From sequence record MH752840.1: a stretch of 64,000 bases of DNA; one strand, written 5' to 3'. This document shows, one piece after another, positions 1-64,000 of this stretch. Numbering within the stretch: the first letter of the stretch is position 1; every line of letters begins with the position of its first letter. This stretch comes from Escherichia phage vB_EcoM-Pr121LW. Under the pieces are notes generated by a model. That model did no database searches and was not told the origin of the DNA. It saw only the letters and a program-made list of their open reading frames with translations. The translations under genes were made by a program, and so were the position numbers.

Positions 1-228
1 AAGTGCAGCATTTTCTTGGGCACACGTTTTAACGGTTTTTAGATCAGAGCTTTCAGCTTTAGGTAGATTAAGCTCCCACCAACCCAACCAGTAAAGCTCT
101 GATTCCGACAGCTGCTCAGATTCAGACTTCCGATACAAGGCTTGCATACCTCTGATGATATCGTCCAAAGGTGTATCGAATACAAAAGCTGTCTTATCAA
201 ATTTCTCTTTTACAGGTTTCTTAGCCAT
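1..228 (-). CDS. hypothetical protein, partial (3' end lies beyond window start)
   Basis: Minus-strand ATG at 228-226 overlaps the stop of the upstream gene (ATGGCTAA); frame stays open to position 1. Confidence 0.3.
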   Translation of the reverse strand, partial: MAKKPVKEKFDKTAFVFDTPLDDIIRGMQALYRKSESEQLSESELYWLGWWELNLPKAESSDLKTVKTCAQENAAL

Positions 229-685
229 CAAGGTAACCCTCTATCCACGAAAAGTCAGTCTTCCATTCTGGAACTTTACTAAGCTCACGCCACTCTGCAA
301 AGCAGTCTCGGTAATAGGCCTCCGCCATACCCTTGGTGATCTTATTCACCTTAGCTAACTGACTAACTGCCTGAGCATACTTCCCACGGATATTTGCTAA
401 ACCAGGATGCACCGATGTGTGACAATCCGGGCACAACGCTATCAGTCCGACAAGCCGGATCACTCCCTCTTCGAAAGTGTAAAGTTCATGACACTCAACT
501 GGATGTTTGCTGCCTTTACCTCCGCACACCTCGCAAGTGTAGTTTGCTTCTCTGTAGCACTTCTTACGGATCTTATCCCACTCACTCTTCTTCACAGCGT
601 TTCGGAGGTTATTATACCAAGCTGTTTCTGGGATCAGTTGCACAATAAGCCTGCGTTCAGACTTCATTAAACGTCCGTCTTCCAC
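221..685 (-). CDS. HNH-like zinc-binding nuclease-family protein
   Basis: 154-aa ORF with paired Cys/His motifs (CEVCGG ... ECHELY ... CPDCH) typical of HNH/zinc-ribbon nucleases. Confidence 0.4.
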   Translation of the reverse strand: MEDGRLMKSERRLIVQLIPETAWYNNLRNAVKKSEWDKIRKKCYREANYTCEVCGGKGSKHPVECHELYTFEEGVIRLVGLIALCPDCHTSVHPGLANIRGKYAQAVSQLAKVNKITKGMAEAYYRDCFAEWRELSKVPEWKTDFSWIEGYLDG

Positions 686-694
686 GTATTCTCC

Positions 695-901
695 TCATTC
701 AAAGAAATGGGTGCGAGGACAAGATCCAGCCTCGCCTTGTTTCACAAGCTCGTAGAGCTCACCTTGACTTGTCTCATAAAGGCAAATACGTTTACCATTG
801 TCCCGATATACATCGACAAGATACGCTGTTTCACCTGCAAACACGACACCACAGGCCAGACATGCTGCCATGAACAAAATTGCCAACAGAAAATCTTTCA
901 T
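695..901 (-). CDS. small secreted protein or lipoprotein
   Basis: 68-aa ORF with AGGAGGG RBS; N-terminal signal peptide LLAILFMAACLAC with possible lipobox Cys; chosen over the overlapping plus-strand ORF 707-907. Confidence 0.45.
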   Translation of the reverse strand: MKDFLLAILFMAACLACGVVFAGETAYLVDVYRDNGKRICLYETSQGELYELVKQGEAGSCPRTHFFE

Positions 902-964
902 GGTTAAGCCCTCCTAAACATTTTATGAGGTAACAATACCACGTCCGTGTGGTTATGTCAATGA

Positions 965-1435
965 TCAATCAAGGACAACACCGCCTGCCTTTTTAAACAC
1001 CTCGATCAACTTCTCGATCTTCTGTTCATGCTGACCATATCCAGCACCAGGTAACGAAGCCCAGCGGGAACGGCATTTATGGATAGCCTCGTGGATACGC
1101 CCTTCGTCAATGTCGGCGAGAGCCTTGCACTCACGGATAAGTTGCAACGCAATCTTGTCCTGACTGGCAGGGCCAAAATCTGGCAATCCTAACTGTTCCA
1201 TGTAGTGTTTAGCAAACTTCTCCAAAACCTGGTAACGACCAGCAGCGGAGGAGGTAAGTTTAGCATTTAGCTTAACGTACACACCTGGATGCTTGCTGTA
1301 ATCGCTAAACAGCTTGCCACCAACTATGACATCGTATCCACGATCCTTAGTGGGTTGCCTACCATTATCTGTGCCTTCCGAATATGCGATCATATCCAAG
1401 AAAGCTTTTCGTTGAACATTTTTATCAAGTTTCAT
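965..1435 (-). CDS. endolysin, lambda R-like lytic transglycosylase
   Basis: 156 aa; near-colinear match to lambda R as I recall it (QRKAFLDMIAYSEGTDNGRQ, GYDVIVGG, RWASLPGAGYGQ). Confidence 0.85.
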   Translation of the reverse strand: MKLDKNVQRKAFLDMIAYSEGTDNGRQPTKDRGYDVIVGGKLFSDYSKHPGVYVKLNAKLTSSAAGRYQVLEKFAKHYMEQLGLPDFGPASQDKIALQLIRECKALADIDEGRIHEAIHKCRSRWASLPGAGYGQHEQKIEKLIEVFKKAGGVVLD

Positions 1436-1558
1436 TTTTCATACTCTCCAGTTTACTCATAACTAACACGATCAACAACACTACACAGTGTGGTTATGTA
1501 TGTGCCGATTGAAAACCATCATTCAATTGGCTACCGTTACCTACTGAACCTTCCTACA

Positions 1559-2842
1559 TCATTCAAGCACCTCCCAAGTGTCTGGGTTAACATTTCGGAC
1601 GCAGATACCGACAGGGAATTGGTAGTTGTTGTCTTCTGTCCTTGCTTGGTATTTGAAGGTGACAAACTTGCCGATCATTTCCTGCATCCTGTCATAGCTA
1701 CGCTCCTCGTGCGTGCCTTTCATCTTCATTTTAACAACAACACCTTCCTTGTCAACACAGATAAGAACACCTTCATCATTCTTATCTTTCTCAACGTCAA
1801 TAACTTTCACCTCTGCGTCGTTGAACTTTTTCCATTTCAATGCTTCAGATGTTCGCTGACCGTACTCGTATTTACCGCAGAAATTACGCATGATAGTACC
1901 TTCATATCCTTCGGACATGAATATACCAACAGATTCTTCGCAATGATCAACTGTGTACGCAAGCTCTGCGTCAACAACCTTGATATGATCAAGCATCAGA
2001 GTGGTAACGGTATCCTCTGCATCCATAAGATCCTTGCAGCGTCCAGACTCTGTTTCTGGATCCCACCACACCTTGTCGCTAGGAATATCAAAAATGTGAT
2101 ACTCCAGATCGTAGCTACAGTACCCACCGTAACGCAAATCATCACGAACAGGCTCAACATCGACAGGAATATCTACCTTGTTGAAGTTTTTGTATGTTGA
2201 TAAGCCTGCCTTAATTGCGGCATGACGGCGTTTTTTATCTGCCTCATAGTCTTTATCGATCTCGGCCTGAATCTCTTCCTGTGTGCGCCACCGTTTAGCA
2301 AGAGACACTATTTTCTGCAAAGGAAGACCATGAATGTATAGTTCCCCATCAAGTTGTTTAATACCAGTGGTAGAATGGAAAGAACGAAGTTGCTCTAAAA
2401 GCTTTCCTTGAATAGGGTAGGACTTATTACCACGGGAAATAAATTTAGGCTCACCATTTTGGAAAACAACAAGCAGACGAAGGCCATCTAACTTACGCAA
2501 GATCCAGCAAGGTAATTTAAGTGCCTTGCCACGCTTCAGGTAGTCATGCACCAGCATGGGTAAAAGGTCAACACCCTGCTCGCAATCTTCCATGTTTTCA
2601 ACATACCCCAGACGGACTTGTTTTTCCCACTTGCTGATAGCCTCAAGCTCGGCCTGTTGCTCAGCTGTAGTCTCATTGGCACGACCTACGTTCTTAGGTG
2701 TGCATACCGTCTCTTTGTACTGCAATTTACCGTCAAGCTTGCCAAACTCTACGATAACCTTTTCGCCATCAGTGAATACTTTCCACTGTTGGTAGCTGCC
2801 ATCTTTGTTCAGTGCGTACAGTGTTGTTTTGATTTGATGCAT
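1559..2842 (-). CDS. ATP-dependent DNA ligase
   Basis: 427 aa; nucleotidyltransferase motif I KxDG (LRKLDGLR); size and motif order fit the phage ATP-ligase family. Confidence 0.75.
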   Translation of the reverse strand: MHQIKTTLYALNKDGSYQQWKVFTDGEKVIVEFGKLDGKLQYKETVCTPKNVGRANETTAEQQAELEAISKWEKQVRLGYVENMEDCEQGVDLLPMLVHDYLKRGKALKLPCWILRKLDGLRLLVVFQNGEPKFISRGNKSYPIQGKLLEQLRSFHSTTGIKQLDGELYIHGLPLQKIVSLAKRWRTQEEIQAEIDKDYEADKKRRHAAIKAGLSTYKNFNKVDIPVDVEPVRDDLRYGGYCSYDLEYHIFDIPSDKVWWDPETESGRCKDLMDAEDTVTTLMLDHIKVVDAELAYTVDHCEESVGIFMSEGYEGTIMRNFCGKYEYGQRTSEALKWKKFNDAEVKVIDVEKDKNDEGVLICVDKEGVVVKMKMKGTHEERSYDRMQEMIGKFVTFKYQARTEDNNYQFPVGICVRNVNPDTWEVLE

Positions 2843-3111
2843 TACTCGGCCTCTTCCTTAAAAATTTTAAACATCTCTTCTTTACTCATTACCAACCAGT
2901 CTCCCATAAAGTCAACTAGCCAATCCCCCTGGTACAAGACAAGGTTACCAAAAGGCTCGACAAGCTCACACATGCGACGAAGATCTCTGGTCCGAACAGG
3001 TGACGATGTAAACACACCTGTATCAATCCACCGTTGCAGATCAGATACTGATGAAGAGCTTCCGTCAAACTGGTGGGCTTCTACAGGTTTAGCAAGATTA
3101 AATAACGGCAT
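2842..3111 (-). CDS. hypothetical protein
   Basis: 89-aa ORF, start overlaps stop of upstream gene, co-oriented in operon. Confidence 0.4.
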   Translation of the reverse strand: MPLFNLAKPVEAHQFDGSSSSVSDLQRWIDTGVFTSSPVRTRDLRRMCELVEPFGNLVLYQGDWLVDFMGDWLVMSKEEMFKIFKEEAE

Positions 3112-3406
3112 TGCAGTCCTCCTTCTGTAGTAGGTCTTTTATAGGATAAACAAGTAAGTGTGGATCGGAATAACGTATAGTCTTATTCTGCCACACTATG
3201 AACTTTATTACAACCAAATTTACAATATCTTTATCACCATGTAGCCCAACACACACATTTGTCCATATTTTGTGGTTGAAGATCTTGCTATCGATGTAGA
3301 TTTTAGTGTCAAACTTATCTTCCATTCTACCTATAAGTTTGATCAGCTCCTTCATCTGGTCGCCAAACACAGCATCTTTTTCAAGATCTCTGGAATGCTT
3401 GTACAT
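3098..3406 (-). CDS. hypothetical protein
   Basis: 102-aa ORF co-oriented in the minus-strand block. Confidence 0.4.
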   Translation of the reverse strand: MYKHSRDLEKDAVFGDQMKELIKLIGRMEDKFDTKIYIDSKIFNHKIWTNVCVGLHGDKDIVNLVVIKFIVWQNKTIRYSDPHLLVYPIKDLLQKEDCNAVI

Positions 3407-3468
3407 AACTAACTACCTCGCTGCATACTTTCCATAATAAGTAAAGCCGGGATTACCCGGCTATGTTG

Positions 3469-4182
3469 TCAAATAGACTCTGTTACATCCTTGAAGCTCG
3501 AAGGCTTCATGATCTTACCTTTACTGTCAAGGAATATGATAACTTTATTACCGTTGTAGAACTCTTCCTTAGCAACAAAACCTTCGTAGCGACCACCAAA
3601 ACGACGCTCAAGATCTTTAATCTCCAACTCGATGAGTTGTTCAGCAGGCATATCTGCACTGGCACCGTGTGAATGCCGTAGATGGTTGATCCGTGCAAAC
3701 TTACTGTCATTAGATTTGAGAACCTTCCGCATCATCCCACACACATCGCCGCGAAGCTGGAACAGCAAAGCTGTTGACAACTCCGCTAAGCGGTAAGCTG
3801 ACGCTCTTTGCTTGGATGTGTTTTTCGCAGCGATCAGTGTATCATAGAACTCACCAATCTTGAACTTAAGACCTCGTGGATTATCAAACAGGTTTGACCA
3901 CTTTTCGTGATTGTCATTAACAAGATAGGCGGCATAACTTGTGACAACGTGAAGATCGCAGGCCTCTTTTAACAGGTGATCTCCACCATCACCTTTCTCC
4001 AGCTCTTCCAAAACCTCATTGAACTCTTCCTCAATGAAGCTAAGCTGTAATTCGAATGGTGTGTATGATTTTTTCACTTTAGCTGCCACACGGTTCCAGT
4101 TTTCCACCCAGTTGGCAGACCAAAGGTAGTTTTCAGGCTGAGACAGTTTTTCCAGGTTGTCGATCAGTTTAGTATTCAGCAT
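3469..4182 (-). CDS. MazG-like nucleotide pyrophosphohydrolase domain protein
   Basis: 237 aa; acidic EExxE ... ExxD helix motif (FIEEEFNEVLEELEKGDGGDHLLKEACDLH) resembling all-alpha NTP pyrophosphatases. Confidence 0.4.
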   Translation of the reverse strand: MLNTKLIDNLEKLSQPENYLWSANWVENWNRVAAKVKKSYTPFELQLSFIEEEFNEVLEELEKGDGGDHLLKEACDLHVVTSYAAYLVNDNHEKWSNLFDNPRGLKFKIGEFYDTLIAAKNTSKQRASAYRLAELSTALLFQLRGDVCGMMRKVLKSNDSKFARINHLRHSHGASADMPAEQLIELEIKDLERRFGGRYEGFVAKEEFYNGNKVIIFLDSKGKIMKPSSFKDVTESI

Positions 4183-4195
4183 TAAAGGTCTCCTT

Positions 4196-4957
4196 TTAAA
4201 GTTCCATAAAGTTTTCTACAGTTTCAATAAATGCTTTATCAGAGAAAGCGTCAACAGCACCGTTAAACCATACAGGGATCCCGCGATCCTCATATTGATA
4301 AAGGTCGCTACGTGAAATGCCACTTCCATCTGCACTCTGCGAGTCATACTTGTTTACAATCAGCAGTTTTGTGCCTTTACAAGTAGCAGGAAACAATTCC
4401 CAGTTAAAATTAATAACTGTGTTAGAACAACCTACCAGGATCACCATATCATTGCTTGTGAGAGATGTCAACAGGTCATACATGTCTGTATACTTAGGAG
4501 CAACCTCACCGAAGAACACTACATTAGGCTTAACCCAGGTATACTTGCCTGTATCTACCTCCGTATATCCGATATTTTTAATTACATCGTTACCTTCAGC
4601 ATCTTCGTAGGTGATTTCAGGCAAATACCCGTGGACATGTAAAATATCTTCATGTTTTACACCAGCACGCTCCAGCAAATCATCTACATTGGTGGTAAGG
4701 TTGATCACACGACCAGACCAGCGGGAATACCACTCAGCGATCCGAAGATGTGCAAGGTTAGGATCAACACTGCCCAGAGCTACACGACGTGCATTGTAAA
4801 AGTCATGCACCTTATAGTAGTTCTTGGCAAAGGTGTGGATGTTGCACACCTCATCGATGCTGAAATTCTCCCACATTGCAGTGCTACCAGATCGGAAAGT
4901 GGGAATACCAGATTCAGCGCTCAAACCGGCACCGGAGATAATAATCAGTCGTCGCAT
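4196..4957 (-). CDS. Sir2-family NAD-dependent protein (sirtuin-like)
   Basis: 253 aa; GAGLSAESGIPTFR, TTNVDDL..AG, HVHG and VVFFGE motifs; no CxxC zinc-ribbon pairs seen after the HG motif. Confidence 0.8.
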   Translation of the reverse strand: MRRLIIISGAGLSAESGIPTFRSGSTAMWENFSIDEVCNIHTFAKNYYKVHDFYNARRVALGSVDPNLAHLRIAEWYSRWSGRVINLTTNVDDLLERAGVKHEDILHVHGYLPEITYEDAEGNDVIKNIGYTEVDTGKYTWVKPNVVFFGEVAPKYTDMYDLLTSLTSNDMVILVGCSNTVINFNWELFPATCKGTKLLIVNKYDSQSADGSGISRSDLYQYEDRGIPVWFNGAVDAFSDKAFIETVENFMEL

Positions 4958-4965
4958 AAGTGTCC

Positions 4966-5316
4966 TCAGTAGATGTTTTGTTTAATCTCTATTCCAAACT
5001 TCTTGAATGAGTCAGCAGCAAGCATAAATTTACGAGCTGCCGATGGATTAGAAGTATGTACGAAAATCTTCACGTTGTCAATCACTGGAGGCTTACCGAA
5101 TACAAATTTTTCCTCCAACATGGATAGGCAATCGTATCCTTCGAATACTTCTCCTAGGTCGTTGTCCATATGCCACTCAGAAACGCGTCTGTAGAGCTTT
5201 CCCTTATCGTTAATAAAATCCATAAACTCTGAGGAATTCTTCAGCCAAATAGCGTCTGGGAGTCCATAATTTGACGGATCTCTCAAATCATCCAGCCACA
5301 CAATCCACTTCTTCAT
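4966..5316 (-). CDS. hypothetical protein (possible RNA-repair-associated small domain)
   Basis: 116-aa ORF between the Sir2 and RNA ligase genes, overlapping the ligase stop; function inferred from context only. Confidence 0.4.
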   Translation of the reverse strand: MKKWIVWLDDLRDPSNYGLPDAIWLKNSSEFMDFINDKGKLYRRVSEWHMDNDLGEVFEGYDCLSMLEEKFVFGKPPVIDNVKIFVHTSNPSAARKFMLAADSFKKFGIEIKQNIY

Positions 5317-6248
5317 TGCATATAGTCCTCGTTGTGGAAATAGTAGTCCAGTATCTCACGACGCTCCTGCTCTAATAAGCAATTCCACACATCTTCTGTA
5401 TAGTTGCTACGAATAAATTTTACCATACCGTAAAACTCTTCGTCAACACGTTTAAAGATATCATCATCCCAAATCTTCCAAGCTTTACCCCTCATTACTG
5501 CCTTCCGTGCCAGATAGTATGGAGACTTGATCTTCAGCTGCAGATCATAAGGGTAGTAAGGCTTACGAATCATATACCCTTCACCTCTTGTTTCTGCAGC
5601 TAATTCTTTTGCATAGCTGAACGGAATTTCACGCACAGTGTGAGGACGTTTTGCACCAAGGTATTTGGCAATCCCATCTAAAGCTGCTTCTGGTAGCATT
5701 ATTCCAGAATCATTATATCTGCAACCTATCAAATATGCGCCATGATCTTCCTGAACAATATGCGGATCTGAAGGGTGGCAAATTTCAAACATGAATGTCA
5801 TGTTTTCATTGCCCATAACCTTCTTGATAAGATCTAAATTACCACATTGCTCCTTGATGGTTTCTTTTGCGAGGTTACAATATGGGGAATCAAGAGACCC
5901 GGTTGTTGAGAACAATAGTTCACCTTTATGAGATGATACCACACCGAGGAATCCGTTCTTTTTCTCTACCGCAGTAACAAGTTTACTGTCCGGTAGGTTG
6001 GTGGAGTTTTCTCCTAAGTTGAATACTTTTGTGAAAGGCCATGCCACAACATTCCCCTCATTGCCAACAACAATACCTCGGCACTCCAGTAAACGCGGAG
6101 ACAAATGCCACAGATCGTTGTAGAATACTTTTCTGGCATATTTATAGATCTTTAATCCAAGATCTGGATAATACCGACTGGTTACAAGACCTTTGTCTAC
6201 TAGGTCATCTGCATTAAAATACTTCATCATACGTTCCTCATTTGTCAT
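5313..6248 (-). CDS. RNA ligase 1 (T4 RnlA-like)
   Basis: 311 aa; LSPRLLECRGIVV and FTKVFNLGEN match T4 Rnl1 N-terminal motifs as I recall them; KxNG motif I (EKKNGFLG). Confidence 0.8.
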   Translation of the reverse strand: MTNEERMMKYFNADDLVDKGLVTSRYYPDLGLKIYKYARKVFYNDLWHLSPRLLECRGIVVGNEGNVVAWPFTKVFNLGENSTNLPDSKLVTAVEKKNGFLGVVSSHKGELLFSTTGSLDSPYCNLAKETIKEQCGNLDLIKKVMGNENMTFMFEICHPSDPHIVQEDHGAYLIGCRYNDSGIMLPEAALDGIAKYLGAKRPHTVREIPFSYAKELAAETRGEGYMIRKPYYPYDLQLKIKSPYYLARKAVMRGKAWKIWDDDIFKRVDEEFYGMVKFIRSNYTEDVWNCLLEQERREILDYYFHNEDYMQ

Positions 6249-6291
6249 TTTGTCAGTCTATCCTGCCACACAAATAACCTAGTGTCAACAC

Positions 6292-6320
6292 TTGAAATTA
6301 ACAAAACAGTTAGGTATACT
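6292..6320 (+). promoter_or_regulatory. sigma70-like promoter (TTGAAA-N17-TATACT)
   Basis: Consensus-like -35/-10 hexamers with 17-nt spacer upstream of the kinase gene. Confidence 0.45.
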
Positions 6321-6348
6321 ATCATTAAAATTAAAACGGAGGATTGCT

Positions 6349-6759
6349 ATGTCTAAAATGCTATATATCGTGCGTGGTCTGCCAGGGTCTGGCAAATCAA
6401 CACTGGCAAATGCGCTATCTTTAGAAGGTCTGTATCCACATTTTGAGAATGACATGTTTTGGTATGACGATGACGGCAATTACAACTGGGATGCAAGTAA
6501 AGTAACACTCGCAGCAAAATGGTGCAAAGATAACGTAGAAGATATGATGCGTATGGGATACGACCGTATCGTGGTAAGTAATACGTTTACAAAAGAAAAA
6601 CATGTGCAGGAATATGTTGACATGGCAATCAGTCATGGGTATAGTTATACCGTAATCGTGGTTGAAAACCGCCACGGTAATAAAAGCATTCATGATGTTC
6701 CAGACAAGGTTGTGGATCGTATGGAACGCCAGCTTAAAAACTGCATTAAACTTAAATGA
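6349..6759 (+). CDS. P-loop polynucleotide kinase-like protein
   Basis: Walker A GLPGSGKST near the N-terminus; start moved to the ATG at 6349 behind a GGAGG RBS. Confidence 0.6.
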   Translation: MSKMLYIVRGLPGSGKSTLANALSLEGLYPHFENDMFWYDDDGNYNWDASKVTLAAKWCKDNVEDMMRMGYDRIVVSNTFTKEKHVQEYVDMAISHGYSYTVIVVENRHGNKSIHDVPDKVVDRMERQLKNCIKLK

Positions 6760-6766
6760 GGAATGT

Positions 6767-7321
6767 ATGAAATACTTTGTAACAAGCGATACGCACTTTC
6801 TCCACCAGCGGGTCATGGAGTTTGATTCATGTCAAAAACACAGATCTCAATATGATCACAATCTTGACAGTATGAATGCGGGAATCATCACCGAGTGGAA
6901 CTCCGTTGTGTCACCTGCAGACACTGTGTTCCACCTGGGAGATATTGCGTGCACTAATGATAAGAATATCAACAACTTACTTCCAGATATTCTAAATATG
7001 TTGAACGGACATATTATTCTTGTTCGTGGCAACCATGACACAAGGACGACTGTCAGAATTATGAAAGAGTTCGGTCATGAGGTTGTAGATTATTACGAGC
7101 TTCGCCACAACAAGAATTTGATCTGTATGAGCCATTACCAGTTTGCAAAGTGGAACAGAAAGCCTCACGGATCAGTCCAACTGTTCGGTCATGCTCACGG
7201 AACCACACAACAGTTGTTTGGCAGGCAGCTTGATGTCGGTTGGGATGTGTGGGGGAGACTCTTACCATTAGAAGAGGCATACCGTATTGCAATGAGTTTT
7301 GATATTGACAGCAGGGAGTAA
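6767..7321 (+). CDS. calcineurin-like metallophosphoesterase
   Basis: VTSDTHF, HLGDIAC, GNHD and GHAH motifs; start moved to the ATG at 6767 behind a GAGGA RBS. Confidence 0.7.
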   Translation: MKYFVTSDTHFLHQRVMEFDSCQKHRSQYDHNLDSMNAGIITEWNSVVSPADTVFHLGDIACTNDKNINNLLPDILNMLNGHIILVRGNHDTRTTVRIMKEFGHEVVDYYELRHNKNLICMSHYQFAKWNRKPHGSVQLFGHAHGTTQQLFGRQLDVGWDVWGRLLPLEEAYRIAMSFDIDSRE

Positions 7322-7368
7322 TCCCTGCTATTTTAAAGAAAATTGCCACACAAGGAGAATCAGGAGAT

Positions 7369-7719
7369 ATGAAAGATGGGGATAAGCTGCTATATCTTAA
7401 AGTCCCCCTTGAAATACTATCTATGTCAAAAGTTTTGAATGACACAACTGGGGAGGTTGTTGTTCTTGACTTGTATGACAAGATTGTATACTGCTACCTG
7501 CACAACTGGTATAAGCTTGGAGGAAATTCCCGCTTCACACCAAGCACAAGGAAAATTGCAGCAGATGTTGGGATAAAGAAAACAAAAGCAGCAGCGTGCG
7601 TTAAAACTTTAGAATGTGCAGGAGTGGTTGAAACATCCACACAAGGGAGAGGTAAAAGATGCACATTTTCCAAAGTTTTGCCACCAGAAGAAGTTATTCG
7701 AATGTCAACAACTGGTTAG
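7369..7719 (+). CDS. HTH DNA-binding protein (candidate regulator or initiator)
   Basis: 116 aa with helix-turn-helix-like segment STRKIAADVGIKKTKAAACVKTLE; sits immediately upstream of the iteron array. Confidence 0.4.
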   Translation: MKDGDKLLYLKVPLEILSMSKVLNDTTGEVVVLDLYDKIVYCYLHNWYKLGGNSRFTPSTRKIAADVGIKKTKAAACVKTLECAGVVETSTQGRGKRCTFSKVLPPEEVIRMSTTG

Positions 7720-7794
7720 ACCAGTAAAAACTTAAATATCTGTACTATAAGGGTTTGTATGTTTTATGTTCACCATGGAACAGAAACTATTAAC

Positions 7795-7875
7795 TGTCCG
7801 TGATACGGACACCACTGTCCGTCACGCGGACACATCTGCCCGTAATACGGACACTAACTGTCCGTGATACGGACA
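7795..7875. repeat. four palindromic 17-bp sites at about 21-bp spacing
   Basis: TGTCCGTGATACGGACA at 7795-7811 and 7859-7875, variants at 7816-7832 and 7837-7853. Confidence 0.8.
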
Positions 7876-8010
7876 CATAAAGAATATAACTAAAATAACT
7901 AAATAATAAAAAATAAAAGATCTAGTACTTATGGTACTAAGTACATATACTTAACTTATGTAGAATATACTAGATCCTAAGTACCATGTTTTAAATTTAT
8001 TACTTTCTAT
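7876..8010. other. AT-rich tract with local palindromes (possible unwinding element)
   Basis: Strongly AT-rich stretch right after the iterons; contains GTACTTA ... TAAGTAC inverted repeats. Confidence 0.35.
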
Positions 8011-8013
8011 AGG

Positions 8014-8258
8014 TAGTGTCGGCCCTTCATTGGCACTCGCCTACGAGGGGCGAGATGCCGGGCCTCCATAGTGCACACATGCAGGTCTGTTAACATGTGT
8101 GGGAGCGAAGCGGCGCAGGCCAAAGGCCGAGCACTAATGTGGACCACCGACGAAAGCTTGCCAGCGCCGTAAGGAGTCGGTTGAGAGCCTCCCGCGCGAG
8201 TTTGGATAAAGTTTATGTGTGGAAACGGACAATGAGGCCCCTAAATCGCTCCACAGCC
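8014..8258 (+). ncRNA. candidate structured RNA or long structured leader
   Basis: GC-rich ORF-free segment with several perfect hairpins (CTCGCC/GGCGAG; CACACATG/CATGTGTG) in an otherwise AT-rich region. Confidence 0.25.
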
Positions 8259-8358
8259 ATATAAACTATACCAAGTAAGGCAATCGCACCAGTTTGATAG
8301 AAAAGCTCGTTACAAAGCGATACAGCGAGTTTTTCTATAACTTGAAGAGGAGGCAGCT

Positions 8359-8937
8359 ATGAGTCCACGCAAAGATGACCGTGAAAAGATTGCAAAACGT
8401 TATCAGAATGAAGAACAGATGGAGAAAACTTTCAAGTGGAAGCCAGGTTTCCAGCGTAATCATTCTAACGCTCGTGATCGTAAGCATCCGGATAAGTGGT
8501 TAACACCGCCAAATGATGGCATGCAGGTTGGTGATGAGAAGGAGCTGTCACCTGGAAAAGATGGCAACTACATTCGCACTAAGGAAGCAGGTCCAAAGGA
8601 TGACAGCTATCTTGTAGATAAGGTTCTTGATGGTATTGATGTGGATGTTGACACTGCACGAAACCTTTTTCTTGGTTGGTATCGTACAGGGTTTTTCGAC
8701 ATCAAGGCTATTCGTCGTGTTTGCGATATTAAAAAGTCTGCCTATGATGATGACTCTCTACATCGCACTCTGAGACAATACTCAGAGAGATACGGTCATC
8801 CAGTCATCACTATTGACGATATTAACGAAGTGATGTATCATGCAGAGGTTGTTGCAGGTAGATTCGGTGATGCATATCTCGGTATTCTTTCTGCAAAAGA
8901 TGAGGTAATGTTAAATAAAATTTACTATGAACGCTGA
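8359..8937 (+). CDS. hypothetical protein
   Basis: 192-aa ORF behind strong RBS GAGGAGG; basic N-terminus. Confidence 0.5.
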   Translation: MSPRKDDREKIAKRYQNEEQMEKTFKWKPGFQRNHSNARDRKHPDKWLTPPNDGMQVGDEKELSPGKDGNYIRTKEAGPKDDSYLVDKVLDGIDVDVDTARNLFLGWYRTGFFDIKAIRRVCDIKKSAYDDDSLHRTLRQYSERYGHPVITIDDINEVMYHAEVVAGRFGDAYLGILSAKDEVMLNKIYYER

Positions 8938-8947
8938 GGAGCGCTTA

Positions 8948-9136
8948 ATGAACAACCCGGTAGCAAAGAACTGTAATAAGTTCAACAAGTCTGCAATTCA
9001 CACTGACAGGAAAAAGAGCTGGTCTCCTGACATTGACGAGGAGCTTGAGAGTTACTTTGAAGACCTGGTCACTAATGCAGATGAGGTTGCGATTAAAGAA
9101 TACGCAGACAGGAAGGATAAGGCCGGAATCTGTTGA
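8948..9136 (+). CDS. hypothetical protein
   Basis: Small ORF; start chosen at ATG 8948 behind GAGGAG. Confidence 0.3.
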   Translation: MNNPVAKNCNKFNKSAIHTDRKKSWSPDIDEELESYFEDLVTNADEVAIKEYADRKDKAGIC

Positions 9137-9161
9137 CAAAAATAGTGTTACCTGATAAGAT
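9133..9161 (+). promoter_or_regulatory. sigma70-like promoter (TTGACA-N17-TAAGAT)
   Basis: Consensus -35 with 17-nt spacer upstream of the 9213 gene. Confidence 0.4.
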
Positions 9162-9212
9162 CTGCAATATGATGTGATGCAATTTTAACTTACGAGGTCT
9201 ACAGGTAATGCT

Positions 9213-9455
9213 ATGTTTAAGGTTAAGCTCGTTTTTCGTTCCATGAATGAGGATTATTTAGAAGATGAAGGTGAATTTCGTGCACTGGATGATGCAATAG
9301 ATTTTGCCAACGACTTAGCTTGTATGAATACAGGTTATGGGCTATGCTGTTGGGATGGTGGTGTTCAGATCGGTGATAGCAAGATCTTCTACTTCTACCC
9401 TGAGCCTGATAACAAACAAATTAAGTATGTTTTATTTATTTGTGCTTTACAATGA
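9213..9455 (+). CDS. hypothetical protein
   Basis: 80-aa ORF downstream of the promoter at 9133. Confidence 0.4.
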   Translation: MFKVKLVFRSMNEDYLEDEGEFRALDDAIDFANDLACMNTGYGLCCWDGGVQIGDSKIFYFYPEPDNKQIKYVLFICALQ

Positions 9456-9474
9456 GGTTGTTTTCGTGTATCAT
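9447..9474 (+). promoter_or_regulatory. possible promoter (TTACAA-N16-TATCAT)
   Basis: Promoter-like hexamers immediately upstream of the GC-rich structured segment. Confidence 0.25.
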
Positions 9475-9504
9475 GATGAATATCCAATTTAAAGATGAAT
9501 TTGA

Positions 9505-9743
9505 TGGCTTTATCTCCGGATGCTTTGAAACAGGGTTCGGAGAAGACTGAGTTCCCCTCAGAGGGCTTGATAGTGCACCACACTTAAAATGGTAGGGGCA
9601 GCCAGCACATGACGATGTGACCCCAGCCAACCTGTAACAAGGTCGAGCCGAAGCGCGGGTAATAGGCCTCTGGTAACCCACTTGTTGGGTCTTGCTGGTC
9701 CAGGACGCTGGACAAGTCGCAGGGAATACCACCCTGCGGCGAA
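9505..9743 (+). ncRNA. candidate structured RNA
   Basis: GC-rich intergenic segment with multiple perfect hairpins (CCCTC-A-GAGGG; CCAG-GACG-CTGG; CAGGG-AATACCA-CCCTG); only low-complexity antisense ORFs. Confidence 0.25.
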
Positions 9744-9744
9744 C

Positions 9745-9773
9745 TTGACAATCAGTATTTGCTATGATAAAAT
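9745..9773 (+). promoter_or_regulatory. sigma70-like promoter (TTGACA-N17-TAAAAT)
   Basis: Consensus hexamers with 17-nt spacer upstream of the 9802 gene. Confidence 0.5.
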
Positions 9774-9801
9774 CCACCTATCACGTGATAATGGAGGAAA
9801 C

Positions 9802-10140
9802 ATGGCGGATACAACTAAAAAGCGTCGCCGTAGAGGCAGACCTCTGAAAGAGGAGTCCAACGCCATTCAGCTAGAGAAGAACATCCTTGATATGAAGGAA
9901 TCTTTTATAGCGATGGTTCCAGAAGCTCACAAAGTTTTAAGAGAGCTGATGTTGGACCCGAAAACCAAACAAAATATTCGTCAAAGCATTGCAGAGTATG
10001 TTCTTGATAAGGCAGACCGAATGCAGGAAGAATATGATGAGATGTTTGGTGAAGAGGAAGAGGTGGTAGTAGAAGAGGCTGAAAAACCAGCACCTTTTAT
10101 GCCATTTACCACAGAAATACAACCTGTTAGCAATAGCTAA
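9802..10140 (+). CDS. AT-hook-like basic N-terminus, acidic C-terminus protein
   Basis: N-terminal KKRRRRGRPLKEE; C-terminal EEYDEMFGEEEEVVVEEAE; start at ATG 9802 behind GGAGG. Confidence 0.5.
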   Translation: MADTTKKRRRRGRPLKEESNAIQLEKNILDMKESFIAMVPEAHKVLRELMLDPKTKQNIRQSIAEYVLDKADRMQEEYDEMFGEEEEVVVEEAEKPAPFMPFTTEIQPVSNS

Positions 10141-10149
10141 AATATTTTC

Positions 10150-10178
10150 TTGACAAACTTTGCTTAACAGTGTAATAT
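10150..10178 (+). promoter_or_regulatory. sigma70-like promoter for the tRNA cluster (TTGACA-N17-TAATAT)
   Basis: Consensus hexamers about 60 nt upstream of the first tRNA. Confidence 0.5.
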
Positions 10179-10236
10179 TGTAAACATGGTCTCCCACCTT
10201 TTCTGGCGGCTAAGGTGTAAAAGAAAGCCACCCAGT

Positions 10237-10308
10237 GCCCTGTTAGCTTAGTGGATAAAGCAGCGGCCTTCTAAGCCGTTGACACTGGTTCGAGTCCAGT
10301 ACGGGGTG
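10237..10308 (+). tRNA. tRNA-Arg (anticodon TCT)
   Basis: Hand-folded cloverleaf: acceptor GCCCTGT/ACGGGGT with two G-U pairs, anticodon loop CTTCTAA, T-loop GGTTCGAGTCC, CCA encoded. Confidence 0.6.
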
Positions 10309-10442
10309 CCAAGTTCTTTTTAATGTAGCTTACTTTAGCAGAGTAAATCTTCGGCAAGTGGCGGTAACCACTTTTACCGATACCTCATAGTTAGTGGTGA
10401 GAACACTAGCTATTTTAAAAAGAATTTAAATATTAGTATTTA

Positions 10443-10527
10443 GGTGAGTTAATTCCGTAGGGGTAGCGGGGCAGACTGTAAATCTGTTATCATTGCGATT
10501 CGGGTGGTTCGACTCCATCACTCACCA
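10443..10527 (+). tRNA. tRNA-Tyr (anticodon GTA), long variable arm
   Basis: Anticodon arm GCAGACTGTAAATCTGT and variable arm resemble E. coli tRNA-Tyr; acceptor GGTGAGT/ACTCACC; CCA encoded. Confidence 0.65.
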
Positions 10528-10644
10528 CCAAATTTATATTTTTAAATGCATAAATTATACAGATAATGGCATTGATATTTATCGTCGTTTATACTAGTCA
10601 CTAACTGCTCGAAAATCAGTGTCATTATCAGTATTGTTTATAAA

Positions 10645-10732
10645 AGAGGGTAGGGAGCAATGGTGCTCAAGCGGTCTTGAAAACCGTCCCGTTGAGGATG
10701 ACTCGATGATGGTTCGATTCCATTACCCTCTG
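10645..10732 (+). tRNA. tRNA-Ser (anticodon TGA), long variable arm
   Basis: Acceptor AGAGGGT/ACCCTCT, anticodon loop CTTGAAA, T-loop GGTTCGATTCC, CCA encoded. Confidence 0.6.
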
Positions 10733-10833
10733 CCATATTGTTGACCTTGTAATTAAGCGAAAGCCGGAAGCAGAACCGGATTATCAAATGTTACAGTCGT
10801 CATCGCCGACTAGCAACATTGTCAACATACTGA

Positions 10834-10930
10834 GCTAGGTAAGCCCTTTGGCAAGGGCGAGGATTTTTAATCCTGAAAATAGACGAGGTAGTCGTTGAAT
10901 ACATAGGTGGTTCGATTCCACCACCTAGCA
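10834..10930 (+). tRNA. atypical tRNA-like element (anticodon possibly TTT; about 29-nt variable region)
   Basis: Acceptor GCTAGGT/ACCTAGC, D-arm GCCC..GGGC and T-arm GGTGGTTCGATTCCACC fold, but anticodon stem is 4 bp plus a mismatch and total length about 97 nt. Confidence 0.3.
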
Positions 10931-10937
10931 CCTTTTT

Positions 10938-11010
10938 GCTGATGTAGCACAATTGGTAGTGCAATTGATTTGTAATCAATAGGTTGCAGGTTCAAGTCCT
11001 GCCATCAGCA
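10938..11010 (+). tRNA. tRNA-Thr (anticodon TGT)
   Basis: Acceptor GCTGATG/CATCAGC, D-stem GCAC/GTGC, anticodon arm ATTGA-TTTGTAA-TCAAT, T-arm GCAGG-TTCAAGT-CCTGC, CCA encoded. Confidence 0.7.
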
Positions 11011-11014
11011 CCAT

Positions 11015-11086
11015 GGCCCTGTAGCTGGAAGGTTCAAGCAAGCGACTCATAATCGCCAGACGGTGGTTCAATTCCACCCAGGGCCA
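11015..11086 (+). tRNA. tRNA-Met or Ile2 (anticodon CAT)
   Basis: Acceptor GGCCCTG/CAGGGCC, anticodon loop CTCATAA, T-loop GGTTCAATTCC, CCA encoded. Confidence 0.65.
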
Positions 11087-11100
11087 CCAAATAGTAAATA

Positions 11101-11174
11101 CTCCGCGTAGCTCAGCTTGGTAGAGCGCCTGATTTGGGATCAGGAGGTCGAGTGTTCGAATCACTCCGTGGAGA
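11101..11174 (+). tRNA. tRNA-Pro (anticodon TGG)
   Basis: Acceptor CTCCGCG/CGTGGAG, anticodon arm CCTGA-TTTGGGA-TCAGG, T-loop GTTCGAATC, CCA encoded. Confidence 0.7.
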
Positions 11175-11223
11175 CCACTTTCAGTTATACTTTAAACATA
11201 TACACACAAAAGGAACCTTTAAA

Positions 11224-11493
11224 ATGTATACACTTAAAATTGTAGAGCGTGTAAATCCAACAAATACTGTAGATTTTCGTGACGATTTCAATCCTCTGGC
11301 TGTAAATCTTCGAGAGTCATATCATGAACTCAGCTGCGATGCAGTGGTGGTCTTTTTTGAAGACAACTCTGAAGGGGCGGTAGCTTGTGTTGTTGATAGT
11401 GAGCAGAAGTTTTATATTTACAGAGATGTAGATGCATACTTGATGAATGAAAATGCAGTTACTGTTAGAATCATCCACCGAGTGCCTCGATAA
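11224..11493 (+). CDS. hypothetical protein
   Basis: Start moved to ATG 11224 behind AAGGAA so that the CDS no longer overlaps tRNA-Pro. Confidence 0.45.
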   Translation: MYTLKIVERVNPTNTVDFRDDFNPLAVNLRESYHELSCDAVVVFFEDNSEGAVACVVDSEQKFYIYRDVDAYLMNENAVTVRIIHRVPR

Positions 11494-11543
11494 GTATTAG
11501 TCTCCTTTTAGTTAGTTTCGATCTATTTAGGTTACTAAATTTT

Positions 11544-11580
11544 AACCCGCCCCGTTAGCTGTATAGCTGCGGGGTTTTTT
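11544..11580 (+). terminator. rho-independent terminator
   Basis: GC stem CCCGC...GCGGG around an AGCTGTATAGCT palindrome followed by a T-run. Confidence 0.5.
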
Positions 11581-11598
11581 CGTTTCTGGAGCCTTAAA

Positions 11599-11997
11599 AT
11601 GATTTCAGGTTTAACATGGCTTAGTAGGTATAGAGGGATCATAAAAGGTTTAGTTTTTGCAGCGGCTATAGGTACAGCTTATCTTGGGGCCGTGTATTGG
11701 TTTAACTCTAAGCTTAATGATGCCTACCAAGAGGGTGTGTCAGCAACAGAGTTAAAGTGGGAACGGATCCTTGATCAGCAACAAAAGCAGGCCGACAAAA
11801 TTAAAATGGGCCACGCAGAGGAGGTTAAAAACCTTGAAAAATCTCTTTCTGATCTGCAGGATAAATTAAATATAGCTGAGAGGGCAGGTAGAGAAAAGCA
11901 GATTATCTACCTCCAATCACCTGAAGGTAAGAAGTCAACACTCCCTGATCAGCTTATAGATATTTATAATGAGAGTATCAATCAGGAGGATCTATGA
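11599..11997 (+). CDS. i-spanin (Rz-like)
   Basis: N-terminal transmembrane segment GLVFAAAIGTAYLGAVYWF followed by a coiled-coil periplasmic domain. Confidence 0.55.
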   Translation: MISGLTWLSRYRGIIKGLVFAAAIGTAYLGAVYWFNSKLNDAYQEGVSATELKWERILDQQQKQADKIKMGHAEEVKNLEKSLSDLQDKLNIAERAGREKQIIYLQSPEGKKSTLPDQLIDIYNESINQEDL

Positions 11998-12281
11998 GAG
12001 TTGCTGCACTGTTTATTGTGTGCTTTTTATTATGCGGGTGTGCAACCAGCGTTGAGAGAGAATACAAGATTGACCCTCCTGATGTAGGAAGGTTGATTGT
12101 TAAACCCCCGGAAGGTGCCATGAAACCACCTGCTAAAGCTATGCCTTTGAAGAAAGGTGCGCCAGATGCAGTGAATTCTGGCATTATGAGGGATAATAAT
12201 CTGTCTTGTAGCAATGATAGAGCTAAATTGATCATTTTGCAAGACTATATTAGAACACTGTTTCCAAAGGAGAGAGGTTAA
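11994..12281 (+). CDS. o-spanin (Rz1-like outer-membrane lipoprotein)
   Basis: Signal peptide with lipobox-like FLLCGC, proline-rich mature region; overlaps i-spanin stop; AGGAGG RBS. Confidence 0.55.
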   Translation: MRVAALFIVCFLLCGCATSVEREYKIDPPDVGRLIVKPPEGAMKPPAKAMPLKKGAPDAVNSGIMRDNNLSCSNDRAKLIILQDYIRTLFPKERG

Positions 12282-12706
12282 TGTCTAAGATTTACGGACC
12301 GTGTTCTGAAAAGCAGAAGATGATCCTCGAAAACGATGCAGATATTTTGGTAATCGGCGGTGCCGCAGGGTCTGGCAAGTCGTTCCTCTTGCAGTTGATG
12401 CCGCTTAAAATTATCGATGACCCCCACAGCTCTGTGGTTATGTTCCGAAGAACAACCCCACAGTTGGAAGGTGAGGGTGGACTATGGCCTAAAGCAGTAG
12501 CTATTTATAGCGATCTGCCTGAAAACATTAAGCCAAAGTTCAGAGAGAAGGATCATAAGTTCATTTTTCCACGGTTTGATCCGAACACTGGCAAGTGGGA
12601 TAGAAGCAAAAAGGGAGCTGTTGTAAAATACTGCCACATGGAGTATGTACAAGATAAGCTTAACCATCAAGGGCTTGAGTACACCATGGTTTGCTTCGAT
12701 GAGGGT
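12281..12706 (+). CDS. terL: terminase large subunit, exon 1 (ATPase domain)
   Basis: Walker A GGAAGSGKS, Walker B-like MVCFDE; ORF stops at TAA 12707-12709, taken as the first intron codon. Confidence 0.7.
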
Positions 12707-13023
12707 TAATTTGTAGCTCTCGTAAAACCTCCCTAATTGCGGGGAAATCTTTACTATTAATACCACCAACCTGTCATGGTAACATGATAGAGGCTTCGAA
12801 GAGAGATCGAAGGTATGGTAACAGTGTGTTAATTTAGATAATCCGCAGCGAAGCATCCGAGAGGATGAACGTTCAACGACTAGTCGAAAGACGTAGAATC
12901 AAGCGATTCGAAACGGGAGGGTAAGCGGTTGTTGTCGCTTATAAGATATAGTCTGGTCTGCATGGAGACATGCAGCTGCCTGAAAAATGGCGGGGCAAGA
13001 CTAGCGACCTTGCCCGAACATAG
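12707..13023 (+). ncRNA. group I self-splicing intron (no internal ORF); boundaries approximate
   Basis: Conserved core motifs GTTCAACGACTAGTCG (12871-12886) and AAGATATAGTC (12943-12953); splits terL; 5' exon ends in U, intron ends in G. Confidence 0.6.
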
Positions 13024-14148
13024 ACGACACAATTCGAATGGGAGCAGATAGACTATCTGATGTCTCGTCTGCGATCTCAGTCAAAGTATCCATCAAGGAT
13101 GGTTATCAGCTGTAACCCTGATTCAGAACACATGCTTGCCAAACTGGTTAGATGGTGGTTGGACGATGAAGGGTATCCAGATCCGGAGAAATGTGGTAAG
13201 AAAAGATATTTTATCCGACGCGACGGTGAATTTATTTGGGGGGACTCTAAGGAGGAGTTGATAGAGAAATACACCACGGTTAACGGACTGGGTGTAGAGA
13301 TCAAGCCAAGACCGTTGTCATTCTCGTTCATAGGCGCAACAATATTCGATAATCCTGTCTGTTTGAGAGACAACCCAGAATACCTTGCTTTCCTCGAAGG
13401 TCTACCAGAGCTGGAAAAAGCTCAGCTTCTCCATGGTAACTGGTTTGCAAAGCCTGAGGGTGCAAACTATTTTCAAAGATCTTTCCTTCGTGATGCCGAT
13501 AGAGTACCCCTTGGATCAGTATCTTGCAGGGCATGGGATAAGGCAGGAACCGAGAGAACTTCTGGCAATAAATTTCCTGACTTTACTGCCAGTATTAAGG
13601 TAAGTAAAGATAGCGACGGCTTTTATTACCTGTCAGGGGATTATTGTCCTGAAAACGTGGATGACGGGAGGTATTCCACAGGTCTGGAAGGCAAGTTCTG
13701 TAAAAAGGCTGGTGAACGAGATGTGATCATCAGGAAACAGGCGCAGTTTGATGGTGATGATTGCATAATCGTATTCTCTGTGGACCCTGGTCAGGCAGGT
13801 AAGAGTGAGTTCTTAACCTCATCCAGATCCTTGCTCGCAGAAGGGTTCAGGGTTGAAGAAGACCCAATGCCTTCCAACAAGTCTAAACTGACAAGGTTCT
13901 CACCTTTTGCCAATCTTGCCCAACAAGGGATGGTGAGGATTGTAAAATCCAGTTTCCATCCTGATACTCTGGAAGCATTTCTGACCGAACTTGAAAAATT
14001 CAACGGGGAAAGATCAACATTTAACAGAAAAGACGACTGGGCTGACTGTGTAGCTTCTGCAATTAATTTCCTGGAGAAAGAGGAGGTAGCACTTCCTTGT
14101 GTGATTCCATCAATCTCATCACCTTCTATGTTCAAGCGTTTTATCTAG
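13024..14148 (+). CDS. terL: terminase large subunit, exon 2 (nuclease domain)
   Basis: Frame opens at 13024 right after an in-frame TAG; encodes TTQFEWEQIDYLMSRLRS... continuing the TerL fold with acidic nuclease motifs (DPGQAGKSEF, DDWADC). Confidence 0.65.
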   Translation, partial: TTQFEWEQIDYLMSRLRSQSKYPSRMVISCNPDSEHMLAKLVRWWLDDEGYPDPEKCGKKRYFIRRDGEFIWGDSKEELIEKYTTVNGLGVEIKPRPLSFSFIGATIFDNPVCLRDNPEYLAFLEGLPELEKAQLLHGNWFAKPEGANYFQRSFLRDADRVPLGSVSCRAWDKAGTERTSGNKFPDFTASIKVSKDSDGFYYLSGDYCPENVDDGRYSTGLEGKFCKKAGERDVIIRKQAQFDGDDCIIVFSVDPGQAGKSEFLTSSRSLLAEGFRVEEDPMPSNKSKLTRFSPFANLAQQGMVRIVKSSFHPDTLEAFLTELEKFNGERSTFNRKDDWADCVASAINFLEKEEVALPCVIPSISSPSMFKRFI

Positions 14149-14151
14149 GTG

Positions 14152-14180
14152 TTGCCAATCTTAATTAGATGTGGTAGAAT
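14152..14180 (+). promoter_or_regulatory. sigma70-like promoter (TTGCCA-N17-TAGAAT)
   Basis: Consensus-like hexamers upstream of the portal gene. Confidence 0.4.
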
Positions 14181-14250
14181 AGATTAATCGGAGATACTAG
14201 CCCTCTAACACGAGGGCTATTTTGTTATACTGTTTTGAGGGGTAAAGCTT

Positions 14251-15807
14251 GTGTCCAAAAAGAACCGCAGGAAACACAACGCCACAGCCAAAACTGTGAA
14301 TAAATCTGGGAACGCAGGCGCACCAACTCATAATGTTCGTATGAGTGAGATCGGTTCTGGCGCACTTTCCCAAATTATGGCAGAATCGCAATCTATGATG
14401 GTTGAGGAATTGCGTTGGCCTCAGCTGATTGCCACAGTGGAGACTATGAAATGTGATTCCACAGTTGCTACTGCCTTAGATACAAAATACGTTTTCATCA
14501 CGAAAGCATTTAATGATTTTAAGATCCTTTATAATGTTAAAAGTGAAGACTCTAAGAAAGCTGCCGAGCTTATAGAGTATTCTTTGCGTAATTTGGCAAA
14601 CCAACAAACCCTTCGGGATATTGCAAGAAGCGCAGCTACCTTTAACGAGTATGGTTTTTCACTGTTTGAGAAAGTATACCGCAGAGAGAAAGAAGGTAAA
14701 TATGCTGGGATGCTTCTTATTGATAAAATTGCATTCCGACCTCAGGCCAGTCTGTCTAGATCAGAGCCGTTTGTCTTTGACAAGAATAGTAGAACGCTGA
14801 CAGGTATTTATCAGTCACCTAATGCATTTCTAAACACTCAGAATGCACGCTGGGCTGGACCTCTTGCTGCAATGCCTTCAAAAGGCTTTAATGAGCCTGA
14901 AATTTTCATCCCTGCTAAAAAGCTTATGCTCATGACCCTGTCAGGAACAGAATCTAACCCTGCAGGTGTGTCACCTATGATAGGTTGCTACAGATCTTTC
15001 CGTGAGAAAGTTCTGATTGAAAACCTTGAGGTTGTTGGCTGTTCCAAAGACCTTGGTGGTGTACTTGAGCTGAAAATTCCTTCCAATATTTTGAACAAGG
15101 CCAGCATTGACCCGAATTCAATGGAAGGGAGAATGGTTGCAGATCTTATGCTTGACGCAGCAAACGCCCATAGTGGTGAGCAAAGTTTCTTTATACTTCC
15201 GTCTGATAGAGATAAGTCTGGTAAAGAGCTTTACTCCATGACCCTGAAGGGGGTTGACGGTATGGGTAAGCAGTATTCCACTAAAGATTTGATTGATGCC
15301 CGTAAGAAGGCGATTCTTGACCGTTTCGGTGCTGGCTTTATTAACCTCGGTAACGATAACGTTGGATCCTTCTCTCTGTCTGAGTCAAAACAGTCTATCC
15401 ATGGTCATTTTGTTCAGCGTGATATAGATATTATCACTGAAGCCTTCAATAAAGATCTTATTCCACAGCTTCTGGCATTGAATGGTATCATCCTTGAAGA
15501 TGATGATATGCCTAAACTGAAACCTGGTCTGATTGAAGAGGTGGACATGGAGAGCTTCTCCAAGTTTGTCCAGAGGATCGGTGCTGTAGGTTACTTGCCA
15601 AAAACTCCTGCAGTAATTAATAAGATTCTTGAAGTAGGTGGGTTTGATGAAAGATTTGACGAGGACATGGATCAGGAAGAGCTGATGAAGCTCTTGGGCC
15701 AGGACATCAGTAGAGCTGGTGATGGAATGGCTGCAGGATCCACTGGTAACGGCACTTCTAAGATGTCATCAACCAGAGATAATTCCATATCCAACATGGA
15801 AAATTAA
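14251..15807 (+). CDS. portal protein
   Basis: 518-aa ORF immediately downstream of terL; GTG start after a purine-rich RBS; call rests on size and synteny. Confidence 0.6.
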   Translation: MSKKNRRKHNATAKTVNKSGNAGAPTHNVRMSEIGSGALSQIMAESQSMMVEELRWPQLIATVETMKCDSTVATALDTKYVFITKAFNDFKILYNVKSEDSKKAAELIEYSLRNLANQQTLRDIARSAATFNEYGFSLFEKVYRREKEGKYAGMLLIDKIAFRPQASLSRSEPFVFDKNSRTLTGIYQSPNAFLNTQNARWAGPLAAMPSKGFNEPEIFIPAKKLMLMTLSGTESNPAGVSPMIGCYRSFREKVLIENLEVVGCSKDLGGVLELKIPSNILNKASIDPNSMEGRMVADLMLDAANAHSGEQSFFILPSDRDKSGKELYSMTLKGVDGMGKQYSTKDLIDARKKAILDRFGAGFINLGNDNVGSFSLSESKQSIHGHFVQRDIDIITEAFNKDLIPQLLALNGIILEDDDMPKLKPGLIEEVDMESFSKFVQRIGAVGYLPKTPAVINKILEVGGFDERFDEDMDQEELMKLLGQDISRAGDGMAAGSTGNGTSKMSSTRDNSISNMEN

Positions 15808-15875
15808 AAATTATCAACACAGGGGGGTTGCAAAACCTCCTTTGGCGTGATAAAATAATCCACATGGGGAATAAG

Positions 15876-16295
15876 ATGCCACAGGAAGAAATGATTTCCT
15901 ACGAAATCATCTACGAACCTGACACTAAAGATGCTCACGGTGAGTGGATGAGTAAAGACACCATCAAAAAGGCTAAAGATAACTGGGACGCAGCATACGC
16001 CGCAGGCCTAGTTTCTGAGAACCTTTTCCACTTGACCTCTACAGATGCTTTCACCATTGAAAAGACGTGGATTCAAGAAGAGTTTGATGTTGTAGTGATT
16101 GGCACTGAGCAGGTCATCAAGGCTGGCTCTTGGGTTGCTAAAGTTAAATACAATAATCCTGAATTATGGGAAGCTAAGAAGGCTGGCATTGTTGGTGGCC
16201 TAAGCATTCAGGCAACAGGTAATGTTGATGAAGAAACTGGTGAAATTACCAACGTAAACTTCGGGATCAGTGTTGTAGAAGAGGGCAATGAATAA
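15876..16295 (+). CDS. head morphogenesis protein (function unresolved)
   Basis: Between portal and scaffold; start chosen at ATG 15876 behind GGGGA. Confidence 0.4.
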   Translation: MPQEEMISYEIIYEPDTKDAHGEWMSKDTIKKAKDNWDAAYAAGLVSENLFHLTSTDAFTIEKTWIQEEFDVVVIGTEQVIKAGSWVAKVKYNNPELWEAKKAGIVGGLSIQATGNVDEETGEITNVNFGISVVEEGNE

Positions 16296-17272
16296 TGTCT
16301 GAAAAAACGATTACTATTAAAGAGAAGGGGATTGCCCTGTGCCACAAGGCGCAAGGCTATAGCGCTAACAACAGACCTGTATCTCTTTTGATGAAGAGTG
16401 ATCTTAAGCCTGAGCAGTTAACAGACGATATTGTTAAGGCACTTCGTCAAGTTACTGTGGAGCTTAGTTTTGAAGAATACCTGCGTCGTTTCTTCGATAT
16501 GTGGTATGATGATGCTAAAGCACTTGCACATATGCTTGGCTTTGAGATTGAAGAAGAGGCTTGGGCTAAAGAGCATCCTGATTGGGAATGGGCGCAAGCT
16601 GACGCAGAGTCTTGTATTGCATGGCTGGAAGAGCGTTGTGATAACGTGACCATTCATAAAGCTGCAAAAGAAGGCAAGCAGCTTAGTGTGGTAGATCAGT
16701 ACAGTCTGTTAAAAACACAACAGATTTTTGAACAAGTAACCGCTGATCTCTTCGATAAAGAAGGGAACCTGATTAAGGCGGTACAGGAACCTGCTGAGGT
16801 GGATAAAACTACCGAGGTGGATGATGTTGCAAAATCCGCAAATACCGAGGAGAATCCGGTGGACGTAACCAAAACTAAAGAGTATCTGGATCTGCTGAAG
16901 CAAGTAGAAGAGCTGAAAGCAACCCAGAGTAAAGCTGAAGAAATCATCAAGGCCCAAGTTGAAGTTGAAAAAGCTAAAATGCTGACTAAGGCTCAAGCTT
17001 TAAGCTTTGTTGGTGAAGAAGATCATGCAACCCTGGTTGACTTCATGCTGGAAAAAGCTAACGAACCTATCGTAGCTATGCTGGAGAAAGCTCAAGCCAA
17101 AATTAAAGAGCTGGAAGCAGAGGTGCATAAAACCAAAGAAGAGTTTGCCACCACTGAACATGGTAATGATGGCGAACCTGTTGTGGATGATATTGCAAAA
17201 TCCGCAGAAGAAATTCTTGCTGAAAACGTTGCAAAAGCACTTGCTCGTGCACGTGCAGAATCTGCCAAATAA
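16295..17272 (+). CDS. scaffolding protein
   Basis: 325 aa, acidic and alpha-helical/coiled-coil, Ala/Glu/Lys-rich, directly upstream of capsid genes. Confidence 0.55.
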   Translation: MSEKTITIKEKGIALCHKAQGYSANNRPVSLLMKSDLKPEQLTDDIVKALRQVTVELSFEEYLRRFFDMWYDDAKALAHMLGFEIEEEAWAKEHPDWEWAQADAESCIAWLEERCDNVTIHKAAKEGKQLSVVDQYSLLKTQQIFEQVTADLFDKEGNLIKAVQEPAEVDKTTEVDDVAKSANTEENPVDVTKTKEYLDLLKQVEELKATQSKAEEIIKAQVEVEKAKMLTKAQALSFVGEEDHATLVDFMLEKANEPIVAMLEKAQAKIKELEAEVHKTKEEFATTEHGNDGEPVVDDIAKSAEEILAENVAKALARARAESAK

Positions 17273-17292
17273 GACATTAACGGGGGAAATAA

Positions 17293-17682
17293 ATGATTAC
17301 CGCTCAATATTCTGATATCGTGCTCGGCAAAGTTGATTCTAGCGATGCTGGCTACAATTTTAAAGAGATTAAGGTAACACTGACAGAGCATCACCACGCT
17401 GGCACTGTTGTAACAAAAACAGGTACCATCGCTAACGCAGACGGTTCTGATGTGTACGGCGTTCTTGTTGACCGTGCTCTTGTCAAAGATGCTGGTACGG
17501 TTCATCTTGCAAAACCTTTAGAAGTAGGTCAATCCTATAACCTGGTTGTTGCCGTCCATGGTGTTACCTTTGCAAAAGACATGCTGTTAGGTGCAGGTGG
17601 AACTAAAGCAGACCAAAGAATTCTGGATAAGTTGGAAGCTTTAGGTAACAAAGTTCACGTCCAGACTCTTGGTGATGAGTAA
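17293..17682 (+). CDS. capsid-associated protein (possible decoration protein)
   Basis: 129-aa ORF between scaffold and major capsid gene; GGGGG RBS. Confidence 0.4.
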   Translation: MITAQYSDIVLGKVDSSDAGYNFKEIKVTLTEHHHAGTVVTKTGTIANADGSDVYGVLVDRALVKDAGTVHLAKPLEVGQSYNLVVAVHGVTFAKDMLLGAGGTKADQRILDKLEALGNKVHVQTLGDE

Positions 17683-17730
17683 GCCCTAAATTGTTCGGGA
17701 AAATATTTAAGTTTTACTTTGGAGAAATAA

Positions 17731-18741
17731 ATGATTACTCGTAAAGATGAATTTGGCATTGTTGATTTAGGTGCTACTCTGGACCTTGTTCCGCGCCAAT
17801 TCCGACTGATTACCGGTATGGATCTGTTCGAAACCCGTCTCGGCACCTCAACGATTGCTCAGATCGAGCGTGTTGATGAAGTTGTAACCGACATTCCGGC
17901 ACGCCGTCGTGGTGGTGAGCGTAACTACGTTGGTAATGAACGTGCTCAGGTTAAAAACCTGAACATCCCGTTCTTCCCTCTGGACAAAGGCATCACCGCC
18001 GCAGATGTTCAGAACTTCCGTCGTTACTTCACCCCTGATGCTCCGAAAACTGTTCAGGACGTAGTAACCCGAGTTGTTCGCCGTATCCGTGTTTCCCATG
18101 AAGCACTGCGTGAGAAAGCGCTGTTCCAGGCTATTCTGGGTAAATCCTATGCACCTGGTGACGCTACCTGCCAGTATGATTACTACACTCTGTGGGGTGT
18201 GTCTCAGAAATCTGTAGAAATCGATCCAGCAAAAGCAGATCAGGACCCGATGGAAGTTCTGGAAGACGCTCGTCTGCATATCGCTCTGCAAGCTGGTGAC
18301 AACGCTGCTGGCTACCGTATCGTGGCTCTGTGCTCTCCTGAGTTCTTCAGTGCAGTCACTCACCACCCGCTGGTAGAGCTGGCATACACCTACTACGGCT
18401 CTGCTCAGGAACCTCTGCGTCGTCGTCTGGGTGCTGGCGGTCAGGACAGCGTTTATCGTGTGTTCGAACATAAAGGTATCACCTTTATCGAAGATATCTC
18501 TGGCAATATTCCTAAGAAAGAAGCTCGCATTCTGCCGATGGGTATTGATCAGATGTTCCAGCTGCACTTTGCTCCGGCAGATGATGTTAACGAAGCAAAT
18601 ACCCCAGCACAGGAACTGTATATGTGGTATAAACACTCTGCATACCTGCGTGAAGAGAAGATTGAATCTGAAACTTCTATGCTGGCAGTTAACACCCGTC
18701 CAGAGCTGGTTGTTAAAGCAACTCTGAAAGGTGGTGAATAA
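17731..18741 (+). CDS. major capsid protein
   Basis: 336 aa, strong RBS, followed by a very strong terminator; position after the scaffold gene. Confidence 0.65.
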   Translation: MITRKDEFGIVDLGATLDLVPRQFRLITGMDLFETRLGTSTIAQIERVDEVVTDIPARRRGGERNYVGNERAQVKNLNIPFFPLDKGITAADVQNFRRYFTPDAPKTVQDVVTRVVRRIRVSHEALREKALFQAILGKSYAPGDATCQYDYYTLWGVSQKSVEIDPAKADQDPMEVLEDARLHIALQAGDNAAGYRIVALCSPEFFSAVTHHPLVELAYTYYGSAQEPLRRRLGAGGQDSVYRVFEHKGITFIEDISGNIPKKEARILPMGIDQMFQLHFAPADDVNEANTPAQELYMWYKHSAYLREEKIESETSMLAVNTRPELVVKATLKGGE

Positions 18742-18765
18742 TCACTGAGGTGATTCATCCCATAT

Positions 18766-18795
18766 GGGGAGGGGGTTCTCCCCCTCCCCTTTTTA
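18766..18795 (+). terminator. rho-independent terminator
   Basis: Perfect hairpin GGGGAGGGGG-TTCT-CCCCCTCCCC followed by TTTTT. Confidence 0.8.
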
Positions 18796-18822
18796 TTTAT
18801 TAGGGTTTAACAGGAGTGCCCC

Positions 18823-19653
18823 GTGAAGAGAGCCGTATATCCAGTTGAGTATGATCCTCTATTAAGAGTTTTCAACAATCAGTTAAGTTTTTATCAATTT
18901 TTAGCACAATATAATCCAGAAATCAATGTTGGTTTATCAGCCCTTCTGCCACCAACAGAATTCGTTATTGGCAGTGTTCACTATCCATGTAGAACGATTG
19001 TAGACTTCTTCGAGAAGATTGCAAAACATACAGGCCTGCCAATTGATACTGGTATTTCAACTATCCGTATGGGTGTTATTCTTCTGTTCTTCACAGAAAA
19101 CCTTGATGAAAGCACTTTAACACTTCAAAGTGGTGATGTCAACATTACACTTACCCCTTCAGTGTTTAAAGAGGTAGATGCTGCTTTCAAGGTTTCCGTG
19201 GCAGAGGGCCATCTATGGGACCCTGCAGGAATGCCTAAAAAAGTGACCATAAACGATGAGCAATGCAACATTGTTTATGAAGAAGATACCCAAACTTTCA
19301 CCATTGAGTGGCCTAAGAAACGTTCTCAGGTTATAAATCTGGGTTTGACTTCTACAGTAGCACCTGAACCAGAACCTGAGCCTGAACCTGAACCAGAGCC
19401 TGAGCCGCCTGGAGAGGGTGACGGTGAAGGTCCTGCAGCAGATCCACAAGATGTGGCTGTAGCCTCTTTCGCATCTGCAGCTGTTGAGAATAAGGATGAA
19501 ATCCTTAAACAGGCCGCAGCTCTTAACAACGAAGATGACAAAAGTGGTTCAAAAGATGCACTCCAAACCTTCGCTAAAGAGTACGGTGTTACCTTAAGTA
19601 AGGCAAAAACTTTCCAAAATATGATGAAAGATTTTGAGGCTGCACTGGCATAA
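18823..19653 (+). CDS. structural protein with (Pro-Glu)n linker
   Basis: 276 aa, GTG start after AGGAG; internal PEPEPEPEPEPEPP repeat encoded at about 19365-19405. Confidence 0.45.
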   Translation: MKRAVYPVEYDPLLRVFNNQLSFYQFLAQYNPEINVGLSALLPPTEFVIGSVHYPCRTIVDFFEKIAKHTGLPIDTGISTIRMGVILLFFTENLDESTLTLQSGDVNITLTPSVFKEVDAAFKVSVAEGHLWDPAGMPKKVTINDEQCNIVYEEDTQTFTIEWPKKRSQVINLGLTSTVAPEPEPEPEPEPEPEPPGEGDGEGPAADPQDVAVASFASAAVENKDEILKQAAALNNEDDKSGSKDALQTFAKEYGVTLSKAKTFQNMMKDFEAALA

Positions 19654-19660
19654 TTTTGTT

Positions 19661-19697
19661 AAGGCCCCTTCCAAATCAGGAATGGGGCTTTATTTTT
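19661..19697 (+). terminator. rho-independent terminator
   Basis: Hairpin AAGGCCCC ... GGGGCTT followed by a T-run. Confidence 0.5.
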
Positions 19698-19712
19698 ACG
19701 AGGTATTTTCAA

Positions 19713-20333
19713 ATGGCATGGTATGAAGATGAAGAGATTATCCCGTCCCCGCCTAACCATGATGGTGTAGTCGATACCCCAGCAGAGCCACCAAAAGAAG
19801 ATCCTGTACCTCCGGAACATGATCCAGACCAACCTCTTATTAATATTATGAGGTTGTTGCTTGGCAATGTTGATGAGGAAACCCTCCCTGATGAGGTAAT
19901 TAAAACATTCCTTGACATGGAGAAGTTAAAACTAAATTATCCGGCAGATCCTGATAAGCTTCCCCTACTTAAGTACAATGTGCTTGTGCAGCTTGTGCGG
20001 TGGCTGATGATGCAGGAAGTGTCCAGCGGTAATGCAAGTATAACTTCCCGTCTGGAAAAAATAGGTGATGAGACCATAGAGATTCGTGGTGGATCTTCCT
20101 ACGCCCAATGGAAAGATTTCCTTGATTGGCTGCTGGCACACCCAGACTATGTAGATTCTGAGCTAGATGCTTACAGCAGAATGATTATTATTGGTGGTGT
20201 TCGTGTAGATGAAGGAATTCGGGTTAAATTTAATGAAAACAGCAACGGGCCGTTCGATGTCCAGGGTATTACACCTATCAGTGGTCTAAATAACCAACCT
20301 CCTCGCCACCCAAGACGCAAACGCAGTTTTTAA
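19713..20333 (+). CDS. hypothetical virion protein
   Basis: Start chosen at ATG 19713; acidic Pro-rich N-terminus. Confidence 0.4.
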   Translation: MAWYEDEEIIPSPPNHDGVVDTPAEPPKEDPVPPEHDPDQPLINIMRLLLGNVDEETLPDEVIKTFLDMEKLKLNYPADPDKLPLLKYNVLVQLVRWLMMQEVSSGNASITSRLEKIGDETIEIRGGSSYAQWKDFLDWLLAHPDYVDSELDAYSRMIIIGGVRVDEGIRVKFNENSNGPFDVQGITPISGLNNQPPRHPRRKRSF

Positions 20334-20340
20334 AAATTGT

Positions 20341-20369
20341 TGCTTTTGATGTATCTTTGTGGTAAAATA
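20341..20369 (+). promoter_or_regulatory. sigma70-like promoter (TTGCTT-N17-TAAAAT, TGGTAAAAT extended -10)
   Basis: Matches the recurring promoter pattern in this window. Confidence 0.4.
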
Positions 20370-20386
20370 CATTAGTGAGGGATATA

Positions 20387-20845
20387 ATGCTAAAGGTTAA
20401 ATGTCAAACAAGGTTCAACCTAAAGCGTTTAGATAGCTTCTACAAAGAACTTGTGAGACTTGAAAGTAAAACAATAACCTACGGCTTTTATGACGAACCT
20501 CACCCGTCAGGCTTAAATATGGCAACATTGGCAGCCATTCACAACTTTGGTTGGAACGGGCTGCCTGTTCGCAATTTCATGGAGACAGCCTTTGCATTTC
20601 ACAGCACTCAACTGCAGACCTTGACAGAAAAATTGTTGAGAGCTATGGCGAGAGGATCAAGTGCAGAGGCTATTCTTAAGCAGATGGGGGACACAGGGGC
20701 CAAAGCTATCCAGTTTGTTATTGAGGCTGGTCAGTTTAGTAATCCTACTGTTAGTGAGCAGTGGGCACAAGAAAAGGGCTTCAACGAGGCTATGCGGCAT
20801 TACGATGTGCTGCTTGAATCTGCAACCTTTAAAATCGGACAGTAA
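20387..20845 (+). CDS. head-tail joining region protein
   Basis: Start at ATG 20387 behind GAGGGA; position between head and tail genes. Confidence 0.4.
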   Translation: MLKVKCQTRFNLKRLDSFYKELVRLESKTITYGFYDEPHPSGLNMATLAAIHNFGWNGLPVRNFMETAFAFHSTQLQTLTEKLLRAMARGSSAEAILKQMGDTGAKAIQFVIEAGQFSNPTVSEQWAQEKGFNEAMRHYDVLLESATFKIGQ

Positions 20846-20861
20846 AAATAAGGGGGGTTGA

Positions 20862-21287
20862 GTGGCAGCAGGTTATAAGCTGATAGGAAAGAACAGACTA
20901 ATACCTCGTAAAACATTCAAAGGTCGCCACAGAGTGTATAACAAAACAGTTGGTGGTCCTTTTGTCAACGAGGGGTTAGAGCTTGAGTATGAAGAGTTTG
21001 ATGTCTTAGAGTGTGTTGTGCAGCCGTTGACAGGAAGGGCAGCTAAAGATTACTCCTCTCAAATAAACCCTGAAGGTGACAGACAGTACGAGGCTTTTAC
21101 AGTTTACTCCTCAACCAAGTTGTATAGTCCGGACGAAGGAACATATGCAATGGCTGACCAAATTCAGCTGCCTGACATCCGTGGTGACTTGAAATGGTTT
21201 ACCGTTTTAAAATGCGATGCATATGTTACCTCTGGTGGTGGGAGATATAGATTTTTTGTGGTAGAAGAGCCTGAAGGAGAGAACTGA
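20862..21287 (+). CDS. head-tail joining region protein
   Basis: 141-aa ORF, GTG start behind AGGGGGG. Confidence 0.4.
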   Translation: MAAGYKLIGKNRLIPRKTFKGRHRVYNKTVGGPFVNEGLELEYEEFDVLECVVQPLTGRAAKDYSSQINPEGDRQYEAFTVYSSTKLYSPDEGTYAMADQIQLPDIRGDLKWFTVLKCDAYVTSGGGRYRFFVVEEPEGEN

Positions 21288-21838
21288 TGGAAGCTTTCGA
21301 AAAAGTTTTTTCTGATCTTGAAACAACCATTGCTAAGCTCGTCAAGGTTGCCACAGGAAGAACTGTAGTTCTGGCAGAAAGCTCGACCATACCGAAGCCG
21401 GAAGGTGAGTTTGTACTTTTACAAACCTTGGCGATCAATCCCACCACTTGGGAAGATAATGAGTTTCAAGATGCGGAGGGTAATGCTTACGTCACCCACA
21501 GCTACACTGTTACTTATCTATTAACAGCTTATCGTGGCAGGGCATATGCTGCACTTAGCAGAGTATTGCAAGCAATAAACCTTCCAATGTTTTATGACAA
21601 GTATTTCCCTTTGGGATCGTGCTTTGCCTACTCTAACAATTCAACAATCTCACCTCAAAGAGTGCCGTTGAATAAGCAGACGTATGAAAATAGAGCCACT
21701 GTGATGCTGACATTTAACGTAAGGTTTGTTGAAACAGACATTGGGGCTTTTGAGGATCTTCAGGGAATTAAGGCTGAAATAACCACACACTTCCCTTCAC
21801 CCAATTCTGGTAAAGCGGTTACAGACAGTGGTCAGTAA
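21287..21838 (+). CDS. head-tail joining region protein (possible tail terminator)
   Basis: 183-aa ORF overlapping the upstream stop; immediately precedes the sheath-like gene. Confidence 0.4.
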   Translation: MEAFEKVFSDLETTIAKLVKVATGRTVVLAESSTIPKPEGEFVLLQTLAINPTTWEDNEFQDAEGNAYVTHSYTVTYLLTAYRGRAYAALSRVLQAINLPMFYDKYFPLGSCFAYSNNSTISPQRVPLNKQTYENRATVMLTFNVRFVETDIGAFEDLQGIKAEITTHFPSPNSGKAVTDSGQ

Positions 21839-21910
21839 TCGTTATAATTGTGTAGTGTAATGATTACACTGCGTGTTTGATATCCGTGCACAGATATTAA
21901 GAGGAAACAA

Positions 21911-23287
21911 ATGCCATATTTAGATAAAGTGGTAGATGTTACAGTTAACCTCGGAACCCAGCCTATCGACACTGTAGGTTTCGAAACTCCCCTGTTCATC
22001 GCTATCCACAATAACTTTACTGAGCGAGCTCGCGTATATGCGGAGCTGGATCAGATGGTGGAAGATGGTTTCGCACAAGGCTCTGCAGCGTATGAGTTTG
22101 CAGCAAAAGCTTTTGGTGGTGTATTCCCTCCACAATACGTTATGATCGGCAGACAGGCCAAAGAAAAGACCACTGTAGATTTTAAAGGTATTGCTGCCGC
22201 AGCTGATACCGATGTTGTAATGACTATTGCAAAAGGTGACTACAATACTGCCTTGATAGTCCCTATCTCTGGTGGAACAGGGGCAACCCAGATCGCAGAG
22301 GCAATGAAGGAAAAAATTGAGGCTGATGATAGCTTAGACGGTATCACCGTACAGGCCGAAGAAGGTGTTATCACCATCACTGGTGATTGTACTGTTGGTT
22401 ATCATACTGGTAACTACACGATCAAAAACATTGCTAATAGTGAAAAACCTTCTACCGTGATCGACAAGATCAACGCTGAGCAGGATAATTGGTACTTCTT
22501 GTGCCATGAAGACCACACAGATATTGAAGCATGTGCTAAGTGGGCTCAGGCTAACTACAAACTGCATGTCTACTCTACTGCAGAAGATGTGACTGGCAAA
22601 GACAGCAACATTGCCACTAAACTGAAAGCTGCAAAATATGACAGTATTGGTATGTACGACCCTCGCGCCGACAAAGACTTCCCAGAGGGCGGTATTATCG
22701 GTGCTATGGCATCCAACGATCCGTCCTACGGCGACAGCTTACACTTAAAACAGATGCCTGGTGTTCTTGCACCATCCCTGACCTTGACCCAGCGCATGGC
22801 GATTTGGGAGAACAACATTAACTTCTACAGAACAATCAACGGTGTTGGTGCTTTCTGGGAAGGTAAATGTGCTTCTGGTCAGTATGCAGATGCTATCCGC
22901 TTCGCCCACTGGATTAAATTCAGATCCGAAGAGTCTATGTTTGGATACATGCATCGCCGATCTAATATGGGTCTGAGCATGAAGATGTCTGATGATGATC
23001 TTCCGGTTATCAAGTCTGTCCTGATGAACAACCCAATTAATACTGGCATTAAGAATGGTGCGATCCTGACAGGTTTCGACGAAGACAATAATGTATTCTA
23101 CGACCCGATCATCACAGTTCCTAAACGTGCAGAAATCCCAACCAATCAGTTGGCTGCTCGTGTTCTGGAAGGTGTGAAAGTAGAACTGGTGTACAATAAC
23201 GCCCTGCACTTCGTTCGTATCCGGATCAACGTCCTTCTGGACAAAGTTGGTTCTAAATCCACCAATGCTGTTGCAATGACTGAATAA
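21911..23287 (+). CDS. tail sheath-like major tail protein
   Basis: 458 aa; followed by a 157-aa tube-like protein, a frameshifted chaperone pair and the tape measure, the P2/Mu-type gene order. Confidence 0.5.
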   Translation: MPYLDKVVDVTVNLGTQPIDTVGFETPLFIAIHNNFTERARVYAELDQMVEDGFAQGSAAYEFAAKAFGGVFPPQYVMIGRQAKEKTTVDFKGIAAAADTDVVMTIAKGDYNTALIVPISGGTGATQIAEAMKEKIEADDSLDGITVQAEEGVITITGDCTVGYHTGNYTIKNIANSEKPSTVIDKINAEQDNWYFLCHEDHTDIEACAKWAQANYKLHVYSTAEDVTGKDSNIATKLKAAKYDSIGMYDPRADKDFPEGGIIGAMASNDPSYGDSLHLKQMPGVLAPSLTLTQRMAIWENNINFYRTINGVGAFWEGKCASGQYADAIRFAHWIKFRSEESMFGYMHRRSNMGLSMKMSDDDLPVIKSVLMNNPINTGIKNGAILTGFDEDNNVFYDPIITVPKRAEIPTNQLAARVLEGVKVELVYNNALHFVRIRINVLLDKVGSKSTNAVAMTE

Positions 23288-23297
23288 GGAAGCCTAG

Positions 23298-23771
23298 ATG
23301 GAAACTCAAATTTTAACTCCTTATGCGTATGACCCTAAAAAGGTCAAACTGTATCTGATGCAGCAGCGTGTCACTGGCTTCGCTGCTGACACCAAGATTG
23401 TTGTTTCAAGAAACGAAGACAACATTTATCCTCACGTCGGTGTGGATGGTGAAATGTCTGCGGCTCTGTCCCGTAACCAATCTGGTGTTATGACTGTGTC
23501 TTTGCAGAACACTTCTGTATGGAACGCTTACCTTTCTGACTGGCAGAAACAGGCATCGATTACTGGTCTGGTATTCTTCCCAGTTCTGCTGGAAGGTAGC
23601 CAGGGCCCTGGTATTTCCACAATTGGTTGGATCCAGAAACAGCCTGACCTGACTTACGGAACCGAAGTAGGTCAGCTGGACTGGGATATCGGTATTCTGG
23701 ATGCATGGCTCAACCGTGATAACATCACTGGTGCTCTTACTGGCCTCGCAGGTCTTGCAGGTATTATCTAA
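23298..23771 (+). CDS. tail tube-like protein
   Basis: 157-aa ORF immediately after the sheath-like gene. Confidence 0.5.
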   Translation: METQILTPYAYDPKKVKLYLMQQRVTGFAADTKIVVSRNEDNIYPHVGVDGEMSAALSRNQSGVMTVSLQNTSVWNAYLSDWQKQASITGLVFFPVLLEGSQGPGISTIGWIQKQPDLTYGTEVGQLDWDIGILDAWLNRDNITGALTGLAGLAGII

Positions 23772-23787
23772 GGGCACACTTTAGCAT

Positions 23788-23816
23788 AAGCCTCACCTTC
23801 GGGTGGGGCTTTTTGC
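23788..23816 (+). terminator. rho-independent terminator
   Basis: Hairpin GCCTCACC-TTCG-GGTGGGGC followed by TTTTT. Confidence 0.6.
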
Positions 23817-23862
23817 TTTTATGGTTTTGACACACGTTCTTGAATTGCTTGAAAGGTTAAAT

Positions 23863-23891
23863 TGACAATGCACCATAATCATGGTAAAATA
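23863..23891 (+). promoter_or_regulatory. sigma70-like promoter (TTGACA-N17-TAAAAT)
   Basis: Consensus hexamers with TGGTAAAAT extended -10. Confidence 0.5.
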
Positions 23892-23933
23892 CACAAATAT
23901 GGTGCACAACATGACTAATAAGGATGCTATAAA

Positions 23934-24407
23934 ATGGCTATAAACTTTAGACCTACAACAGAGATTGATTTAGCAGGGCACAACTTTGTGATCACCCACT
24001 GGGGACCGATGAAAGCAATGAAAAACATGCCTAAAATCGGTAAGATTGTGGCTGTCCCGCTAGGTGCTATCGGTGGATCTATTATCTCTGGTGGTCAGAA
24101 TATGGCAGAGGTCCTTCCTACTGCTCTGGCTTACCTGTTCCAAGAACTTGATGATAGCTCTATTGAAGAGTTATTTAAAATCTTGTTCGAAGATATTACC
24201 GTAGATGGTGTGGATAAGCTTAACCCAGATGTTGTGTTTGCAGGGCATCTGCTGGAGATGATTAAGCTGGCAGGTAAGGTTCTGGAGGTTAACTACGGCT
24301 GTTTTTTCACACAAGACGGTTTAGGAAGCCTTCTGGAGATGTTACAGCAGATGGGTATGATTCAGCAGGTGAACAACCTGGATCAGACTCCGGAAGAGCA
24401 GGAATAA
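23934..24407 (+). CDS. tail assembly chaperone (in-frame product)
   Basis: 157-aa acidic protein directly upstream of the tape measure gene. Confidence 0.6.
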   Translation: MAINFRPTTEIDLAGHNFVITHWGPMKAMKNMPKIGKIVAVPLGAIGGSIISGGQNMAEVLPTALAYLFQELDDSSIEELFKILFEDITVDGVDKLNPDVVFAGHLLEMIKLAGKVLEVNYGCFFTQDGLGSLLEMLQQMGMIQQVNNLDQTPEEQE

Positions 24408-24667
24408 GCAAGGTTGTTGTGAGGGCCAGTGAGTGGGCAGCCAAGAACAGTTCACTCAACTGGTTCGACTTTCTTTGGTGCAGGGTGCTCAAGAATTTCA
24501 AAGGGGAAAATTTTGAATCGCTAAATCTTGCAGATATGGCGTATTTCCTGAAGCTCTGTGAGTATCTTGATATTGAAGAATTCCTAGATACCGTCCAAAA
24601 CAGGGAAATGGAGCGGGAGCAGAAGGCTGCCGCAGCTGCTGCGAAAGCTAAGCGCAGGAGAGGATAA
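23934..24667 (+). CDS. tail assembly chaperone, predicted -1 frameshift fusion product
   Basis: Slippery heptamer T-TTT-TTC at 24302-24308 in frame; the -1 frame is open from 24308 to the stop at 24667. Confidence 0.5.
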
Positions 24668-24672
24668 TCTAA

Positions 24673-24707
24673 GGGCCGGATTCCTTTTCTGGGATCTGGC
24701 CCTTTTT
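24673..24707 (+). terminator. possible terminator or attenuator
   Basis: 8-bp stem GGGCCGGA/TCTGGCCC followed by TTTTT, between the chaperone and tape measure genes. Confidence 0.35.
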
Positions 24708-24721
24708 ATTATGAGGAAACC

Positions 24722-27061
24722 ATGGCTACAAACAAAATAGTTGCCACAACAGTCAACAAGATTGGCTTTGAGATAGAGAACTCCTCCTACAAAAAAGCTG
24801 TAGAGAAAATTCGCAGTATTGGGAGGGAGTTCAGGAAACTAGGCGAGGATTTTAACTCAGCCAACCCCATGGGTAGATGGCAGGCGGTAGCTGTTAAAAC
24901 CCAGCAGACAATGCAGAGGGTTGCCAGACAGCAATCCCAGGCAAATGCTAAACTGCACAGGGAGAGCGTAACACAGGCTAAGAAAGAGGCTGCAGTAAGG
25001 GCTGCAATAGAACGTAGGGAGAATGCGAGACGTAAACAAGCTGTAGGTAATCTTACCGCTAAAAATCCAGAAATGGTTAGGATGCGTAAGTTCTATCAGC
25101 AGCAAGCTAAAGAGGCCAAAAAGGCTGCCAAATCTGCACCAGTGTCTTACGGTGGTTATAAGGCACCTAAGGCAAGAGTTCTGGCTAATGCCAAATCTTT
25201 CAAATATATCCCCGGTAACCCTAATATGGGTGGTGTGGCTTCCGACCCTAATCTTGTGAAAGCGCAGACAGCCGCTATGAATCGTTATCATAGACAGCTA
25301 AGAAGGGACGGTAAGGCTGGCATGGATAATAGGCTTATGTCGGATCGTGAGGCAAGGAGAACCCACCTCTACAACTCAGCGATAAGACTTTCTGCCAAGT
25401 ATGGTGCCGGATTCCGTGGAAGCTTGCCAGGATACTCAGAGTTAGAGTCCAGGTTTGCTCGTGGGGAGATGAAAAAGTCAACATTTAACGCCCACTTGTC
25501 AGCGCTGCAGTCTGGATTTAAAAGCGCCACCAGTCAAACGCTTACACTAGGCGATGCCATGAGAGACCTACGTAGGTCTGTTATTAATGCAACAGCTGCG
25601 TATACGGCTTTTTCTGGATTTACTGCTGTTAACAGATCCGGTCACATGATGGAGGGTGCAAGTGCTGCTCTTACTGCTGTTACTGGAGATCCAAACAAAG
25701 CCAACAGTGAGGTTGCGTTTGTCCAGCAAGAGGCTATGCGTCTTGGTTTTGATCTCAAATCTGGTCTTCAAGGTTACGCCCAGATGGCGGTAAACGCCAA
25801 AAACCAGATGACAAATCAGGAGGTTCATGAGCTGTTCTCTGCATACTCCCAGTATGCTGCTGCTTATGGTGCCGATGAGGTAAAATACCAGCGTGGTATC
25901 ATGGCAATCCAACAGATGCTAGGCAAGGGACAAGTAATGTCCGAAGAACTGAAGCAACAACTTGCTGAAGCATTGCCTGGTGCATACGAACCTTTTATCA
26001 AGGCCACCAAAGAGGCTTTTGGTCTTTCTGAACTCTCCATGGATCAGTTCATGGACATGATGAAGAAAGGTGAGGTTAAAACAGCTAAGATCATGAAGTA
26101 TGTGGCTAAGTACATGAACGAGGCATCTGCAGCTGGTTATGAAAGAATGCAGAAGTCTAACGTACTGGCAGAAAACAGACTGAAAACCTTCATCGAACTG
26201 TCTCGTCAGAAACTGTTCACCCGTTGGGCAGATGAATTGACAGAGTTCTACTACACCCTGATCCGCACAGGTGAGACTCTGCAATTTGTGTGGGATGCCT
26301 CAGGTGATTTTGTTAGCGGATTTATTAGAGGCCTTAACTGGGTTGTTGGTGAGCTAAACAACACTATAGTTAAGATCCGCCTGTTTTTCCTTGAGTGGGG
26401 CATCAAATGGGGGTTCATAACAGCTAAGACGAAGGAGTATTCCGAAGAGCTGCATGACACCTTCAGCACTGCCAAATGGGCAGGGTATGCTGCTGCCATT
26501 ATGCTGGTAGTGCACGCTCTTACAAAAGGGTTTGTCATGGCATCCATGCTTGTAAAAACTTTTAAGTTCCTTAGCACCCTGAAAGGTGCAGCTGGAGCTG
26601 CTGGCGCTGGTGCCATCACCACAGGGGGTTCTGTAGGTGGCGCAGCAGGAAAAGGTGGTGGAATAAAAGCACCAGGCATCAAAGGTACCGGTATGTTAGG
26701 CAAGTTGGGGATACTTGGGACATTATTGAGTGCTGGGGCTATGGTTAATGATCGTTTCAACCCTTTCAGTGAGAGAAATCAACAGCTGGATACTATTAGT
26801 GACATGATCCGCAAAGATATAGTATCGGGTGGCAACGGGTTTGTTAATCCTCTAGACACTTTACCTGGTGGAACCCTTCCGCTACCCGGTGGTCCTGGTT
26901 TTGCCTCTCAACTGAGAACCATGGAAATGTTACCTTTGGAGATCAGCGATGGTAAAATCACCATTTCGATAGATGAAGGTGAGTTTAGCAAAATACTTGA
27001 TGCAAAACTTGAGTGGGAGAATAGCAAAGATATTAACTTTATGTCAACAGATCTTTGGTAA
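24722..27061 (+). CDS. tail tape measure protein
   Basis: 779 aa, helical N-terminal half, Gly-rich segment, hydrophobic segment; follows the chaperone pair. Confidence 0.7.
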   Translation: MATNKIVATTVNKIGFEIENSSYKKAVEKIRSIGREFRKLGEDFNSANPMGRWQAVAVKTQQTMQRVARQQSQANAKLHRESVTQAKKEAAVRAAIERRENARRKQAVGNLTAKNPEMVRMRKFYQQQAKEAKKAAKSAPVSYGGYKAPKARVLANAKSFKYIPGNPNMGGVASDPNLVKAQTAAMNRYHRQLRRDGKAGMDNRLMSDREARRTHLYNSAIRLSAKYGAGFRGSLPGYSELESRFARGEMKKSTFNAHLSALQSGFKSATSQTLTLGDAMRDLRRSVINATAAYTAFSGFTAVNRSGHMMEGASAALTAVTGDPNKANSEVAFVQQEAMRLGFDLKSGLQGYAQMAVNAKNQMTNQEVHELFSAYSQYAAAYGADEVKYQRGIMAIQQMLGKGQVMSEELKQQLAEALPGAYEPFIKATKEAFGLSELSMDQFMDMMKKGEVKTAKIMKYVAKYMNEASAAGYERMQKSNVLAENRLKTFIELSRQKLFTRWADELTEFYYTLIRTGETLQFVWDASGDFVSGFIRGLNWVVGELNNTIVKIRLFFLEWGIKWGFITAKTKEYSEELHDTFSTAKWAGYAAAIMLVVHALTKGFVMASMLVKTFKFLSTLKGAAGAAGAGAITTGGSVGGAAGKGGGIKAPGIKGTGMLGKLGILGTLLSAGAMVNDRFNPFSERNQQLDTISDMIRKDIVSGGNGFVNPLDTLPGGTLPLPGGPGFASQLRTMEMLPLEISDGKITISIDEGEFSKILDAKLEWENSKDINFMSTDLW

Positions 27062-27066
27062 TAAAC

Positions 27067-27097
27067 TGCGGGGGGCTCCGGCCCCCTTTATTTTTAT
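27067..27097 (+). terminator. rho-independent terminator
   Basis: Hairpin GGGGGC-TCCG-GCCCCC followed by a T-run. Confidence 0.7.
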
Positions 27098-27102
27098 CGG
27101 TG

Positions 27103-27131
27103 TTGTAAAAACAGCTATTTTATGATACAAT
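27103..27131 (+). promoter_or_regulatory. sigma70-like promoter (TTGTAA-N17-TACAAT)
   Basis: Promoter-like hexamers upstream of the baseplate block. Confidence 0.35.
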
Positions 27132-27165
27132 ATCTAAATGGTATCGGAGTGTCCTGGAGAGGTTA

Positions 27166-28049
27166 TGCCAAATAATATAGTTGATGAAAAAGATCTGTAC
27201 AAGCCTCAAGAGGTTAAGTCTCCAAAGGCTGAAAAGGCTGAGCAGCAAACTGAAGGTGATGTAAAGTACACTATGTTTGTCAGCGGTCTTAACTATGGTG
27301 GTCGCAATACGGAGATGAAGGGTAAAAACTTTACTAACGATCTTGCTATTATCTTCGACCAGGTTGAGAACTATTCTTTCAAACATTCTGTTGATAAAAC
27401 TGGTTTTGCAGTGGAAGATAAATCTACCATGTCAGACCACGCTGTAATTAAAGATGGTGTATTTTCTTTTACTGGTAGGGTAAATACATCCCCACATATA
27501 ATTTATGAGCAAAACTACATTGATAGGAATACTGACTCTAAAAACCCTGCAGCATCTATGAGACCAGGCGCTGCATTGGAGGCTTTGACTGAGATTATCA
27601 ATAAGCGACAGTTGGTTTCCTTGGTTACCGAGGAGAGACTCCTTGAGAACTATATCATAACCAGCCTTTCTGCCAACAAGTCTGTTGGTGAAGGCGCTGC
27701 AATGGTGTTTGATGTGGAACTTACAGAGTTCCGCACATTCTACTTGAATAAGGTTGTTAATGCAACAGTGTACAGCAATCCTAAAAAAGTTGGGAAGACC
27801 CAGCAAAAAGGTGCTGTCAACGATTGCAAGAATGGTAGTAATGTAGGTAACAAGAGAGATACAGGGGCATTTGCAGACACTGCATCCACAAATGCTGCAG
27901 AAGAGTGGCAGCCATACAAGTCTATGATGTGGACAGATGAAAACGGTGTTACCCAGTCCGCTGCCGATTGGTACTATCAGGAATATGGAAGACCTTCCAC
28001 TATAGTTCCGTCAGAGCAGGGAAACTACGACAAAGTTAACGGAAAATAA
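27166..28049 (+). CDS. tail or baseplate protein
   Basis: First gene after the tape measure; start at ATG 27166 behind GGAGAGG. Confidence 0.4.
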
Positions 28050-28060
28050 GGGGAACAGTA

Positions 28061-28441
28061 ATGGAGCTTAAAGATTGGTGTGTAATCACTTTTGTGTGGG
28101 ACATTGATGGCTTTCCTGATCAAACCATGCGTGTTGTTTTAGATAACGAAACGTATGAAATGCGTATGCAGTGGAATGAAAGAGATGAGTCCTGGTGGCT
28201 ATCCCTTGGTCCGGTAGGGGATAGTCCTCTAGTAACCAGAAAGGTAACAGCTTGCCAAGATATTTTAGACGGTCTGCATTACAGAGACGATTTACCGAAA
28301 GGTAGATTGATGGCTTTGTCGTTTAAAGACGATCAATATTGGGGCAGGGTTGGAAGGTACAACCTTGGTGCGAGATCTGAGTTACAACTTGTGTACGGCA
28401 CCCCAGTTGATCTTTACAAGGAACAGCAAGGGTTAGACTAA
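28061..28441 (+). CDS. tail or baseplate protein
   Basis: 126-aa ORF in the baseplate operon. Confidence 0.4.
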   Translation: MELKDWCVITFVWDIDGFPDQTMRVVLDNETYEMRMQWNERDESWWLSLGPVGDSPLVTRKVTACQDILDGLHYRDDLPKGRLMALSFKDDQYWGRVGRYNLGARSELQLVYGTPVDLYKEQQGLD

Positions 28442-29445
28442 TGGCAGAGTACAGACGTAGAACATGGCGATTATTGTTTGGTCGTCCTGTAGAGCACGGT
28501 GGAAAATCAAAAACCAATATTCCGAAATCTGTTGAAAAGAAAGGTGAGAGTGATTCTGGAGTCTATGAGATTAGCTCAGACACAGGCGCTGCCAACATAG
28601 AGTTCGACATACAAAAGGATAATACAAAAGAGCCAAACAAAGGTTATGTGACAGTTTACAACCTGTCTGACGATACAGTTAACTATTTGGATATGCATCA
28701 GGCTGATGCCCTTGCAGTTATGTTTGAAGCTGGCTATGATAATGAGAACCAGTTGATATTCTCCGGAACTGTGGAGTTTGTTGAAGACAGATGGGAAGGT
28801 CCGACCAGAAAAACTAAGTTCATCTTTGGGGATGGCACTGAGAACATCATTAAGTGCCAAAGCACAAGATCGTATCAGAAAGGCACACCTCTGAACTCTG
28901 TGCTTAATGACCTACTGAAGGATATGAACTTGCCAAAGGGTAGGGTTGTTGGTTTTGGAAACCAGACTTTGCAATACTCTATGGCTTTCTCTGGAAACAC
29001 TGCAGAGAACCTCCGCAGGTTTGCAAGGCTGACCAACTCAACATTCAGCGTTCAGGATGGGGCTTTGTATTGGACCAAGGTTGGAAAAAGGTTCAAGGAC
29101 TCTGTGTTTGAAATAAGTGCAGAGTCTGGGATGCACGGATCTCCTACCCCTAAAAACCCAGAACCTGCTAAAAAACGAAAAGCTAAAGCTGCTGCCAAAG
29201 GTGGTTCGACATCTAAAAAGAAAAAGAAAAACCCGAGAGAGGATGTTGGCCTTACTGTAACCACATGCCTTAACGGGGCCATTCTTCCAGAATCCACCAT
29301 TTACCTTAAAAGCAGGCAATACACAGGTTTCTATAAGGTGATCACGGTGCATCATAAAGGTACCATAGAAGGTGGTGATTACACTACAGAGCTCGGCCTT
29401 GGGGAAACAGTGGGTGGAGTTGTTGACAAAACTGAGGAGGTATAA
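28441..29445 (+). CDS. baseplate hub-like protein
   Basis: 334 aa; position equivalent to P2 gpD or Mu gpP just upstream of the gpV-like spike; Lys-rich internal linker. Confidence 0.4.
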   Translation: MAEYRRRTWRLLFGRPVEHGGKSKTNIPKSVEKKGESDSGVYEISSDTGAANIEFDIQKDNTKEPNKGYVTVYNLSDDTVNYLDMHQADALAVMFEAGYDNENQLIFSGTVEFVEDRWEGPTRKTKFIFGDGTENIIKCQSTRSYQKGTPLNSVLNDLLKDMNLPKGRVVGFGNQTLQYSMAFSGNTAENLRRFARLTNSTFSVQDGALYWTKVGKRFKDSVFEISAESGMHGSPTPKNPEPAKKRKAKAAAKGGSTSKKKKKNPREDVGLTVTTCLNGAILPESTIYLKSRQYTGFYKVITVHHKGTIEGGDYTTELGLGETVGGVVDKTEEV

Positions 29446-30122
29446 TGGCAATAAACAGGAAAGATGCTGCTGTAAGATCCTTTATAGAAAAAATAATGAG
29501 GGACTACCACACCAGCATCAGGGCCAGAGTTGTCAGCGTAGATTACAGTATCCCCTCTGCAGCCGTGCAGCCAATAGCTGAAACCACGTTTGATGACGGA
29601 GATGTGGAGAGATACCCGCTTATCTATGACGTTCCAATTCAGGTGATGTCTGCAAACAGTGGGAAGGCAAGGTTAACACTTCCTATTAAGGCTGGAGATG
29701 TTGTAGGGCTGCAGTTTTCAGAGAGAAATGAAAACAATAACGATGATCAACAAACTCACGGCCTGTTTCCTGGGTGGGCAATCACCTCTGTTCATTCAGA
29801 CTCAAACGCTTTACAGATCGATCCTGATAACGTAGAGTTATGGAATGATAGGGTTTATTTTAAACTGACACCTTCTGGCGATTTTGAGCTTCAAACACCG
29901 GGTGGAACATTACGGTGCGACAGTAGCGGGGAGTTTTCTTTCACTAACGGTGCTGCCAATTTGCGAGCTGCTGTGGATGGAAATATCAGAATGAATGGTG
30001 CCACAATAGACCCATCTGGTAGAATTATAACTGCTGCTGGTGTGGATTTGGATTCATTCTATGCAGAATATAAAGGTCATACCCACTCTTGCCCTGATGG
30101 CGAGACAAGTGGACCGCACTAA
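29445..30122 (+). CDS. baseplate assembly protein V-like (spike)
   Basis: 225 aa; N-terminal OB-fold-like segment RARVVSVDYS ... KAGDVVGLQFSE resembling gpV-family spike proteins. Confidence 0.5.
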   Translation: MAINRKDAAVRSFIEKIMRDYHTSIRARVVSVDYSIPSAAVQPIAETTFDDGDVERYPLIYDVPIQVMSANSGKARLTLPIKAGDVVGLQFSERNENNNDDQQTHGLFPGWAITSVHSDSNALQIDPDNVELWNDRVYFKLTPSGDFELQTPGGTLRCDSSGEFSFTNGAANLRAAVDGNIRMNGATIDPSGRIITAAGVDLDSFYAEYKGHTHSCPDGETSGPH

Positions 30123-30134
30123 TAGAGGGCTTTC

Positions 30135-30851
30135 ATGGCTACGCTTTATAGTGATATATTAATGGACCCACAGACAGGCGATTTGGCGATAGACAAAGGT
30201 CTTGAGTTGATAGATTCAAACCAGGTAAGTCTGCGCCAGCGCTTGTGGATGAGGTTTAATACGTGGAAGGGGAGCTGGTACTTTGACGAGTTGTTTGGCT
30301 TCCCTTATATGGACTTTCTCAGTAAGAAGGTCATGAAGACTGTTCTTGATAACAAGATTATGGAAGTGGCAAGACAAGAGCCGGATGTGCTAAACATCAT
30401 AAACTTCCAGTCTACCATGGATCGAAGATCGAGAACATACCAAGCGTTCTTTGAGGTTGTTACCAAAGAGAACGAGATTGTAAGGCTGGCTTTCGTAGGT
30501 CTTGATCAGTTTACCTACCCACAGCCTGATTCTGGGACAACCTCTCTCTGTGATGATGAAGGTTGGATTAAGTGGGCTAATAAACTGTACTATCTGATCA
30601 ACTTCAGATTGCCCAGAACCGGAGATGCCACATGGTGGAACCAGTATGCTGGTCCTGAGATGGAAAACCCGATCCCTGTAGGCTCTCTGTTGACTCAGGA
30701 TAAAGATCTGCTGATGACTGAGGCAGAACAAACCATTAACCGCAATACCTGGACGCTTGCTCCAGATGAGCGCGAATACTCTGGTGTTATTGCTACCTCC
30801 AATGATGAGGCTATTGCCAACCAGTCTGGTCGTGCTATTGATGTTAACTAA
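30135..30851 (+). CDS. baseplate wedge protein
   Basis: 238-aa ORF following the gpV-like gene; assigned by position. Confidence 0.4.
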   Translation: MATLYSDILMDPQTGDLAIDKGLELIDSNQVSLRQRLWMRFNTWKGSWYFDELFGFPYMDFLSKKVMKTVLDNKIMEVARQEPDVLNIINFQSTMDRRSRTYQAFFEVVTKENEIVRLAFVGLDQFTYPQPDSGTTSLCDDEGWIKWANKLYYLINFRLPRTGDATWWNQYAGPEMENPIPVGSLLTQDKDLLMTEAEQTINRNTWTLAPDEREYSGVIATSNDEAIANQSGRAIDVN

Positions 30852-30860
30852 GGAGAAACC

Positions 30861-31529
30861 ATGGCTGTAGCTTATCCTACAATACCAATTCCAGATCTTG
30901 AAGATGCAGAAACAGTCCTGAGTGATGACTTCTTGGTTGTCAACCAGACTGATGGGACAAGAAAGGCTAAGATTGACGATGTTGTCAACGATCTTAGCAT
31001 CACTAAGATAGTCTATTTCACAGAGGGTGGTTATCTTAAGAGTAAGAAGGACTTTGCTTATGATCCAGAAACTAAGCGCTACTACACGTGGAACGGGGAT
31101 TATCCTAAAATAATCCTCCCAGACTCCACTGTAGAGGGTGCTGGAGGTGTGTCTGCAAATGCCTGGTCTGTTTTTGGTGAGCTTGCTGCAACTTCTTCTG
31201 GCAGAATAGTTGATTACGGATCTATCGGCGGTCAGCTTGATATGGATCTTGAAGTTGCGGATACTTTTAAGGTTCGACTAACTTCAAATACCACAATCTC
31301 TTTTGAAAATCAAACAGAAGGTCTTGAAGGGGTGGCGAGAACTATAACCGTATGCATTACTCAGACCTCTGGCGGCAACAAAGTCTATTGGCCTGGTAAT
31401 GTTAAATGGTCCTACGGAAGAGATCCTATCCTAACATTTACAGCTGGTGCAACAGATATTTTCAAGTTGGAAACCTACGACAACGGGTTAACTTGGTACG
31501 GGGCACTGATTATCGCAGGAGCTATCTAA
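30861..31529 (+). CDS. fibre or spike protein with shared N-terminal anchor domain
   Basis: N-terminus (DDFLVVNQTDGTRKAKIDDVV ... EGGYL ... DFAYDPE) is paralogous to the N-terminus of the 1268-aa fibre at 34164. Confidence 0.45.
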   Translation: MAVAYPTIPIPDLEDAETVLSDDFLVVNQTDGTRKAKIDDVVNDLSITKIVYFTEGGYLKSKKDFAYDPETKRYYTWNGDYPKIILPDSTVEGAGGVSANAWSVFGELAATSSGRIVDYGSIGGQLDMDLEVADTFKVRLTSNTTISFENQTEGLEGVARTITVCITQTSGGNKVYWPGNVKWSYGRDPILTFTAGATDIFKLETYDNGLTWYGALIIAGAI

Positions 31530-31530
31530 G

Positions 31531-34128
31531 ATGCGTATTCAACATAACATTGATAACGTATTTCAGATGATTGAGGGGCACAGGAAGTGCCTCGATAACA
31601 ACACAGGTATTACCAACACCCCTACACAAAATAAGCTAGTAAACCCTGATGGTCTTATAGCTGCAGGGTGGGCAGGTAATAAGATAAATAATGATTGGGC
31701 GATGCATGAGCCCCAAGCTGTGTTGATTCTGGGATACATTGAAGCATACAGGGCATCGAAAAGCGATTTCTATCTGGATAGGGCAAAAGATGCTTGGGAA
31801 GCTTACAATAGCCATCTTCTAGGTGCATATGCAGTAGAAAGTAAAATGCAAAGATTGTCCCACTACCCTCTATCTACAGATGGGGTTCCATCACATGGTG
31901 GGTTTAAAGATGTGGTGGTGTCTTTTACCAATGGTAGAGGAAAAATCCCAGCTGGATCTCCGACATGGGGGGAATACCTGGACAAGGCATTCCAAGCGTA
32001 TAACGGCGTGTTAGGAAGAAACACTGTAGACTCTGATGTTTACGGTGGCACAGATGATAACCCAGATTGGACAACATCCGGATTAAGTTGGTGGGTTGAG
32101 TGGTATATAGCATGGGATGGTAATCGCTATTGGGCTAACGGTAGCATAGCTGATAGTGGTCATACGTCTGTAGAGTTTGGCACAATCCAATTACAAGACA
32201 AGGGTGTTACAGGCAACCACAAAGTGACCTATTGTGTAAGATTACCTCAAGAGCAGGGTGGATCGGTGATCCCTGCTGGATCCCCTGTAATTGTGAATCC
32301 TATAAACGTGGTTGCAGACAATCAAGCCCCAGAGTTGGATGGGGAAGAAATGTGGTGTGACGCTTGTTATCAACTCTACACCTTGACAGGTGAGGAAAAG
32401 TATTACACCGCGTTTAAACAGTCTTACAACAAGTTGCTTAATTTCAGTGATATAAACGCTTACGACAAACTGTTTAGAAAGACCACGTTGATTAAGGCAC
32501 CATTTACAGATGGTACTTGTCTTGTTGCAGGAACAGTTCCTGTCACGAGCAGAGACAGTGACGGGTATATCAATTTTAGAATGAACGCACGCCAGCCTTG
32601 CGAAATAATTCAAAAAGGTACCACCTACAAAATAGGCAGAGATGCTGAAATTGTCATGAATTTCGGAGGAGAGGGGGTTCTGTTCCAGCCACATTTCATC
32701 CTTAATGATGGCAACAATAACAAAAAACAGTACAGGATAGGTGTCCCTTTTGGAGGTGCAGAGGTAACAGAAATAGTTGCCAAGGTTACTGATTTCGTAG
32801 AGGTAGTTGGTAAAGACGGTAATCCGTACCTCTTACCTAAAGAGGAAAACATTGCCGTGAGCGGTGGTGCCAGTGTTAGTATGCAGTACGATACTGACAT
32901 TTACAACCACTCTGACAACTTCACCCGTTGTAATATAGCAAGAGGCAAAGTAACTTTCAATTTTGGAAGAGAGATTTCTTTAAACTCAGTAACTTATCGA
33001 TCAGATGATGAGATGGTAAGGGTCAAATTTCTTGACAAAGATAGGTGGTTATGGTATGCTGATCTATATGCCACTAATGGACAATGGATAACAGAAACTC
33101 TTACTCTAGGAGATTTCAAACTAGATCCGACACAACCTCATCACACTGAAGAAGAGATTAAACCTTTCTTTGCTAATCCTAAGGGACTCACCTCTGTAGA
33201 TTTCAGCCTAAGCGACAGACAGATAGGTAATGGCTTGTTTGATCTATATTGCGTCAACACACTGCCGCAATTCTATATTGCAGATAGGGATGCTTATCTA
33301 ATCTGGTTTAGCGTATGGATGGCAAGCAAGACAGAATCAACCGCTAAGGTTGGTGATTGCTATGTCAGAAACTACAAGCAAGGTGCATACAGGCACACTC
33401 CTGGTGTGTTCCCTGCCGGAAAGGTGATAGATAAGGAAAATTACCTCTTGGAGGAAAAGCCAAATTGGCCATATCCAGGTATGCAATACCCCGCAGTCTA
33501 CTGTATGGGTGCAGAAAACATAGATCGCTATAGGTTGTCAAATACAATAGGCTTTCTGTATGACGCTCAAGTCTGGTATAATAACACATTTAAGACAGAG
33601 GGTCCAGTCGCCTCACGTTATGTATGGCAGAGAGGTAATGAAGGATTAACTGGTTGGTGGGAGATGGTAGATAACTCTAAGCTCCAGTCAAGATCTTTTG
33701 TTGCTGCGTGCCGCACAATCTATGAGCTCAAGAAACATAAAGAACCTGTTGATGAAAGATTATTCCTGTTCTGCCAGAAATGGGCATGGTTCCTCAACAG
33801 ATTCCAGTCATCTCATTCAGGAAATCTACCTACAGACTTTAACACCTCTGGGGGATATTCTTATCAAGACAGAGGAGACAGGATGTGGGTGGTAGGTGAA
33901 TGGCTTGCAGGCTGCTGCTGGCTAGGTCTGTGCGGGTATTCAGAGACAATACCACAAATAGATATTGTTGTAGAAGCCTGTGTGAAGCTACTGCAAAAGC
34001 ACCACTTCATTAATGGTGATAATGTTTTAAACGGCTGCTGGGCAGTTTCTGATCCGGTGGGCTATCACTCTGGCGAAATCCTTCGCGGTCTGGGACTTTA
34101 TGCTCAATACCGTGGATTGTACCTTTAA
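31531..34128 (+). CDS. large virion protein (probable receptor-binding or depolymerase-type)
   Basis: 865-aa ORF within the fibre block; no catalytic motif recognised. Confidence 0.4.
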   Translation: MRIQHNIDNVFQMIEGHRKCLDNNTGITNTPTQNKLVNPDGLIAAGWAGNKINNDWAMHEPQAVLILGYIEAYRASKSDFYLDRAKDAWEAYNSHLLGAYAVESKMQRLSHYPLSTDGVPSHGGFKDVVVSFTNGRGKIPAGSPTWGEYLDKAFQAYNGVLGRNTVDSDVYGGTDDNPDWTTSGLSWWVEWYIAWDGNRYWANGSIADSGHTSVEFGTIQLQDKGVTGNHKVTYCVRLPQEQGGSVIPAGSPVIVNPINVVADNQAPELDGEEMWCDACYQLYTLTGEEKYYTAFKQSYNKLLNFSDINAYDKLFRKTTLIKAPFTDGTCLVAGTVPVTSRDSDGYINFRMNARQPCEIIQKGTTYKIGRDAEIVMNFGGEGVLFQPHFILNDGNNNKKQYRIGVPFGGAEVTEIVAKVTDFVEVVGKDGNPYLLPKEENIAVSGGASVSMQYDTDIYNHSDNFTRCNIARGKVTFNFGREISLNSVTYRSDDEMVRVKFLDKDRWLWYADLYATNGQWITETLTLGDFKLDPTQPHHTEEEIKPFFANPKGLTSVDFSLSDRQIGNGLFDLYCVNTLPQFYIADRDAYLIWFSVWMASKTESTAKVGDCYVRNYKQGAYRHTPGVFPAGKVIDKENYLLEEKPNWPYPGMQYPAVYCMGAENIDRYRLSNTIGFLYDAQVWYNNTFKTEGPVASRYVWQRGNEGLTGWWEMVDNSKLQSRSFVAACRTIYELKKHKEPVDERLFLFCQKWAWFLNRFQSSHSGNLPTDFNTSGGYSYQDRGDRMWVVGEWLAGCCWLGLCGYSETIPQIDIVVEACVKLLQKHHFINGDNVLNGCWAVSDPVGYHSGEILRGLGLYAQYRGLYL

Positions 34129-34163
34129 CATAGGGGGCTGTTTGCCCCCTTTCAGGAGAAAGA

Positions 34164-37100
34164 ATGGCTGATATTAAAGTTGTCAGAATTGAATCTCTTC
34201 CTGCCACTACCGCAGTGACAGAGGATGATTACCTGGTTGTTCAACAACCAGACCTGACCCGTCGTGTAAAAATTGGCGATGTTGTCCATGTGGATGGGAC
34301 TGTTTCTCATGTAATCTCCTTTAAGGAAGGTGGTAAGTTAAACGGCCCAATGGATTTTGCCTACTTCGAAGAGGAAGACCTCTACCTGCGTTGGAAAGGC
34401 GAATTTCCACACACCGTTCCTGCATTGTCTTCACCGTACTCAGATGGTGGGATTACTGACGCTGCATGGATGGTATATACTGATCCGTCCTTAAGGGAGG
34501 AGCTGGAATCTACCATTGGCGCATCCATGATTATGACAGCTGAAGGTCAGTCTGTCCAGGATGTAATGGATGTTACAGTTAAGACCGCCAACGATGCTAA
34601 AGCACTTGCACAGCGGGTAGATTTTGGTACCGTGCACACTGTAGGCGATGTTATTCACCTTGTCAATTTTGTTGGCCCTGCAGTTATTGAAGAGGGAAGA
34701 ACTACTAACTACCCTTCTGTAGCAGCTGGTGAAAAATTCCTGAACGGTGTGGTATCTCGTCGTGATACTACAACTGTTGATGGTATTTTCCGTGGCGCTA
34801 CCTCCGGAGCTATGTATACCATTGCAGTAACCAACGGTGTAGCAACAACAAAAAGAATAGCACTTCGTGATGAATTTAAACGCCTAGAGGCAAACAACCC
34901 AACAAGAACCATTATTCGTGCTGGCGATGATGTAAACACAGCCGGGTACTTGCAGCTTGATGCAACAGGTCGTTGGGGCATGTGGAACCAACAGACATCT
35001 TCATGGCAACCTCTTGCTGTAGAGCAAGGTGGTACAGGTGCCAGAGATGCCGCAGGTGCACGTATTAATTTAGGAACTTTTTATAAACAACGTGCAGCCC
35101 TTGAGGCAAATTTCAATATCAATAATTTGACGGGTAATCAGGATGGTGTATACTACCAGCCGATGACTGCTAATGCAACTGAGGAAAATGGCTACCCTGC
35201 AGGTTCTGGTGCTGGTCACTTAATTGTTTGGCAGAACAATGCTAACGGCGGTGCAGGTTGTCGTCAGGAATACTATCCATTCTCTAACGTAGATGTTTGG
35301 TATTTGAGAACCTATCAGGCCAACACAAATCAGTGGACTGCATGGCAGCCTATGGTCAGACCTCGTAACGATGACACCTTCAGATCTCATATCGGCCTTG
35401 GTAAAAACAACTCACCAGCATTCGGGCACCTTTACTTAGCTCAATACTCTGGAGATGTTAAATCGGCCTCAGGTATTGTACACGGTGACAAGTATAATCG
35501 AGAAGGTACTCTTGAGCATGGATATCGTATCTACTCTGAAGTAAGAAACGATAATAAAGCTTGGTTAACAATACACCTCCATAAGGGAGCTACTGGTGCA
35601 GAAACACATAGATACCTCGGATTCAGAGAGGATGGTGTTTTAGATTGTCCTAAATATATGCAGGTTGGCGATCTAAATGGTCAGCTGGCAAACTGGGGAC
35701 TGGCAGAGTGGATCCGTAGTTCAGGCGCTGAAAGAGGTTTCTGGGGTTCCAAGAAAGCAGCCAAAATGGTTATCTGGGACGGAGGCATGGATGAGTCTGG
35801 TAACGGCACTCTGGAATGGGGTGTTTATAACAACCGGAAGGCCAAGTGGGAACCTTTACCTCAAGCCGCAGGTGGTACTGGAGCTACAACTCTGGCAGAA
35901 GCTCAAAACCTGTTTAGAATACCTATGGCAGCAGGTGTAAAAGATTTCTTAACACTGCCAAGAACAGCAGCCATGGTGGATGGTAAATATTACCCTGTTA
36001 TTGTAAGAACAGATCCGTACTATGCACCAGCTGTTGGTACAGATATTACAATAGTTACAAGATCCTCTTCTGGCAACGATCCTATGAACTGCGCAACACT
36101 CCAGTGTCATTACAGAACTGGTGGTTGGACAGACCGTGGAGACTCTTTTACTGGTGTTATAAACTTCTACCAGAACGAAAGAGCAATACTTGGTTGTGTT
36201 GCTCCTACTCGCGGAAAACAAGAGTATGTTGCTTTTTATGTAGAGGCCAGAGCTTTCCCAGTAAGCGTATATACAAGCCGAAACGTGCTTGAGGTATTTA
36301 CCAGGGAAAATGACTGGCAGGTAGGGAATGTAACTGACAATCAGGACGGTGTTAAGTTTTGTGCTCCGTTAGAGTCAGCAGACTTAAATCTTGCGATAAA
36401 GGGTGATAATGTAACTAACACCAGATCTCTTGCGGAGTTTAAAGGAACATCAGGTTTTTACACAGGCGGTGGTACTCAGTGGCACTACATCGGCACACCT
36501 GAACGCTATGCGGTCATGAGTAAAATGACCATGCCTAAAGTTGAGCTGTGGGCAGATGGTATCGACTACCTATGCCCTGGTAGCCAGACCACAAGGAAAG
36601 CACTGTTCTCTAATGCTGGATTCCAGGCAGCATCTGAAGGTACAGAGGACTTAATTAACAACACATTTACTTCCAAATGCGGCAAGGGTGCAGGTCTGAA
36701 AGGCCAGTCAGAGTTCAGGTCTACCCCAGAGGCTGGACAGGTAATTGTCAGAGATGTTGTTGGTTCTGCACATAAATTCTTTAACTTCAACAAAGACGGC
36801 ACATTCTACCCTCCTGGAGGTTATGTTTGCCAGACAGGTGCGGATTGGAACAATCAGTTTGGTAACACGAACCCGTCAAAAATAATGGCTGGTAATGTTA
36901 ACGGACCTGAAGGTTCCATGGTTGTAGCAGGGTTGTCGGTCGGTTTTTCTGGAAATTATGCATTCCAGATGGCTGGTCGTCTTGATCAGTTATACACTAG
37001 GTCTATTGAGGGTGGCAATCACAGAGCGTGGAACAAGGTAATCCAACACCGTGGTCAGGGCCTAGGGACAAACGATCTTAATGACTACAAGGGCGATAGA

Positions 37101-37970
37101 GAGGGTTTTTATCATCAAGAGGCCAACTCTCAAGCCACACCTGAGAGAAACTACCCATGCGGACAGGCAGGTACTCTCCTTATCTATAGAAACTATGCTA
37201 ACGTTCCAGAGAGTTGCGTACAGGAATATACAACATATCTTGGAGAAAAATTCCTGCGTTATGGAACAACGATAGGTGGTGTTTTCACATGGGGCCATTG
37301 GCAGCAGCTTGGTGGTAAGGGTATCACTTTAAAAACTCAAGGGTCCAATCTTGAACCTGAGTTCACAATACACACAGGTGGCGGTACTGATGTTACCAAC
37401 ACTTCAAACATGCCTTCTAATACAGGCAGGTTGTACTATTGGGGTAATGGCGCGGATAGGAAGAATGTGCTGGAGTTCCAGATAAGTGATGACTCAACAG
37501 CCGCCAGCTGGGTATTCCACTGTGGAGCTAAGACAGATGAGGCTAAATCAAGATATTTTGCTGTCAACGGCACGGTAGAATGTACCACTGTTAGCCAAAG
37601 TTCCGATAGAGACCTGAAGGATAATATAGAGGTCATACCTAACGCTCTGGAAGCAATTAGAAAGATGAAAGGCTATACCTACACCTTGAAAGAGAATGGT
37701 ATGCCTTATGCAGGCGTGATTGCTCAAGAGGTTATGGAAGCATTGCCAGAGGCAGTAGGATCTTTCGTGAAAAGGAAGGAAATAGAAGGTCCTACTCAAG
37801 ACGGTACTCCTCTGATGACCGAGGAAAGGTTCTATAACGTTGACTACGCAGCCGTAACAGGCTTGCTTGTCCAGGTTTGCAGGGAGCAGGATGATAAAAT
37901 AACTGCCCTTGAGGAGCAGGTTAAAAAATTAACGGAGGTTGTTACTGGGTTGCAAGAGAAACTGAAGTAA
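34164..37970 (+). CDS. long tail fibre with C-terminal intramolecular chaperone (peptidase S74-like)
   Basis: 1268 aa; C-terminal SDRDLKDNIEVIPNALEAIRKMKGYTY motif with Ser/Lys dyad, then a coiled coil. Confidence 0.6.
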   Translation: MADIKVVRIESLPATTAVTEDDYLVVQQPDLTRRVKIGDVVHVDGTVSHVISFKEGGKLNGPMDFAYFEEEDLYLRWKGEFPHTVPALSSPYSDGGITDAAWMVYTDPSLREELESTIGASMIMTAEGQSVQDVMDVTVKTANDAKALAQRVDFGTVHTVGDVIHLVNFVGPAVIEEGRTTNYPSVAAGEKFLNGVVSRRDTTTVDGIFRGATSGAMYTIAVTNGVATTKRIALRDEFKRLEANNPTRTIIRAGDDVNTAGYLQLDATGRWGMWNQQTSSWQPLAVEQGGTGARDAAGARINLGTFYKQRAALEANFNINNLTGNQDGVYYQPMTANATEENGYPAGSGAGHLIVWQNNANGGAGCRQEYYPFSNVDVWYLRTYQANTNQWTAWQPMVRPRNDDTFRSHIGLGKNNSPAFGHLYLAQYSGDVKSASGIVHGDKYNREGTLEHGYRIYSEVRNDNKAWLTIHLHKGATGAETHRYLGFREDGVLDCPKYMQVGDLNGQLANWGLAEWIRSSGAERGFWGSKKAAKMVIWDGGMDESGNGTLEWGVYNNRKAKWEPLPQAAGGTGATTLAEAQNLFRIPMAAGVKDFLTLPRTAAMVDGKYYPVIVRTDPYYAPAVGTDITIVTRSSSGNDPMNCATLQCHYRTGGWTDRGDSFTGVINFYQNERAILGCVAPTRGKQEYVAFYVEARAFPVSVYTSRNVLEVFTRENDWQVGNVTDNQDGVKFCAPLESADLNLAIKGDNVTNTRSLAEFKGTSGFYTGGGTQWHYIGTPERYAVMSKMTMPKVELWADGIDYLCPGSQTTRKALFSNAGFQAASEGTEDLINNTFTSKCGKGAGLKGQSEFRSTPEAGQVIVRDVVGSAHKFFNFNKDGTFYPPGGYVCQTGADWNNQFGNTNPSKIMAGNVNGPEGSMVVAGLSVGFSGNYAFQMAGRLDQLYTRSIEGGNHRAWNKVIQHRGQGLGTNDLNDYKGDREGFYHQEANSQATPERNYPCGQAGTLLIYRNYANVPESCVQEYTTYLGEKFLRYGTTIGGVFTWGHWQQLGGKGITLKTQGSNLEPEFTIHTGGGTDVTNTSNMPSNTGRLYYWGNGADRKNVLEFQISDDSTAASWVFHCGAKTDEAKSRYFAVNGTVECTTVSQSSDRDLKDNIEVIPNALEAIRKMKGYTYTLKENGMPYAGVIAQEVMEALPEAVGSFVKRKEIEGPTQDGTPLMTEERFYNVDYAAVTGLLVQVCREQDDKITALEEQVKKLTEVVTGLQEKLK

Positions 37971-37977
37971 CTGTTTT

Positions 37978-38003
37978 GCCCTCGCTTCGGCGGGGGCTTT
38001 TTT
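37978..38003 (+). terminator. rho-independent terminator
   Basis: Hairpin GCCCTCGC-TTCG-GCGGGGGC followed by TTTTTT. Confidence 0.7.
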
Positions 38004-38010
38004 GTTTGTA

Positions 38011-38039
38011 TTGCGTATTAACTCAAAATCTGGTAAAAT
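38011..38039 (+). promoter_or_regulatory. sigma70-like promoter (TTGCGT-N17-TAAAAT)
   Basis: TGGTAAAAT extended -10 pattern upstream of the J-like module. Confidence 0.4.
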
Positions 38040-38070
38040 AACTATCATGATTGTTTAACCTGGAGGCACA

Positions 38071-38661
38071 ATGTTTTTATGGGAAAGGCCTAGATACCTT
38101 CCAGATATTAGATTGGAGCTGCTGGCAGATATTGTTACGTTTAAAAGTCCGTTTACAGGTAAAACGCAAAAAGTAACCTATGCCACACCTAACTGGAAAG
38201 GCACTTTGACGGTTTCCAATATCAGCGAGTCACAGTTGCTAGAGCTTAAGAGCTTTGTTGATCAGGTGTATAAAGATGGGAACATATTTCTCATTAAAAC
38301 TTACGGTCACTCAGTAACAGCTAATGAGCCAATCGCCCTTGGGCCTACTGGTAACGACGATTTTTTGAAGACGGTTGGGTGGGAGCCAAACAGAGACATA
38401 GCTAGAGCTGGGGATAAAATATCTGTCAATGATGAATTGAAAGTGGTAACAGCTCCAGTACGCAGCGATGGTGTTGGGTCTGCTGTTATAAGCATATCTC
38501 CAAGACTTAGAAAACCTATTGCCGCAGGGGATACTATGAAGATAATAACTCAATCCCCAAAGGGTAGGTTTCATATCAGAGATATTTATAAAATTAAGCA
38601 AAAAGTCGATGCTATGCAAAAAGGTGATAATATAGTTATCAACTTCTTTGAGGATTTCTAA
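38071..38661 (+). CDS. minor tail protein (possibly lambda M-like)
   Basis: 196 aa; first gene of a four-gene block ending in the J-like gene. Confidence 0.35.
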   Translation: MFLWERPRYLPDIRLELLADIVTFKSPFTGKTQKVTYATPNWKGTLTVSNISESQLLELKSFVDQVYKDGNIFLIKTYGHSVTANEPIALGPTGNDDFLKTVGWEPNRDIARAGDKISVNDELKVVTAPVRSDGVGSAVISISPRLRKPIAAGDTMKIITQSPKGRFHIRDIYKIKQKVDAMQKGDNIVINFFEDF

Positions 38662-38662
38662 G

Positions 38663-39214
38663 ATGATTAGAGCGCCATTAGATAATTTATTTCTTGAGAA
38701 GCTGGAGCTTGATGGTGTTGAGATCTTAATTGCTGCAAAGCTAGAGCTACCGACAGGGACTGTCAGGGTGTGCTCAGGCACTGGTGTTGTAGTAATTGAG
38801 GGTCAACATTTTATAGGGATAGGTGGATCAGCAACATTAACTGCTGTGTCTGAGAAAGATGCCACCAACTTCGGATCTGTGGTAGCAACATTGAACGGGT
38901 TTGATCCTAAGTATGTTGGTGATCTACTGAAGACGGAGTATTCTGGTTGTCGTGCCACGTTGTACATTACCGCTATGGAGAATGGTCTGCCTGTTACAAC
39001 TAATGGTTTGTTTGACGGCCTTATAACAGATATGGCTATTCAGACAGGTGAGAACAGTGCTTTGTCCATATCCATCTCTTCCATCTTCAACAGTTGGTTA
39101 AGAGGTTTTCCTTATCGGTACACGGAGGAAAGCCACAGCTCAAGAAACGATAATGACAGATTTTTTAAATATGTGGATCAGGTGGCGAGCCGCCCGATCA
39201 TTTGGGAGGTTTAA
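38663..39214 (+). CDS. minor tail protein (possibly lambda L-like)
   Basis: Start at ATG 38663 behind GAGGA; second gene of the J-like block. Confidence 0.35.
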   Translation: MIRAPLDNLFLEKLELDGVEILIAAKLELPTGTVRVCSGTGVVVIEGQHFIGIGGSATLTAVSEKDATNFGSVVATLNGFDPKYVGDLLKTEYSGCRATLYITAMENGLPVTTNGLFDGLITDMAIQTGENSALSISISSIFNSWLRGFPYRYTEESHSSRNDNDRFFKYVDQVASRPIIWEV

Positions 39215-39639
39215 TGAGCACACATCCTCGTTTAGTAGATTGGCAAGAAAGATTGTGGAAAGTGTTTGACGAAGAGGCCACCATACCTTTTGAATGGGGA
39301 TTCCACGATTGTTGCACCTTTGCAGCCAAGTGTGTTGATGCCCAGTACGGAACAGATTTTCTTTCTAACTTCGAAGGAACGTATAAAACAGAGTTGGAAA
39401 GCAAAAGATGGTGCATGCTCCGTTTCAAAACCACACACCTGCCTACTATTTTTGATCTCTTTATGACTCGGCTGGATACTCATAAACAGGTTCAGCGTGG
39501 AGATATTGTCATTTTCGAAGGTCTGAACGGGCTCACCGCTGGTGTGTTCTGGAACAACCAGATTTGGGCGAAAGGTGATAAAGGGGTCTTTATGTTCGAC
39601 ATGAAAGATTCTATCGTTGTTGATGTCTGGAGGTATTAA
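39214..39639 (+). CDS. tail-tip protein (possibly lambda K-like)
   Basis: Start at ATG 39214 behind GGGAGG; Cys/His segment FEWGFHDCCTF; position just upstream of the J-like gene. Confidence 0.35.
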   Translation: MSTHPRLVDWQERLWKVFDEEATIPFEWGFHDCCTFAAKCVDAQYGTDFLSNFEGTYKTELESKRWCMLRFKTTHLPTIFDLFMTRLDTHKQVQRGDIVIFEGLNGLTAGVFWNNQIWAKGDKGVFMFDMKDSIVVDVWRY

Positions 39640-42600
39640 TGCCAATTGCAATGATTGATAACATCGTTGCTTCTGCAAGATCTTCAAGTTATGACTGGAA
39701 CGCATCCAAGGCAGCTCTGGCTGACAGCCTGAACACTGTTACCACCAGAACTCTGGATAAGATTTTTGAGGGCAACAAATCTTACAGAAGTCAGCAAGAT
39801 AGACAAAAGCTTCTCAGATCTTCTGCTGCACCCTGCTCTGTAGTGTATGGGAAGACACGCACGTCTGGGCTGCTTGCGTTTTTGGAGCAGGACAGAGACA
39901 GAACCCTCCATTGTGCCATTGTTCTTGCTAATCATCCTCTGGAAGGTATAGAAGACATACTCATCGACGGTAATCCTATTTCCTCGTATGGAGATCTGGT
40001 ATCGTGGGAGCTACATAACGACAGAAAAACATCTGATCCTTTCATGGGTACACACTGCCCATCGTGGTCACCAGATATGATAGGCAGAGGTATCAGTTGG
40101 CTGCGTGCCAGCTTCAAGTTTGACCCCAGTAAGTTTCCTTTTGGGTTGCCAAACGTTACACTGGTCAAGGTTGGTAAAAAATGCTATGACCCCCGCATCA
40201 GTAAAGAGGTGTATACCAATAACGCGGCCTTGGTGATCCTGGACTATTTAAGAACGTACCTTAAATGTCCTGACGAAACCATCAACTGGGAGTCCTTTAG
40301 GGAGGCTGCCAATATATGCGACGAGGCGGTAAAAAACGCTGACGGAACCAGTGAGCGACGTTACACCATTAACGGTGAGTTTGACATGGATGAGGCCCCA
40401 GCAAGTATTATGGCAGAAATGCTGAAAGCTTGCGGTGCAGACCTTAGTTATGTTGCTGGTAAGTATGGTTTGCTGGTTGGTGCATACTATGGCCCAGCAA
40501 CAATGACACTGAGTGAGGATTGTGTCTGTGGTGAGGTCAAGATCTATCCGGAAGCCTCCTTTGACAAGAGATCCAACACAATAACTGGCAGATTCACTAG
40601 TCCGACCAAAGGGTATTCTGAAACAGATTTTCCATCAGTGTTTGTCCCAGAGTGGATAGAGAAGGATGGAGAAAGAAAGATAATTGATATAGACTATCGC
40701 TTTGTTACCAGTCCTTATCAAGCTCAGCGTGTTTCTGCAATCTTCTTAAGACGTGCTAGAGCTGGCAGGATTATTGAAGTCACCTGCAATATGCGAGGTT
40801 TTAAATTTAAACCTGGCCGTTACGTTACAATGGACCTTCCAAGTATTGGTATAGTAGGCCAAGAAATGAGGGTTCTTGAATGGGAGTTCACCAAAAAGGG
40901 CGGTGTCAAGGTAAAACTTCGTCAAGATGCTAAAGAGTGGAATGATGCCACAGGGCAACTTCCGGATTCTGGTGATGTAGATATTCCGATATCTCCATCT
41001 GGTGTAGCTCAACCGCAAAACTTCAGATATTCCGTTCTCCAAGCCGGGGAAGTAACTCACGGTGTTTTGGCTTGGGACAACGTTGGAACTTACGCTCAAA
41101 ATATTGTGCAGGTAAGAAAGAACGGAGAGATTGTTTGGACAGCACAGACAGTTGAGCAGTTTGTCCGAGTAGAAGGCTTGACCAAAGGATCATACACAGC
41201 AACCGTGGTTGCAACATCTTATAAAGGTGGTGTATCTCCAGAAGCGTACTGCGAGTTCAACATTCAGGCACCTGAAGCTCCTGTTTCTGTGGAGGTTAAG
41301 CAGGGATACTTTGCTATTACCCTGATCCCGCACAGCAGAGACTTGGCTAGTGTAAGCACCCAGTACGACTTTTGGACATCTGGGATGACAAGATTGCCAG
41401 ATACCAGTGATGTAACAGTTACTTCAAAAGCCACTCGTATGGGTGTTGGTTCAACTTGGACATCTGAAGGTCTGCAGAACGATAAGATTTATTACTGGTA
41501 TATCAGGACAACAAATGCTTTTGGTTCATCTGCTTTTGTGGAGTGTGCAGCCCACTGTTACACATCCATAGAAGATCTTATGCCACAGATTGATGCTGAG
41601 TTCAAAAAGACAGAGACTTATAAAGAGCTTACCGCCAATCTTGATAATGCAGTCAAGGAAATGGATAAAAATGTTGGTGCAGTCAATGACCGTGTTACTA
41701 GCATTTTTGAAGAGCTTGGGGATACAATAGAGGGTGTTGTCAGAGAGACGACAGAAAAATTTACAGGGGTTAATGGAGAAATTTCTGCCCTTAACAGTAA
41801 GCTGGTAGCAGCTCAGCAATCCTTTGACGATAAACTTGCAGCAGAGTCTGGTAGGCTTGGGTCACTAATCGAGACAACAAATAGATCAACCGTTGATCTT
41901 GTTAATCGTAAAACTCAAGCATTGAGTGAGCAAATAACTGCAACTCAAGGTGCTCTGCGGGAAGAGTTGAAGAACACTGAGAGCAAACTTAACTCCTCTA
42001 TTCAAGAAACCAACAAGGCAACAACCGATCTGCTAAATAAGACAACGGAAGCTATTAAGCAGGATCTGGTGGCAGCTACAGGGAAGATCACCAAGCTGGA
42101 AGATGATGTGCAGAAAGAGGTTGCCAATCTGCAAGCATCTATTCAAGAAACTAATAGTACAACAGTTGATCTTGTTAATAATACAGCCACAGCGATCCGT
42201 CAAGAACTTACCTCTGCAAAACAAGAAATTGTTGACGAAATGGGTAATATTGATGAGCTCAGGGCTACAGTATCTAATACCTCTAAAGCTGTAACAACAC
42301 TTGAGGGTAAAATAGATGCTCAGTGGGGAGCTAAGATTCAGGTTGACAGCCATGGTAATAAATATGTGGCAGGTATCCAGCTGGGCATGGAGGGGTCTGG
42401 AGGACAAGTTCAATCATACTTCATGGTTAGTGCAAACAACTTTGCGGTATACAACCCCGGAAATGGAACAGCAACCCTTGCTTTCGCAATCAAGAACAAC
42501 CAAGCGTTCTTGAAAGACGCTTTTATAGAGAATGGCACGATCTCCTCTGCCAAGATCGCACAAGAAATTTCGTCAAACAACTACGATGGCAACGGGTACC

Positions 42601-43058
42601 ATAAATACGGTTGGTATATTAACAAGAACGGGCATGCCCAATTTATGGATGTGTGGGTGAAAGGCAACATCAACGCCAGTTCTGGTAACTTCACAGGGGC
42701 AGTTAATGCCACCAGTGGTACCTTCCGTGGAGATGTTTATGCCAATAATGGTAGCTTTAGAGGCACCATAGATGCAACCGGAGGTACATTCCGTGGTCGT
42801 GTAGAAGCTTCTGTTATCCGTGCTAACCAGTTCGAAGGTGCAATTGTTGCACACAGGACTTACGGAGATTGTGCTCCAGTGCATAACTCCCAGCAGAGGG
42901 TTTGCCGTTGGAGGTGGAGATACGTAGATAACGTTTCAGGTCAAGGTAAGAACGTAACATTCTTCTTTAAACTGAACGGTACTCGTGCCAACTCCCAACT
43001 AAATGCGTGGATAGCTGGTCATCAACTCCTTGCTGGCAAGAAGTACGGGAACGGATAA
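39639..43058 (+). CDS. lambda J-like central tail fibre protein, truncated by a tandem duplication
   Basis: 1139 aa; segments (YYWYIRTTNAFGSSAFVE; QWGAKIQVDSHGNKYVAGIQLGMEG ... NNFAVYNPGNG) match lambda J as I recall it; stop falls at the junction of the 127-bp repeat. Confidence 0.7.
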   Translation: MPIAMIDNIVASARSSSYDWNASKAALADSLNTVTTRTLDKIFEGNKSYRSQQDRQKLLRSSAAPCSVVYGKTRTSGLLAFLEQDRDRTLHCAIVLANHPLEGIEDILIDGNPISSYGDLVSWELHNDRKTSDPFMGTHCPSWSPDMIGRGISWLRASFKFDPSKFPFGLPNVTLVKVGKKCYDPRISKEVYTNNAALVILDYLRTYLKCPDETINWESFREAANICDEAVKNADGTSERRYTINGEFDMDEAPASIMAEMLKACGADLSYVAGKYGLLVGAYYGPATMTLSEDCVCGEVKIYPEASFDKRSNTITGRFTSPTKGYSETDFPSVFVPEWIEKDGERKIIDIDYRFVTSPYQAQRVSAIFLRRARAGRIIEVTCNMRGFKFKPGRYVTMDLPSIGIVGQEMRVLEWEFTKKGGVKVKLRQDAKEWNDATGQLPDSGDVDIPISPSGVAQPQNFRYSVLQAGEVTHGVLAWDNVGTYAQNIVQVRKNGEIVWTAQTVEQFVRVEGLTKGSYTATVVATSYKGGVSPEAYCEFNIQAPEAPVSVEVKQGYFAITLIPHSRDLASVSTQYDFWTSGMTRLPDTSDVTVTSKATRMGVGSTWTSEGLQNDKIYYWYIRTTNAFGSSAFVECAAHCYTSIEDLMPQIDAEFKKTETYKELTANLDNAVKEMDKNVGAVNDRVTSIFEELGDTIEGVVRETTEKFTGVNGEISALNSKLVAAQQSFDDKLAAESGRLGSLIETTNRSTVDLVNRKTQALSEQITATQGALREELKNTESKLNSSIQETNKATTDLLNKTTEAIKQDLVAATGKITKLEDDVQKEVANLQASIQETNSTTVDLVNNTATAIRQELTSAKQEIVDEMGNIDELRATVSNTSKAVTTLEGKIDAQWGAKIQVDSHGNKYVAGIQLGMEGSGGQVQSYFMVSANNFAVYNPGNGTATLAFAIKNNQAFLKDAFIENGTISSAKIAQEISSNNYDGNGYHKYGWYINKNGHAQFMDVWVKGNINASSGNFTGAVNATSGTFRGDVYANNGSFRGTIDATGGTFRGRVEASVIRANQFEGAIVAHRTYGDCAPVHNSQQRVCRWRWRYVDNVSGQGKNVTFFFKLNGTRANSQLNAWIAGHQLLAGKKYGNG

Positions 43059-43180
43059 CGTTTCAGGTCAAGGTAAGAACGTAACATTCTTCTTTAAACT
43101 GAACGGTACTCGTGCCAACTCCCAACTAAATGCGTGGATAGCTGGTCATCAACTCCTTGCTGGCAAGAAGTACGGGAACG
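42927..43180 (+). repeat. perfect tandem direct duplication, 2 x 127 bp
   Basis: 42927-43053 and 43054-43180 are identical base for base; 127 is not a multiple of 3. Confidence 0.9.
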
Positions 43181-43365
43181 CCAACGATGGCATGTGTGCA
43201 ATTGGGATAACAGGTCTAGGTGAACAAACTATAGACATTATTATTGAAATCTACACCCCGTGGTCAACGTCAAACGTGACAGGTGTCACAATCTCCTGTC
43301 CCACTGTGATCGTTAGTCGTTCTAACTCAAGCTTCCAGGGACCTTGGAACGAGTCTCACGACTAA
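43054..43365 (+). pseudogene. displaced C-terminal coding segment of the J-like gene (+1 frame)
   Basis: Frame +1 re-encodes DNVSGQGKNVTFFF...KKYGN from repeat copy 2 and continues ANDGMCAIGITG... to a stop at 43365; no independent RBS or ATG. Confidence 0.5.
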
Positions 43366-43370
43366 CCTTT

Positions 43371-43398
43371 AAAGCCCCGCTTCGGCGGGGTTTATTTT
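43371..43398 (+). terminator. rho-independent terminator
   Basis: Hairpin GCCCCGC-TTCG-GCGGGGT followed by a T-run. Confidence 0.7.
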
Positions 43399-43408
43399 TA
43401 TGCTCAGA

Positions 43409-43437
43409 TTGACTATTGTTACAAAATTTGGTAAAAT
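43409..43437 (+). promoter_or_regulatory. sigma70-like promoter (TTGACT-N17-TAAAAT)
   Basis: TGGTAAAAT extended -10 upstream of the baseplate J-like gene. Confidence 0.45.
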
Positions 43438-43470
43438 ACCTTGTAGAGATTTTCATACCGGAGGAGTGAC

Positions 43471-44961
43471 GTGGCTAAGTATGGATTGACAGAGGCTGGT
43501 TTCGTTATACCAACCCTAAATGACCTAATCGTTGAAACTAAGCAAAGCCTGATCCGTGCTTTTGGCGAAAACTTCAACGTACAGAGTAACTCCGTTGCAG
43601 ATAAGCTGACCACTATCTTCAACGAGCGAGAGTATCAACTTATTCTTATGGCAGCATCTGTATACGCATCACAGACGCTGTATGGGGCAGAAGGTATTTA
43701 CCTAGACGAACTTCTTGGAAGACGGGGTATTTACCGAAGAGGCCGTTCTAAATCATCAGGTACCTGCCAGTTGACGATCAACACAACTGTTCCGTACAAT
43801 ATGATTTACGATTCCAAAACTTATACGTTGGATAGTGGCAACTTTGTTCTTAGCAATGATGTGCAAGTAGCAGGGAATCTTATTGCTCACAGAATAAATG
43901 CTCCAGACCTAAGGATTGGTAAATACAACTTTCAAATTACCAACCAGACAGATGGAAGTATCAAAACAAAAAGTCTGGTTTTAACAGATAAGGCTCTGGA
44001 CTCTTCTGATCTGCCAAGCTTTTACGGAGAGATTAAGCAATTCATTGTCGATAATACAACTCTGTTGAACGACGATTTGATTCAGATCGATATGTTGACA
44101 GGAACGTTGTGGATAGGGTACAATTCGAATCTTGACCAAGTTGGACTTAATAGTAGGGTAGATTTCAGAGTATCCCCGATTGTAGGGGAAAGAACTATCA
44201 CCCTAGATGTTATCGCTAACGAGGCTGGTGAGCTGTCAAGAGAGGCAGAAACCGTGACAACAATGTCACCTACTCCCAGTGGATTTATCAAGCTTACCAA
44301 CCGAGAAAGATTCAATGAGGGAAGGGATGTTGAGAAAGACTCAGAGTACCGCTTAAGAGCTTCCAGCACAAAACAGTTAACATCTAAGGCTACCCGTCCT
44401 GCAATCCTTAGCGCTGTAAGCGAGGTGAAAGGTGTTGAGAAAGTGAGAGTGTTCTCTAACAATACCGATAAAACTGATGCTAAAGGTATACCTCCTTACA
44501 AGTTCCAAGTGGTTGTGTTTGGTGGTGCAACAGAGGACATTTGCCAAGCACTTTACCAAACTATAGCCTGTACGAACAGGACTTATGGTAATATTTTCTA
44601 CGATGTAACTACATCTGACGGTCAAACTGAAAGAATTTATTATTCCAAGGCAAATACCTACCGCCTGGATGTAAGAATTACCTACTCCGGTGCTGCGCTT
44701 TCCACAACCGAAAAAGATGCCATTGTAGAGGCTCTTTTGCAGGTTGTTAACGGACTGGATGTTGCAGATACGTTGTACAATATCCAATTGGTCGGTGCTG
44801 CATCTGCTGCTGTGTCGATAGGTAGATTTAATAGACTGGTAATTCAAGTTAAACCTGTGGGTGCTTCTGATGAAGCTTACACTGCAAACGATATTGTTGC
44901 AAACATGACCGAGGTGTTTGACCTCGATGAAAGTAATATAACTTTCCAACAAACTATTTAG
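43471..44961 (+). CDS. baseplate J-like protein
   Basis: 496 aa, GTG start behind GGAGGA; N-terminal region resembles P2 gpJ / Mu gp47 family. Confidence 0.5.
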   Translation: MAKYGLTEAGFVIPTLNDLIVETKQSLIRAFGENFNVQSNSVADKLTTIFNEREYQLILMAASVYASQTLYGAEGIYLDELLGRRGIYRRGRSKSSGTCQLTINTTVPYNMIYDSKTYTLDSGNFVLSNDVQVAGNLIAHRINAPDLRIGKYNFQITNQTDGSIKTKSLVLTDKALDSSDLPSFYGEIKQFIVDNTTLLNDDLIQIDMLTGTLWIGYNSNLDQVGLNSRVDFRVSPIVGERTITLDVIANEAGELSREAETVTTMSPTPSGFIKLTNRERFNEGRDVEKDSEYRLRASSTKQLTSKATRPAILSAVSEVKGVEKVRVFSNNTDKTDAKGIPPYKFQVVVFGGATEDICQALYQTIACTNRTYGNIFYDVTTSDGQTERIYYSKANTYRLDVRITYSGAALSTTEKDAIVEALLQVVNGLDVADTLYNIQLVGAASAAVSIGRFNRLVIQVKPVGASDEAYTANDIVANMTEVFDLDESNITFQQTI

Positions 44962-44972
44962 GGCGGTGAGAT

Positions 44973-45659
44973 ATGGCAGAGATTAAGTCGGATGTTAACC
45001 ACATCCACACTCTGCCAGATTTTGTTCAGGGGGGTCTTGACTACCTGCCTGGAGATTTTCTGGCTGAGAAGGTTAATTTAGTCACATTCTTAACCGTGTA
45101 CCTTAAAAGGTTGGAGGATGTTGATAAGATGCTGGTAGGTTTGGCTGAAGGAAGATTGCTTAACAATGCCAGCGGAAGATACCTTGACGAAGTTGGTAAT
45201 CAACTCGGTATTCTTAGGAATGGACTTTCAGATGCTGATTTTCGTGCCACACTAATTATTCAGCAGGCCGCAGCATCAAGGGGCGGGACTCGCGAAGATG
45301 TCATCTCCACCTTGCGACAATTGTTCGGAAGAGACAATTTCGATACGTGGAAAGGAGACAACTTCAGGTTTGACATAAATATTAGAAAAACTTGCTTTGA
45401 CATATTGCAGTCTATTGATCAGATCTTAGACATGCTACCACTGCCTTGTCATTTGCGTCTTACAGAATCGCAAGGGCAAGCTTTTGGTTTTGAAGGTGAC
45501 TCTACAGCTCTTGGCTTCGGATCAGTGTGGGAAGAAAACCAATTCGGAGTTGGTGGGCTGGCTACTTTGCTGTATGTTCCTGACGTAAGACCTGATTGGG
45601 ACACCACAACCATTTATTGTGAAAGCATTACAGTAAACGCAACTAGACAGGAGGGTTAA
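44973..45659 (+). CDS. baseplate protein (gpI-like position)
   Basis: 228-aa ORF immediately after the baseplate J-like gene. Confidence 0.4.
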   Translation: MAEIKSDVNHIHTLPDFVQGGLDYLPGDFLAEKVNLVTFLTVYLKRLEDVDKMLVGLAEGRLLNNASGRYLDEVGNQLGILRNGLSDADFRATLIIQQAAASRGGTREDVISTLRQLFGRDNFDTWKGDNFRFDINIRKTCFDILQSIDQILDMLPLPCHLRLTESQGQAFGFEGDSTALGFGSVWEENQFGVGGLATLLYVPDVRPDWDTTTIYCESITVNATRQEG

Positions 45660-47731
45660 TGGCAACAGCTGTTTTTAAACCTTACCGTGATTACTCTACA
45701 ATGGCTGCACGGTTTCATTACCGCACAGTTCAGGATACTGCCGTTCCTGGTAGGGATTATGATCATGTTGAGGGCGATATAACTATCCCAGTTGGGGCAA
45801 CCAGTATTGAGATTCCAGTGGAAATTGTTGACAAATTACCCAACAGGTTACCAAGAAGCTTCTTTATGGAGTTTTCATCAAAATCTCAAGGGGTGATGAT
45901 TGGAACACAAAGGGCGAAATGCACAATAGTTTCAGATGAGAATCTTGACAGGATATCTTGGGATACTGTCGAGGAGAGAATGTTTCACCCAAGATATTGG
46001 GTTACAACTACTCAGCAGACTGAAAGTACCTGTATTGTTGCAGATGACAACTGTTGTATTAACCGTTTAGTGTCAAGAACATATGGAGGTATGGCTGGGT
46101 GCATTTGGGAAACAGTTGACAAGTATGACCATTTCGGTATTGGGTTTGATGATCACTATGAGATGAGAAACACCAAGCTTTGGTTCAGAATGTCAATAAC
46201 CAATGCCAGCAACTTCTCCACTCCTGAAAAGATGATTATGACTGTAGACCTTGTTGATGGTACAATCATCTATGTTCCTTTAGCTCAATATGCTGTCAGC
46301 ATCTCAGAGGATAAGAATGTTGCAGAGATTCATATTGATTTCGAGGACTGCGTCGGGATGGATCAGAACAACAACATGATGGGTGTTGATCCTCGACAGG
46401 TGAGAAGAATTTTAATACCGCTTATGCCTAAAGACTGGGTAAGTAATAGCACAGACCCGAGAACGGAAAATGTAGAGTGTGAGTTGCGCCTAGATCTGCT
46501 TCAGCCAGACACGGGCTGGAAAATGATGCAACTTAACAATATTCAGGTTAAAGAGCACGACGTTGGGATCTGCACCGCATATGACGATATGTGGAACGTA
46601 TCTCCTTTAAGGGTGTTGAACAATATCAAGCGTCTGGGCTATACCGGAACCATAAACCATTATGTTGGTATGAGTCATTATTATGACTACACATGGTCAG
46701 GAACCCAATGGTCTATAAACAGAACAGGGGCGCTAAACGCTGCAGCTTATAAATGGCATGATGATTTTATGTACAATGCCAAACGACATAACTTCGACGT
46801 TATGCAGTCTGTAAGTTTTGAGCTTTACAGCGATGCCTGCCCGTTGGAATGGACCCAAAGAGACTGGAATGATAACTACGCTAAAACAGGATATACACCT
46901 TGTAGCTACCTCCTGTCTCCAACCATTGAAGAGGGTATGAATTTCCTTACTGCAGTATTTAAGAATTTTGCATCAGCCGCTATGAGAAACAACCTGCCAG
47001 TGATTATGCAGGTTGGTGAACCGTGGTGGTGGTACAATACCGATACTCGTAGACCTTGTATTTATGATTACCCTACAAAACAGGCGTTTTATGATGAGAC
47101 AGGCGAGTATGCCTTAGATATTGGGACTATTGACGATCCTAAAACTGGAGGTGTTTACGACAAGTATGTAGCATTTTGTCGTGGTAAGCTTGGCGCTCGT
47201 ATTGCGGCTATTTCAAAGGCAATAAAGGCGCATGCTGCATCAGCTAAGATGACAGCTCTGCTGTTTTTCCCAACCATTATGGAAACCGAACTTACGCAAA
47301 AGCTTAACCTTGCTGACCAATATAAAAAAGAAGCAGGTGCTCTTGATTTCTTCTGCACTGAGTGCTACGATTGGGTGATGCAGGGAGGTATTGAAAAGGC
47401 AAAAGAGTCTGTAAACATACCTATCGTTAAGTTAGGTTGGCAACCGTCTGAAATACAATACCTTGCAGGGTTCGTTCCTAGTAAAGAGCTTGCTCCGGTA
47501 TATGGATACGACCCAACTAGGAATTACCAAGAATTTTTATGGAGATGTATTTGCGGAAACATGGCAACTATAGAGTATAGATACCCTGAGGTAAAACAGT
47601 ATGTGTGGGCATACCCGCAAGTAATGTCTGACAGCATCACTGTTACCGCTAGAGATTCTACCGTGCTTCATATGGGGCAGGTTGCTCTGAAAGGGTATGT
47701 AGAAGATGTTGTCCCGCCAGACTTCTCATAA
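45659..47731 (+). CDS. virion protein with N-terminal Calx-beta-like domain
   Basis: 690 aa; N-terminal motif TAVPGRDYDHVEGDITIPVGATSIEIPVEIVD ... FFMEF fits the Calx-beta pattern. Confidence 0.45.
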   Translation: MATAVFKPYRDYSTMAARFHYRTVQDTAVPGRDYDHVEGDITIPVGATSIEIPVEIVDKLPNRLPRSFFMEFSSKSQGVMIGTQRAKCTIVSDENLDRISWDTVEERMFHPRYWVTTTQQTESTCIVADDNCCINRLVSRTYGGMAGCIWETVDKYDHFGIGFDDHYEMRNTKLWFRMSITNASNFSTPEKMIMTVDLVDGTIIYVPLAQYAVSISEDKNVAEIHIDFEDCVGMDQNNNMMGVDPRQVRRILIPLMPKDWVSNSTDPRTENVECELRLDLLQPDTGWKMMQLNNIQVKEHDVGICTAYDDMWNVSPLRVLNNIKRLGYTGTINHYVGMSHYYDYTWSGTQWSINRTGALNAAAYKWHDDFMYNAKRHNFDVMQSVSFELYSDACPLEWTQRDWNDNYAKTGYTPCSYLLSPTIEEGMNFLTAVFKNFASAAMRNNLPVIMQVGEPWWWYNTDTRRPCIYDYPTKQAFYDETGEYALDIGTIDDPKTGGVYDKYVAFCRGKLGARIAAISKAIKAHAASAKMTALLFFPTIMETELTQKLNLADQYKKEAGALDFFCTECYDWVMQGGIEKAKESVNIPIVKLGWQPSEIQYLAGFVPSKELAPVYGYDPTRNYQEFLWRCICGNMATIEYRYPEVKQYVWAYPQVMSDSITVTARDSTVLHMGQVALKGYVEDVVPPDFS

Positions 47732-47743
47732 TCAGGAGATAAA

Positions 47744-48784
47744 ATGTCAAAACCTAGTTTTCCATTAGAGATTTGGGCAGAGGAGGATCAGGTTCTGCCT
47801 AACACCCACAGACAGAACAGGCTACGCCCGATTGATGATTTGTGGAGAAAAGGTTGGGATCTTGGTCAAAAGCCCTCATGTGAAGAACTTAACTATATTT
47901 TCAATATGCTCGGAACTTGGGCAAAATATATTGCTGACGAGCAGATCCCCGCTCAAGAAGGCCGTTATCTGGTACGCGATAATAACTTGAGTGATCTTTT
48001 GAACATTCCTGTTGCCCGTAGAAACCTTGGGATTATTACTAAGGAAGAGGCAGACGCCAGGTATGTAAAAGTTACAGGTGATACAATGACAGGCCCACTG
48101 GGTTTGCAACGTATCAACTTTAAAGCTGCCGAGACAGATAAGGCTTGGATAGAGACAACTATTGGCCCAGATAAGACAACTCTCGACTTTGGGTTAAGTG
48201 ATAATACCGGGTCGTTTGATGATGGTGGTACATCTACAGTAGATGCGTTTCGTTGGAGATTCCAGCCAACTCAACCGGATATCAATCCGGAGTTCACTTT
48301 GATGTACCTTAACGCGATCACGGCTAACCGTGCGCTGTTGAAAGTGATAGGCAATGTTGAAGTTGTCGATAACATGAGGTGCAATAACCTTACTATCAGC
48401 AATACAGCAACATTCACCAACTGTAATGTGGCTAGTCAGTTGACGGCTGGGTCAGTGTATGTTAATGGTGGTACAAGTTGTGACAGTATGGTTGTAAGAA
48501 GTCAGCACTGTGTTGTCGGTAACAGAAATGTGGTGCGCTCTGTGAATGGAGTGACGGCTAACGGTAACGGTGATGTAACAATCACTATCCCGCAGACAGG
48601 TGTGCAAGACATCAGAATCGGTGCAAGACTTGTTGACGGCGTTTCTGAATCTCCAATTCGCAACGGCTACGTTGTCACAGGCTGGCATTTCGGTGACAAA
48701 AAAGAGATGCGTGGTTCAACCTACTGGGCAGGACCTTTACAAAAACTTGTAAATGGTCAATGGATCACTGTTAATTATGCATAG
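47744..48784 (+). CDS. tail fibre protein, P2 gpH-like C-terminus
   Basis: 346 aa; C-terminal GPLQKLVNGQWITVNYA resembles the P2 gpH C-terminus; paralogue of the 49799 gene. Confidence 0.6.
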   Translation: MSKPSFPLEIWAEEDQVLPNTHRQNRLRPIDDLWRKGWDLGQKPSCEELNYIFNMLGTWAKYIADEQIPAQEGRYLVRDNNLSDLLNIPVARRNLGIITKEEADARYVKVTGDTMTGPLGLQRINFKAAETDKAWIETTIGPDKTTLDFGLSDNTGSFDDGGTSTVDAFRWRFQPTQPDINPEFTLMYLNAITANRALLKVIGNVEVVDNMRCNNLTISNTATFTNCNVASQLTAGSVYVNGGTSCDSMVVRSQHCVVGNRNVVRSVNGVTANGNGDVTITIPQTGVQDIRIGARLVDGVSESPIRNGYVVTGWHFGDKKEMRGSTYWAGPLQKLVNGQWITVNYA

Positions 48785-48798
48785 ATCGGAGGACTAGC

Positions 48799-49383
48799 AT
48801 GAAAATACTTCAAGAGTTTAAACTTTACCAACCGGGATCTGGCGAATACCACCCTAACAAGGGAACCAAGGAGCTGACCCCTCAAGAGGTTGAGGATTAC
48901 ACCGCATACACTGGGTATTTTTTACGTAATGATGATGGCGATTGGTATGTGCAGTCACGAACATTGCGACAAGAAAATCCGGGTTGTATCTTCCTACTTG
49001 TTGACGAGAAGGGAATTCTTAAGACATCTACAGAAGAACCTGATGCCCTATGGCCTGCTCCAGGTCTTCGTGTGGTTATCGCCAAAAAAGAAGAGGTACC
49101 AGAAAACATTATGCTTCACCACGACGCTTTGCGTTTAGTTGGTGATGAATTTGTCACAGACAATGAATTCTTTGTTCAACAGGCAGAGGGTGTCATAGAG
49201 ACAGAACTTGCTTGGGCTACTGCTAGAATTGGTGCCTATCAAGACATGATTGACCTTGAATATGATCTTACTGATGACCAGAAACGTAACATCAGAGATT
49301 TGAAAATGTACAGGGTAAAACTTCTTGAAATAGATACATCTAAAGCCCCTGACATTTTCTTCCCGGAGCGACCTACCCTCTAA
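48799..49383 (+). CDS. tail fibre assembly chaperone (Tfa-like)
   Basis: 194 aa immediately downstream of the gpH-like fibre; C-terminal region ends APDIFFPERP, typical of Tfa proteins. Confidence 0.55.
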   Translation: MKILQEFKLYQPGSGEYHPNKGTKELTPQEVEDYTAYTGYFLRNDDGDWYVQSRTLRQENPGCIFLLVDEKGILKTSTEEPDALWPAPGLRVVIAKKEEVPENIMLHHDALRLVGDEFVTDNEFFVQQAEGVIETELAWATARIGAYQDMIDLEYDLTDDQKRNIRDLKMYRVKLLEIDTSKAPDIFFPERPTL

Positions 49384-49394
49384 GAGGAGGTGTT

Positions 49395-49709
49395 GTGGAG
49401 TTGGATTTGGCGGCATTGTACGGTATCTGCATGGGTACCGTTGTCCCGATCTGTGTATGGGCTTTCAACCAGTGGCACACCAAATGGAAAGGCATTTCCA
49501 AGAGGTTGGATGAACTGGAGAAAGACCTCATCTTAGTGAAAAACAGTATGGTTACAAAAGATAAACTTGATTCCGTTATCGAGACCCGGTTAAGCAAGCT
49601 AGAGGCCGATATTAACGACCTTAAGCAGGATGTCAGGACAGATGTCTCCGGTATCCGAGCTGATGTACAAAAGATTTTGCACATGCTCGTAGAGCATAGT
49701 AAAAGGTAA
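49395..49709 (+). CDS. small membrane protein with coiled coil
   Basis: 104 aa, GTG start behind GAGGAGG; N-terminal hydrophobic segment LAALYGICMGTVVPICVWAF. Confidence 0.4.
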   Translation: MELDLAALYGICMGTVVPICVWAFNQWHTKWKGISKRLDELEKDLILVKNSMVTKDKLDSVIETRLSKLEADINDLKQDVRTDVSGIRADVQKILHMLVEHSKR

Positions 49710-49739
49710 ACAAAGGTCAGGACGGAAAGGACTCCGTTC

Positions 49740-49768
49740 TTGCATTTTGTTCACTAAAGTGTTAAAAT
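49740..49768 (+). promoter_or_regulatory. sigma70-like promoter (TTGCAT-N17-TAAAAT)
   Basis: Promoter-like hexamers upstream of the second gpH-like fibre gene. Confidence 0.4.
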
Positions 49769-49798
49769 AGTCCTAAGGAATTTTCTCAGGAGAACGTG

Positions 49799-50842
49799 AT
49801 GACTAAACCAGTTATCCCTCTTGATATTTGGGCCAATCAGGATGTTGTGCTTGAAAATACGGGAGAATTGAATAAGTCCCAACCAAAAAAAGAAGAGAGA
49901 CTGAAAGGTTGGGATATGACACAAAGAGTGGCATGTGAAGTTGTTAACTTTGAACTTCACATGCTTTCTGCGTGGTTAAAGCATTTAACAGAAGATGTTG
50001 TCCCAGGATGGGATAATAGATTCTTAAGGGTCACTAATAATCTGGCAGACGTTCCAGACAAAGCTGCTGCACGTCAAGTTCTCAATGTATACTCGCCTGA
50101 AGAAATGGATGACCTTTATGTTGACAAGGCTGGAGACACAATGATCCAGACTCAAACTTTAGGTCTTCAAAGAATCGAGTTTGCATCCGCGTCAACAGAC
50201 AATGCGGCGATATACACCACCATAACTTCAGACAAGACGATGATGGATTTCTGGATTATGGACAACATCGGTGGTGCTGACGGCACAGACCTTGATGATC
50301 CCTCTCACCAAATAGACGGTTTCCGTTGGAGATTTCAACCTTCTGGTGGGCAGCCTGTGTTTTCAGCTATGAAGCTCAATGCTATAACTGCCAACCGTGC
50401 AAGACTGGCTATCCAAGGAAATCTTGAATGCAACGACGCAAAAAGTTCCTCTACAAATGCCAATGCAGCTACTATACCAAGAGCCACTGTTAATGGACAA
50501 CAATCCTGTGGAAGCGCTCAAATAGGTGGAAGAGTTGATTGCAACGATGAAACCGTCAGGGGCCAATATGCAACAGTTGGTGGAAGAAACGTGGTCCGCA
50601 GGGTAAATGGTAACAGCGCAGACGGTAGTGGTAACCTTACTATCCCTATGCCCAGCAGAGGGGTTGATGATGTGAGGATAGCAAACCGTTTCAAAACCAC
50701 CTACAGAGAGTCAAGAGTCTACCCTGGACATGTGATGTGCTCGGGTAACTACGCTTATAAACACCCTTATCAAGGTGATTACTGGACAGGTGCTATCCAA
50801 AAACTTGTAAATGGTCAATGGATCACTATATCTTATGCTTAA
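49799..50842 (+). CDS. tail fibre protein, second P2 gpH-like paralogue
   Basis: N-terminus PLDIWANQD and C-terminus GAIQKLVNGQWITISYA parallel the 47744 gene; start at ATG 49799 behind AGGAGA. Confidence 0.6.
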   Translation: MTKPVIPLDIWANQDVVLENTGELNKSQPKKEERLKGWDMTQRVACEVVNFELHMLSAWLKHLTEDVVPGWDNRFLRVTNNLADVPDKAAARQVLNVYSPEEMDDLYVDKAGDTMIQTQTLGLQRIEFASASTDNAAIYTTITSDKTMMDFWIMDNIGGADGTDLDDPSHQIDGFRWRFQPSGGQPVFSAMKLNAITANRARLAIQGNLECNDAKSSSTNANAATIPRATVNGQQSCGSAQIGGRVDCNDETVRGQYATVGGRNVVRRVNGNSADGSGNLTIPMPSRGVDDVRIANRFKTTYRESRVYPGHVMCSGNYAYKHPYQGDYWTGAIQKLVNGQWITISYA

Positions 50843-50853
50843 AAAGAGGGTAA

Positions 50854-51120
50854 ATGAAACTAACTCAGTTTTTATGGGGACTGGTTGCGGCATCTGATGA
50901 CCCTACGAAAGTGTCCCAATCTAAGCTATGGTCAAACATAGGTATGGCGGTGATGACTGGGGTGTTTATTCATATGGGGTATAATGATACGCTTCCTGAA
51001 TGGTATGCGTGGATATATGCGCCTTCGGTAGCTTGCCCCCAGCTTATTAGCAAATTCATCTCGCTCCGGTGGGGTTGCCAGCACCCTGACCACGTTAAAA
51101 ACGAAGAGCAAAAAGCTTAA
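50854..51120 (+). CDS. small membrane protein
   Basis: 88-aa ORF with two hydrophobic segments; behind an AGAGGG RBS. Confidence 0.4.
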   Translation: MKLTQFLWGLVAASDDPTKVSQSKLWSNIGMAVMTGVFIHMGYNDTLPEWYAWIYAPSVACPQLISKFISLRWGCQHPDHVKNEEQKA

Positions 51121-51129
51121 GGAGAGATC

Positions 51130-52875
51130 ATGGCGCAAGACATGACAAGCTTTGAGCAGGCGGTAGATCAAGTAATTGTTGATTCTGAACGTTTGCACCT
51201 GATTGTCAACGGTAACGCTGTGGATGAGGTTGTCGTAGAGGATGGGACCACCATCCCTACGGTACGAAAAGCCATGCTTGACACCCTTTATTTTAAAACG
51301 CCGCCGATCCCTTGGGCGTATGGTGCATCCACAACAGTTTTTAACCAGCTATATGAGTTTAAAGGGGACACAGGGCCCCAGTGGTGGTACGCTCCCGCAG
51401 CATCAAAATCTAACCCGGTTAGAATGCCAGCAGATCCTTCACAATCCCCAAACTGGAGATTATATACTGACTCTGCAGTAATGGCAAAATACTACGCAAA
51501 ACTTAACAGCCCAAGGTTCGAAGGTGACCCGCGAGCACCTACACCCCCAATGGACGATAAGTCAGAGTCTATAGCAAACACAGAGTTTGTTGTTGACTAT
51601 GTTGATAGCATATTTAAAGCCATGGAGGGGATGAAAGTTACTGTAGGATCTTTGGTGGTAAAAGGTCTTACAGAACTCGCTAACACCATAGTTGGTGGCA
51701 CCCTTACCTTACATGGACCTGTTAATGGGGCAGATTCTACTGCACGCTTTAGGAATCTAATCCTCACGGCAAATACTTCTACACTTACTTTTGCGTGGAG
51801 CGATCCTAAGCATGCAGACTGGAGAAGTACAGAGCTGCAACCTCATGAAGTGTCCACCCACAGGGTTATAGCTGACACTATAACTTCTGGGAAACCAGTG
51901 GCTAATAATAACGATGTACATTTTGATGGTCTGGGTAATAACTTTTTTGACTACGTGTACATTCGTGGTAATGCCATGAAGGCAGCAACCGAACCGACAT
52001 TGCAGGTCGATGGGACCACCAGGGTTAAGAACCTTGAGGTGACAGGTACCGTTACAGGGATAACCTACTCTGTTGATGGCACCATGATCTACCCTAGCTA
52101 TATCGAAAGCACGGGTGATGCATTGATAAATGGCGATTTGGAGGTTGGCGGGTCTGTAGTTATTCGAGGTACAGCCTCTATCCAAAATATAGCTCTGAAT
52201 ACTCTAAGGGTCAATGAGCGTGCAACTTTTGAAGGAGAAGGGCTTACAGCCAATAAAGGTACAATTACCGAGCTGACCTCCACCACTTTGACTGCAACAA
52301 CTGCAAACTCTGAAAACTGCAACATTACCAGAAACTTGCAGGTAAATGGAGATGTTAGTTTAAACGCCGCAGGGACTGGCACCACCTACCTTCACAATCT
52401 TGAAATATCCGGCACAGTGACCGGGTGGCTGCCAGACTTCTCTAATGTCAACTTTGTCTGTAATGGTATTAACTCCAGTGGTAAGATAACCACCTCTCAA
52501 GAAATTGAGGCTGGTAAAACCATCACTGCCCCTACTTTCCACGCAGGGAAGGTAGATTTCGATTTAGAGGAGGTTGACGCGTCCAGTGGGACATGGACAC
52601 CTAACGGGCAGGCCAGTATGTATGTTGTCCACGCTAAAGGGGATTTTACAATAGGGCAGTGGCCTGGGACATCAGCGGAAGATAAACCTTATCCATTTAC
52701 TGCGGTTATCTATGTAATTCAGGATGCTGTAGGTCACAACGTGACTTTGCACGATAAGTATGCTATCCTGTCGGCAACACCTGTTATTAACAACAAGGCT
52801 AACAGTGTTACCTTGCTGCAATTAACGTATTGTGGTGTTGGTGATATCGTAGATGTAGTAATTGCACAACGTTAA
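51130..52875 (+). CDS. tail fibre or tail collar protein
   Basis: 581 aa; APTPPMDDKSESIANTEFVVDYV resembles the conserved N-terminal collar motif of phage fibres. Confidence 0.5.
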   Translation: MAQDMTSFEQAVDQVIVDSERLHLIVNGNAVDEVVVEDGTTIPTVRKAMLDTLYFKTPPIPWAYGASTTVFNQLYEFKGDTGPQWWYAPAASKSNPVRMPADPSQSPNWRLYTDSAVMAKYYAKLNSPRFEGDPRAPTPPMDDKSESIANTEFVVDYVDSIFKAMEGMKVTVGSLVVKGLTELANTIVGGTLTLHGPVNGADSTARFRNLILTANTSTLTFAWSDPKHADWRSTELQPHEVSTHRVIADTITSGKPVANNNDVHFDGLGNNFFDYVYIRGNAMKAATEPTLQVDGTTRVKNLEVTGTVTGITYSVDGTMIYPSYIESTGDALINGDLEVGGSVVIRGTASIQNIALNTLRVNERATFEGEGLTANKGTITELTSTTLTATTANSENCNITRNLQVNGDVSLNAAGTGTTYLHNLEISGTVTGWLPDFSNVNFVCNGINSSGKITTSQEIEAGKTITAPTFHAGKVDFDLEEVDASSGTWTPNGQASMYVVHAKGDFTIGQWPGTSAEDKPYPFTAVIYVIQDAVGHNVTLHDKYAILSATPVINNKANSVTLLQLTYCGVGDIVDVVIAQR

Positions 52876-52880
52876 TATAT

Positions 52881-52906
52881 CTAACCGCTCCTGACGGGGC
52901 GGTTTT
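52881..52906 (+). terminator. rho-independent terminator
   Basis: Hairpin AACCGC-TCCTGACGG-GGCGGTT followed by a T-run. Confidence 0.6.
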
Positions 52907-52923
52907 CTTATCTGGAGAACACA

Positions 52924-55900
52924 ATGCTTCCAATCCCTTTGCTAAAACTTGGTCGTCATTTCCTCGATAAGAGGGGTGGAATTAAGGAACTTGCTGTTCT
53001 GTCATACCCAATAGACAACAGTGATGGTACAAGCAATACAGTATCCTATGTAAATAGCTTAGCTATACTTTTTGATGATGGTCAGCTTAATATTACTGGC
53101 TATAATAGGTTCGGAGAGTGTCGGACTGGAGATCTTGATACAATAAACTATCCTAATGAGGCAGCTTGGAACGTAGACCATGTTTGGAGAGCTGACCGTG
53201 CATTTGTAATCCGCACATTCGATAATAAATTTTTCTATATTGGTTGCACAGCTGGTCTTATCGGATCTGAGGCAGCAGGTGGAAACGATGTTTGTGTCAG
53301 AGAGTGGACACCTTTGCCGGAACAGATTGTAACAGGGTTGCATTTGGACACCCATCCTGAGAGACTTGTTGAAGTAATGGGTGGCGTAAACAATACAGTG
53401 TGGGTAATTGCTGCACCAGAGGCTGATGGTATGCTTCACCTGTACGGCTCTGGCAATAATACTTACGGCTCTCTTCATGTTGACAAAAATCAACACGCTA
53501 CTCCAGTTAAGATTGGTGAAACATCTGAAAGTCCAGAGACAGGTCCTTGGAAAAATCCAAGAATTAATTGTGAAGTTCATGACAACTCGGTTATTTTTGG
53601 TGGTCCTAACGGATTCTGGATTGCAGGTTACGATTTCTTAAGAAATAACAGCAAAAACGCACTAGTTTATCCAGCCGAGCATGTGACTCTTGACCAGTTT
53701 AAAGGCATCCCAGTGGGCGAGACATGGAAAGGGTTCATGTGTGGGCCTAATGGTGCAATTATAGCCACAGAAAGGATGCACAAACCTGATGACCAACAGC
53801 TTGTTAATGTGTTTTATGGTCAGGATGTTTGGGGTGACGACACGTGGAGAAGCCTTAACATCACCTATACCCATGAAGTAATTATGGCTCGCGGGTACGG
53901 GACTAGTGGAATTTTCTTCAATAATGGTACAAAACAGTACCGTGGTTTCTCCAGAAACCTGTGTAACGATATTGGTGCTCAATCTGCTAATAATAATCCT
54001 AGGGCCAATTTTATTCATTACAGAGCGCTGGCAACAGCTAAGTTTGTTGAACAGACAGAGCCAGTAAGCTGGACAGAAAGCGTTTATTTTCAAGGGATCC
54101 ACAGGGAAGGTTTCTTAGGCACATTTTGTGTGGTAAATGGAAAGCTTTGGTGGTCAGGAATACCACGTGGTAGTTTTTCAGGATCTAATAACCTCTTTGG
54201 CGGCAGACTTAACAGCCAAGGGTTCACAGAGATTCCGGAGAATTGGTATAAAAATGTCCCGGTAGATAGCTGGGGTATCGAAGACATCTTTGATGTCAAT
54301 GGTGTGAGCAATGCTAGCAACATTTACATTGGAGATACTGTCAAGATGAAATTGAAACCTCAGCCGGAGGGTGCTACGTTCATTATTGACAAGATTGAGT
54401 TGGTAAATGCTGCAGGCACTGTTGTTACAGATGCAAACTATCAGTTCTCCACTAACTGGAACCATGGTGGTGCTAACGAAGTTGTGGTTACCCAGTATAA
54501 CCGTAACATCAACAGACGTGGTTTGTATTCTATCAAGATCACCTACCATGACAAGCATGGCACTGGAAGAACCTATACGACAAGGACTTTGAACTGGAAC
54601 ACTATAGTTCCTGCGTATCCGTCCGACGGCAAGTGGCATACCGTTGGTAGAAACAAGCAGTTCCATGTTAACGATACTGTATACTTTGGGCTGAATGGGA
54701 CCCAGCCTGCAGTAGAAGGGGATACATCGTATATGGTCAGACTCCACAGAATGGATGCTGGATCAGTCACTTATGATGTGACCCAAGAGATCTACGATCA
54801 AAGACGCGCCACGTATGACAATATTGTGAAAACACAAGCCTTGTGGGAGTTCAATCCCAATGGCAAGGGTGGTAAAATGTTGCAGGTTAATGAGCAGAAC
54901 GGAACGTCGTTGACTGTTCACGAACACCCAGACCCTTGGCCTGATCCTGGAAAACCTCACCCGGGAGCTCGTACACTGAAAATTGTCAGCCATGATGCAG
55001 GATATTTCGGAATACGCTGGGAAGCCACAGTAAGATATGCCGACGGGACAACAAACAACATAGGGATCACCCTTGGTGGCACTAGTGAGGATAACTCACT
55101 GAAAATTGCCTATACCCCTAGAGGCATCTCTATTGATAATATGGATGTTGTTCGCAACGGTTACGGTGATGTAAATGTCAAAGTTACTCTTGGTGAACAT
55201 CTCGGTGGGGAAAGGATCATCATGTATGCCTTTGATCATGATCCTCGCACCAACGGAACCTATGCAAATCAGGCGTGGAGTTACCTGATAAATGCACCTG
55301 AGCCGAATACTAAAGAGTTTTATTACGGTATGAAGCGGGATGTGTGCAAGAAAACAGGGACACATGATTGGATTGCTATCTGCGTTAAAGATGAACGAAC
55401 CGCTTGGGACGAGCCTGTTAACCGATGGTTCATAGGGATTCCCACCAGAAGTGATAAGTATGTCGCAGAATATATTGTGTGCATGGGCGGCACCAACCTG
55501 AACTTGTGTTGGAACGAGGATGCAAATAAATACTCTGATTATGACTATATGAGGGATATCTCTTGCAATCAGTGGTTTAGCCAATCAACAGGTTACCCTC
55601 CAAGACAGGCGAGAGTAAACCCTGCAATCTTCACAGACACGCAGGTTTTCTTGACAAAACAGGCCAACGAGGTTCAGACATTCAAGAATAAATACGATCC
55701 TAACAAGTGGTTCTACAACTGTTACGGCGCATTTTTCTGGGGACCTGGTGAGTTACCTGGTGGAGGATCTTGCTTGAATGAGGCAACTTACGCCAGTGAC
55801 TACATCATGGGGCAGGTCAAGAAGTATAAGATAATCCCCGGTCCTGAGACTTTGGGCAATGCCGTTGACCCTTATATCATCATGACTGCACTGAGATCAA

Positions 55901-58560
55901 ACATGGATGGGACATCCATGTCCATGCAAATTCCGGTAACAAACGGATACAAACGTGTTGTGATGATCATTAAGTGCGACCTGATAGGTAAACAAGTTCT
56001 TGCAGAAAACGGGACATCCACACATCCTTTTGAGATCGCTCTACACTATCAGTTTGCTGACTCACCTTTTGCAGGGGATAAGAGAATATCTGATACAGAC
56101 GCACAGCGTTGTAAGAAAGTATTGTTGGGTGCAGGTTGGTGGTGGTATGAGTTTGATTTAACAGATAAATTCACCGACACGTCTAAAGTTGTAACAGGAC
56201 TTCGTCTAGACTTTGGCGAGAACATGCACAAAGCTGTTTGTGATGGCACCTATGGTGACCCTACAATATACCTAAAATATGTTTCTTTTGAGCATCCGGA
56301 AGATGTTGTCTACGGTCCAAAACTGAGATTGTTTGGCAGCTGGATTGCAAAAGATAGGGTAGGTATGGGTAAGAAGGTAAGAGGGTTCTTGGTTGATGCA
56401 GGAACAGAAGACATGCTGGTTAATGCAGTATGGCCTGAATTACCTGGGACTCAGTGGGACAACTCAGCCAAATCTGTAAACTGGTTTAACATTCATAGGG
56501 CCATGTGGACCACTAACTGCTACTTGTGGAGAGAGCTTAACGATCAGGCCTTTGGCTTCAGCGATGGTAGAAGGATGGCGATCATTTGCTGGACAACACT
56601 GCAAAGATGTTATGACCATAACTATGAGATTGGAGGCAGGGAATGGAAAAATATCAGGGACAGAATCATAACCAATTTTGCAGACGACAACGGTGGCGGA
56701 GCACATAACTTTGGCACAAGCCGACTCATCCATTTGAACGGATCCTCAGCCTACAAGAAAGAAGGATACTCTGGGTCCATGATTGAGTGGGGTCTGGTAA
56801 AAGATGCTCGTGTGTTGATGGGTCAGCAACTTGCTGCTGCAATAGGGCCGAACGCAGTACAATCTGTTAAACCAGCGTGGTTCGATATCCCATTATGGTC
56901 ATCTGGAACACCAGGAACTGCTGCAATCAACCCTGCCACTGGGGATTTGGAAATCTCCTGGGAAGACTTGAAGCAGGTCGGTGGTTGGGACAAAACAGGG
57001 TATCAGGTTCAGTGGTGGAGAGCTGACGGATCTTTAGCCGCTGATGAGTTTGTTAAGGACAATTTCTACACCATGTCCTCTGCAAAAGCACAGGAATTGT
57101 TCGGTCAGGCAACTCCGTCAACGATCACCATGTCCATGTGCTGTAAAGACAACAGGACTGGAGCTTTGGGGCCAAGGGTTGCTAAGGTTTTCTCAGGTAT
57201 TAAATGGAATCCCTCTGTTCAAAGTGTTTCATGGAAGCAAATAGGTGATAACAAGCTGCTAGTTACCCCCGCCTGTCAGTTCAACGCAACTCTTAACGTT
57301 GATCCTGCTGCTGCGGCAAACTCAGCTAAAGCTTCTGACTTCTCTGTGTCTAACACTGCTATGGCAGATGTGAGGAAGATTGACACGCTGAACGCCAGAA
57401 TTACCTGTAAAAACACTTATGGCACATTCCAGATCATCAACAACTTCACAGATGCTGATTCTAAGGTAGTGAGGACAGCAAGCCAGACTCTGAGTTTAGG
57501 AACTCTGGCCTATGCAGCCCTGATCACTGAACAGTCGGCAACACTCCAAGGAGGTGGTGTAGGCAAGTCTATTACAACACCTGTGTGGAAGCCAAATGAG
57601 TGGGTTGTGTTTGATTTGACTGTGGACTTCTCCAGTGATAATAACTGGACATGGGTAAGGGATTGCTTGTCACAACTGATGGGTGGTCCAAGCTCCGTTA
57701 GTGATAGCCACGACTCCACTGACCCGAGTGTGTTTCAGGTGGGTAAAACTCACCCGGAGACTGGAGCAACTTTGCCTGACAGGAAGTATGCTTTGGTTTG
57801 CATCTCTTACGGAAAAGCAGATGTCACCTTCTCAGGAACACACACTTATAACGGTACATATAACTTCTCAAGGAAGTATAGTCTCAAGGCAGGGAACATT
57901 ATAGATGAGGTTGGTCCGTTATATAACCCTGGCAACGGGATAGGGATTGTAGGCGGCAAACTGCAGATGCAGGAACCTTCTATTACTCCTTCCAACGTGT
58001 CTGGGATCAGGAAGACTTGGGAAAGTAACAATACTGGCATCGCAACTGTGGATGCTACCACCGGACTGGTAACATTTAAAGCTCCCGGTGATGTCACTAT
58101 AACGTTTATAGTTACTGATGATGCAGGGCGCAAAACGTCTTCAACATCTTTTACTGTCAAACAGATGGCACCACAGTGGAGAATGTGGATAGGTACAGCA
58201 ACAAACGGGGCATACCCTAATCCGGCAGGTACTTCTGGTATGAAGACTTTCTCTACAAGCGAACCGATGGAGTACGGCAGCGGTCCTAAGGTAGGACAGA
58301 TGGTATACTTTGGTGCGTATATTCCTGAAATTATAGGGCTTCCGAGAAGTCAGCTTCAGTTGCTGTTTGGGGCTGGTGTTGACGATCTTGCCACTTTCGG
58401 GTATAGCGACAACATCGAGGCTGCAAGGAGTTCAGGATGGGTAGGGTTCAGAATGGAGTCTGGAAAGGAAGGCAGGATTCTAGGGACAGCCTCTATAGGT
58501 GTTATGTTCCCTGGTGACCAGCAGTATCGCCTGAAAGCCTACGCAACTTTCTCTCTTTAA
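52924..58560 (+). CDS. giant virion-associated protein with Ig-like (Big_2-type) domain
   Basis: 1878-aa uninterrupted ORF behind a GGAGAA RBS; Ig-like segment SGIRKTWESNNTGIATVDATTGLVTFKAPGDVTITFIVTDDAGRKTSSTSFTV near the C-terminus. Confidence 0.55.
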   Translation: MLPIPLLKLGRHFLDKRGGIKELAVLSYPIDNSDGTSNTVSYVNSLAILFDDGQLNITGYNRFGECRTGDLDTINYPNEAAWNVDHVWRADRAFVIRTFDNKFFYIGCTAGLIGSEAAGGNDVCVREWTPLPEQIVTGLHLDTHPERLVEVMGGVNNTVWVIAAPEADGMLHLYGSGNNTYGSLHVDKNQHATPVKIGETSESPETGPWKNPRINCEVHDNSVIFGGPNGFWIAGYDFLRNNSKNALVYPAEHVTLDQFKGIPVGETWKGFMCGPNGAIIATERMHKPDDQQLVNVFYGQDVWGDDTWRSLNITYTHEVIMARGYGTSGIFFNNGTKQYRGFSRNLCNDIGAQSANNNPRANFIHYRALATAKFVEQTEPVSWTESVYFQGIHREGFLGTFCVVNGKLWWSGIPRGSFSGSNNLFGGRLNSQGFTEIPENWYKNVPVDSWGIEDIFDVNGVSNASNIYIGDTVKMKLKPQPEGATFIIDKIELVNAAGTVVTDANYQFSTNWNHGGANEVVVTQYNRNINRRGLYSIKITYHDKHGTGRTYTTRTLNWNTIVPAYPSDGKWHTVGRNKQFHVNDTVYFGLNGTQPAVEGDTSYMVRLHRMDAGSVTYDVTQEIYDQRRATYDNIVKTQALWEFNPNGKGGKMLQVNEQNGTSLTVHEHPDPWPDPGKPHPGARTLKIVSHDAGYFGIRWEATVRYADGTTNNIGITLGGTSEDNSLKIAYTPRGISIDNMDVVRNGYGDVNVKVTLGEHLGGERIIMYAFDHDPRTNGTYANQAWSYLINAPEPNTKEFYYGMKRDVCKKTGTHDWIAICVKDERTAWDEPVNRWFIGIPTRSDKYVAEYIVCMGGTNLNLCWNEDANKYSDYDYMRDISCNQWFSQSTGYPPRQARVNPAIFTDTQVFLTKQANEVQTFKNKYDPNKWFYNCYGAFFWGPGELPGGGSCLNEATYASDYIMGQVKKYKIIPGPETLGNAVDPYIIMTALRSNMDGTSMSMQIPVTNGYKRVVMIIKCDLIGKQVLAENGTSTHPFEIALHYQFADSPFAGDKRISDTDAQRCKKVLLGAGWWWYEFDLTDKFTDTSKVVTGLRLDFGENMHKAVCDGTYGDPTIYLKYVSFEHPEDVVYGPKLRLFGSWIAKDRVGMGKKVRGFLVDAGTEDMLVNAVWPELPGTQWDNSAKSVNWFNIHRAMWTTNCYLWRELNDQAFGFSDGRRMAIICWTTLQRCYDHNYEIGGREWKNIRDRIITNFADDNGGGAHNFGTSRLIHLNGSSAYKKEGYSGSMIEWGLVKDARVLMGQQLAAAIGPNAVQSVKPAWFDIPLWSSGTPGTAAINPATGDLEISWEDLKQVGGWDKTGYQVQWWRADGSLAADEFVKDNFYTMSSAKAQELFGQATPSTITMSMCCKDNRTGALGPRVAKVFSGIKWNPSVQSVSWKQIGDNKLLVTPACQFNATLNVDPAAAANSAKASDFSVSNTAMADVRKIDTLNARITCKNTYGTFQIINNFTDADSKVVRTASQTLSLGTLAYAALITEQSATLQGGGVGKSITTPVWKPNEWVVFDLTVDFSSDNNWTWVRDCLSQLMGGPSSVSDSHDSTDPSVFQVGKTHPETGATLPDRKYALVCISYGKADVTFSGTHTYNGTYNFSRKYSLKAGNIIDEVGPLYNPGNGIGIVGGKLQMQEPSITPSNVSGIRKTWESNNTGIATVDATTGLVTFKAPGDVTITFIVTDDAGRKTSSTSFTVKQMAPQWRMWIGTATNGAYPNPAGTSGMKTFSTSEPMEYGSGPKVGQMVYFGAYIPEIIGLPRSQLQLLFGAGVDDLATFGYSDNIEAARSSGWVGFRMESGKEGRILGTASIGVMFPGDQQYRLKAYATFSL

Positions 58561-58571
58561 CAAGCGGTAAA

Positions 58572-58601
58572 TAAAAAGGGGCCAAATGGCCCCTTTCTTT
58601 T
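58572..58601. terminator. bidirectional rho-independent terminator
   Basis: Palindrome AAAAAGGGGCC-AAAT-GGCCCCTTTCTTTTT between convergent gene blocks. Confidence 0.75.
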
Positions 58602-58606
58602 TATAA

Positions 58607-58807
58607 TTAGTAATATTCCCAACACGACCCATCTTCAGACGGCTGGACACGCTTGCCTTCATGATCGACATAGGTGTAACCGCAACCTTCGCAGATAACA
58701 GGTGCCGCATAACCTTCCTTCCACTGATCTTCTGTGATCAATCCTTCCAGATCTCTACAGTTAAAACCAAACAACTCTTCAGAACAATCTTTGCAAAAAT
58801 CAGCCAT
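58607..58807 (-). CDS. small zinc-ribbon protein
   Basis: 66 aa with CKDC ... CEGC cysteine pairs. Confidence 0.45.
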   Translation of the reverse strand: MADFCKDCSEELFGFNCRDLEGLITEDQWKEGYAAPVICEGCGYTYVDHEGKRVQPSEDGSCWEYY

Positions 58808-58810
58808 TTC

Positions 58811-59257
58811 TCAGTCCTCGCATTTAACAAATTTTTCTACAGATCCGCCAAGCACAGCTTGTTGCTTGATGGCACTTGCTTCATCATAGTGGATAGACTT
58901 ATGTTCCGTACCTCCAAACTTACCTGTGTGGAAGGTGTGCACCCAAATCTCTTTAGGAAGGGATTTATTCTCTTCCTCCACCAACTCCCACATACCCCAC
59001 AAGTGATCTGTGATATCTTTGATGAAATATCCCTCTCCTAGGTTTGTATTCACACTATAGGCCGATTCGTGATTTCCGCAAATATAACGGAAGGCAGTGT
59101 ACTCTTTTCCTGGTGTGAAGTGGGTATCCATTAGTATAGCTGTTAAAGAATAAGGGTCTCGAAAGCCCAAGAACTTTAGTTTAACAATTTCGACATTTAC
59201 ATCTGCAAGATTGTCCATGACGATCTCCTCTGTTTGGTTGGTGAGATAATCATACAT
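58811..59257 (-). CDS. hypothetical protein
   Basis: 148-aa ORF in the minus-strand block. Confidence 0.4.
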   Translation of the reverse strand: MYDYLTNQTEEIVMDNLADVNVEIVKLKFLGFRDPYSLTAILMDTHFTPGKEYTAFRYICGNHESAYSVNTNLGEGYFIKDITDHLWGMWELVEEENKSLPKEIWVHTFHTGKFGGTEHKSIHYDEASAIKQQAVLGGSVEKFVKCED

Positions 59258-59382
59258 AGATCTGATGTTAGGGTCAAGCTTAATTTTAAACTATTTTGGA
59301 GAGGTATTTTGTTCAGGAGGGTAATCACATAGGATAGGGCAATTTATGAAGGCACAGGCCTCTTTTGAGGCCTTAAAATCGA

Positions 59383-59763
59383 TTATGACACTTTGACGTA
59401 GCGCTCCGACAGAGCTGGAAAGCCAAAAGCAGTACCTATACTACCGTATGCTACCCACCATTGAAGTTCATCGTGACACCATTTTCCGATCAGGAAGGTG
59501 CTGGGGTAGCGGGTCAGTATTTTGGCATAAGCTTTAGGGTCTGCATCCTCTGGGATAATGATGCTTGGAACATCTTTGTTATGACCACAGCAGCAGTTTA
59601 GAGTTTTCAGTCCTGCCGCCCATAGACTCATGATAGGCTTAGCCATGCACTTATCAAGGCACACACGTTTTTTGCCGTCTCGAAGTTTTTTAGGCACATC
59701 AACGATAACATTTGGATGCTTGGCACCTTTCACTTTCCAATTATAGGATTTACACTTGCACAT
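59383..59763 (-). CDS. Cys-rich hypothetical protein
   Basis: 126 aa with CKCK ... CLDKC ... NCCCGH motifs. Confidence 0.4.
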   Translation of the reverse strand: MCKCKSYNWKVKGAKHPNVIVDVPKKLRDGKKRVCLDKCMAKPIMSLWAAGLKTLNCCCGHNKDVPSIIIPEDADPKAYAKILTRYPSTFLIGKWCHDELQWWVAYGSIGTAFGFPALSERYVKVS

Positions 59764-59795
59764 CGTTTAATCAGTCTCCATCTAGAAAGCAATAC

Positions 59796-59967
59796 TTTAC
59801 TTAAAATCTTTGTCACCTATTACGATTGCACGAATCCACTCATTGTGATGTTCAATGGCGGTAAGGTGTAACATAATGTAGTGATTGTCATTACTAAACA
59901 CGGTGCGGTAAGCTTTAGCAGCACCATGATATAACTTCCACATCAGGTAATGATATCTTCGCCTCAT
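59796..59967 (-). CDS. small hypothetical protein
   Basis: 56-aa minus-strand ORF behind GGAG, filling the gap between flanking genes; below the ORF-track size cutoff. Confidence 0.25.
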
Positions 59968-59972
59968 GGCTC

Positions 59973-60443
59973 TTACTCCGGTTCAGGATCTGGGTAATCT
60001 TCAATAATAAAGGTCCATCCGTTCCGCTTAGCCTCAGACTTATACTCAATCTCCTTCATTGCGAACTCTAACTGATTTTTAGCCGGAATACATGCCGGAG
60101 AATCATCAATCCAAATATCCGGGTAGATATCAAACTGCGCCAGATAGGCTGCCTTCTGAACACCGCCAGTATAAAACACACCAACATCGAGCTCCTTGCG
60201 CCAATACTCAATGTCCACGTTGTCTTGAGTGATGAATCGGGAAGTCACAAGGTATACTGTCCACCCTTCCTTTTTCAAGTCCCTAATCAGGCGGGAGAAG
60301 ATGAAAGGACTCGCATTAAATGTTCCATCAAAGTCAATGGCAATGATGTGTGTGCCGTGGCGAGTCTCGTATGGATTGCTTGTGGTAAGATTACTGTAGT
60401 TAAAAGGAACTTCTTCCCCGCAGTAGCTGTAGTCCATATTCAC
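59973..60443 (-). CDS. HAD-superfamily phosphatase
   Basis: Motif I IAIDFDGTF (DxDGT), motif II LVTSR, motif IV IWIDDSP. Confidence 0.55.
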   Translation of the reverse strand: MNMDYSYCGEEVPFNYSNLTTSNPYETRHGTHIIAIDFDGTFNASPFIFSRLIRDLKKEGWTVYLVTSRFITQDNVDIEYWRKELDVGVFYTGGVQKAAYLAQFDIYPDIWIDDSPACIPAKNQLEFAMKEIEYKSEAKRNGWTFIIEDYPDPEPE

Positions 60444-60715
60444 ACCTTCTCGTTGATAAATTTACGGGCGGTTTGGTGAGTTGTTTCTGCTGTCTTCAGA
60501 ATGATATTAATTTTATTGTCAAGATCATTCATCTCTGCAGTTAATTCAGGAATCTCTCCAGCATGCATAGTGAAATCATACATAGACATGCCCAGAATCT
60601 CATTGATGCGACGGTTGCATTCTGCAGCACGCTGGTTCATTTTCCAAGCTAACACCAAAGCCTCCTGCGTAGCCTCTAGTGCAAAATCTAATACGTCTGC
60701 CTCTTCTTTCGTCAT
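60440..60715 (-). CDS. hypothetical protein
   Basis: 91-aa ORF overlapping the downstream start; helical. Confidence 0.4.
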   Translation of the reverse strand: MTKEEADVLDFALEATQEALVLAWKMNQRAAECNRRINEILGMSMYDFTMHAGEIPELTAEMNDLDNKINIILKTAETTHQTARKFINEKV

Positions 60716-60773
60716 CTCAGTCTCTCCTGTTGTATTGTTGGTAGGTGTATGAATACCTTATAACTCACCTTTT

Positions 60774-61340
60774 TTATTCAAACTGCAATAGTAAGTCCAC
60801 CACCGCGCTAGGTCTGTCAACAAATTCCCCAGGTCCACATGCCCACAGAGGGTATCCGTCCACATACCGCCAAATCCAACCTGCAGTGTGGAGTTCGAGC
60901 AGGGCAGTACCGTCCTTACTGTCAACCACTCTTTCCCACAGTGTTGGGCAGCGAAGCTTGAGAATCGGATCACCTCCCTTATACCCGTCCATGTAGATAC
61001 CTATTGCAAAGTTCAGCATCATCTTTTTGTGCACTGATCTCTTACTGAGGGTGCTCATCACTTCCTCTTTGTGAATGTTTGTAAGCTTCTCTTTGGCTAC
61101 CCGCAGATCGTTGCAACCATTGTTCAGCAGATCTTCCAGACACTTGATCCGGAGGTCGTGAATGTCTTTGTCGTGTACCGTTGGCACAGGGTCGTAGCGG
61201 TATAGCACTGTTGATACAAGGTTGCTCGGGTGTGGGTCTGACAGCAACCCATAACCCCAATACTCTTCTGTATCTGAAAGGACAAGACACCCAATGTCTC
61301 TGTCAAGCTTTCCTGTGTTGTAAGCCACATTGACCGCCAT
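60774..61340 (-). CDS. hypothetical protein
   Basis: 188-aa ORF in the minus-strand block. Confidence 0.4.
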   Translation of the reverse strand: MAVNVAYNTGKLDRDIGCLVLSDTEEYWGYGLLSDPHPSNLVSTVLYRYDPVPTVHDKDIHDLRIKCLEDLLNNGCNDLRVAKEKLTNIHKEEVMSTLSKRSVHKKMMLNFAIGIYMDGYKGGDPILKLRCPTLWERVVDSKDGTALLELHTAGWIWRYVDGYPLWACGPGEFVDRPSAVVDLLLQFE

Positions 61341-61342
61341 GA

Positions 61343-61588
61343 CTATAGCTCCACTAGCAAAGTGCTTTCAAAGTGCCGTTCATGCAGACCGTTGTAAGGG
61401 ACCACTTCCACAACACCATCACGGACATACGGGGCCATCATCGTGGTATAATCTCCAAACGGGTTGGTATTGTCACTAACCACAACCACCTTCTGCCCTT
61501 CCTTAGCAGAGTGCCAAATAGATCTACACTTCATCAGGTGTTCGAGAGCTCCAGGTAAAATTTTGTTACGTTCTTTACGGGTCTTCAT
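61343..61588 (-). CDS. hypothetical protein
   Basis: 81-aa ORF tightly packed with neighbours. Confidence 0.35.
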   Translation of the reverse strand: MKTRKERNKILPGALEHLMKCRSIWHSAKEGQKVVVVSDNTNPFGDYTTMMAPYVRDGVVEVVPYNGLHERHFESTLLVEL

Positions 61589-62034
61589 AACAGATATAGC
61601 TCCTTATGAAAGTGGTCTTTTAATTTCTCACTGAGAAACTTCTTGATACCTTCCTCTAAAGTGTTTTCGATGTAGTCCAGCTTAACTGCTTCGATGGACA
61701 TATCATAGATTGCCAGCTCTAAGCTGTCAAGTCCCATCATAGCATGAACCATAAGATTTTCATCTTCAGATACATTCAGGGGACTTCCTATAACATCTGG
61801 AGGCAGAATAGTTTCCCAATTATTCTGGGTGGTAGTTCTCCCGCCATCTACTTTACGGCGCAGTTCGAATGTGTTCTTAGTGTAGAACACTTCATAAGAA
61901 ACGATACGACTGTCACTCTCATAATAAACGAAGTTCAGGTAGGAGCCTAGCCGCAGTCGGCAAACTTCTACCCCAAACCATTGTTTCTTATAAGAATTCA
62001 GGCTAATGCTGTCGCATTCACGCTTGCTCAACAC
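61585..62034 (-). CDS. hypothetical protein
   Basis: 149-aa ORF overlapping the downstream start. Confidence 0.4.
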   Translation of the reverse strand: MLSKRECDSISLNSYKKQWFGVEVCRLRLGSYLNFVYYESDSRIVSYEVFYTKNTFELRRKVDGGRTTTQNNWETILPPDVIGSPLNVSEDENLMVHAMMGLDSLELAIYDMSIEAVKLDYIENTLEEGIKKFLSEKLKDHFHKELYLL

Positions 62035-62050
62035 GGCTATCTCCTTTTTG

Positions 62051-62284
62051 TTAATCTTCGTAAATCAGGATTTCTGCTTTAGGTTTTCGTGCTTTCAAGT
62101 CCAGCTCTATCCAGTGCACCATGGCTGTTTCAAGAAAAACAGCTTGGATGCATCCGTCCTCAGCGTGCCCCACCAACATAACAAGATCTTCACCTTCATC
62201 ATCTGCATCACGAACATACAGAATCTCTCCAGATTCAAAGTCTTTCACAACCTGATTGCTGGATAATTTACGAATTTTTGCCAT
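62051..62284 (-). CDS. hypothetical protein
   Basis: 77-aa ORF. Confidence 0.35.
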   Translation of the reverse strand: MAKIRKLSSNQVVKDFESGEILYVRDADDEGEDLVMLVGHAEDGCIQAVFLETAMVHWIELDLKARKPKAEILIYED

Positions 62285-62285
62285 A

Positions 62286-62549
62286 TCAGAAACCCTCTAA
62301 AAAGCTCTTGTAGAAAATAATTTCAGTGTCCACACCTGTCACGATCTTATCGTTTCGGATCTCATCTGTGAGGTAGGTATCGAAACGTAGTACTTGTGTG
62401 GTATTGTCACACATCCACTCAGCTGTGACCATAGCGAAAATCTTAGCATCTTCATTATCTGGTGTGAATGTTACCACCTCGCCGCATTTAAACTTTTCGA
62501 TAGGTTGTGTGTTAGCTTTCGGTTCTGCAATAGTGATTTTCGTGGTCAT
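62286..62549 (-). CDS. hypothetical protein
   Basis: 87-aa ORF. Confidence 0.35.
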   Translation of the reverse strand: MTTKITIAEPKANTQPIEKFKCGEVVTFTPDNEDAKIFAMVTAEWMCDNTTQVLRFDTYLTDEIRNDKIVTGVDTEIIFYKSFLEGF

Positions 62550-62809
62550 TGCTCTTCCTCCATAGTTTCACCAAATACTTCGATACGAGCATCGAGCTCG
62601 GTTGCTTTCAGCTCCCCAACAAAATATTTTAGTTCTTTCTCGTCCAGATCGTAAGCCCACACACAAGAAGAACATGCCACAATCAGTAGCGTAGATACAC
62701 GACCTGGCTCTGTGATCATGCTCACAATGGTTCCCACAGGGAACGTGTTGATAGCTTTTTTAACTGGGCGTTCAGCTTTAATTACTACCTCTGTTGCCAT
62801 AAATAACAT
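62546..62809 (-). CDS. hypothetical protein
   Basis: 87-aa ORF overlapping the downstream start. Confidence 0.35.
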   Translation of the reverse strand: MLFMATEVVIKAERPVKKAINTFPVGTIVSMITEPGRVSTLLIVACSSCVWAYDLDEKELKYFVGELKATELDARIEVFGETMEEEQ

Positions 62810-62815
62810 CCTCTC

Positions 62816-63982
62816 TTACTTAGCGTACTCGATTAATTCCACAGTTTTACCAAAGCTAGGGATATAATTTTTATTATACCCTTCGGTTAGAACCCATAAA
62901 GTATCGTACTTTTTCCACTTGTTGTCAACAGCCTTTTGTTCAAAGTTATGCTCAAAGTATAGGTCGGTCAGGACGATGACATCTTTTGCATTCGGTATGT
63001 TAGCATCCAGATACTCGAACACGCAAGCAGCTGTTGTGCCCCATGTTGAGTGGACCTCATAGTTGATCATCTCGTCTATGTTGCCGCGAGTGTATACTTT
63101 AACCTCTCCAACCTCAGTTGACCAACAGAACATTGTAACCTTAAACTCTTTATACAGATTGCACAATCCTGTGATTTCATTGAACATTTTCTTTAAAGTT
63201 CTTTGAGAGATCGAGCCAGAAACGTCCAAAGCCACCACAATATCTATAGTGTTTTCCGGATTACGACCAGGAACAATAACGTGTTGGTTCTTGTTTATAG
63301 CTCCGACTTTTCGCATTGTGCTGGTCAAAGACCCAGATCGGCGACCAGGTTTTCTGTAGGTCAGTTCGGCCTTTCTTTTAGACAACATACGCTGCTTGAT
63401 GATGTCTATATAATTGATTACAGGCTTACCTCTATTCTTGACAAACTCACGAACCGCCTCAGGGCAACGACCTCCGGAAGCTTGCATTGCTGCCTCAAGC
63501 ATGTCACCAGAGTCCTGCATGGCCTGATCTTTATCAGATTGGCTGATTACAGGTTGTGGCTGATCATACCCCATCGCCTTTCCAAGATCATCACTAGTGC
63601 CACCGTTACCACTCATGTGATCGTCGGTTTGTCGTTTATCTCCTTGAGAGTTCTCGCCTTTACCGCTCTTACTTTTACCGTTATTCTGATCTCTTTGCTT
63701 ATCAAGAACTGCATAAACGTTCTCAGCAATCCATCCATGAAACTTCATGTCGCAGTAGCAGCTGGCTAAGAAGCCAAAAGGCTTACCTTTCACGAACGTA
63801 GTGCTTTTCCCCTTCGGGAAGAAAACACAAGGAGGTTTGCTAAAGTCAACCACAAGGCCTGTGTTGATAACGTGATCACAAGCAATATTGAACAGTTCCG
63901 GCTCAAAGCTTTTACCACGGACCAGGTGATCACAGATAATATGCCCCACCTCATGTGACAGAAGGAAGGCCACCTCTTTCAC
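62816..63982 (-). CDS. metallopeptidase-like plus von Willebrand factor A domain protein
   Basis: N-terminal HEVGHIICDH (HExxH-like) and C-terminal MIDAS-like motif ALDVSGSIS; 388 aa. Confidence 0.55.
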   Translation of the reverse strand: MKEVAFLLSHEVGHIICDHLVRGKSFEPELFNIACDHVINTGLVVDFSKPPCVFFPKGKSTTFVKGKPFGFLASCYCDMKFHGWIAENVYAVLDKQRDQNNGKSKSGKGENSQGDKRQTDDHMSGNGGTSDDLGKAMGYDQPQPVISQSDKDQAMQDSGDMLEAAMQASGGRCPEAVREFVKNRGKPVINYIDIIKQRMLSKRKAELTYRKPGRRSGSLTSTMRKVGAINKNQHVIVPGRNPENTIDIVVALDVSGSISQRTLKKMFNEITGLCNLYKEFKVTMFCWSTEVGEVKVYTRGNIDEMINYEVHSTWGTTAACVFEYLDANIPNAKDVIVLTDLYFEHNFEQKAVDNKWKKYDTLWVLTEGYNKNYIPSFGKTVELIEYAK

Positions 63983-64000
63983 AGATTTTGGGGAATAGAA

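Follow-up and report, generated by a model that had tools for sequence, protein, structure and literature searches.

Recent work presents phage tRNA clusters as counter-defence loci, with the focus so far on canonical tRNAs. The window, a 64,000-nucleotide stretch of Escherichia phage vB_EcoM-Pr121LW (MH752840.1), comes from an rV5-like coliphage (Vequintavirus). The original prediction described a promoter-led tRNA cluster with six ordinary tRNAs, one atypical tRNA-like member that might carry a UUU anticodon, and a structured spacer. This overall picture is correct, and ARAGORN, Rfam and RNA folding recovered every element that it had claimed, in place. Comparison between phages upholds the description and revises two points of its interpretation, namely the reading of UUU as an anticodon and the status of the spacer. 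The features of the region are as follows.

10150..10178, plus strand: sigma-70-type promoter, TTGACA - 17 nt - TAATAT (consensus scan, 10/12 matches)
10237..10311, plus strand: tRNA-Arg (TCT, reads AGA), CCA encoded (ARAGORN; Rfam tRNA 67.8 bits)
10312..10426, plus strand: element A, a four-helix structured RNA (MFE fold z = -3.8; alignment; covariance model)
10443..10530, plus strand: tRNA-Tyr (GTA), class II, CCA encoded (Rfam tRNA 39 bits)
10531..10644, plus strand: spacer C, a long imperfect hairpin (z = -4.45 for the fold of 10528-10644)
10645..10735, plus strand: tRNA-Ser (TGA), class II, G73, CCA encoded (ARAGORN)
10736..10833, plus strand: spacer D, a closing stem UGUUGAC/GUCAACA around inner hairpins (fold z = -2.3)
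10834..10932, plus strand: element B, a tRNA-shaped RNA (ARAGORN 'tRNA-??? (atcc)'; Rfam tRNA 37.1 bits; fold)
10938..11013, plus strand: tRNA-Thr (TGT) (ARAGORN; Rfam 79.5 bits)
11015..11089, plus strand: tRNA with anticodon CAT (ARAGORN, as Met-cat, and Rfam, 60 bits)
11101..11177, plus strand: tRNA-Pro (TGG) (ARAGORN; Rfam 66.4 bits)

On balance, we favour the view that 10150-11177 is a single promoter-driven tRNA operon of this rV5-like coliphage. The consensus promoter predicted ahead of the cluster is present, and the record of the near-identical phage ECML-10 carries a 'Sigma70-type promoter' annotation at this site. The hand-folded tRNAs were not rejected by the standard finders, all six (Arg-TCT, Tyr-GTA, Ser-TGA, Thr-TGT, CAT and Pro-TGG) being borne out by ARAGORN and/or the Rfam tRNA model. 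ARAGORN missed tRNA-Tyr, for which the Rfam match spans 10443-10527 and scores 39 bits against a gathering score of 29. This tRNA is identical to an unannotated tRNA-Tyr of Phapecoctavirus ESCO13 and matches the T5 tRNA-Tyr, recorded in the T5 entry as an effective suppressor after anticodon change, at 72 of 91 aligned positions. tRNA-Ser-TGA was found by ARAGORN only, its best Rfam score being 41 bits on the tRNA-Sec model, under the threshold of that model, and tRNA-Pro matches its T4 counterpart at 63 of 77 positions. The CAT tRNA is probably a tRNA-Ile2 (lysidine, reading AUA) rather than a tRNA-Met: its acceptor stem, GGCCCUG, has the C4-G69 and C5-G68 pairs that TilS recognises, like T4 tRNA-Ile, and BASEL records label it Ile/ATA. 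Relative to E. coli, AGA is about 7.8 times commoner in the ORFs of the window, ACA is enriched 3.6-fold, ATA 2.8-fold and AAA not at all (1.0x). The codons read by the six ordinary decoder tRNAs are ones that the phage favours relative to E. coli, with AGA, ACA and AUA as the clearest cases.

Between tRNA-Arg and tRNA-Tyr lies element A, joined to tRNA-Tyr by a 16-nt tail (10427-10442). Both hairpins originally named in the 10320-10440 spacer are confirmed, and an 11-bp closing stem that went unmentioned, P1 (UUCUUUUUAA / UUAAAAAGAA), makes the whole element a four-way junction. The remaining helices are P2, an invariant hairpin (UUACUU-UAGCA-GAGUAA), P3, a hairpin with a variable loop, and P4, a 9-bp hairpin with a 7-nt loop; none of 200 shuffles folds as well as the copy in the window. 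In an alignment of 10 distinct, interrelated sequences 99.1% of cells are paired and seven pairs show double changes, with none in the slid controls; the compensatory changes fall in P1, P3 and P4. The presumed spacer is thus structured, as had been claimed, and is not a spacer but a discrete conserved RNA element shared across phage groups.

Element A, of which there are roughly 180 copies, occurs in phAPEC8-like, phi92-like and T5-like phages (among them HildyBeyeler and Spc35) and in a minority of rV5-like phages. Across these four groups it stands immediately 5' of tRNA-Tyr (in phi92-type phages, 5' of a Lys-Tyr pair), always in the orientation of the tRNAs, directly adjoining the CCA end of the preceding tRNA and stopping 1-16 nt short of tRNA-Tyr. 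The lineage of the window acquired A and tRNA-Tyr together as a cassette, which is about 99-100% identical to its counterpart in ESCO13, an unrelated phage, and whose junctions coincide with tRNA ends. Most rV5-like phages lack A, among them rV5 and the BASEL phage MaxTheCat (Bas57), whereas JES2013 and ECML-10 carry it; T5 and SP15 are also without A, which is therefore dispensable. In T5-like phages A takes up the leader that separates tRNA-Tyr from the strong promoter P14a, and T5 itself has a different 95-nt leader where its relatives have A, the leader upstream of tRNA-Tyr being a variable cassette among these phages. The core of A is also found on E. coli plasmids, with no tRNA nearby; the plasmid copy has a candidate promoter, TTGACA-17-TAGCTT, and a possible antisense ORF of 114 aa, and a 3'-extended form is shared by Av-05 and the plasmid type. 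Around the plasmid copy a search of the protein context found only DUF4238, plus sub-threshold HEPN and 2TM-effector hints, and no recognisable defence or toxin-antitoxin system. The movement of A as a unit with tRNA-Tyr, together with the presence of its core on plasmids, points to RNA modules exchanged between mobile elements.

Such mobility could also mean that A is MITE-like mobile DNA, or else a cis-acting leader that aids only the processing or expression of tRNA-Tyr, with no independent RNA effector in either case. The 11-bp inverted repeats at its termini, its variable presence among close relatives and its movement between phage families would suit the former, and its tight linkage to tRNA-Tyr and its place behind P14a in T5-like phages the latter, yet we regard both as unlikely. 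No target-site duplication is seen at the junctions, and the coincidence of the exchange junctions with tRNA ends points to homologous recombination. The structure of A is, moreover, indicated to exist at the RNA level by its strand asymmetry, as the R2 model scores 124.9 bits on the plus strand against 41.3 bits on the minus strand and the fixed G.U pairs fit only the tRNA-sense (plus) strand, and the internal hairpins covary as well as the terminal repeats. A role restricted to a leader is likewise difficult to reconcile with the plasmid copies of the core or with T5 and SP15, where a functional tRNA-Tyr is expressed without A.

Element B is the atypical tRNA-like member, and it folds as was first described, with good acceptor, D and T arms and an anticodon-like stem of 4 bp plus a G.G mismatch (z = -4.1 for the window copy). 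A 7-bp acceptor stem is followed by A8 and a D arm that can be drawn with either a 6-bp stem and a 4-nt loop or a 4-bp stem and an 8-nt loop; the anticodon-like loop of the window copy is UUUUUAA, its T arm reads GGUGG-UUCGAUU-CCACC, and it finishes at the 3' end with A-CC. The stretch of about 29 nt reported between the anticodon-like stem and the T arm is present, and it carries an extra hairpin, GACGA-GGUAG-UCGUU, between the linkers GAAAAUA and GAAUACAUA.

Homologues of B, roughly 220 copies in all, are found in more than 200 phage records, from several genera of the Vequintavirinae, from some phi92-like phages and from a single N4-like phage. Full-length copies occur in Vequintavirus, the TH18/Av-05 clade, Seunavirus, Mydovirus and Henunavirus, as well as in some Justusliebigvirus and an N4-like Ithacavirus; a search with the R1 covariance model did not detect B in phi92 itself, and a 22-mer scan of bacterial genomes (one genome per species) found none. 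Pattern scans of IMG/VR added only six further loci for B and three for A, mostly near-identical to known phages. Among 15 distinct, interrelated sequences 98.6% of helix cells are paired, and compensatory double changes, 47 cells in all, affect 10 of the 23 helix pairs. The covariation score of 0.437 compares with at most 0.106 when partners are slid, which is the fairer control, since the shuffled comparison (0.161, with 0 of 500 reaching 0.437) overstates significance because the alignments are small and the sequences related. All 15 sequences fold unconstrained into one five-arm shape, and the R1 model gives members of the family 89-115 bits (the window copy 108.6) against at most 31 bits for every ordinary tRNA.

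Measured against a canonical elongator tRNA, the acceptor and T arms are as expected in every one of the 15 members: the acceptor stem is 7 bp long, the T stem 5 bp and the T loop, of the UUCGAUU type, 7 nt, and these features show compensatory changes. The anticodon branch is different. No member has a 5-bp anticodon stem, all having 4 bp and the G.G mismatch, and the loops, of 7 or 8 nt, vary by lineage and for the most part lack U33, with A or C at this position in most members; the window copy has a 7-nt loop with U33 and A37. A8 and U14 replace U8 and A14, and in place of 4-5 nt, or of a class II arm set right against the stems, there is a variable region of 27-37 nt, in which the extra hairpin is flanked on both sides by conserved, unpaired, A-rich linkers of 7-9 nt. 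The anticodon itself is not conserved among orthologues: the position reads UUU in rV5 types, UAU in TH18 and Av-05 and UCA-like in W22, pEa56 and UTK0002, and no anticodon is definable in Seunavirus and Mydovirus. The suggested UUU anticodon is thus confined to one lineage, and B is not a conserved lysine decoder because the loops of its orthologues are UUUAUAA, CAUCAAA or 8 nt long. The four-base anticodon 'atcc' given by ARAGORN is a product of its alternative fold, which the family alignment does not support. With its unconserved loop, its stem of 4 bp plus G.G and its A at position 8, B belongs to a family of tRNA-shaped RNAs and is most probably not a tRNA-Lys.

It could be argued that B is nevertheless, in rV5-like phages, a true tRNA-Lys(UUU) that can be charged and has an unusually large variable arm, and that it would supply lysine decoding, for example once host tRNA-Lys had been cleaved by PrrC, RloC or PARIS-type nucleases. 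The identity elements of E. coli LysRS are the anticodon and A73, and the window copy has UUU at 34-36, between U33 and A37, and a discriminator A73. It also scores over the Rfam tRNA gathering threshold, several GenBank records name it tRNA-Lys, and phage tRNA-Lys genes counter PARIS and PrrC (PMC11464382, PMC11555353). The near-invariance of B within Vequintavirus leaves room for a lineage-specific role of the UUU loop in that genus. We nonetheless consider a tRNA-Lys improbable. The nearest sister clade (TH18, Av-05) has UAU instead of UUU in an RNA that is otherwise near-identical, further genera have CAUCAAA or 8-nt loops, and the weak stem, A8 and U14 are joined by a 29-nt region whose long unpaired linkers are unlike those of class II tRNAs. 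The absence of AAA enrichment in the phage also argues against extra lysine decoding, and W22 carries B alongside a canonical tRNA-Lys, which means that B is no substitute for tRNA-Lys.

The two remaining spacers are structured as well. Spacer C is confined to Vequintavirus, where 113 records are all at least 90% identical and consequently offer no covariation to test. Spacer D is homologous over 10751-10818 to phage lambda 44866-44934, an unannotated segment between orf-64 and S, with 87% identity (blastn) to lambda, HK630 and the P1-like phage D6. It is very improbable that B is a tRNA pseudogene in decay and that A, C and D represent meaningless filler or the scars of recombination between tRNA genes. 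Such a reading could cite the records in which B is marked pseudo or OTHER, the presence/absence polymorphism of A, and the fact that the tRNA clusters of these phages are recombination hot spots with homing endonuclease genes. Against it, 98-99% pairing is kept through compensatory substitutions across genera and families, unlike in pseudogenes, neither the linkers of B nor the core of A vary at about 25% sequence divergence, and the orientation and neighbour of A are always the same.

The comparisons indicate, instead, that A and B are conserved, hitherto unannotated folded RNA families common to several unrelated phage groups. Neither looks like a working decoder tRNA, and it is highly probable that both are conserved functional non-decoding RNAs. 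At least two such folded RNAs occupy the gaps between the decoder tRNAs. B retains all the tRNA parts read by the processing machinery (the 7-bp acceptor, the UUCGAUU T arm, a GG D loop and a CCA end that is encoded or repairable), whereas its anticodon branch is degenerate. We infer that RNase P would cut at the 5' ends of B and tRNA-Tyr, and that this cleavage, combined with normal 3' trimming, would yield A and B as small stable RNAs, in parallel with T4 RNAC/RNAD and the 'tRNA-like stable RNAs' of T5. Once released, both would act as RNA and take no part in decoding. B would most plausibly serve as a tRNA mimic that occupies a tRNA-binding protein, which might come from the phage or be a nuclease or other enzyme of the host that targets tRNAs; this decoy mechanism, which names no target, is put forward tentatively, as a possibility.

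A more elaborate proposal, to which we give little credence, is that A and B are RNA-based counter-defence tools. On this proposal the loop of B would be tuned in each lineage to the tRNA attacked by local anticodon nucleases, Lys-like in rV5, making it a lineage-tuned tRNA decoy. A, for its part, would imitate an RNA made by E. coli plasmids from a promoter of their own, beside uncharacterised accessory genes, and would be exchanged with tRNA-Tyr between phage families as a ready-made anti-defence cassette.

Whatever their mode of action, two conserved folded RNAs are shared by the tRNA clusters of well-studied coliphages (rV5-like, phi92/phAPEC8-like and T5-like phages and one N4-like phage). 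They occur in culturable phages of the BASEL collection and are concrete candidates with which to address the long-standing question of what small stable RNAs do in phage tRNA regions. The analysis also corrects a misannotation. Such RNAs are labelled inconsistently in the records, as Lys, OTHER, ???, TERM or pseudo, or are overlooked by pipelines, and work on codon usage or anti-defence should not treat B as a tRNA-Lys.

Neither A nor B has an Rfam family: Rfam 15 gives no match at E <= 10 for A on 10312-10442 and none at E <= 1 for the plasmid-type copy, and at permissive thresholds B and its relatives give only tRNA-Sec and tRNA matches, below threshold apart from the tRNA match of the window copy. 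The literature searched, which did not cover the older T5 RNA papers, held no earlier description of either family. Identities with YrlA, tmRNA or rtT-like RNAs were considered for A and B and gave no significant Rfam match, the sole YrlA match being partial (E = 2.2) and spanning the junction of B and tRNA-Thr; the tRNA-like domain of the bacterial Y RNA YrlA (RF02553) is nevertheless a known non-decoding mimic of the tRNA elbow (PMC4201824).

Bacterial tRNA-Sec (RF01852) and the tRNA-Sec-like and allo-tRNAs of Mukai et al. 2017 (PMC5389517) share with B a long extra arm. The D arm of B is also tRNA-Sec-like, with a 6-bp stem and 4-nt loop in the consensus fold and all single-sequence folds, and the CAUCAAA loop of the UTK0002, pEa56 and W22 types, for which tRNA-Sec is the best Rfam model, resembles the Sec consensus CUUCAAA. 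However, UTK0002 (39.1 bits) and pEa56 (37.6 bits) both score under the gathering score of 47, and for the window copy the general tRNA model gives the highest score. The acceptor/T branch of B is 7/5 in all members, unlike the 8/5 (13-bp), 8/4 or 9/3 of Sec-type tRNAs, and the 4-bp anticodon stem and the long unpaired linkers around the extra hairpin are further differences. UCA occurs in only some lineages, there with A33, and the UUU of the window copy is again unlike tRNA-Sec. As a subsidiary reading, likewise given little credence, the CAUCAAA-type RNAs might be weak tRNA-Sec-like UGA suppressors.

The setting of A and B, a phage tRNA cluster, is also that of the phage tRNAs that counter tRNA-cleaving defences (PMC11555353, PMC11464382, PMC10264068), such as the T5 tRNA-Lys that acts against PARIS, the T1/T7 tRNA-Lys against PrrC and the T5/SP15 tRNA-Tyr against retron-Eco7. 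The likeness extends to the travel of A with tRNA-Tyr and to the Lys-like loop of B in rV5-like phages. Those tRNAs are canonical and translating, whereas B has no conserved anticodon, and a tie between A and the anti-retron effect of tRNA-Tyr (Azam et al.) was rejected: SP15, which was used there, and T5 are both without A, which is therefore not required for that effect.

The closest parallels may lie in T4 and T5, whose tRNA clusters encode stable RNAs to which no function is assigned, in the annotations and in the literature (PMC3014915, PMC9697503). Searches with the R1 and R2 models gave no match on the T4 RNAC/RNAD locus or in the T5 tRNA region, and homology of A or B to T4 RNAC/RNAD or to T5 RNA1, RNA2, RNA3, RNAI, RNAIII, RNAIV and RNA2H was rejected. 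The resemblance is one of arrangement: T4 RNAC (species 1) and RNAD (species 2) arise as stable RNAs by processing of a phage tRNA cluster, where they adjoin tRNA-Arg, and the T5 RNAs, annotated in the T5 record as tRNA-like and of unknown function, likewise lie between tRNA genes on the same strand. A and B sit inside their tRNA cluster, on the tRNA strand, in just this way.

Sequence comparison shows that the tRNA operon of the window contains two conserved, strand-specific and covarying RNA structures, elements A and B. The boundaries of both coincide with tRNA processing sites, B is without a conserved anticodon, and A travels with tRNA-Tyr. The region is arranged as follows.

10150-10178, promoter TTGACA-17-TAATAT
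10312-10426, element A, a structured element between tRNA-Arg and tRNA-Tyr
10443-10527, tRNA-Tyr (GTA)
10531-10644, Tyr-Ser spacer
10736-10833, spacer between tRNA-Ser and element B
10834-10932, element B, atypical and tRNA-like
12697-12975, group I intron

rV5-like Escherichia phages (Vequintavirus) match the 1.15-kb region at 97-99% identity, ECML-10 being the closest, and carry the cluster 3' of small hypothetical genes and 5' of spanin and terminase genes. The original prediction had placed six hand-folded tRNAs behind a promoter; this promoter is annotated likewise in ECML-10, ARAGORN called Arg-tct, Ser-tga, Thr-tgt, Met-cat and Pro-tgg, and the Rfam tRNA model supplied the tRNA-Tyr that ARAGORN did not call (39 bits, gathering score 29). 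In this tRNA-Tyr variant (window 10443-10530; ESCO13, L107, ~831-918) additional nucleotides separate the acceptor and D stems, and since neither ARAGORN nor the ECML-10, 241Ecol014PP and ESCO13 annotations report it, Tyr counts for these genomes are too low. For 49 long ORFs of the window, codon ratios to E. coli were 7.8 for AGA, 3.6 for ACA, 2.8 for ATA, 1.6 for TAC, 1.4 for TCA, 1.3 for CCA and 1.0 for AAA; the set of six canonical tRNAs is consistent with codon compensation. The CAT tRNA is probably a lysidine-dependent tRNA-Ile2. Its acceptor stem, GGCCCUG, carries C4-G69 and C5-G68, as does that of T4 tRNA-Ile, and these are the two pairs recognised by TilS; BASEL records label this tRNA Ile/ATA. 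In the close relative 241Ecol014PP an HNH endonuclease ORF lies 3' of the CAT tRNA (L004, 2536-2877), in the place of the window's tRNA-Pro, with no tRNA-Pro annotated there.

The gap between tRNA-Arg and tRNA-Tyr is 5 nt in most rV5-like phages, and the window and a minority of relatives carry ~131 additional nt. Minimum-free-energy folding of this spacer recovered the hairpins originally predicted (z = -3.8). An alignment of ten distinct sequences supports four helices in A: an 11-bp closing stem (P1), an invariant hairpin (P2), a hairpin whose loop occurs in discrete allelic types (P3) and a 9-bp helix with a 7-nt loop (P4). In this alignment 99.1% of cells are paired and double changes occur at 7 pairs, against none in slid controls. 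Fixed G.U pairs, together with a model score of 124.9 bits on the plus strand versus 41.3 on the minus strand, assign the structure to RNA with the same sense as the tRNAs.

Element A occurs in ~176 records: at 96-98% identity in Phapecoctavirus (ESCO13, ukendt and others), and at 73-90% in phAPEC8, Justusliebigvirus (phi92, VEcB, W22), T5-like Tequintavirus (HildyBeyeler, Spc35, EH7, phiLLS) and the Vequintavirinae phage LTH01. None of the listed records annotates an RNA or tRNA over it, the only label being 'hypothetical protein', in three of those listed. Where flanking tRNAs were examined, A lies directly 5' of tRNA-Tyr, or of Lys-Tyr in phi92-type phages; the exception is LTH01, with ~175 nt between them. 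From the upstream-tRNA CCA through the end of tRNA-Tyr, window and ESCO13 share ~99-100% identity within unrelated flanks, which shows that A and tRNA-Tyr were exchanged as one cassette.

A metagenome scan followed by a covariance model revealed longer forms of A (167 and 223 nt, closing stem unchanged) and a core-only class scoring ~60 bits (GUAGC...CUUACUUUARYAGAGUAAA-YUUUCGG-hairpin-CCGAUACC), which lies 3' of a TTGACA promoter-like site with tRNAs absent nearby; Rfam gave no match for any form. Core-only A is 100% identical to E. coli plasmid sequence (e.g., pRK1 of E. coli W, and pSE11-1); it is carried by 48 E. coli plasmids but by no chromosome. There (L037, 7331-7438; pRK1, L105, 6032-6139) it follows a TTGACA-17-TAGCTT promoter-like site, has hypothetical and DUF4238 genes as neighbors, and runs antisense across the 3' end of a hypothetical ORF (114 aa, membrane-like). 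P3 loop alleles are common to plasmid and phage copies.

A rival reading makes A a MITE-like element or a cis leader. Its tight linkage to tRNA-Tyr favors that reading, as do the T5-like phages, where A forms the leader from the strong promoter P14a to tRNA-Tyr; the strand asymmetry and the plasmid copies away from tRNAs speak against it. A may be a trans-acting RNA, or a cis leader only. The P14a leader is itself a replaceable cassette, occupied by A in HildyBeyeler (L007, 701-816) and Spc35, by an unrelated, hairpin-bearing sequence of 95 nt in T5 (L029, 11429-11524) and by ~50 nt in SP15 (L108, ~9569-9620).

Element B is labeled 'tRNA-??? (atcc)' by ARAGORN, scores 37.1 bits on the Rfam tRNA model (gathering score 29) and folds by minimum free energy as it had been folded by hand (z = -4.1). 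Public records call it tRNA-OTHER, tRNA-???(atcc), tRNA-Lys, tRNA-TERM, pseudo, or nothing. Nearly invariant inside Vequintavirus, it has homologues in 221 records in total, full-length in the following groups.

TH18 / Av-05 clade
Seunavirus (NINP13076, GAP31, 4MG, EspYZU15)
Mydovirus (KB57, Mydo, Ro1)
Henunavirus (Erwinia phage pEa_SNUABM_56)
'Salmonella phage 41'
some Justusliebigvirus (W22, PHB05, muut, others)
N4-like Ithacavirus UTK0002

Across 15 distinct sequences 98.6% of cells of the consensus cloverleaf are paired, with two-sided changes at 10 of 23 pairs (47 cells), and unconstrained folding returns an identical five-arm shape for every sequence. The covariation score is 0.437, versus 0.161 when shuffled (0/500 shuffles reach it) and at most 0.106 with partners slid 1-3 columns. 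The family keeps G1-C72, C2-G71, A8, a D arm able to form a 6-bp stem and 4-nt loop, a 4-bp stem preceded by a G.G mismatch, the two linkers that flank the extra hairpin (GAAAAUA, RAAUACAUA), and the T arm. The extra hairpin varies by lineage in sequence and length (13-27 nt), and the 3' end is an encoded U-CCA in most lineages and A-CC in rV5 types.

The rival reading of B as a true tRNA-Lys draws on the UUUUUAA anticodon loop of rV5 types, from which a possible UUU anticodon had been proposed. The tRNA-shaped fold of that proposal stands; the anticodon does not extend beyond rV5 types, the loop being UUUAUAA in TH18 and Av-05, CAUCAAA (position 33 = A) in W22, pEa56 and UTK0002, and CCAUCCAG, CCCUCAAG, CCCUCCAG or CCAGCCAG in Seunavirus and Mydovirus. 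Family members score 89-115 bits on the B covariance model and the best ordinary tRNA, Ser-UGA, 27-31 bits, while W22 carries a canonical tRNA-Lys alongside B. Taken together, this loop variation, model separation and co-occurrence show that B is a conserved tRNA-shaped RNA, not a conserved decoder, and the Lys-like loop is a feature of the rV5 lineage. Pseudogenes or filler, as the label 'pseudo' would have it, fit poorly with the covariation in both elements.

Two other spacers are also structured. The Tyr-Ser spacer is predicted to fold into a long imperfect hairpin (z = -4.45; 0/200 shuffles fold equally well). This spacer is conserved in 113/113 Vequintavirus records, and no homologue was found outside Vequintavirus. 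Within the spacer between tRNA-Ser and element B, positions 10751-10818 are 87% identical to lambda J02459 44866-44934 (L106), an unannotated stretch between orf-64/tR' and gene S, and also match HK630 and the P1-like phage D6. One hairpin there shows a compensatory change (U-A to G-C). This may be a further conserved RNA element, common to late-operon leaders of lambdoid phages. Downstream, the group I intron (Rfam RF00028, 84 bits) interrupts the large terminase gene, whose halves are ORF 12281-12709 (Terminase_6N profile positions 2-104) and ORF 13060-14148 (Terminase_6N positions 117-211, plus Terminase_6C).

We propose that RNase P and 3' trimming would release A and B as small stable RNAs. 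The most plausible function of B, put forward tentatively, would be that of a tRNA mimic bound to a tRNA-recognising protein, because phage tRNAs counter tRNA-cleaving defences (PMC11555353, PMC11464382, PMC10264068).

The D arm and extra arm of B recall those of tRNA-Sec and allo-tRNAs, but B departs from these tRNAs in the defining branch lengths and score. For CAUCAAA-type B, tRNA-Sec is the top Rfam model (39.1 and 37.6 bits, under the gathering score of 47), the alignment using the 6-bp D stem and matching the loop to CUUCAAA. In UTK0002, a Salmonella phage, a second sub-threshold tRNA-Sec-like match (30 bits; L020, 738-819) lies directly 5' of the B homologue.

For T4 and T5, knowledge of small stable RNAs inside phage tRNA clusters dates from the 1970s. 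The A and B covariance models matched none of the T4 and T5 stable RNAs, and the families belong to none in Rfam. Both elements are directly testable in culturable phages, and their proposed release resembles that of the T5 'tRNA-like stable RNAs' and of T4 RNAC and RNAD, stable RNAs whose function is still unknown (PMC3014915, PMC9697503).

Follow-up and report, generated by a model that had tools for sequence, protein, structure and literature searches.

A probable two-component spanin pair beside the terminase gene and dispersed lysis genes in an rV5-like Escherichia phage

The gene pair upstream of terL

The window analyzed here is a 64,000-nucleotide stretch of Escherichia phage vB_EcoM-Pr121LW (MH752840.1). 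Matched against the annotated LL12 and rV5 genomes, it corresponds approximately to rV5 genes 12 to 91 and contains the entire head, tail and fibre block, along with a tRNA cluster and a portion of the nucleotide-metabolism arm. Over the whole of region 11100-14300, it shares 98.8% identity with Escherichia phage LL12 (MH491969), an rV5-like myophage of the genus Vequintavirus. Many other rV5-type coliphages are 97-98% identical to this region, and 107 records matched it with a query coverage of at least 80%. Some 18-21 GenBank records titled 'Campylobacter phage' (MG0656xx, host Campylobacter jejuni) are also 98-100% identical to this phage type; the C. jejuni host label of these records is probably wrong, or the preparations were contaminated.

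The features around the large terminase gene (terL) are listed below.

11549..11581, plus strand: hairpin followed by a U-run, terminator-like by RNA folding, 18 nt upstream of the i-spanin start
11599..11997, plus strand: i-spanin gene, 132 aa, ATG start (phrog_4297; LL12 gp66 'I-spanin')
11994..12281, plus strand: o-spanin gene, 95-aa precursor, ATG start (phrog_1267; LL12 gp65 'O-spanin')
12281..12706, plus strand: terL exon 1, ATPase N-terminus (Terminase_6N; phrog_9526 at 4.6e-76)
12707..13026, plus strand: group I intron in terL, 320 nt (Rfam RF00028, 84.1 bits, E 5.9e-21, at 12697-12975)
13027..14148, plus strand: terL exon 2, remaining ATPase and nuclease domain (phrog_979 at 4.7e-146; Terminase_6N, Terminase_6C)

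An earlier note on this DNA, made from the sequence alone, had proposed an i-spanin-like and an o-spanin-like gene overlapping by four bases right upstream of terL, and the ORFs lie exactly as it claimed. The two spanin genes share an ATGA (4 nt), and the TAA stop codon of the o-spanin gene has one base in common with the ATG of terL (TAATG) at 12281. Kongari et al. classify an overlap of at most 8 bp as a 'separated' architecture (PMC6139136), and the pair therefore counts as separated by that criterion.

Family assignments agree with this reading. The i-spanin matches phrog_4297 ('Rz-like spanin') over its full length at 2.7e-48, with four further spanin PHROGs matching more weakly, and the o-spanin matches phrog_1267 (also 'Rz-like spanin') at 1.3e-22. 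Pfam and NCBIfam scans of both proteins returned no meaningful match, models being found in PHROGs only. RefSeq uses the name 'Rz-like spanin' for the orthologues in rV5, PVP-SE1, GAP31 and KNP2, and the i-spanin is the first gene of the BASEL Vequintavirus records. The original rV5 paper (2013) had listed ORF67 only as a 'membrane protein, 1 TMD' and left ORF66 unannotated, so the pair went unrecognized there. Kongari et al. (2018) subsequently listed an 'rv5' spanin family of 7 phages (PMC6139136), the LL12 paper named gp66/gp65 as spanins while identifying no holin (PMC6658697), and the CB7 paper placed the spanin pair of rV5, PVP-SE1 and CB7 next to terL, outside any lysis cassette. The i-spanin/o-spanin reading of the earlier note is thus shared by the LL12 GenBank annotation, the PHROG families and the literature. 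The feature is already annotated and published, and the literature describes its location apart from the endolysin as conserved among rV5-like phages.

Hydropathy analysis located the N-terminal transmembrane segment that the earlier note had attributed to the i-spanin-like protein. A single hydrophobic stretch spans residues 14-32 (Kyte-Doolittle peak 1.8), and the rV5 orthologue is listed with '1 TMD' (TMHMM/Phobius). Basic residues (R10, R12, K16) lie before this transmembrane domain (TMD), while the flank after it is acidic or neutral, which by the positive-inside rule predicts an N-in/C-out (type II) topology. An AlphaFold2 model of moderate confidence (mean pLDDT 73.7), built with one sequence as input, contains helices at residues 5-105 and 117-127, separated by a break at about 106-116 (pLDDT below 50 at 104-113). 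As modelled, this TMD-helix-hinge-helix layout is that expected of an i-spanin. Of the coiled coil in the earlier note, the model recovers the long periplasmic helix. The protein encoded in the window has no cysteine.

The o-spanin precursor carries the N-terminus MRVAALFIVCFLLCGC, in which LFIVCFLLCGC satisfies a PROSITE-type lipobox rule (lipobox LCGC, Cys16, Ala at +2). With Ala at +2, the predicted lipoprotein lacks an inner-membrane retention signal, consistent with sorting to the outer membrane. The predicted mature protein of 80 residues contains 9 Pro (11%), so both the lipoprotein signal and the proline richness noted earlier are recovered. Beyond the lipobox there is one cysteine, C72, located 23 residues from the C-terminus (window ∼12207-12209). 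A unimolecular spanin of the T1 gp11 type was also considered and rejected, the 95-aa lipoprotein having no second hydrophobic segment.

The terL gene that follows is split. Exon 1 ends at the Walker B motif (...FDEG), and the residues flanking the gap correspond to positions 129|130 of the uninterrupted PVP-SE1 TerL. No homing-endonuclease ORF lies inside the intron in the window. LL12 annotates terL as an 'intron-containing gene', and in rV5 the gene is in three pieces with an HNH gene, compared with two exons here; the split is therefore already known from these two annotations.

Upstream of the pair, the 11549-11581 hairpin has a predicted folding energy of -16.9 kcal/mol, with an interrupted 11-bp stem followed by UUUUUU. 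Because its z-score is only -1.5 and a consensus terminator scan made no call there, the evidence for a terminator is weak. The hairpin may separate a tRNA/gp67 unit from the spanin-terL unit.

The tRNA cluster itself occupies window positions 10237-11177, upstream of the spanin genes. One of its members, at 10834-10932, is 99 nt long with a 4-base anticodon (ARAGORN) and is labelled 'tRNA-Lys, isotype inconsistent' in LL12. A tRNA-Tyr at 10443-10527 was detected by Rfam only (39 bits), and the CAU tRNA at 11015-11089 is Met according to ARAGORN and Ile (AUA) according to the BASEL records. Between tRNA-Arg and tRNA-Tyr, the window carries 127 nt that are not present in LL12.

Conservation of the pair across related genera

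The comparison was extended to related regions, including PVP-SE1 and GAP31 (Seunavirus), pEp_SNUABM_01 (Henunavirus), KNP2 (Mydovirus) and 13 IMG/VR contigs. The order i-spanin, o-spanin, terL is found in 19/19 related loci from Vequintavirus, Seunavirus, Henunavirus and Mydovirus. Across these 19 loci, spanin identity to the window falls to 29-45%, with the TerL N-terminus still at 60-63%.

ORF features were scored in the 16 of the 19 loci from which ORFs had been extracted. The lipobox cysteine is present in all 16 and none has Asp at +2; mature o-spanins are 79-82 aa long; the two spanin genes overlap by 4 nt in 15 loci, the remaining locus having an 8-nt overlap. None of the 16 i-spanins has a cysteine. 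In an alignment across five genera, G15 and C16 of the o-spanin are invariant and the KPP and P..P motifs are conserved. The combination of PHROG spanin matches, a gene order recurring in all 19 loci and the ORF features of the 16 argues against a chance pairing. On the basis of protein architecture and family curation, the two genes very probably encode the two-component spanin subunits of a Vequintavirus (rV5-like) myophage in the separated arrangement. No report of an experimental test of any rv5-family spanin was found in the literature.

Two features are confined to the Vequintavirus lineage. Outside this genus, the o-spanin gene is separated from terL by a spacer of ∼90-115 nt, which indicates that the stop/start coupling to terL is specific to Vequintavirus. 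Likewise, C72 of the o-spanin occurs only in Vequintavirus-type sequences, including a 73%-identical metagenomic relative, and is missing in 11 loci of other genera; it may be a lineage-specific gain. According to Kongari et al., ∼96% of two-component spanins have at least one periplasmic cysteine and ∼4% have none, and a homotypic intermolecular disulfide is proposed as near-universal in two-component spanins (PMC6139136). Since both subunits lack a periplasmic cysteine in Seunavirus, Mydovirus and Henunavirus, the pairs of these genera belong to the ∼4% class. In the window's pair, a homotypic disulfide could form only through Cys72 of the o-spanin, as the i-spanin has no cysteine.

The endolysin and the candidate holins

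The other recognizable lysis gene of the window lies on the minus strand, together with a small neighbor.

965..1435, minus strand: endolysin (PDB 1AM7, lambda lysozyme, 3.4e-56 over residues 4-154; phrog_90 at 3.2e-56; LL12 gp90 'endolysin')
695..901, minus strand: next gene downstream of the endolysin, encoding 68 aa with a signal or signal-anchor segment (hydropathy 2.79 over residues 4-20)

As the earlier note had stated, the sole recognizable endolysin is about 10 kb from the spanin genes on the opposite strand. The measured distance is 10.2 kb, and the 965-1435 product is the only peptidoglycan hydrolase recognized in the window. Ten tail and baseplate proteins encoded there have no recognizable wall hydrolase domain. 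By hydropathy, the endolysin has no hydrophobic, signal or SAR segment. An enzyme without a membrane segment would need a hole-forming holin.

The earlier note also held that no clear holin is adjacent to either the spanins or the endolysin. One correction to that note concerns the 68-aa signal or signal-anchor protein beside the endolysin, which had been left unmentioned. In this protein, Cys14 lies in a borderline lipobox and the C-terminal part is acidic, with two cysteines. It matches phrog_4641 and is nearly invariant in Vequintavirus, being at least 95% identical in 119/123 matching records; its rV5 counterpart, ORF 90, bears the note 'contains transmembrane domain'. The protein may be an accessory of lysis or may act in exclusion.

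Several other genes in this arm were recorded. DrSchubert, a phage of the BASEL collection, carries a homing endonuclease insertion that separates its endolysin gene from the 68-aa gene. The window itself has an HNH endonuclease gene near the endolysin (221-685, minus strand; phrog_5200 at 4.5e-72), and two adjoining genes at 3469-4957 (minus strand) are Sir2-like in the LL12 annotation.

Two small genes inside the fibre region had been put forward as holin candidates, and related membrane-protein genes occur in the sister genera.

49395..49709, plus strand: holin candidate of 104 aa (rV5 ORF31), between a tail-fibre assembly gene and a fibre gene (phrog_5345 at 1.1e-48)
50854..51120, plus strand: holin candidate of 88 aa (rV5 ORF29), between two fibre genes (phrog_1322 'membrane protein' at 2.7e-32)
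Locus L024, 3249-4318, and locus L025, 2803-3876: membrane-protein trio of PVP-SE1/KNP2, with the phrog_7451 protein in the middle

The description of both candidates as small membrane proteins stands for the first and is doubtful for the second. The 49395 product has one N-terminal TMD, followed by positive charges and a helical, coiled-coil-like C-terminal part; '1 TMD' is also listed for its rV5 homologue, ORF31. The charges after the TMD predict an N-out/C-in topology, opposite to that of the i-spanin. The 50854 product is weakly hydrophobic, with no 19-residue window reaching a Kyte-Doolittle value of 1.2, and its rV5 homologue, ORF29, has no TMD by TMHMM/Phobius (rV5 Table S3).

That the holin or holins are the 49395 and/or 50854 products is unlikely, although some of the context is suggestive. 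Besides the clear TMD of the 49395 product, both genes are kept across the subfamily and neither product was found in rV5 virions by mass spectrometry. In PVP-SE1 and KNP2, the 104-aa and 88-aa homologues flank a 157-aa 4-TMD protein (phrog_7451), forming a membrane trio after the fibre-assembly gene; T4 gene t likewise follows gene 38. In the window, a fibre paralogue (49796-50842) takes the middle position of the trio instead of the 4-TMD protein, and the trio context would suit either lysis or the assembly of fibres. The constant linkage of the two genes to fibre genes fits fibre assembly equally well, however, and 37-50 kb separate them from the spanin and endolysin genes. Neither candidate has a holin family match in Pfam, PHROGs or NCBIfam. 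Family scans likewise gave no holin match for the 4-TMD protein of PVP-SE1/KNP2, the 695-901 product and rV5 ORF128/129/130. No holin label was found on homologues of either candidate among the records sampled (at most 60 per tblastn search, out of 358 and 223 matching records), and the 49-kb annotation of DrSchubert contains no holin. With the 50854 product also lacking a convincing TMD, the holin proposal of the earlier note is left unsupported.

A published candidate exists elsewhere in the rV5 genome. rV5 ORF129 (94,058-94,294) encodes 78 aa with two strong TMDs and a highly charged C-terminus (...KNIRKEKKESRDGDRT), and is located ∼22 kb beyond the endolysin, outside the window. For the rV5-type group, ORF129 is the only published holin candidate. 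The holin of the Vequintavirinae may instead be one of the small membrane proteins conserved behind the fibre-assembly gene, either the 49395 product or the sister-genus 4-TMD protein. This reading and a second one, in which rv5-family spanins can work without a homotypic disulfide, are both tentative and rather doubtful.

In rV5, ORF129 directly follows ORF128 (174 aa), the two together occupying 93502-94294. The BASEL label 'putative glycosidase' for the ORF128 homologue was not adopted, as Pfam gives no match.

A second hydrolase, SleB-like (PF07486), is encoded by rV5 gene 2 beside rIIA, also outside the window. With this hydrolase and ORF129 at remote positions, the lysis genes are indeed scattered, as had been documented before; the dispersed cassette suggested by the earlier note, with spanins at terL and the endolysin 10.2 kb away, agrees with the literature. 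The KPP105 paper describes a phage with a clustered lysis cassette.

Proposed function and comparison with known spanin systems

The features, conservation and gene context described above come from the present analysis, and the following mechanism is modelled on lambda Rz/Rz1 and T4 PseT.3/PseT.2. The 132-aa protein would be anchored in the inner membrane, its helical domain extending into the periplasm. Lipidation of the 95-aa precursor at Cys16 and cleavage by signal peptidase II would be followed by Lol-dependent sorting to the outer membrane, because the +2 residue is Ala and not Asp. The two proteins would then contact each other by their C-terminal parts, spanning the periplasm through gaps in the peptidoglycan mesh. 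After a holin had opened the way and the soluble, lambda R-like endolysin had destroyed the wall, the spanin complexes would be free to collapse, and in doing so would fuse the inner and outer membranes and complete lysis.

The location of the genes is compatible with such a role. Judged from the sequence, translation of the pair is coupled to that of terL, and the three genes open the block that encodes packaging and head functions. The spanins would be made late alongside the virion proteins and would be harmless; as intact peptidoglycan holds them in check, linkage to the endolysin or holin is not required. The timing of lysis would then be set by the holin alone.

The same location raises the alternative of a membrane-associated accessory role in DNA packaging or head assembly, in which the pair might, for instance, be a stand-in for the missing small terminase. 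Both the slot directly upstream of terL, with its stop/start overlap, and the likeness of the long helix of the 132-aa protein to the coiled-coil core of small terminases fit this idea, and no terS is annotated in the inspected stretches of the LL12, rV5 and PVP-SE1 records. Small terminases, however, are soluble DNA-binding proteins, whereas the pair combines a 132-aa protein that begins with a strong TMD and a partner with an invariant lipobox. Neither protein matches a small-terminase PHROG or Pfam family, while five spanin PHROGs match the 132-aa protein. The coupling to terL is not conserved either, given the 90-115 nt spacer in the sister genera. On these grounds the small-terminase replacement was rejected, and a packaging role in general is very unlikely.

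A role in superinfection exclusion or receptor masking, in the style of T5 Llp or the Cor lipoproteins, is also very unlikely. Small phage lipoproteins with an exclusion role are well established, and no lysis phenotype has been reported for rv5-family spanins. Exclusion lipoproteins, however, are typically early or lysogenic genes acting alone, whereas the o-spanin is always paired, i before o, with a type II protein whose periplasmic domain is long and helical, and the pair is located among late structural genes. Furthermore, the phage has no other spanin, and a Gram-negative host requires one in nearly all known cases (PMC6139136).

The main value of the two-component spanin assignment is correct annotation, and it shows that lysis genes need not cluster. 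Genome scans of rV5-like phages, a group of widely used therapeutic and biocontrol coliphages, should not expect spanins beside the endolysin.

The closest relatives of the pair are the members of the rv5 family: rV5 ORF67/ORF66 (rv5_gp068/gp067), LL12 gp66/gp65 and PVP-SE1 gp78/gp77. The window spanins share 95-99% identity with their LL12 and rV5 counterparts and have the same lengths, TMD, lipobox, 4-nt overlap and position upstream of terL. Apart from a few substitutions in the signal peptide, there is no difference of substance.

T4 PseT.3/PseT.2 are experimentally validated spanins that resemble the window pair in several respects. Both pairs are separated with a 4-nt overlap and are remote from the endolysin and holin genes (e and t in T4); in both, the i-spanin has no cysteine, cysteines occur in the o-spanin only, and the mature o-spanin is ∼80 aa long. 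The T4 o-spanin differs in having two essential cysteines, compared with the single C72 here, and pseT.3/pseT.2 are located among early and middle nucleotide-metabolism genes, whereas the window pair adjoins terL. Membership in the T4 family was rejected, as no sequence homology extends beyond the lipoprotein signal: in BLASTP, the i-spanins aligned at E 0.22 only and the o-spanins did not align at all, and hhalign aligned the o-spanins over the 21-residue signal/lipobox region only (probability 76%), with 0.5% for the i-spanins.

With lambda Rz/Rz1, the window pair shares the combination of a type II inner-membrane protein having helical periplasmic domains and a proline-rich outer-membrane lipoprotein, and the endolysin of the window is closely related to lambda R. 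In lambda, however, Rz1 is embedded in Rz in the +1 frame and the two genes close the S-R-Rz/Rz1 cassette, whereas the window genes are separated and lie apart from the endolysin. Lambda Rz also has two cysteines, compared with none in the window i-spanin. By architecture, the window pair is Rz/Rz1- or PseT.3/PseT.2-like, yet, as judged from sequence comparison, it is a separate family.

A section of the CB7 paper, citing Summer et al. 2007, describes a similar arrangement in SP6 and Vibrio phage VP4, with spanins beside the large terminase gene. These are podophages of unrelated groups, and in the table of Kongari et al. (PMC6139136) they are assigned to other spanin families.

Follow-up and report, generated by a model that had tools for sequence, protein, structure and literature searches.

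The window, that is, the whole 64,000-nt stretch of Escherichia phage vB_EcoM-Pr121LW (MH752840.1) that we analysed, belongs to an rV5-like Vequintavirus, and its large-terminase (TerL) region is 99.0% identical to that of Escherichia phage LL12. Immediately upstream of TerL, at 11599-12281, lie the genes for an i-spanin (132 aa) and an o-spanin (95 aa, with a lipobox-like LLCGC); their start and stop codons overlap, and the same annotation is found in LL12 and the BASEL phages. The tRNA cluster contains an unusually long (97-99 nt) tRNA-like gene at 10834-10932, which ARAGORN reports as "tRNA-???" with a 4-base anticodon and Rfam scores at 37 bits; its counterpart in the LL12 record is called tRNA-Lys, with an inconsistent isotype prediction. 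A further tRNA at 10443-10527 is recognized by Rfam (39 bits) and not by ARAGORN.

The reading frames of TerL are as the original prediction had described them. An N-terminal ORF at 12281-12709 contains GGAAGSGKS, ends in ...MVCFDEG, and stops at a TAA at 12707-12709, and a second frame, different from the first, is open from 13024 (TTQFEWEQIDYLMSRLRS) to 14148, directly preceded by an in-frame TAG at 13021-13023. The gap between them holds no credible ORF, as had also been claimed: stops occur throughout all six frames, and none of the three short overlapping ORFs (two on the minus strand, of 124 aa and 50 aa, and one of 40 aa on the plus strand) matches a Pfam family. We arrive at the following arrangement, in which the intron boundaries were set from intron-less alleles, seven other intron-bearing alleles, and an alignment of the T4 td family of introns.

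12281-12706, plus strand: TerL exon 1, 142 codons, with Walker A (GGAAGSGKS) and Walker B (...VCFDE), from the ORF listing
12707-13026, plus strand: predicted group I intron, 320 nt, no ORF, starting with an in-frame UAA and ending at G13026
13027-14148, plus strand: TerL exon 2, 373 codons plus stop, encoding the remainder of the ATPase domain plus the RNase H-like nuclease domain

An ORF-less group I intron splitting TerL had been proposed together with a covariance-model search as a check, and that search is strongly positive. Rfam family RF00028 matches 12697-12975 on the plus strand at 84.1 bits (gathering score 50; E = 6.2e-20), covering model positions 1-253 of 253, and a permissive Rfam scan (E up to 0.1) of the whole 64-kb window returns no second intron. 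The two core elements named in the prediction are present, GTTCAACGACTAGTCG at 12871-12886 and AAGATATAGTC at 12943-12953. The minimum-free-energy fold has a z score of -6.4, with none of 100 shuffled sequences folding as well, and thermodynamic folding that makes no use of the Rfam model recovers P1, P3, P4, P5, P6a, P7.2, P8, P9, P9.1, and P9.2. The parts of the intron RNA, all on the plus strand, are these.

12701-12721: P1 hairpin, 12701-12708 paired with 12714-12721, guide sequence at 12712-12721 (Rfam, minimum-free-energy fold)
12728-12733: 5' strand of P3, CCUCCC, pairing with GGGAGG at 12915-12920 (Rfam, minimum-free-energy fold)
12735-12847: P4-P5 domain; the P element AAUUGCGGGGAAA contains P4 (Rfam, minimum-free-energy fold)
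12738-12743 with 12842-12847: P4
12747-12750 with 12836-12839: P5
12848-12872: P6/P6a, with GC...GU closing pairs and a hairpin at 12854-12867 with a GAGA loop (Rfam, minimum-free-energy fold)
12871-12882: R element GUUCAACGACUA; its 12878-12882 is the 5' strand of P7, pairing with 12949-12953 in the S element (Rfam)
12883-12892: P7.1, GAAA loop (read from td-family alignments)
12896-12909: P7.2, AAGC loop, with compensatory changes in 4 of 5 pairs among 8 family members
12922-12941: P8 hairpin, with an 18-nt core at 12923-12940
12943-12953: S element AAGAUAUAGUC, comprising J8/7 and the 3' strand of P7 (Rfam, RNAalifold)
12958-13015: 3' domain, beginning with P9 at 12958-12975 (GAGA loop)
12978-12980 with 12989-12991: P9.1 (covariation)
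12993-12999 with 13009-13015: P9.2 (covariation)
13016-13026: 3' tail GAACAUAGACG, with terminal G13026; G13023 is allele-specific and is A in relatives

Two features are particular to this lineage: neither the Rfam alignment nor the minimum-free-energy fold places a P2-like hairpin between P1 and P3, and P5 carries an extension of about 80 nt that forms two hairpins, at 12771-12790 (GUAA loop) and 12794-12812. The two strands of P7 are GACUA (12878-12882) and UAGUC (12949-12953); the helix is also found by RNAalifold in five family members and does not vary across the family, hence there is no covariation to count. RNAalifold also suggests that GUUCA, at the start of the R element (12871-12875), pairs over a long range with UGAAC in the 3' tail (13015-13019). 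This long-range helix is nearly invariant in the td-like family, so covariation is uninformative about it, and its outermost pair is an A.C mismatch in the window. Extra P7.1 and P7.2 helices between the 5' strand of P7 and the 3' strand of P3 are reportedly the subgroup IA signature that Michel and Westhof set out in 1990. We assign the window intron to subgroup IA, as a td-like member, with its finer placement in IA2 as against IA1 or IA3 being provisional. It is very probable that 12707-13026 is an ORF-less, T4 td-type group I intron of subgroup IA interrupting a Vequintavirus TerL gene.

Comparison with relatives shows selection on the fold of the intron RNA. In 8 family members from five different genes, the pairs of P7.2, P9, P9.1, and P9.2 are formed in 95.4% of cases, as against at most 36% in slid controls, and 11 of the 22 pairs of this 3' module show compensatory changes, a value reached by none of 500 shuffles. 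The formal count is limited to the 3' module, because the large P5 insertion misaligned the 5' half in the full-length MAFFT and RNAalifold analysis; compensatory changes in P3 and P4 were read by eye only, P3 appearing at the same place as CUAGG/CCUAG in the Vibrio relative and GUACG/CGUAC in the Xanthomonas relative. Among the near-identical Vequintavirus copies, all helix substitutions but one keep the pair, and the remaining changes fall in loops. The pair-keeping changes are C-G to U-A at 12775/12786 (a compensatory change in the 12771-12790 hairpin, found in rV5 and in one further Vequintavirus locus, L011), G.U to A-U at 12928, G-C to G.U at 13015, and G.U to G-C at 12788. Only U12714 to C, in LL12, disrupts a pair, the last one of the P1 extension.

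The prediction was right in placing the 5' splice site after U12706: the Rfam alignment supplies the P1 that had not been recognized by eye, pairing G12701-A12708 with U12714-C12721 and putting a U12706.G12716 wobble at that point. This last nucleotide of exon 1 completes a GGU (Gly) codon and is U in all intron-bearing alleles and C in intron-less ones. Both junctions had been called approximate, and the second of them, placed after G13023, turns out to be 3 nt off: the comparative data put the 3' splice site after G13026, for a predicted intron of 320 nt. Position 13023 is A in LL12, rV5, DrSchubert, HdK5, RudolfGeigy, and two IMG/VR contigs, and therefore is not the obligatory terminal G, whereas all 8 intron-bearing alleles have a G at the position of 13026; in the seven others the intron ends ...GAACATAAACG/ACACAA (the slash marks the splice junction here and below). 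The intron-less alleles MG065647 and OR845187 (about 99% identity) read GAG GGC/ACG CAG TTC, that is, DEGTQFEW with one Thr. The same spacing is kept without any indel in 29 homologues, down to 46% identity, beside the invariant Walker B residues D140 and E141, and DEGTQFEW is also found in the 515-aa proteins of Murica (AKU44155, the reference used by the LL12 annotators) and HeinrichReichert (QXV79789). The alignment with intron-less homologues that had been suggested for fixing the junction thus confirms that splicing would restore one in-frame TerL, but a junction at G13023 adds a Thr (DEGTTQFEW). Furthermore, the td-family introns of T4 (td), of phiKZ-like phages, and of a Xanthomonas and a Vibrio phage have tails that align as GAACAUAA(N)NG/, in which the terminal G lies 10-11 nt past GAAC; in the window, G13026 lies 11 nt past GAAC and G13023 8 nt.

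If the 3' splice site of this group I intron lay after G13023, the intron would be 317 nt long and would yield a TerL of 516 aa with the junction GGT/ACGACACAA. In the window allele 13023 is indeed a G, the resulting junction is in frame, and a possible 4-bp P10 (A13024-C-G-A13027 with U12711-U-G-U12714) has no fewer pairs than the P10 of 3 bp available to G13026. Short pairings of 2-4 bp do not by themselves separate the two sites. G13026 is compatible with a candidate P10 of A13027-C13028-A13029 with U12712-G12713-U12714 and a candidate P9.0 of A13024-C13025 with G12956-U12957; because P10 and P9.0 fit both sites, the choice rests on the comparative data. Against G13023 stand the A in the seven other intron-bearing alleles, the extra Thr that neither the intron-less alleles, AKU44155, and QXV79789 nor the 29 homologues with their invariant spacing contain, and a distance past GAAC shorter than that of any td-family terminal G, so that we regard exclusive use of this site as very improbable. 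The A-to-G change at 13023 is specific to the window allele and that of phage phiWec191, and it leaves two candidate terminal Gs 3 nt apart (AUAG/ACG/). There is a slight chance that the ribozyme uses both, giving two TerL isoforms that differ by one Thr beside the Walker B glutamate, which, if true, would give a natural example of tandem alternative 3' splice sites among phage group I introns.

With the site after G13026, the predicted junction is GAGGGT/ACACAA, in full GATGAGGGT/ACACAATTC, and the peptide spanning it reads ...MVCFDEGTQFEWEQIDYLMSR or, further extended, ...FDEGTQFEWEQIDYLMSR. The correct gene model is then join(12281..12706,13027..14148), and the spliced TerL has 515 aa and is 100% identical to a database protein (P0001) that occurs on intron-less contigs. 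In Pfam, Terminase_6N covers residues 25-295 of the spliced protein and Terminase_6C residues 395-490. Terminase_6N thus extends across the splice junction (residue 142), which puts the intron within the ATPase domain, two codons past the Walker B Asp-Glu, and the original description of a break between an ATPase-domain ORF and a nuclease-domain ORF is wrong. That group I introns interrupt conserved catalytic motifs of phage genes and are polymorphic in their presence is textbook knowledge.

The position of the break also bears on whether TerL could be naturally split into proteins of 142 aa and 362 aa, the second starting at an ATG at 13060, with the gap being a decayed intron that no longer splices. 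That ATG exists, and many database entries list the two pieces as separate proteins; these entries, however, stem from automatic gene callers unable to model introns, which cut the essential TerL into "terminase family proteins" of 142 aa and about 362 aa and have affected hundreds of database contigs. Such a split would fall within the ATPase domain, two residues past the catalytic Walker B Glu, and a start at 13060 would drop TQFEWEQIDYL, which is conserved in all homologues, while purifying selection, with compensatory changes, acts on a ribozyme core that is intact. The scenario of two separate polypeptides with this domain break in related phages, named in the prediction as its possible refutation, can be dismissed, since at least 40 records of related phages contain uninterrupted, near-identical alleles, and for the window we consider a split TerL extremely unlikely. 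Still less credible, to the point of being negligible, is a gap bridged without splicing, by translational bypassing or frameshifting, or produced by a sequencing or assembly artefact. Nothing specific speaks for it beyond the different frames of the two exons; frameshifting cannot bridge 320 nt with stops in all frames, the same insertion recurs at 95-100% identity in dozens of independently sequenced phages, and the gap scores as a complete group I intron.

For the group I intron ending at G13026, standard group I chemistry suggests how splicing would proceed. The primary transcript would fold into the ribozyme, and an external guanosine would attack after U12706, presented by P1 in its U.G wobble with G12716. 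The freed 3'-OH of exon 1 would then attack after G13026, joining ...GAU GAG GGU to ACA CAA UUC... and allowing synthesis of a 515-aa TerL colinear and identical with the product of the intron-less allele. Unspliced RNA would yield a 142-aa fragment only, and splicing would be required for the essential TerL because the intron opens with an in-frame UAA. The intron of phiWec191, whose listed host is E. coli, is 100% identical to the window intron; the allele is thus compatible with a working TerL, and the occurrence of this same intron in an essential gene suggests that it is capable of splicing. The searchable literature yielded neither RNA-level nor in vitro evidence of splicing for this exact intron, and no splicing assay of the Vequintavirus TerL intron as such.

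Within Vequintavirus, the TerL site occurs in three states: without an intron, in at least 40 phage records including Murica; with an ORF-less intron, as in the window; and with an intron of 883-884 nt in which a 581-nt arm with the gene for an endonuclease VII homing enzyme takes the place of the P8 core. Of about 118 records, roughly 55-70 have the intron in one form or another. The flanking exon codons are GGT/ACA/CAA in intron-bearing alleles vs. GGC/ACG/CAG in intron-less ones, so that only synonymous third positions differ. The U of GGU in the intron-bearing alleles is needed for the splice-site wobble, and the differences between ACA/CAA and ACG/CAG may reflect co-conversion or endonuclease resistance. 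About 18 GenBank records numbered MG0656xx and named "Campylobacter phage" are 97-99% identical to E. coli Vequintavirus across TerL; in the one record examined, MG065647 (UNVERIFIED), the taxonomy line reads Vequintavirus, and the host label of these records is probably wrong.

The endonuclease VII form (DrSchubert, HdK5, navn, JES2013, and others) has a ribozyme core and both splice junctions identical to those of the window, and differs in P8, which is a different stem, GAAUGUGUAA/UUACACAUUC, with a 196-aa Endonuclease_7 ORF (PF02945, E = 2e-21). In our set of loci it lies at 1027-1909 of the DrSchubert locus (L003) and also in L004, L009, and L011, matching window 12923-12940; the DrSchubert-type P8 replaces the 18-nt core with an unrelated 10-bp stem, and the stop codon of its ORF overlaps J8/7. 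The window intron contains no remnant of the Endonuclease_7 ORF, which suggests that P8 was swapped as a whole module. It also lacks any homing endonuclease ORF, given the stops in all six frames and the absence of Pfam matches among the short overlapping ORFs, and is not mobile by itself; the endonuclease VII-type enzyme of sister phages could spread it in mixed infections.

A second TerL intron, 979 nt long and containing an HNH_3 homing gene, occurs in rV5 and HdK5, and RudolfGeigy has it as an ORF-less element of 268 nt that scores 95.6 bits with Rfam. It is absent from the window, where the empty site is 13344/13345 (GCA ACA ATA/TTC GAT, motif GATIFDNP); RudolfGeigy reads ACC ATT/ where the window has ACA ATA, a synonymous difference. 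The TerL locus is thus a natural series of no intron, an ORF-less intron, and an intron with an endonuclease VII-bearing P8 in near-identical genomes, to which this independently variable site 318 nt downstream adds, and the series is well suited to the study of intron and homing-endonuclease dynamics.

The intron is already described and annotated for rV5-like phages. The rV5 genome paper (PMC3606486, 2013) has a section entitled "Introns in terminase," the LL12 announcement (PMC6658697, 2019) reports predicted introns disrupting the TerL and DNA polymerase genes, and in GenBank the LL12 TerL carries the note "intron-containing gene" while those of rV5 and BASEL are join() features. The first TerL intron of rV5 (NC_011041, ORF64ABC), LL12 (MH491969), and the BASEL Vequintavirus phages is orthologous to that of the window, with 95-100% nucleotide identity and the same insertion site, gene, and phage genus. 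The allele of the window and phiWec191 differs from theirs in having G rather than A at 13023 and an extra A in the P9.1 loop, and rV5 has the second TerL intron that the window lacks.

In the related Pectobacterium phage CB7 (Certrevirus), splicing of a TerL intron has been demonstrated by RT-PCR and Sanger sequencing (PMC7344957). CB7 belongs to the same subfamily as the window phage (Vequintavirinae), and its intron interrupts the homologous TerL at the same Walker B hotspot; in the CB7 locus (L012, positions 1-1360) it splits Walker B itself (GVD/EGTQF), 6 nt upstream of where the Vequintavirus intron sits, carries an HNH gene, and stays below the Rfam gathering score as a single match. 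Judging from these features, the hotspot received the CB7 intron in a separate insertion event. Two different introns, those of CB7 and Vequintavirus, target the same few TerL codons. A further precedent, cited by the rV5 authors (PMC3606486), is a group I intron in the large terminase of a siphovirus, an unrelated phage from an unrelated host that we liken to the window intron by description.

Outside terminase genes, the T4 td intron shares P7.1 and P7.2, P9, P9.1, P9.2, and the GAACAUAA..G tail with the window intron, the two being about 81% identical over the last ~79 nt, and both begin with an in-frame UAA; the T4T record labels the td intron "group 1A." Other relatives interrupt two adjacent unnamed ORFs in phiKZ-like phages, the ribonucleotide reductase gene of Bacillus phage phiNIT1, the major capsid gene of a Vibrio phage, and the DNA polymerase gene of a Xanthomonas phage, and score 63-94 bits with Rfam. 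The homing-gene-bearing introns (DrSchubert, the second rV5 intron, T4 td, and CB7) are not detected by Rfam as single matches; large ORF insertions break the model, so these misses reflect a limit of the tool, not the absence of an intron. The I-TevI ORF sits in the P6 loop of the td intron. In the T4T record it lies within the td intron, upstream of the 3' core, whereas the window intron has no ORF. In addition, the window intron differs from td in its host gene (TerL rather than thymidylate synthase), in having no P2-like hairpin between P1 and P3, and in its ~80-nt P5 extension.

Follow-up and report, generated by a model that had tools for sequence, protein, structure and literature searches.

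In Citrobacter phage Moogle, a Felix O1-like phage, the 'tape measure chaperone' is entered in GenBank as a two-piece join with an annotated translational frameshift, and the paper on that genome mentions the frameshift. A paper from 2025 contains passages predicting that the chaperone loci of the Vandenendeviridae (Pakpunavirus Adele) and Andersonviridae, which are stated there to be related to the Vequintavirinae, undergo a -1 frameshift at a GTTTTT motif that is conserved (PMC12846349). In phage lambda (Levin 1993; Xu, Hendrix and Duda 2004, 2013, 2014), gpG and gpGT are encoded by overlapping reading frames between the major tail and tape measure genes, and a -1 slip on an X XXY YYZ heptamer, G GGA AAG, yields a short and a long product with a common N-terminus; neither product is found in virions, and the two are made in a ratio of about 30:1 (PMC5009743). 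Herein, the corresponding locus of Escherichia phage vB_EcoM-Pr121LW (MH752840.1) is described and compared with these systems; the whole 64,000-nucleotide stretch of DNA that was analysed is referred to as the window.

Identity of the phage and layout of the tail module

Over the 1-kb stretch around the site, identity is 100% with Escherichia phage JLBYU08 and 99.8% with phage rV5 (Vequintavirus), and 121 phage records match this stretch; by this identity, the window belongs to an rV5-like Vequintavirus. About 20 unannotated GenBank entries that carry the name 'Campylobacter phage' (MG0656xx, with C. jejuni as host) share at least 98% identity with the window's rV5-like phage, and the -1 extension described below is matched by a 2-kb entry called 'Enterococcus phage IME_EF3'; these entries are probably mislabelled or contaminants. 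The genes follow one another in the order sheath, tube, chaperone, -1 ORF and tape measure, with the following features:

21911..23287: sheath gene (DUF3383)
23298..23771: tube gene (KPP10_Orf10)
23862..23890, + strand: sigma-70-like promoter before the chaperone gene (TTGACA, 17 nt spacer, TAAAAT, with TG ahead of the second hexamer)
23934..24407, + strand: tail assembly chaperone, short form by standard decoding (157 aa, 17.2 kDa; Pfam and PHROGs)
24671..24704, + strand: intrinsic-terminator-like hairpin (14-pair stem and T tract) between the -1 ORF stop and the tape measure gene
24722..27061, + strand: tape measure gene (779 aa; Pfam TMP_3, 3.7e-18; RefSeq annotation)

The chaperone matches the Pfam family PF21822 (Phage_TAC_15) over residues 15-129 with E=3.3e-23, scoring 83 bits against a curated gathering threshold of 22, and the PHROGs family phrog_3840, 'tail assembly chaperone', at 6.5e-69. 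Both the chaperone ORF and the -1 ORF lie between the tube and tape measure genes, the position held by G/GT in lambda. The window would also resemble phage P2 in its contractile tail, in the T-rich nature of the slippery run and in having a -1 extension ahead of the tape measure gene; E and E+E' of P2 are reportedly produced by a myovirus tail chaperone frameshift on a T-run (a case said to have been reported by Christie et al. in 2002). P2 E belongs to a different Pfam TAC family, and a Pfam search of the window gave no match to the P2 E family.

The putative chaperone promoter, assigned by consensus match at 11 of 12 positions, is the annotated P51 of the rV5 RefSeq entry, and the hairpin at 24671..24704 is a rho-independent terminator according to the rV5 annotation. 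Another terminator-like hairpin follows the tube gene (23788-23811). With a terminator-like hairpin before it, a near-consensus promoter and a second terminator-like hairpin behind it, the chaperone gene has the appearance of its own transcription unit, and a terminator separating the chaperone from the tape measure gene is an unusual layout. In the Rheinheimera phage Barba5A (Barbavirus), the -1 ORF is separated from the tape measure gene by an inserted reverse-strand gene for a 'putative DNA binding protein' (L011 2132-2770), which breaks the usual adjacency of chaperone and tape measure.

Geometry of the probable slip site and comparison with known systems

The features of the slip site and its predicted products are as follows:

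24302..24308, + strand: slippery heptamer T TTT TTC (X XXY YYZ) in 0-frame register
24308..24667, + strand: -1 frame extension (119 codons and TAA)
23934..24667 (23934..24308 joined to 24308..24667), + strand: predicted long chaperone (244 aa, 27.1 kDa), deduced from comparative evidence

The preliminary description had placed an in-frame T TTT TTC at 24302-24308, and the codon register of 23934..24407 bears this out: the chaperone codons TGT (24300), TTT (24303) and TTC (24306) encode residues C123, F124 and F125 of 157. The -1 frame, which had been said to stay open to a stop at 24667, is closed by TAA at 24290-24292 and is indeed open from 24293 to the TAA at 24665-24667. The heptamer had also been located near the end of the chaperone ORF, which holds only loosely, as it does precede the stop but is 32 codons away from it, at the very start of the overlap between the two frames. 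This overlap measures 115 nt, and T TTT TTC is the sole in-register heptamer within it. The junction tryptic peptide of the predicted fusion would be VLEVNYGCFFHTR.

To put this arrangement against chance, in-register heptamers were counted in the window's ORFs of at least 200 aa: 32 were found in 14,711 codons (0.22% per codon), a rate that predicts about 0.08 heptamers per 38-codon overlap. None of the 32 is TTTTTTC, and the -1 frame behind them stays open for a median of 6 and a maximum of 22 codons, against 119 at the chaperone site. Furthermore, TTTTTTC is depleted on the two strands of the whole window, with 8 copies against 16.7 +/- 3.8 expected from dinucleotide shuffles, a depletion that is consistent with a general avoidance of slippery runs.

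The lambda system is matched in the overlap of two ORFs between the major tail and tape measure genes, in the -1 slip site of the X XXY YYZ type and, as predicted for the window, in short and long products sharing their N-terminus. In contrast to lambda, the window uses another heptamer, placed 32 codons rather than a few codons before the stop, its tail is contractile, and it has a candidate upstream Shine-Dalgarno-like (SD-like) stimulator; no sequence similarity of the window's proteins to lambda gpG/gpGT was detected.

With Moogle, the chaperones themselves are homologous (24% identity, pairwise E=7e-07). LEANFGSFF of Moogle aligns opposite LEVNYGCFF of the window, and T TTT TTC stands in register at the aligned FF in both phages. 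In both phages, GGAGG lies 13 nt upstream of the heptamer and the -1 ORF reaches just before the tape measure gene; the stop of the Moogle -1 frame coincides exactly with the end annotated for the long form. The Moogle proteins are shorter, however, with a 133-aa short form and a 93-codon extension, their C-terminal domain is not obviously alignable by eye to that of the window, and the GenBank join of Moogle is lacking in rV5-like records. For the Vandenendeviridae and Andersonviridae loci, the published passages follow the same argument, an uninterrupted -1 frame and a conserved poly-T motif near the 3' end of TAC-N. The frameshift analysis in those passages concerns the loci of these two families and not the Vequintavirinae or Stephanstirmvirinae, and the passages contain neither an SD-like element nor a start-codon test (PMC12846349).

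Conservation of the heptamer

A tblastn search with the chaperone returned 490 phage records, of which 12 diverged ones were taken for comparison. The sample comprised six Vequintavirinae (Seunavirus PVP-SE1, Henunavirus, Avunavirus, W70 and two Certrevirus phages); K54_rec2, a PVP-SE1-like Klebsiella phage whose record taxonomy goes no deeper than Viruses; phAPEC8 and FKP3 (Stephanstirmvirinae) along with Eryne, which is similar to them and is again classified in its record no deeper than Viruses; and Aeromonas phiA009 and Rheinheimera Barba5A. The chaperones of the relatives are 28-57% identical to the window's protein. An overlapping -1 ORF was found downstream of the chaperone in 13 of 13 GenBank lineages sampled, opening a few codons upstream of the homologous slip position in all 12 diverged relatives, and T TTT TTC stands in register at ..NYG(C/P)FF.. 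or ..YYKSFF.. in 11 of these 12. In addition, the same arrangement was present in 33 of 33 IMG/VR relatives, with 101-132 open -1 codons; since these loci were retrieved by a peptide pattern containing FF, their codon choice alone is informative.

The 45 loci bearing the T-run reduce to 25 distinct 45-nt contexts. Throughout these 25 contexts, the first Phe is TTT and the second TTC, and the codon before FF, which is TGT, CCT or AGT (Cys, Pro, Ser), has T at the wobble position, so that the three synonymous positions of the heptamer are invariant. The codons beside the heptamer vary freely (TAC/TAT, GGC/GGA/GGT, GTT/ATT/ATC/GTG/GTC/GTA). Elsewhere in the same genes, Phe is encoded by 106 TTT and 103 TTC codons, and T makes up about 30% of third positions; dS between the lineages is saturated. 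The fixation of the synonymous positions despite saturated dS and an approximately 50:50 use of the Phe codons argues for selection on the heptamer at the nucleotide level. As the lineages are not independent, simple probabilities calculated from these counts overstate their significance.

In Stephanstirmvirinae-type relatives (L009, L012, L013 and many IMG/VR loci; for example, L009 1872-1881), the site reads CCCTTTTTTC. This sequence holds two overlapping in-register heptamers, C CCT TTT and T TTT TTC, which may offer two tandem slip positions leading to the same frame.

The one relative of the 12 that departs from the pattern is Barba5A, which has ..HYGCLTSGKSF.. at this position, with neither FF nor a T-run. 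It carries instead G GGA AAG, the heptamer of lambda, in register about 3 codons downstream and within the -1 overlap. This exchange of one slip site for another argues that slipping itself is selected. It also weighs against the view that nothing is recoded at all, and that the heptamer simply encodes a conserved Phe-Phe pair next to a -1 ORF that is not joined to the chaperone. The near invariance of FF in the proteins would suit such a view, as would the fact that TTT TTC is one of just four possible codon pairs, but Barba5A lost FF and yet gained another slip site, and neither the codon pair nor the wobble base before it changes in any of the 25 contexts, although Phe codon usage is roughly equal and dS is saturated. 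An absence of recoding is thus barely credible.

The same observations bear on whether the ribosome or the RNA polymerase slips. If the polymerase slipped on the T6 run, some mRNAs would gain one U and yield the same 244-aa fusion, as the sequence predicts that a transcript with one extra U encodes the identical protein, CFFHTR... Homopolymer runs are employed in this manner by some bacterial genes and IS elements (reviewed in PMC5009743). Transcriptional slippage typically needs 8-9 or more A or T, however, and six T are short for efficient slippage in bacteria. In all T-run relatives, the run is exactly T6, in register and followed by C, rather than a long homopolymer. Moreover, G GGA AAG in Barba5A is a classical ribosomal site with no homopolymer run, which favours the ribosome over RNA polymerase, and polymerase slippage is considered very improbable.

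The -1 extension

Ribosomal slipping at the heptamer would append to the chaperone a linker rich in Gly, Ser, Pro and Asp (fusion residues 126-160), followed by a conserved C-terminal domain (..KNSSLNWFDFLWCRVLKNFKGE..). Alignment of the -1 products from the relatives gives the same picture, with a variable linker encoded in the overlap and then the block A(I/L)EYAxKNSSLxW(F/Y)DYL...LLKLNEYLD. The extension matches the PHROGs family phrog_10409, of unknown function, at 8.5e-51. For the C-terminal domain, there was no Pfam match, the PHROGs matches were limited to families of unknown function, and no sequence relatives were found in the PDB at E up to 1. An AlphaFold2 single-sequence model of the fusion was unusable (pLDDT 37, pTM 0.22).

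In the part of the -1 ORF outside the overlap, dN ranges from 0.17 to 0.53 with dS saturated, and dN/dS was 0.09 and 0.24 for the two pairs in which it could be computed. Low dN against saturated dS identifies the -1 ORF, on comparative sequence grounds, as a real coding sequence under purifying selection. Furthermore, no ATG, GTG or TTG was found upstream of the conserved block in pEa55, K54rec2, PBES02, F5M2A, Eryne and the IMG/VR loci L018, L041 and L037. In these eight lineages, the block is translatable only by ribosomes arriving from the chaperone ORF. The window's own lineage has a GTG at 24419, so that the absence of a start holds at the level of the family and not strictly for the window sequence. 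A -1 ORF that is selected as coding sequence, yet has no conserved start, is a further argument against an absence of recoding.

These data bear on the possibility that the downstream ORF is a separate small gene with its own start, at GTG 24419 (82 aa) or CTG 24299 (122 aa), to which the heptamer would be incidental. Such a gene is what public records annotate, with the GTG 24419 start in JLBYU08 and CTG 24299 in rV5 gp050, and in the window a weak AAGG precedes GTG 24419 by 5 nt. The annotated starts differ among relatives and often cut into the conserved domain, however, and CTG 24299 is merely the -1 codon directly ahead of the T-run. At least eight lineages lack ATG, GTG or TTG before the KNSSLxWxDYL block, and the precedence of the conserved block over any possible start in many lineages argues that the -1 ORF is not a separate gene. 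A separate gene would also leave the invariant synonymous positions of the heptamer unexplained. It is accordingly regarded as highly unlikely, and decoding by way of the chaperone ORF is preferred.

Gene callers and public records give inconsistent starts and fragments of 43-102 aa. An exhaustive HMMER protein search found no in-frame chaperone-extension fusion of about 240 aa; it returned the 43-102-aa fragments and a few proteins of 737-1311 aa that matched in several short stretches and are probably unrelated. An indexed search for natural fusions gave 3 short matches.

Candidate stimulatory elements

One further feature lies just upstream of the heptamer:

24284..24289, + strand: Shine-Dalgarno-like GGAGGT inside the chaperone ORF, candidate 5' stimulator, 12 nt upstream of the heptamer

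A spacing of 9-14 nt is the range in which -1 shifts are stimulated by SD-like sequences (PMC5009743). In the window, the duplex of GGAGGT with the anti-SD sequence has an energy of -10.0 kcal/mol, the best of any 12-mer in the whole chaperone ORF, and the spacing of the element, 12 nt in the window and 12-13 nt overall, falls within the dnaX-type range of 9-14 nt. In 19 of 27 distinct contexts, that of Moogle among them, pairing at this place reaches -5.8 kcal/mol or better. Glu is encoded within the element by GAG in 17 of 22 contexts, compared with a GAG share of 30% in the rest of these genes. The element is absent from the Certrevirus-like lineages, K54rec2 and phiA009, which argues that it is likely a modulator and not a requirement. 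An SD-like element at the spacing of ribosomal stimulators would be irrelevant to RNA polymerase, and this is another point against transcriptional slippage.

A downstream stem-loop or pseudoknot had been named in the preliminary description as a possible stimulator, and none was found for the window's lineage. The minimum free energy fold of 24309-24420 is no better than that of shuffled sequences (z=-1.44), RNAalifold gave 0 consensus pairs for 14 diverse sequences, and no stable stem-loop of the dnaX type was found in the window 5-9 nt 3' of the heptamer. The upstream SD-like element is the better candidate stimulator. In E. coli dnaX (gamma/tau), an internal SD-like sequence 9-14 nt upstream of the heptamer likewise precedes the slip site, as GGAGGT does at 12 nt in the window. 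The dnaX shift also needs a strong downstream stem-loop and takes place at about 50%; no such stem-loop was found in the window. In addition, the dnaX shift truncates its product, whereas the shift in the window would extend it.

When the alignment was restricted to the Vequintavirinae, a 6-bp long-range helix was found that is paired in 9 of 10 aligned sequences and includes two compensatory pairs. Its 5' arm begins 6 nt after the heptamer and its partner lies just past the 0-frame stop (columns 14-19 with 114-119 of alignment A3; for example, L003 1879-1884 with about 1976-1981). The helix reads GACGGT/ACCGTC against AGCGGT/xCCGCT in PVP-SE1-like and Certrevirus-like relatives. Its score, with 86.7% of cells paired, was reached by 1 of 500 shuffles. 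The two compensatory pairs represent one clade-level event and the helix is broken in the window's own sequence; it is offered as a lead only.

A broader proposal, possible but on balance doubtful, is that the frameshift of the Vequintavirinae, Stephanstirmvirinae and Felix O1-like phages, which form a large myophage clade, is tuned by a conserved 5' SD-like stimulator (CTG GAG GTN, maintained by synonymous choice), to which the long-range helix would be added in some genera. If true, this would bring a stimulator layout of the dnaX/IS type to a phage chaperone frameshift. Phage chaperone frameshifts are usually described as heptamer-only.

Proposed mechanism

Altogether, a ribosomal -1 slip at T TTT TTC very probably makes a long form of the chaperone. 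The preliminary description had read the site as a chaperone frameshift of the G/GT (lambda) or E/E' (P2) kind upstream of the tape measure gene, and this reading is upheld by the position of the ORFs, the geometry and conservation of the heptamer, the lack of a conserved start in the -1 ORF and the Moogle precedent. What the sequences show directly is the geometry of the site and its conservation, that the -1 ORF is coding, and that it lacks a conserved start codon. The occurrence of slipping, its rate, the part played by the SD-like element and the binding partners of the products are what we infer from them, and they enter the following scheme as such.

Most ribosomes would read 23934..24407 and produce the 157-aa chaperone. 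A minority, holding tRNA-Phe in the P site as well as the A site, would shift one base backwards on U UUU UUC (24302-24308), read CAC at 24308 and continue through 119 codons to the TAA at 24665-24667. UUY codons in the A site and all-pyrimidine heptamers are frameshift-prone in E. coli (PMC4066793). The resulting 244-aa product would consist of the shared N-terminal 125 residues, a flexible linker and the conserved C-terminal domain. Pairing of GGAGGT with the tail of the 16S rRNA probably raises the slip rate, by analogy with E. coli dnaX. If the products act as gpG and gpGT do in lambda (PMC5009743), the N-terminal part common to both would coat the tape measure protein, the tail tube subunit would be brought in by the rare C-terminal domain, and the slip rate would fix the ratio of short to long product.

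Annotation status and significance

In the RefSeq entry of rV5 (NC_011041), the -1 ORF is listed on its own as gp050, a 'hypothetical protein' of 122 aa with a CTG start (window 24299-24667, L001 3500-3868). In other records, the start of the -1 ORF is placed at differing internal ATG or GTG codons, or the region carries no annotation. No joined CDS was found among the feature names of about 100 GenBank records of rV5-like and related phages, nor in 14 records checked feature by feature. The rV5 genome and proteome paper makes no mention of a frameshift, chaperone, tape measure, slippery site, gp50 or gp51, and no report was found in a search, incomplete in its coverage, of the literature on frameshifting or chaperones in the Vequintavirinae, Vequintavirus or rV5-like phages. 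Homology to Moogle, together with the lack of an rV5-like report among the literature found, identifies the window's site as homologous to a known frameshift and as one that rV5-like records have so far left unannotated.

The site is an ordinary, unannotated case of a well-known form of phage recoding. The finding changes no concept, and the SD-like element is a modest mechanistic lead. The main value of the finding lies in annotation, as the -1 ORF belongs in a joined CDS for the long chaperone form. Since rV5-like phages are widely used as therapy and biocontrol candidates, a correct annotation of the tail module is of practical use. The conserved T TTT TTC site at ..NYG(C/P)FF.. is hereby extended from Felix O1-like phages to the Vequintavirinae, the Stephanstirmvirinae and the Aeromonas relatives, and the lineages with and without the SD-like element form a natural series for learning how the slip rate is set.
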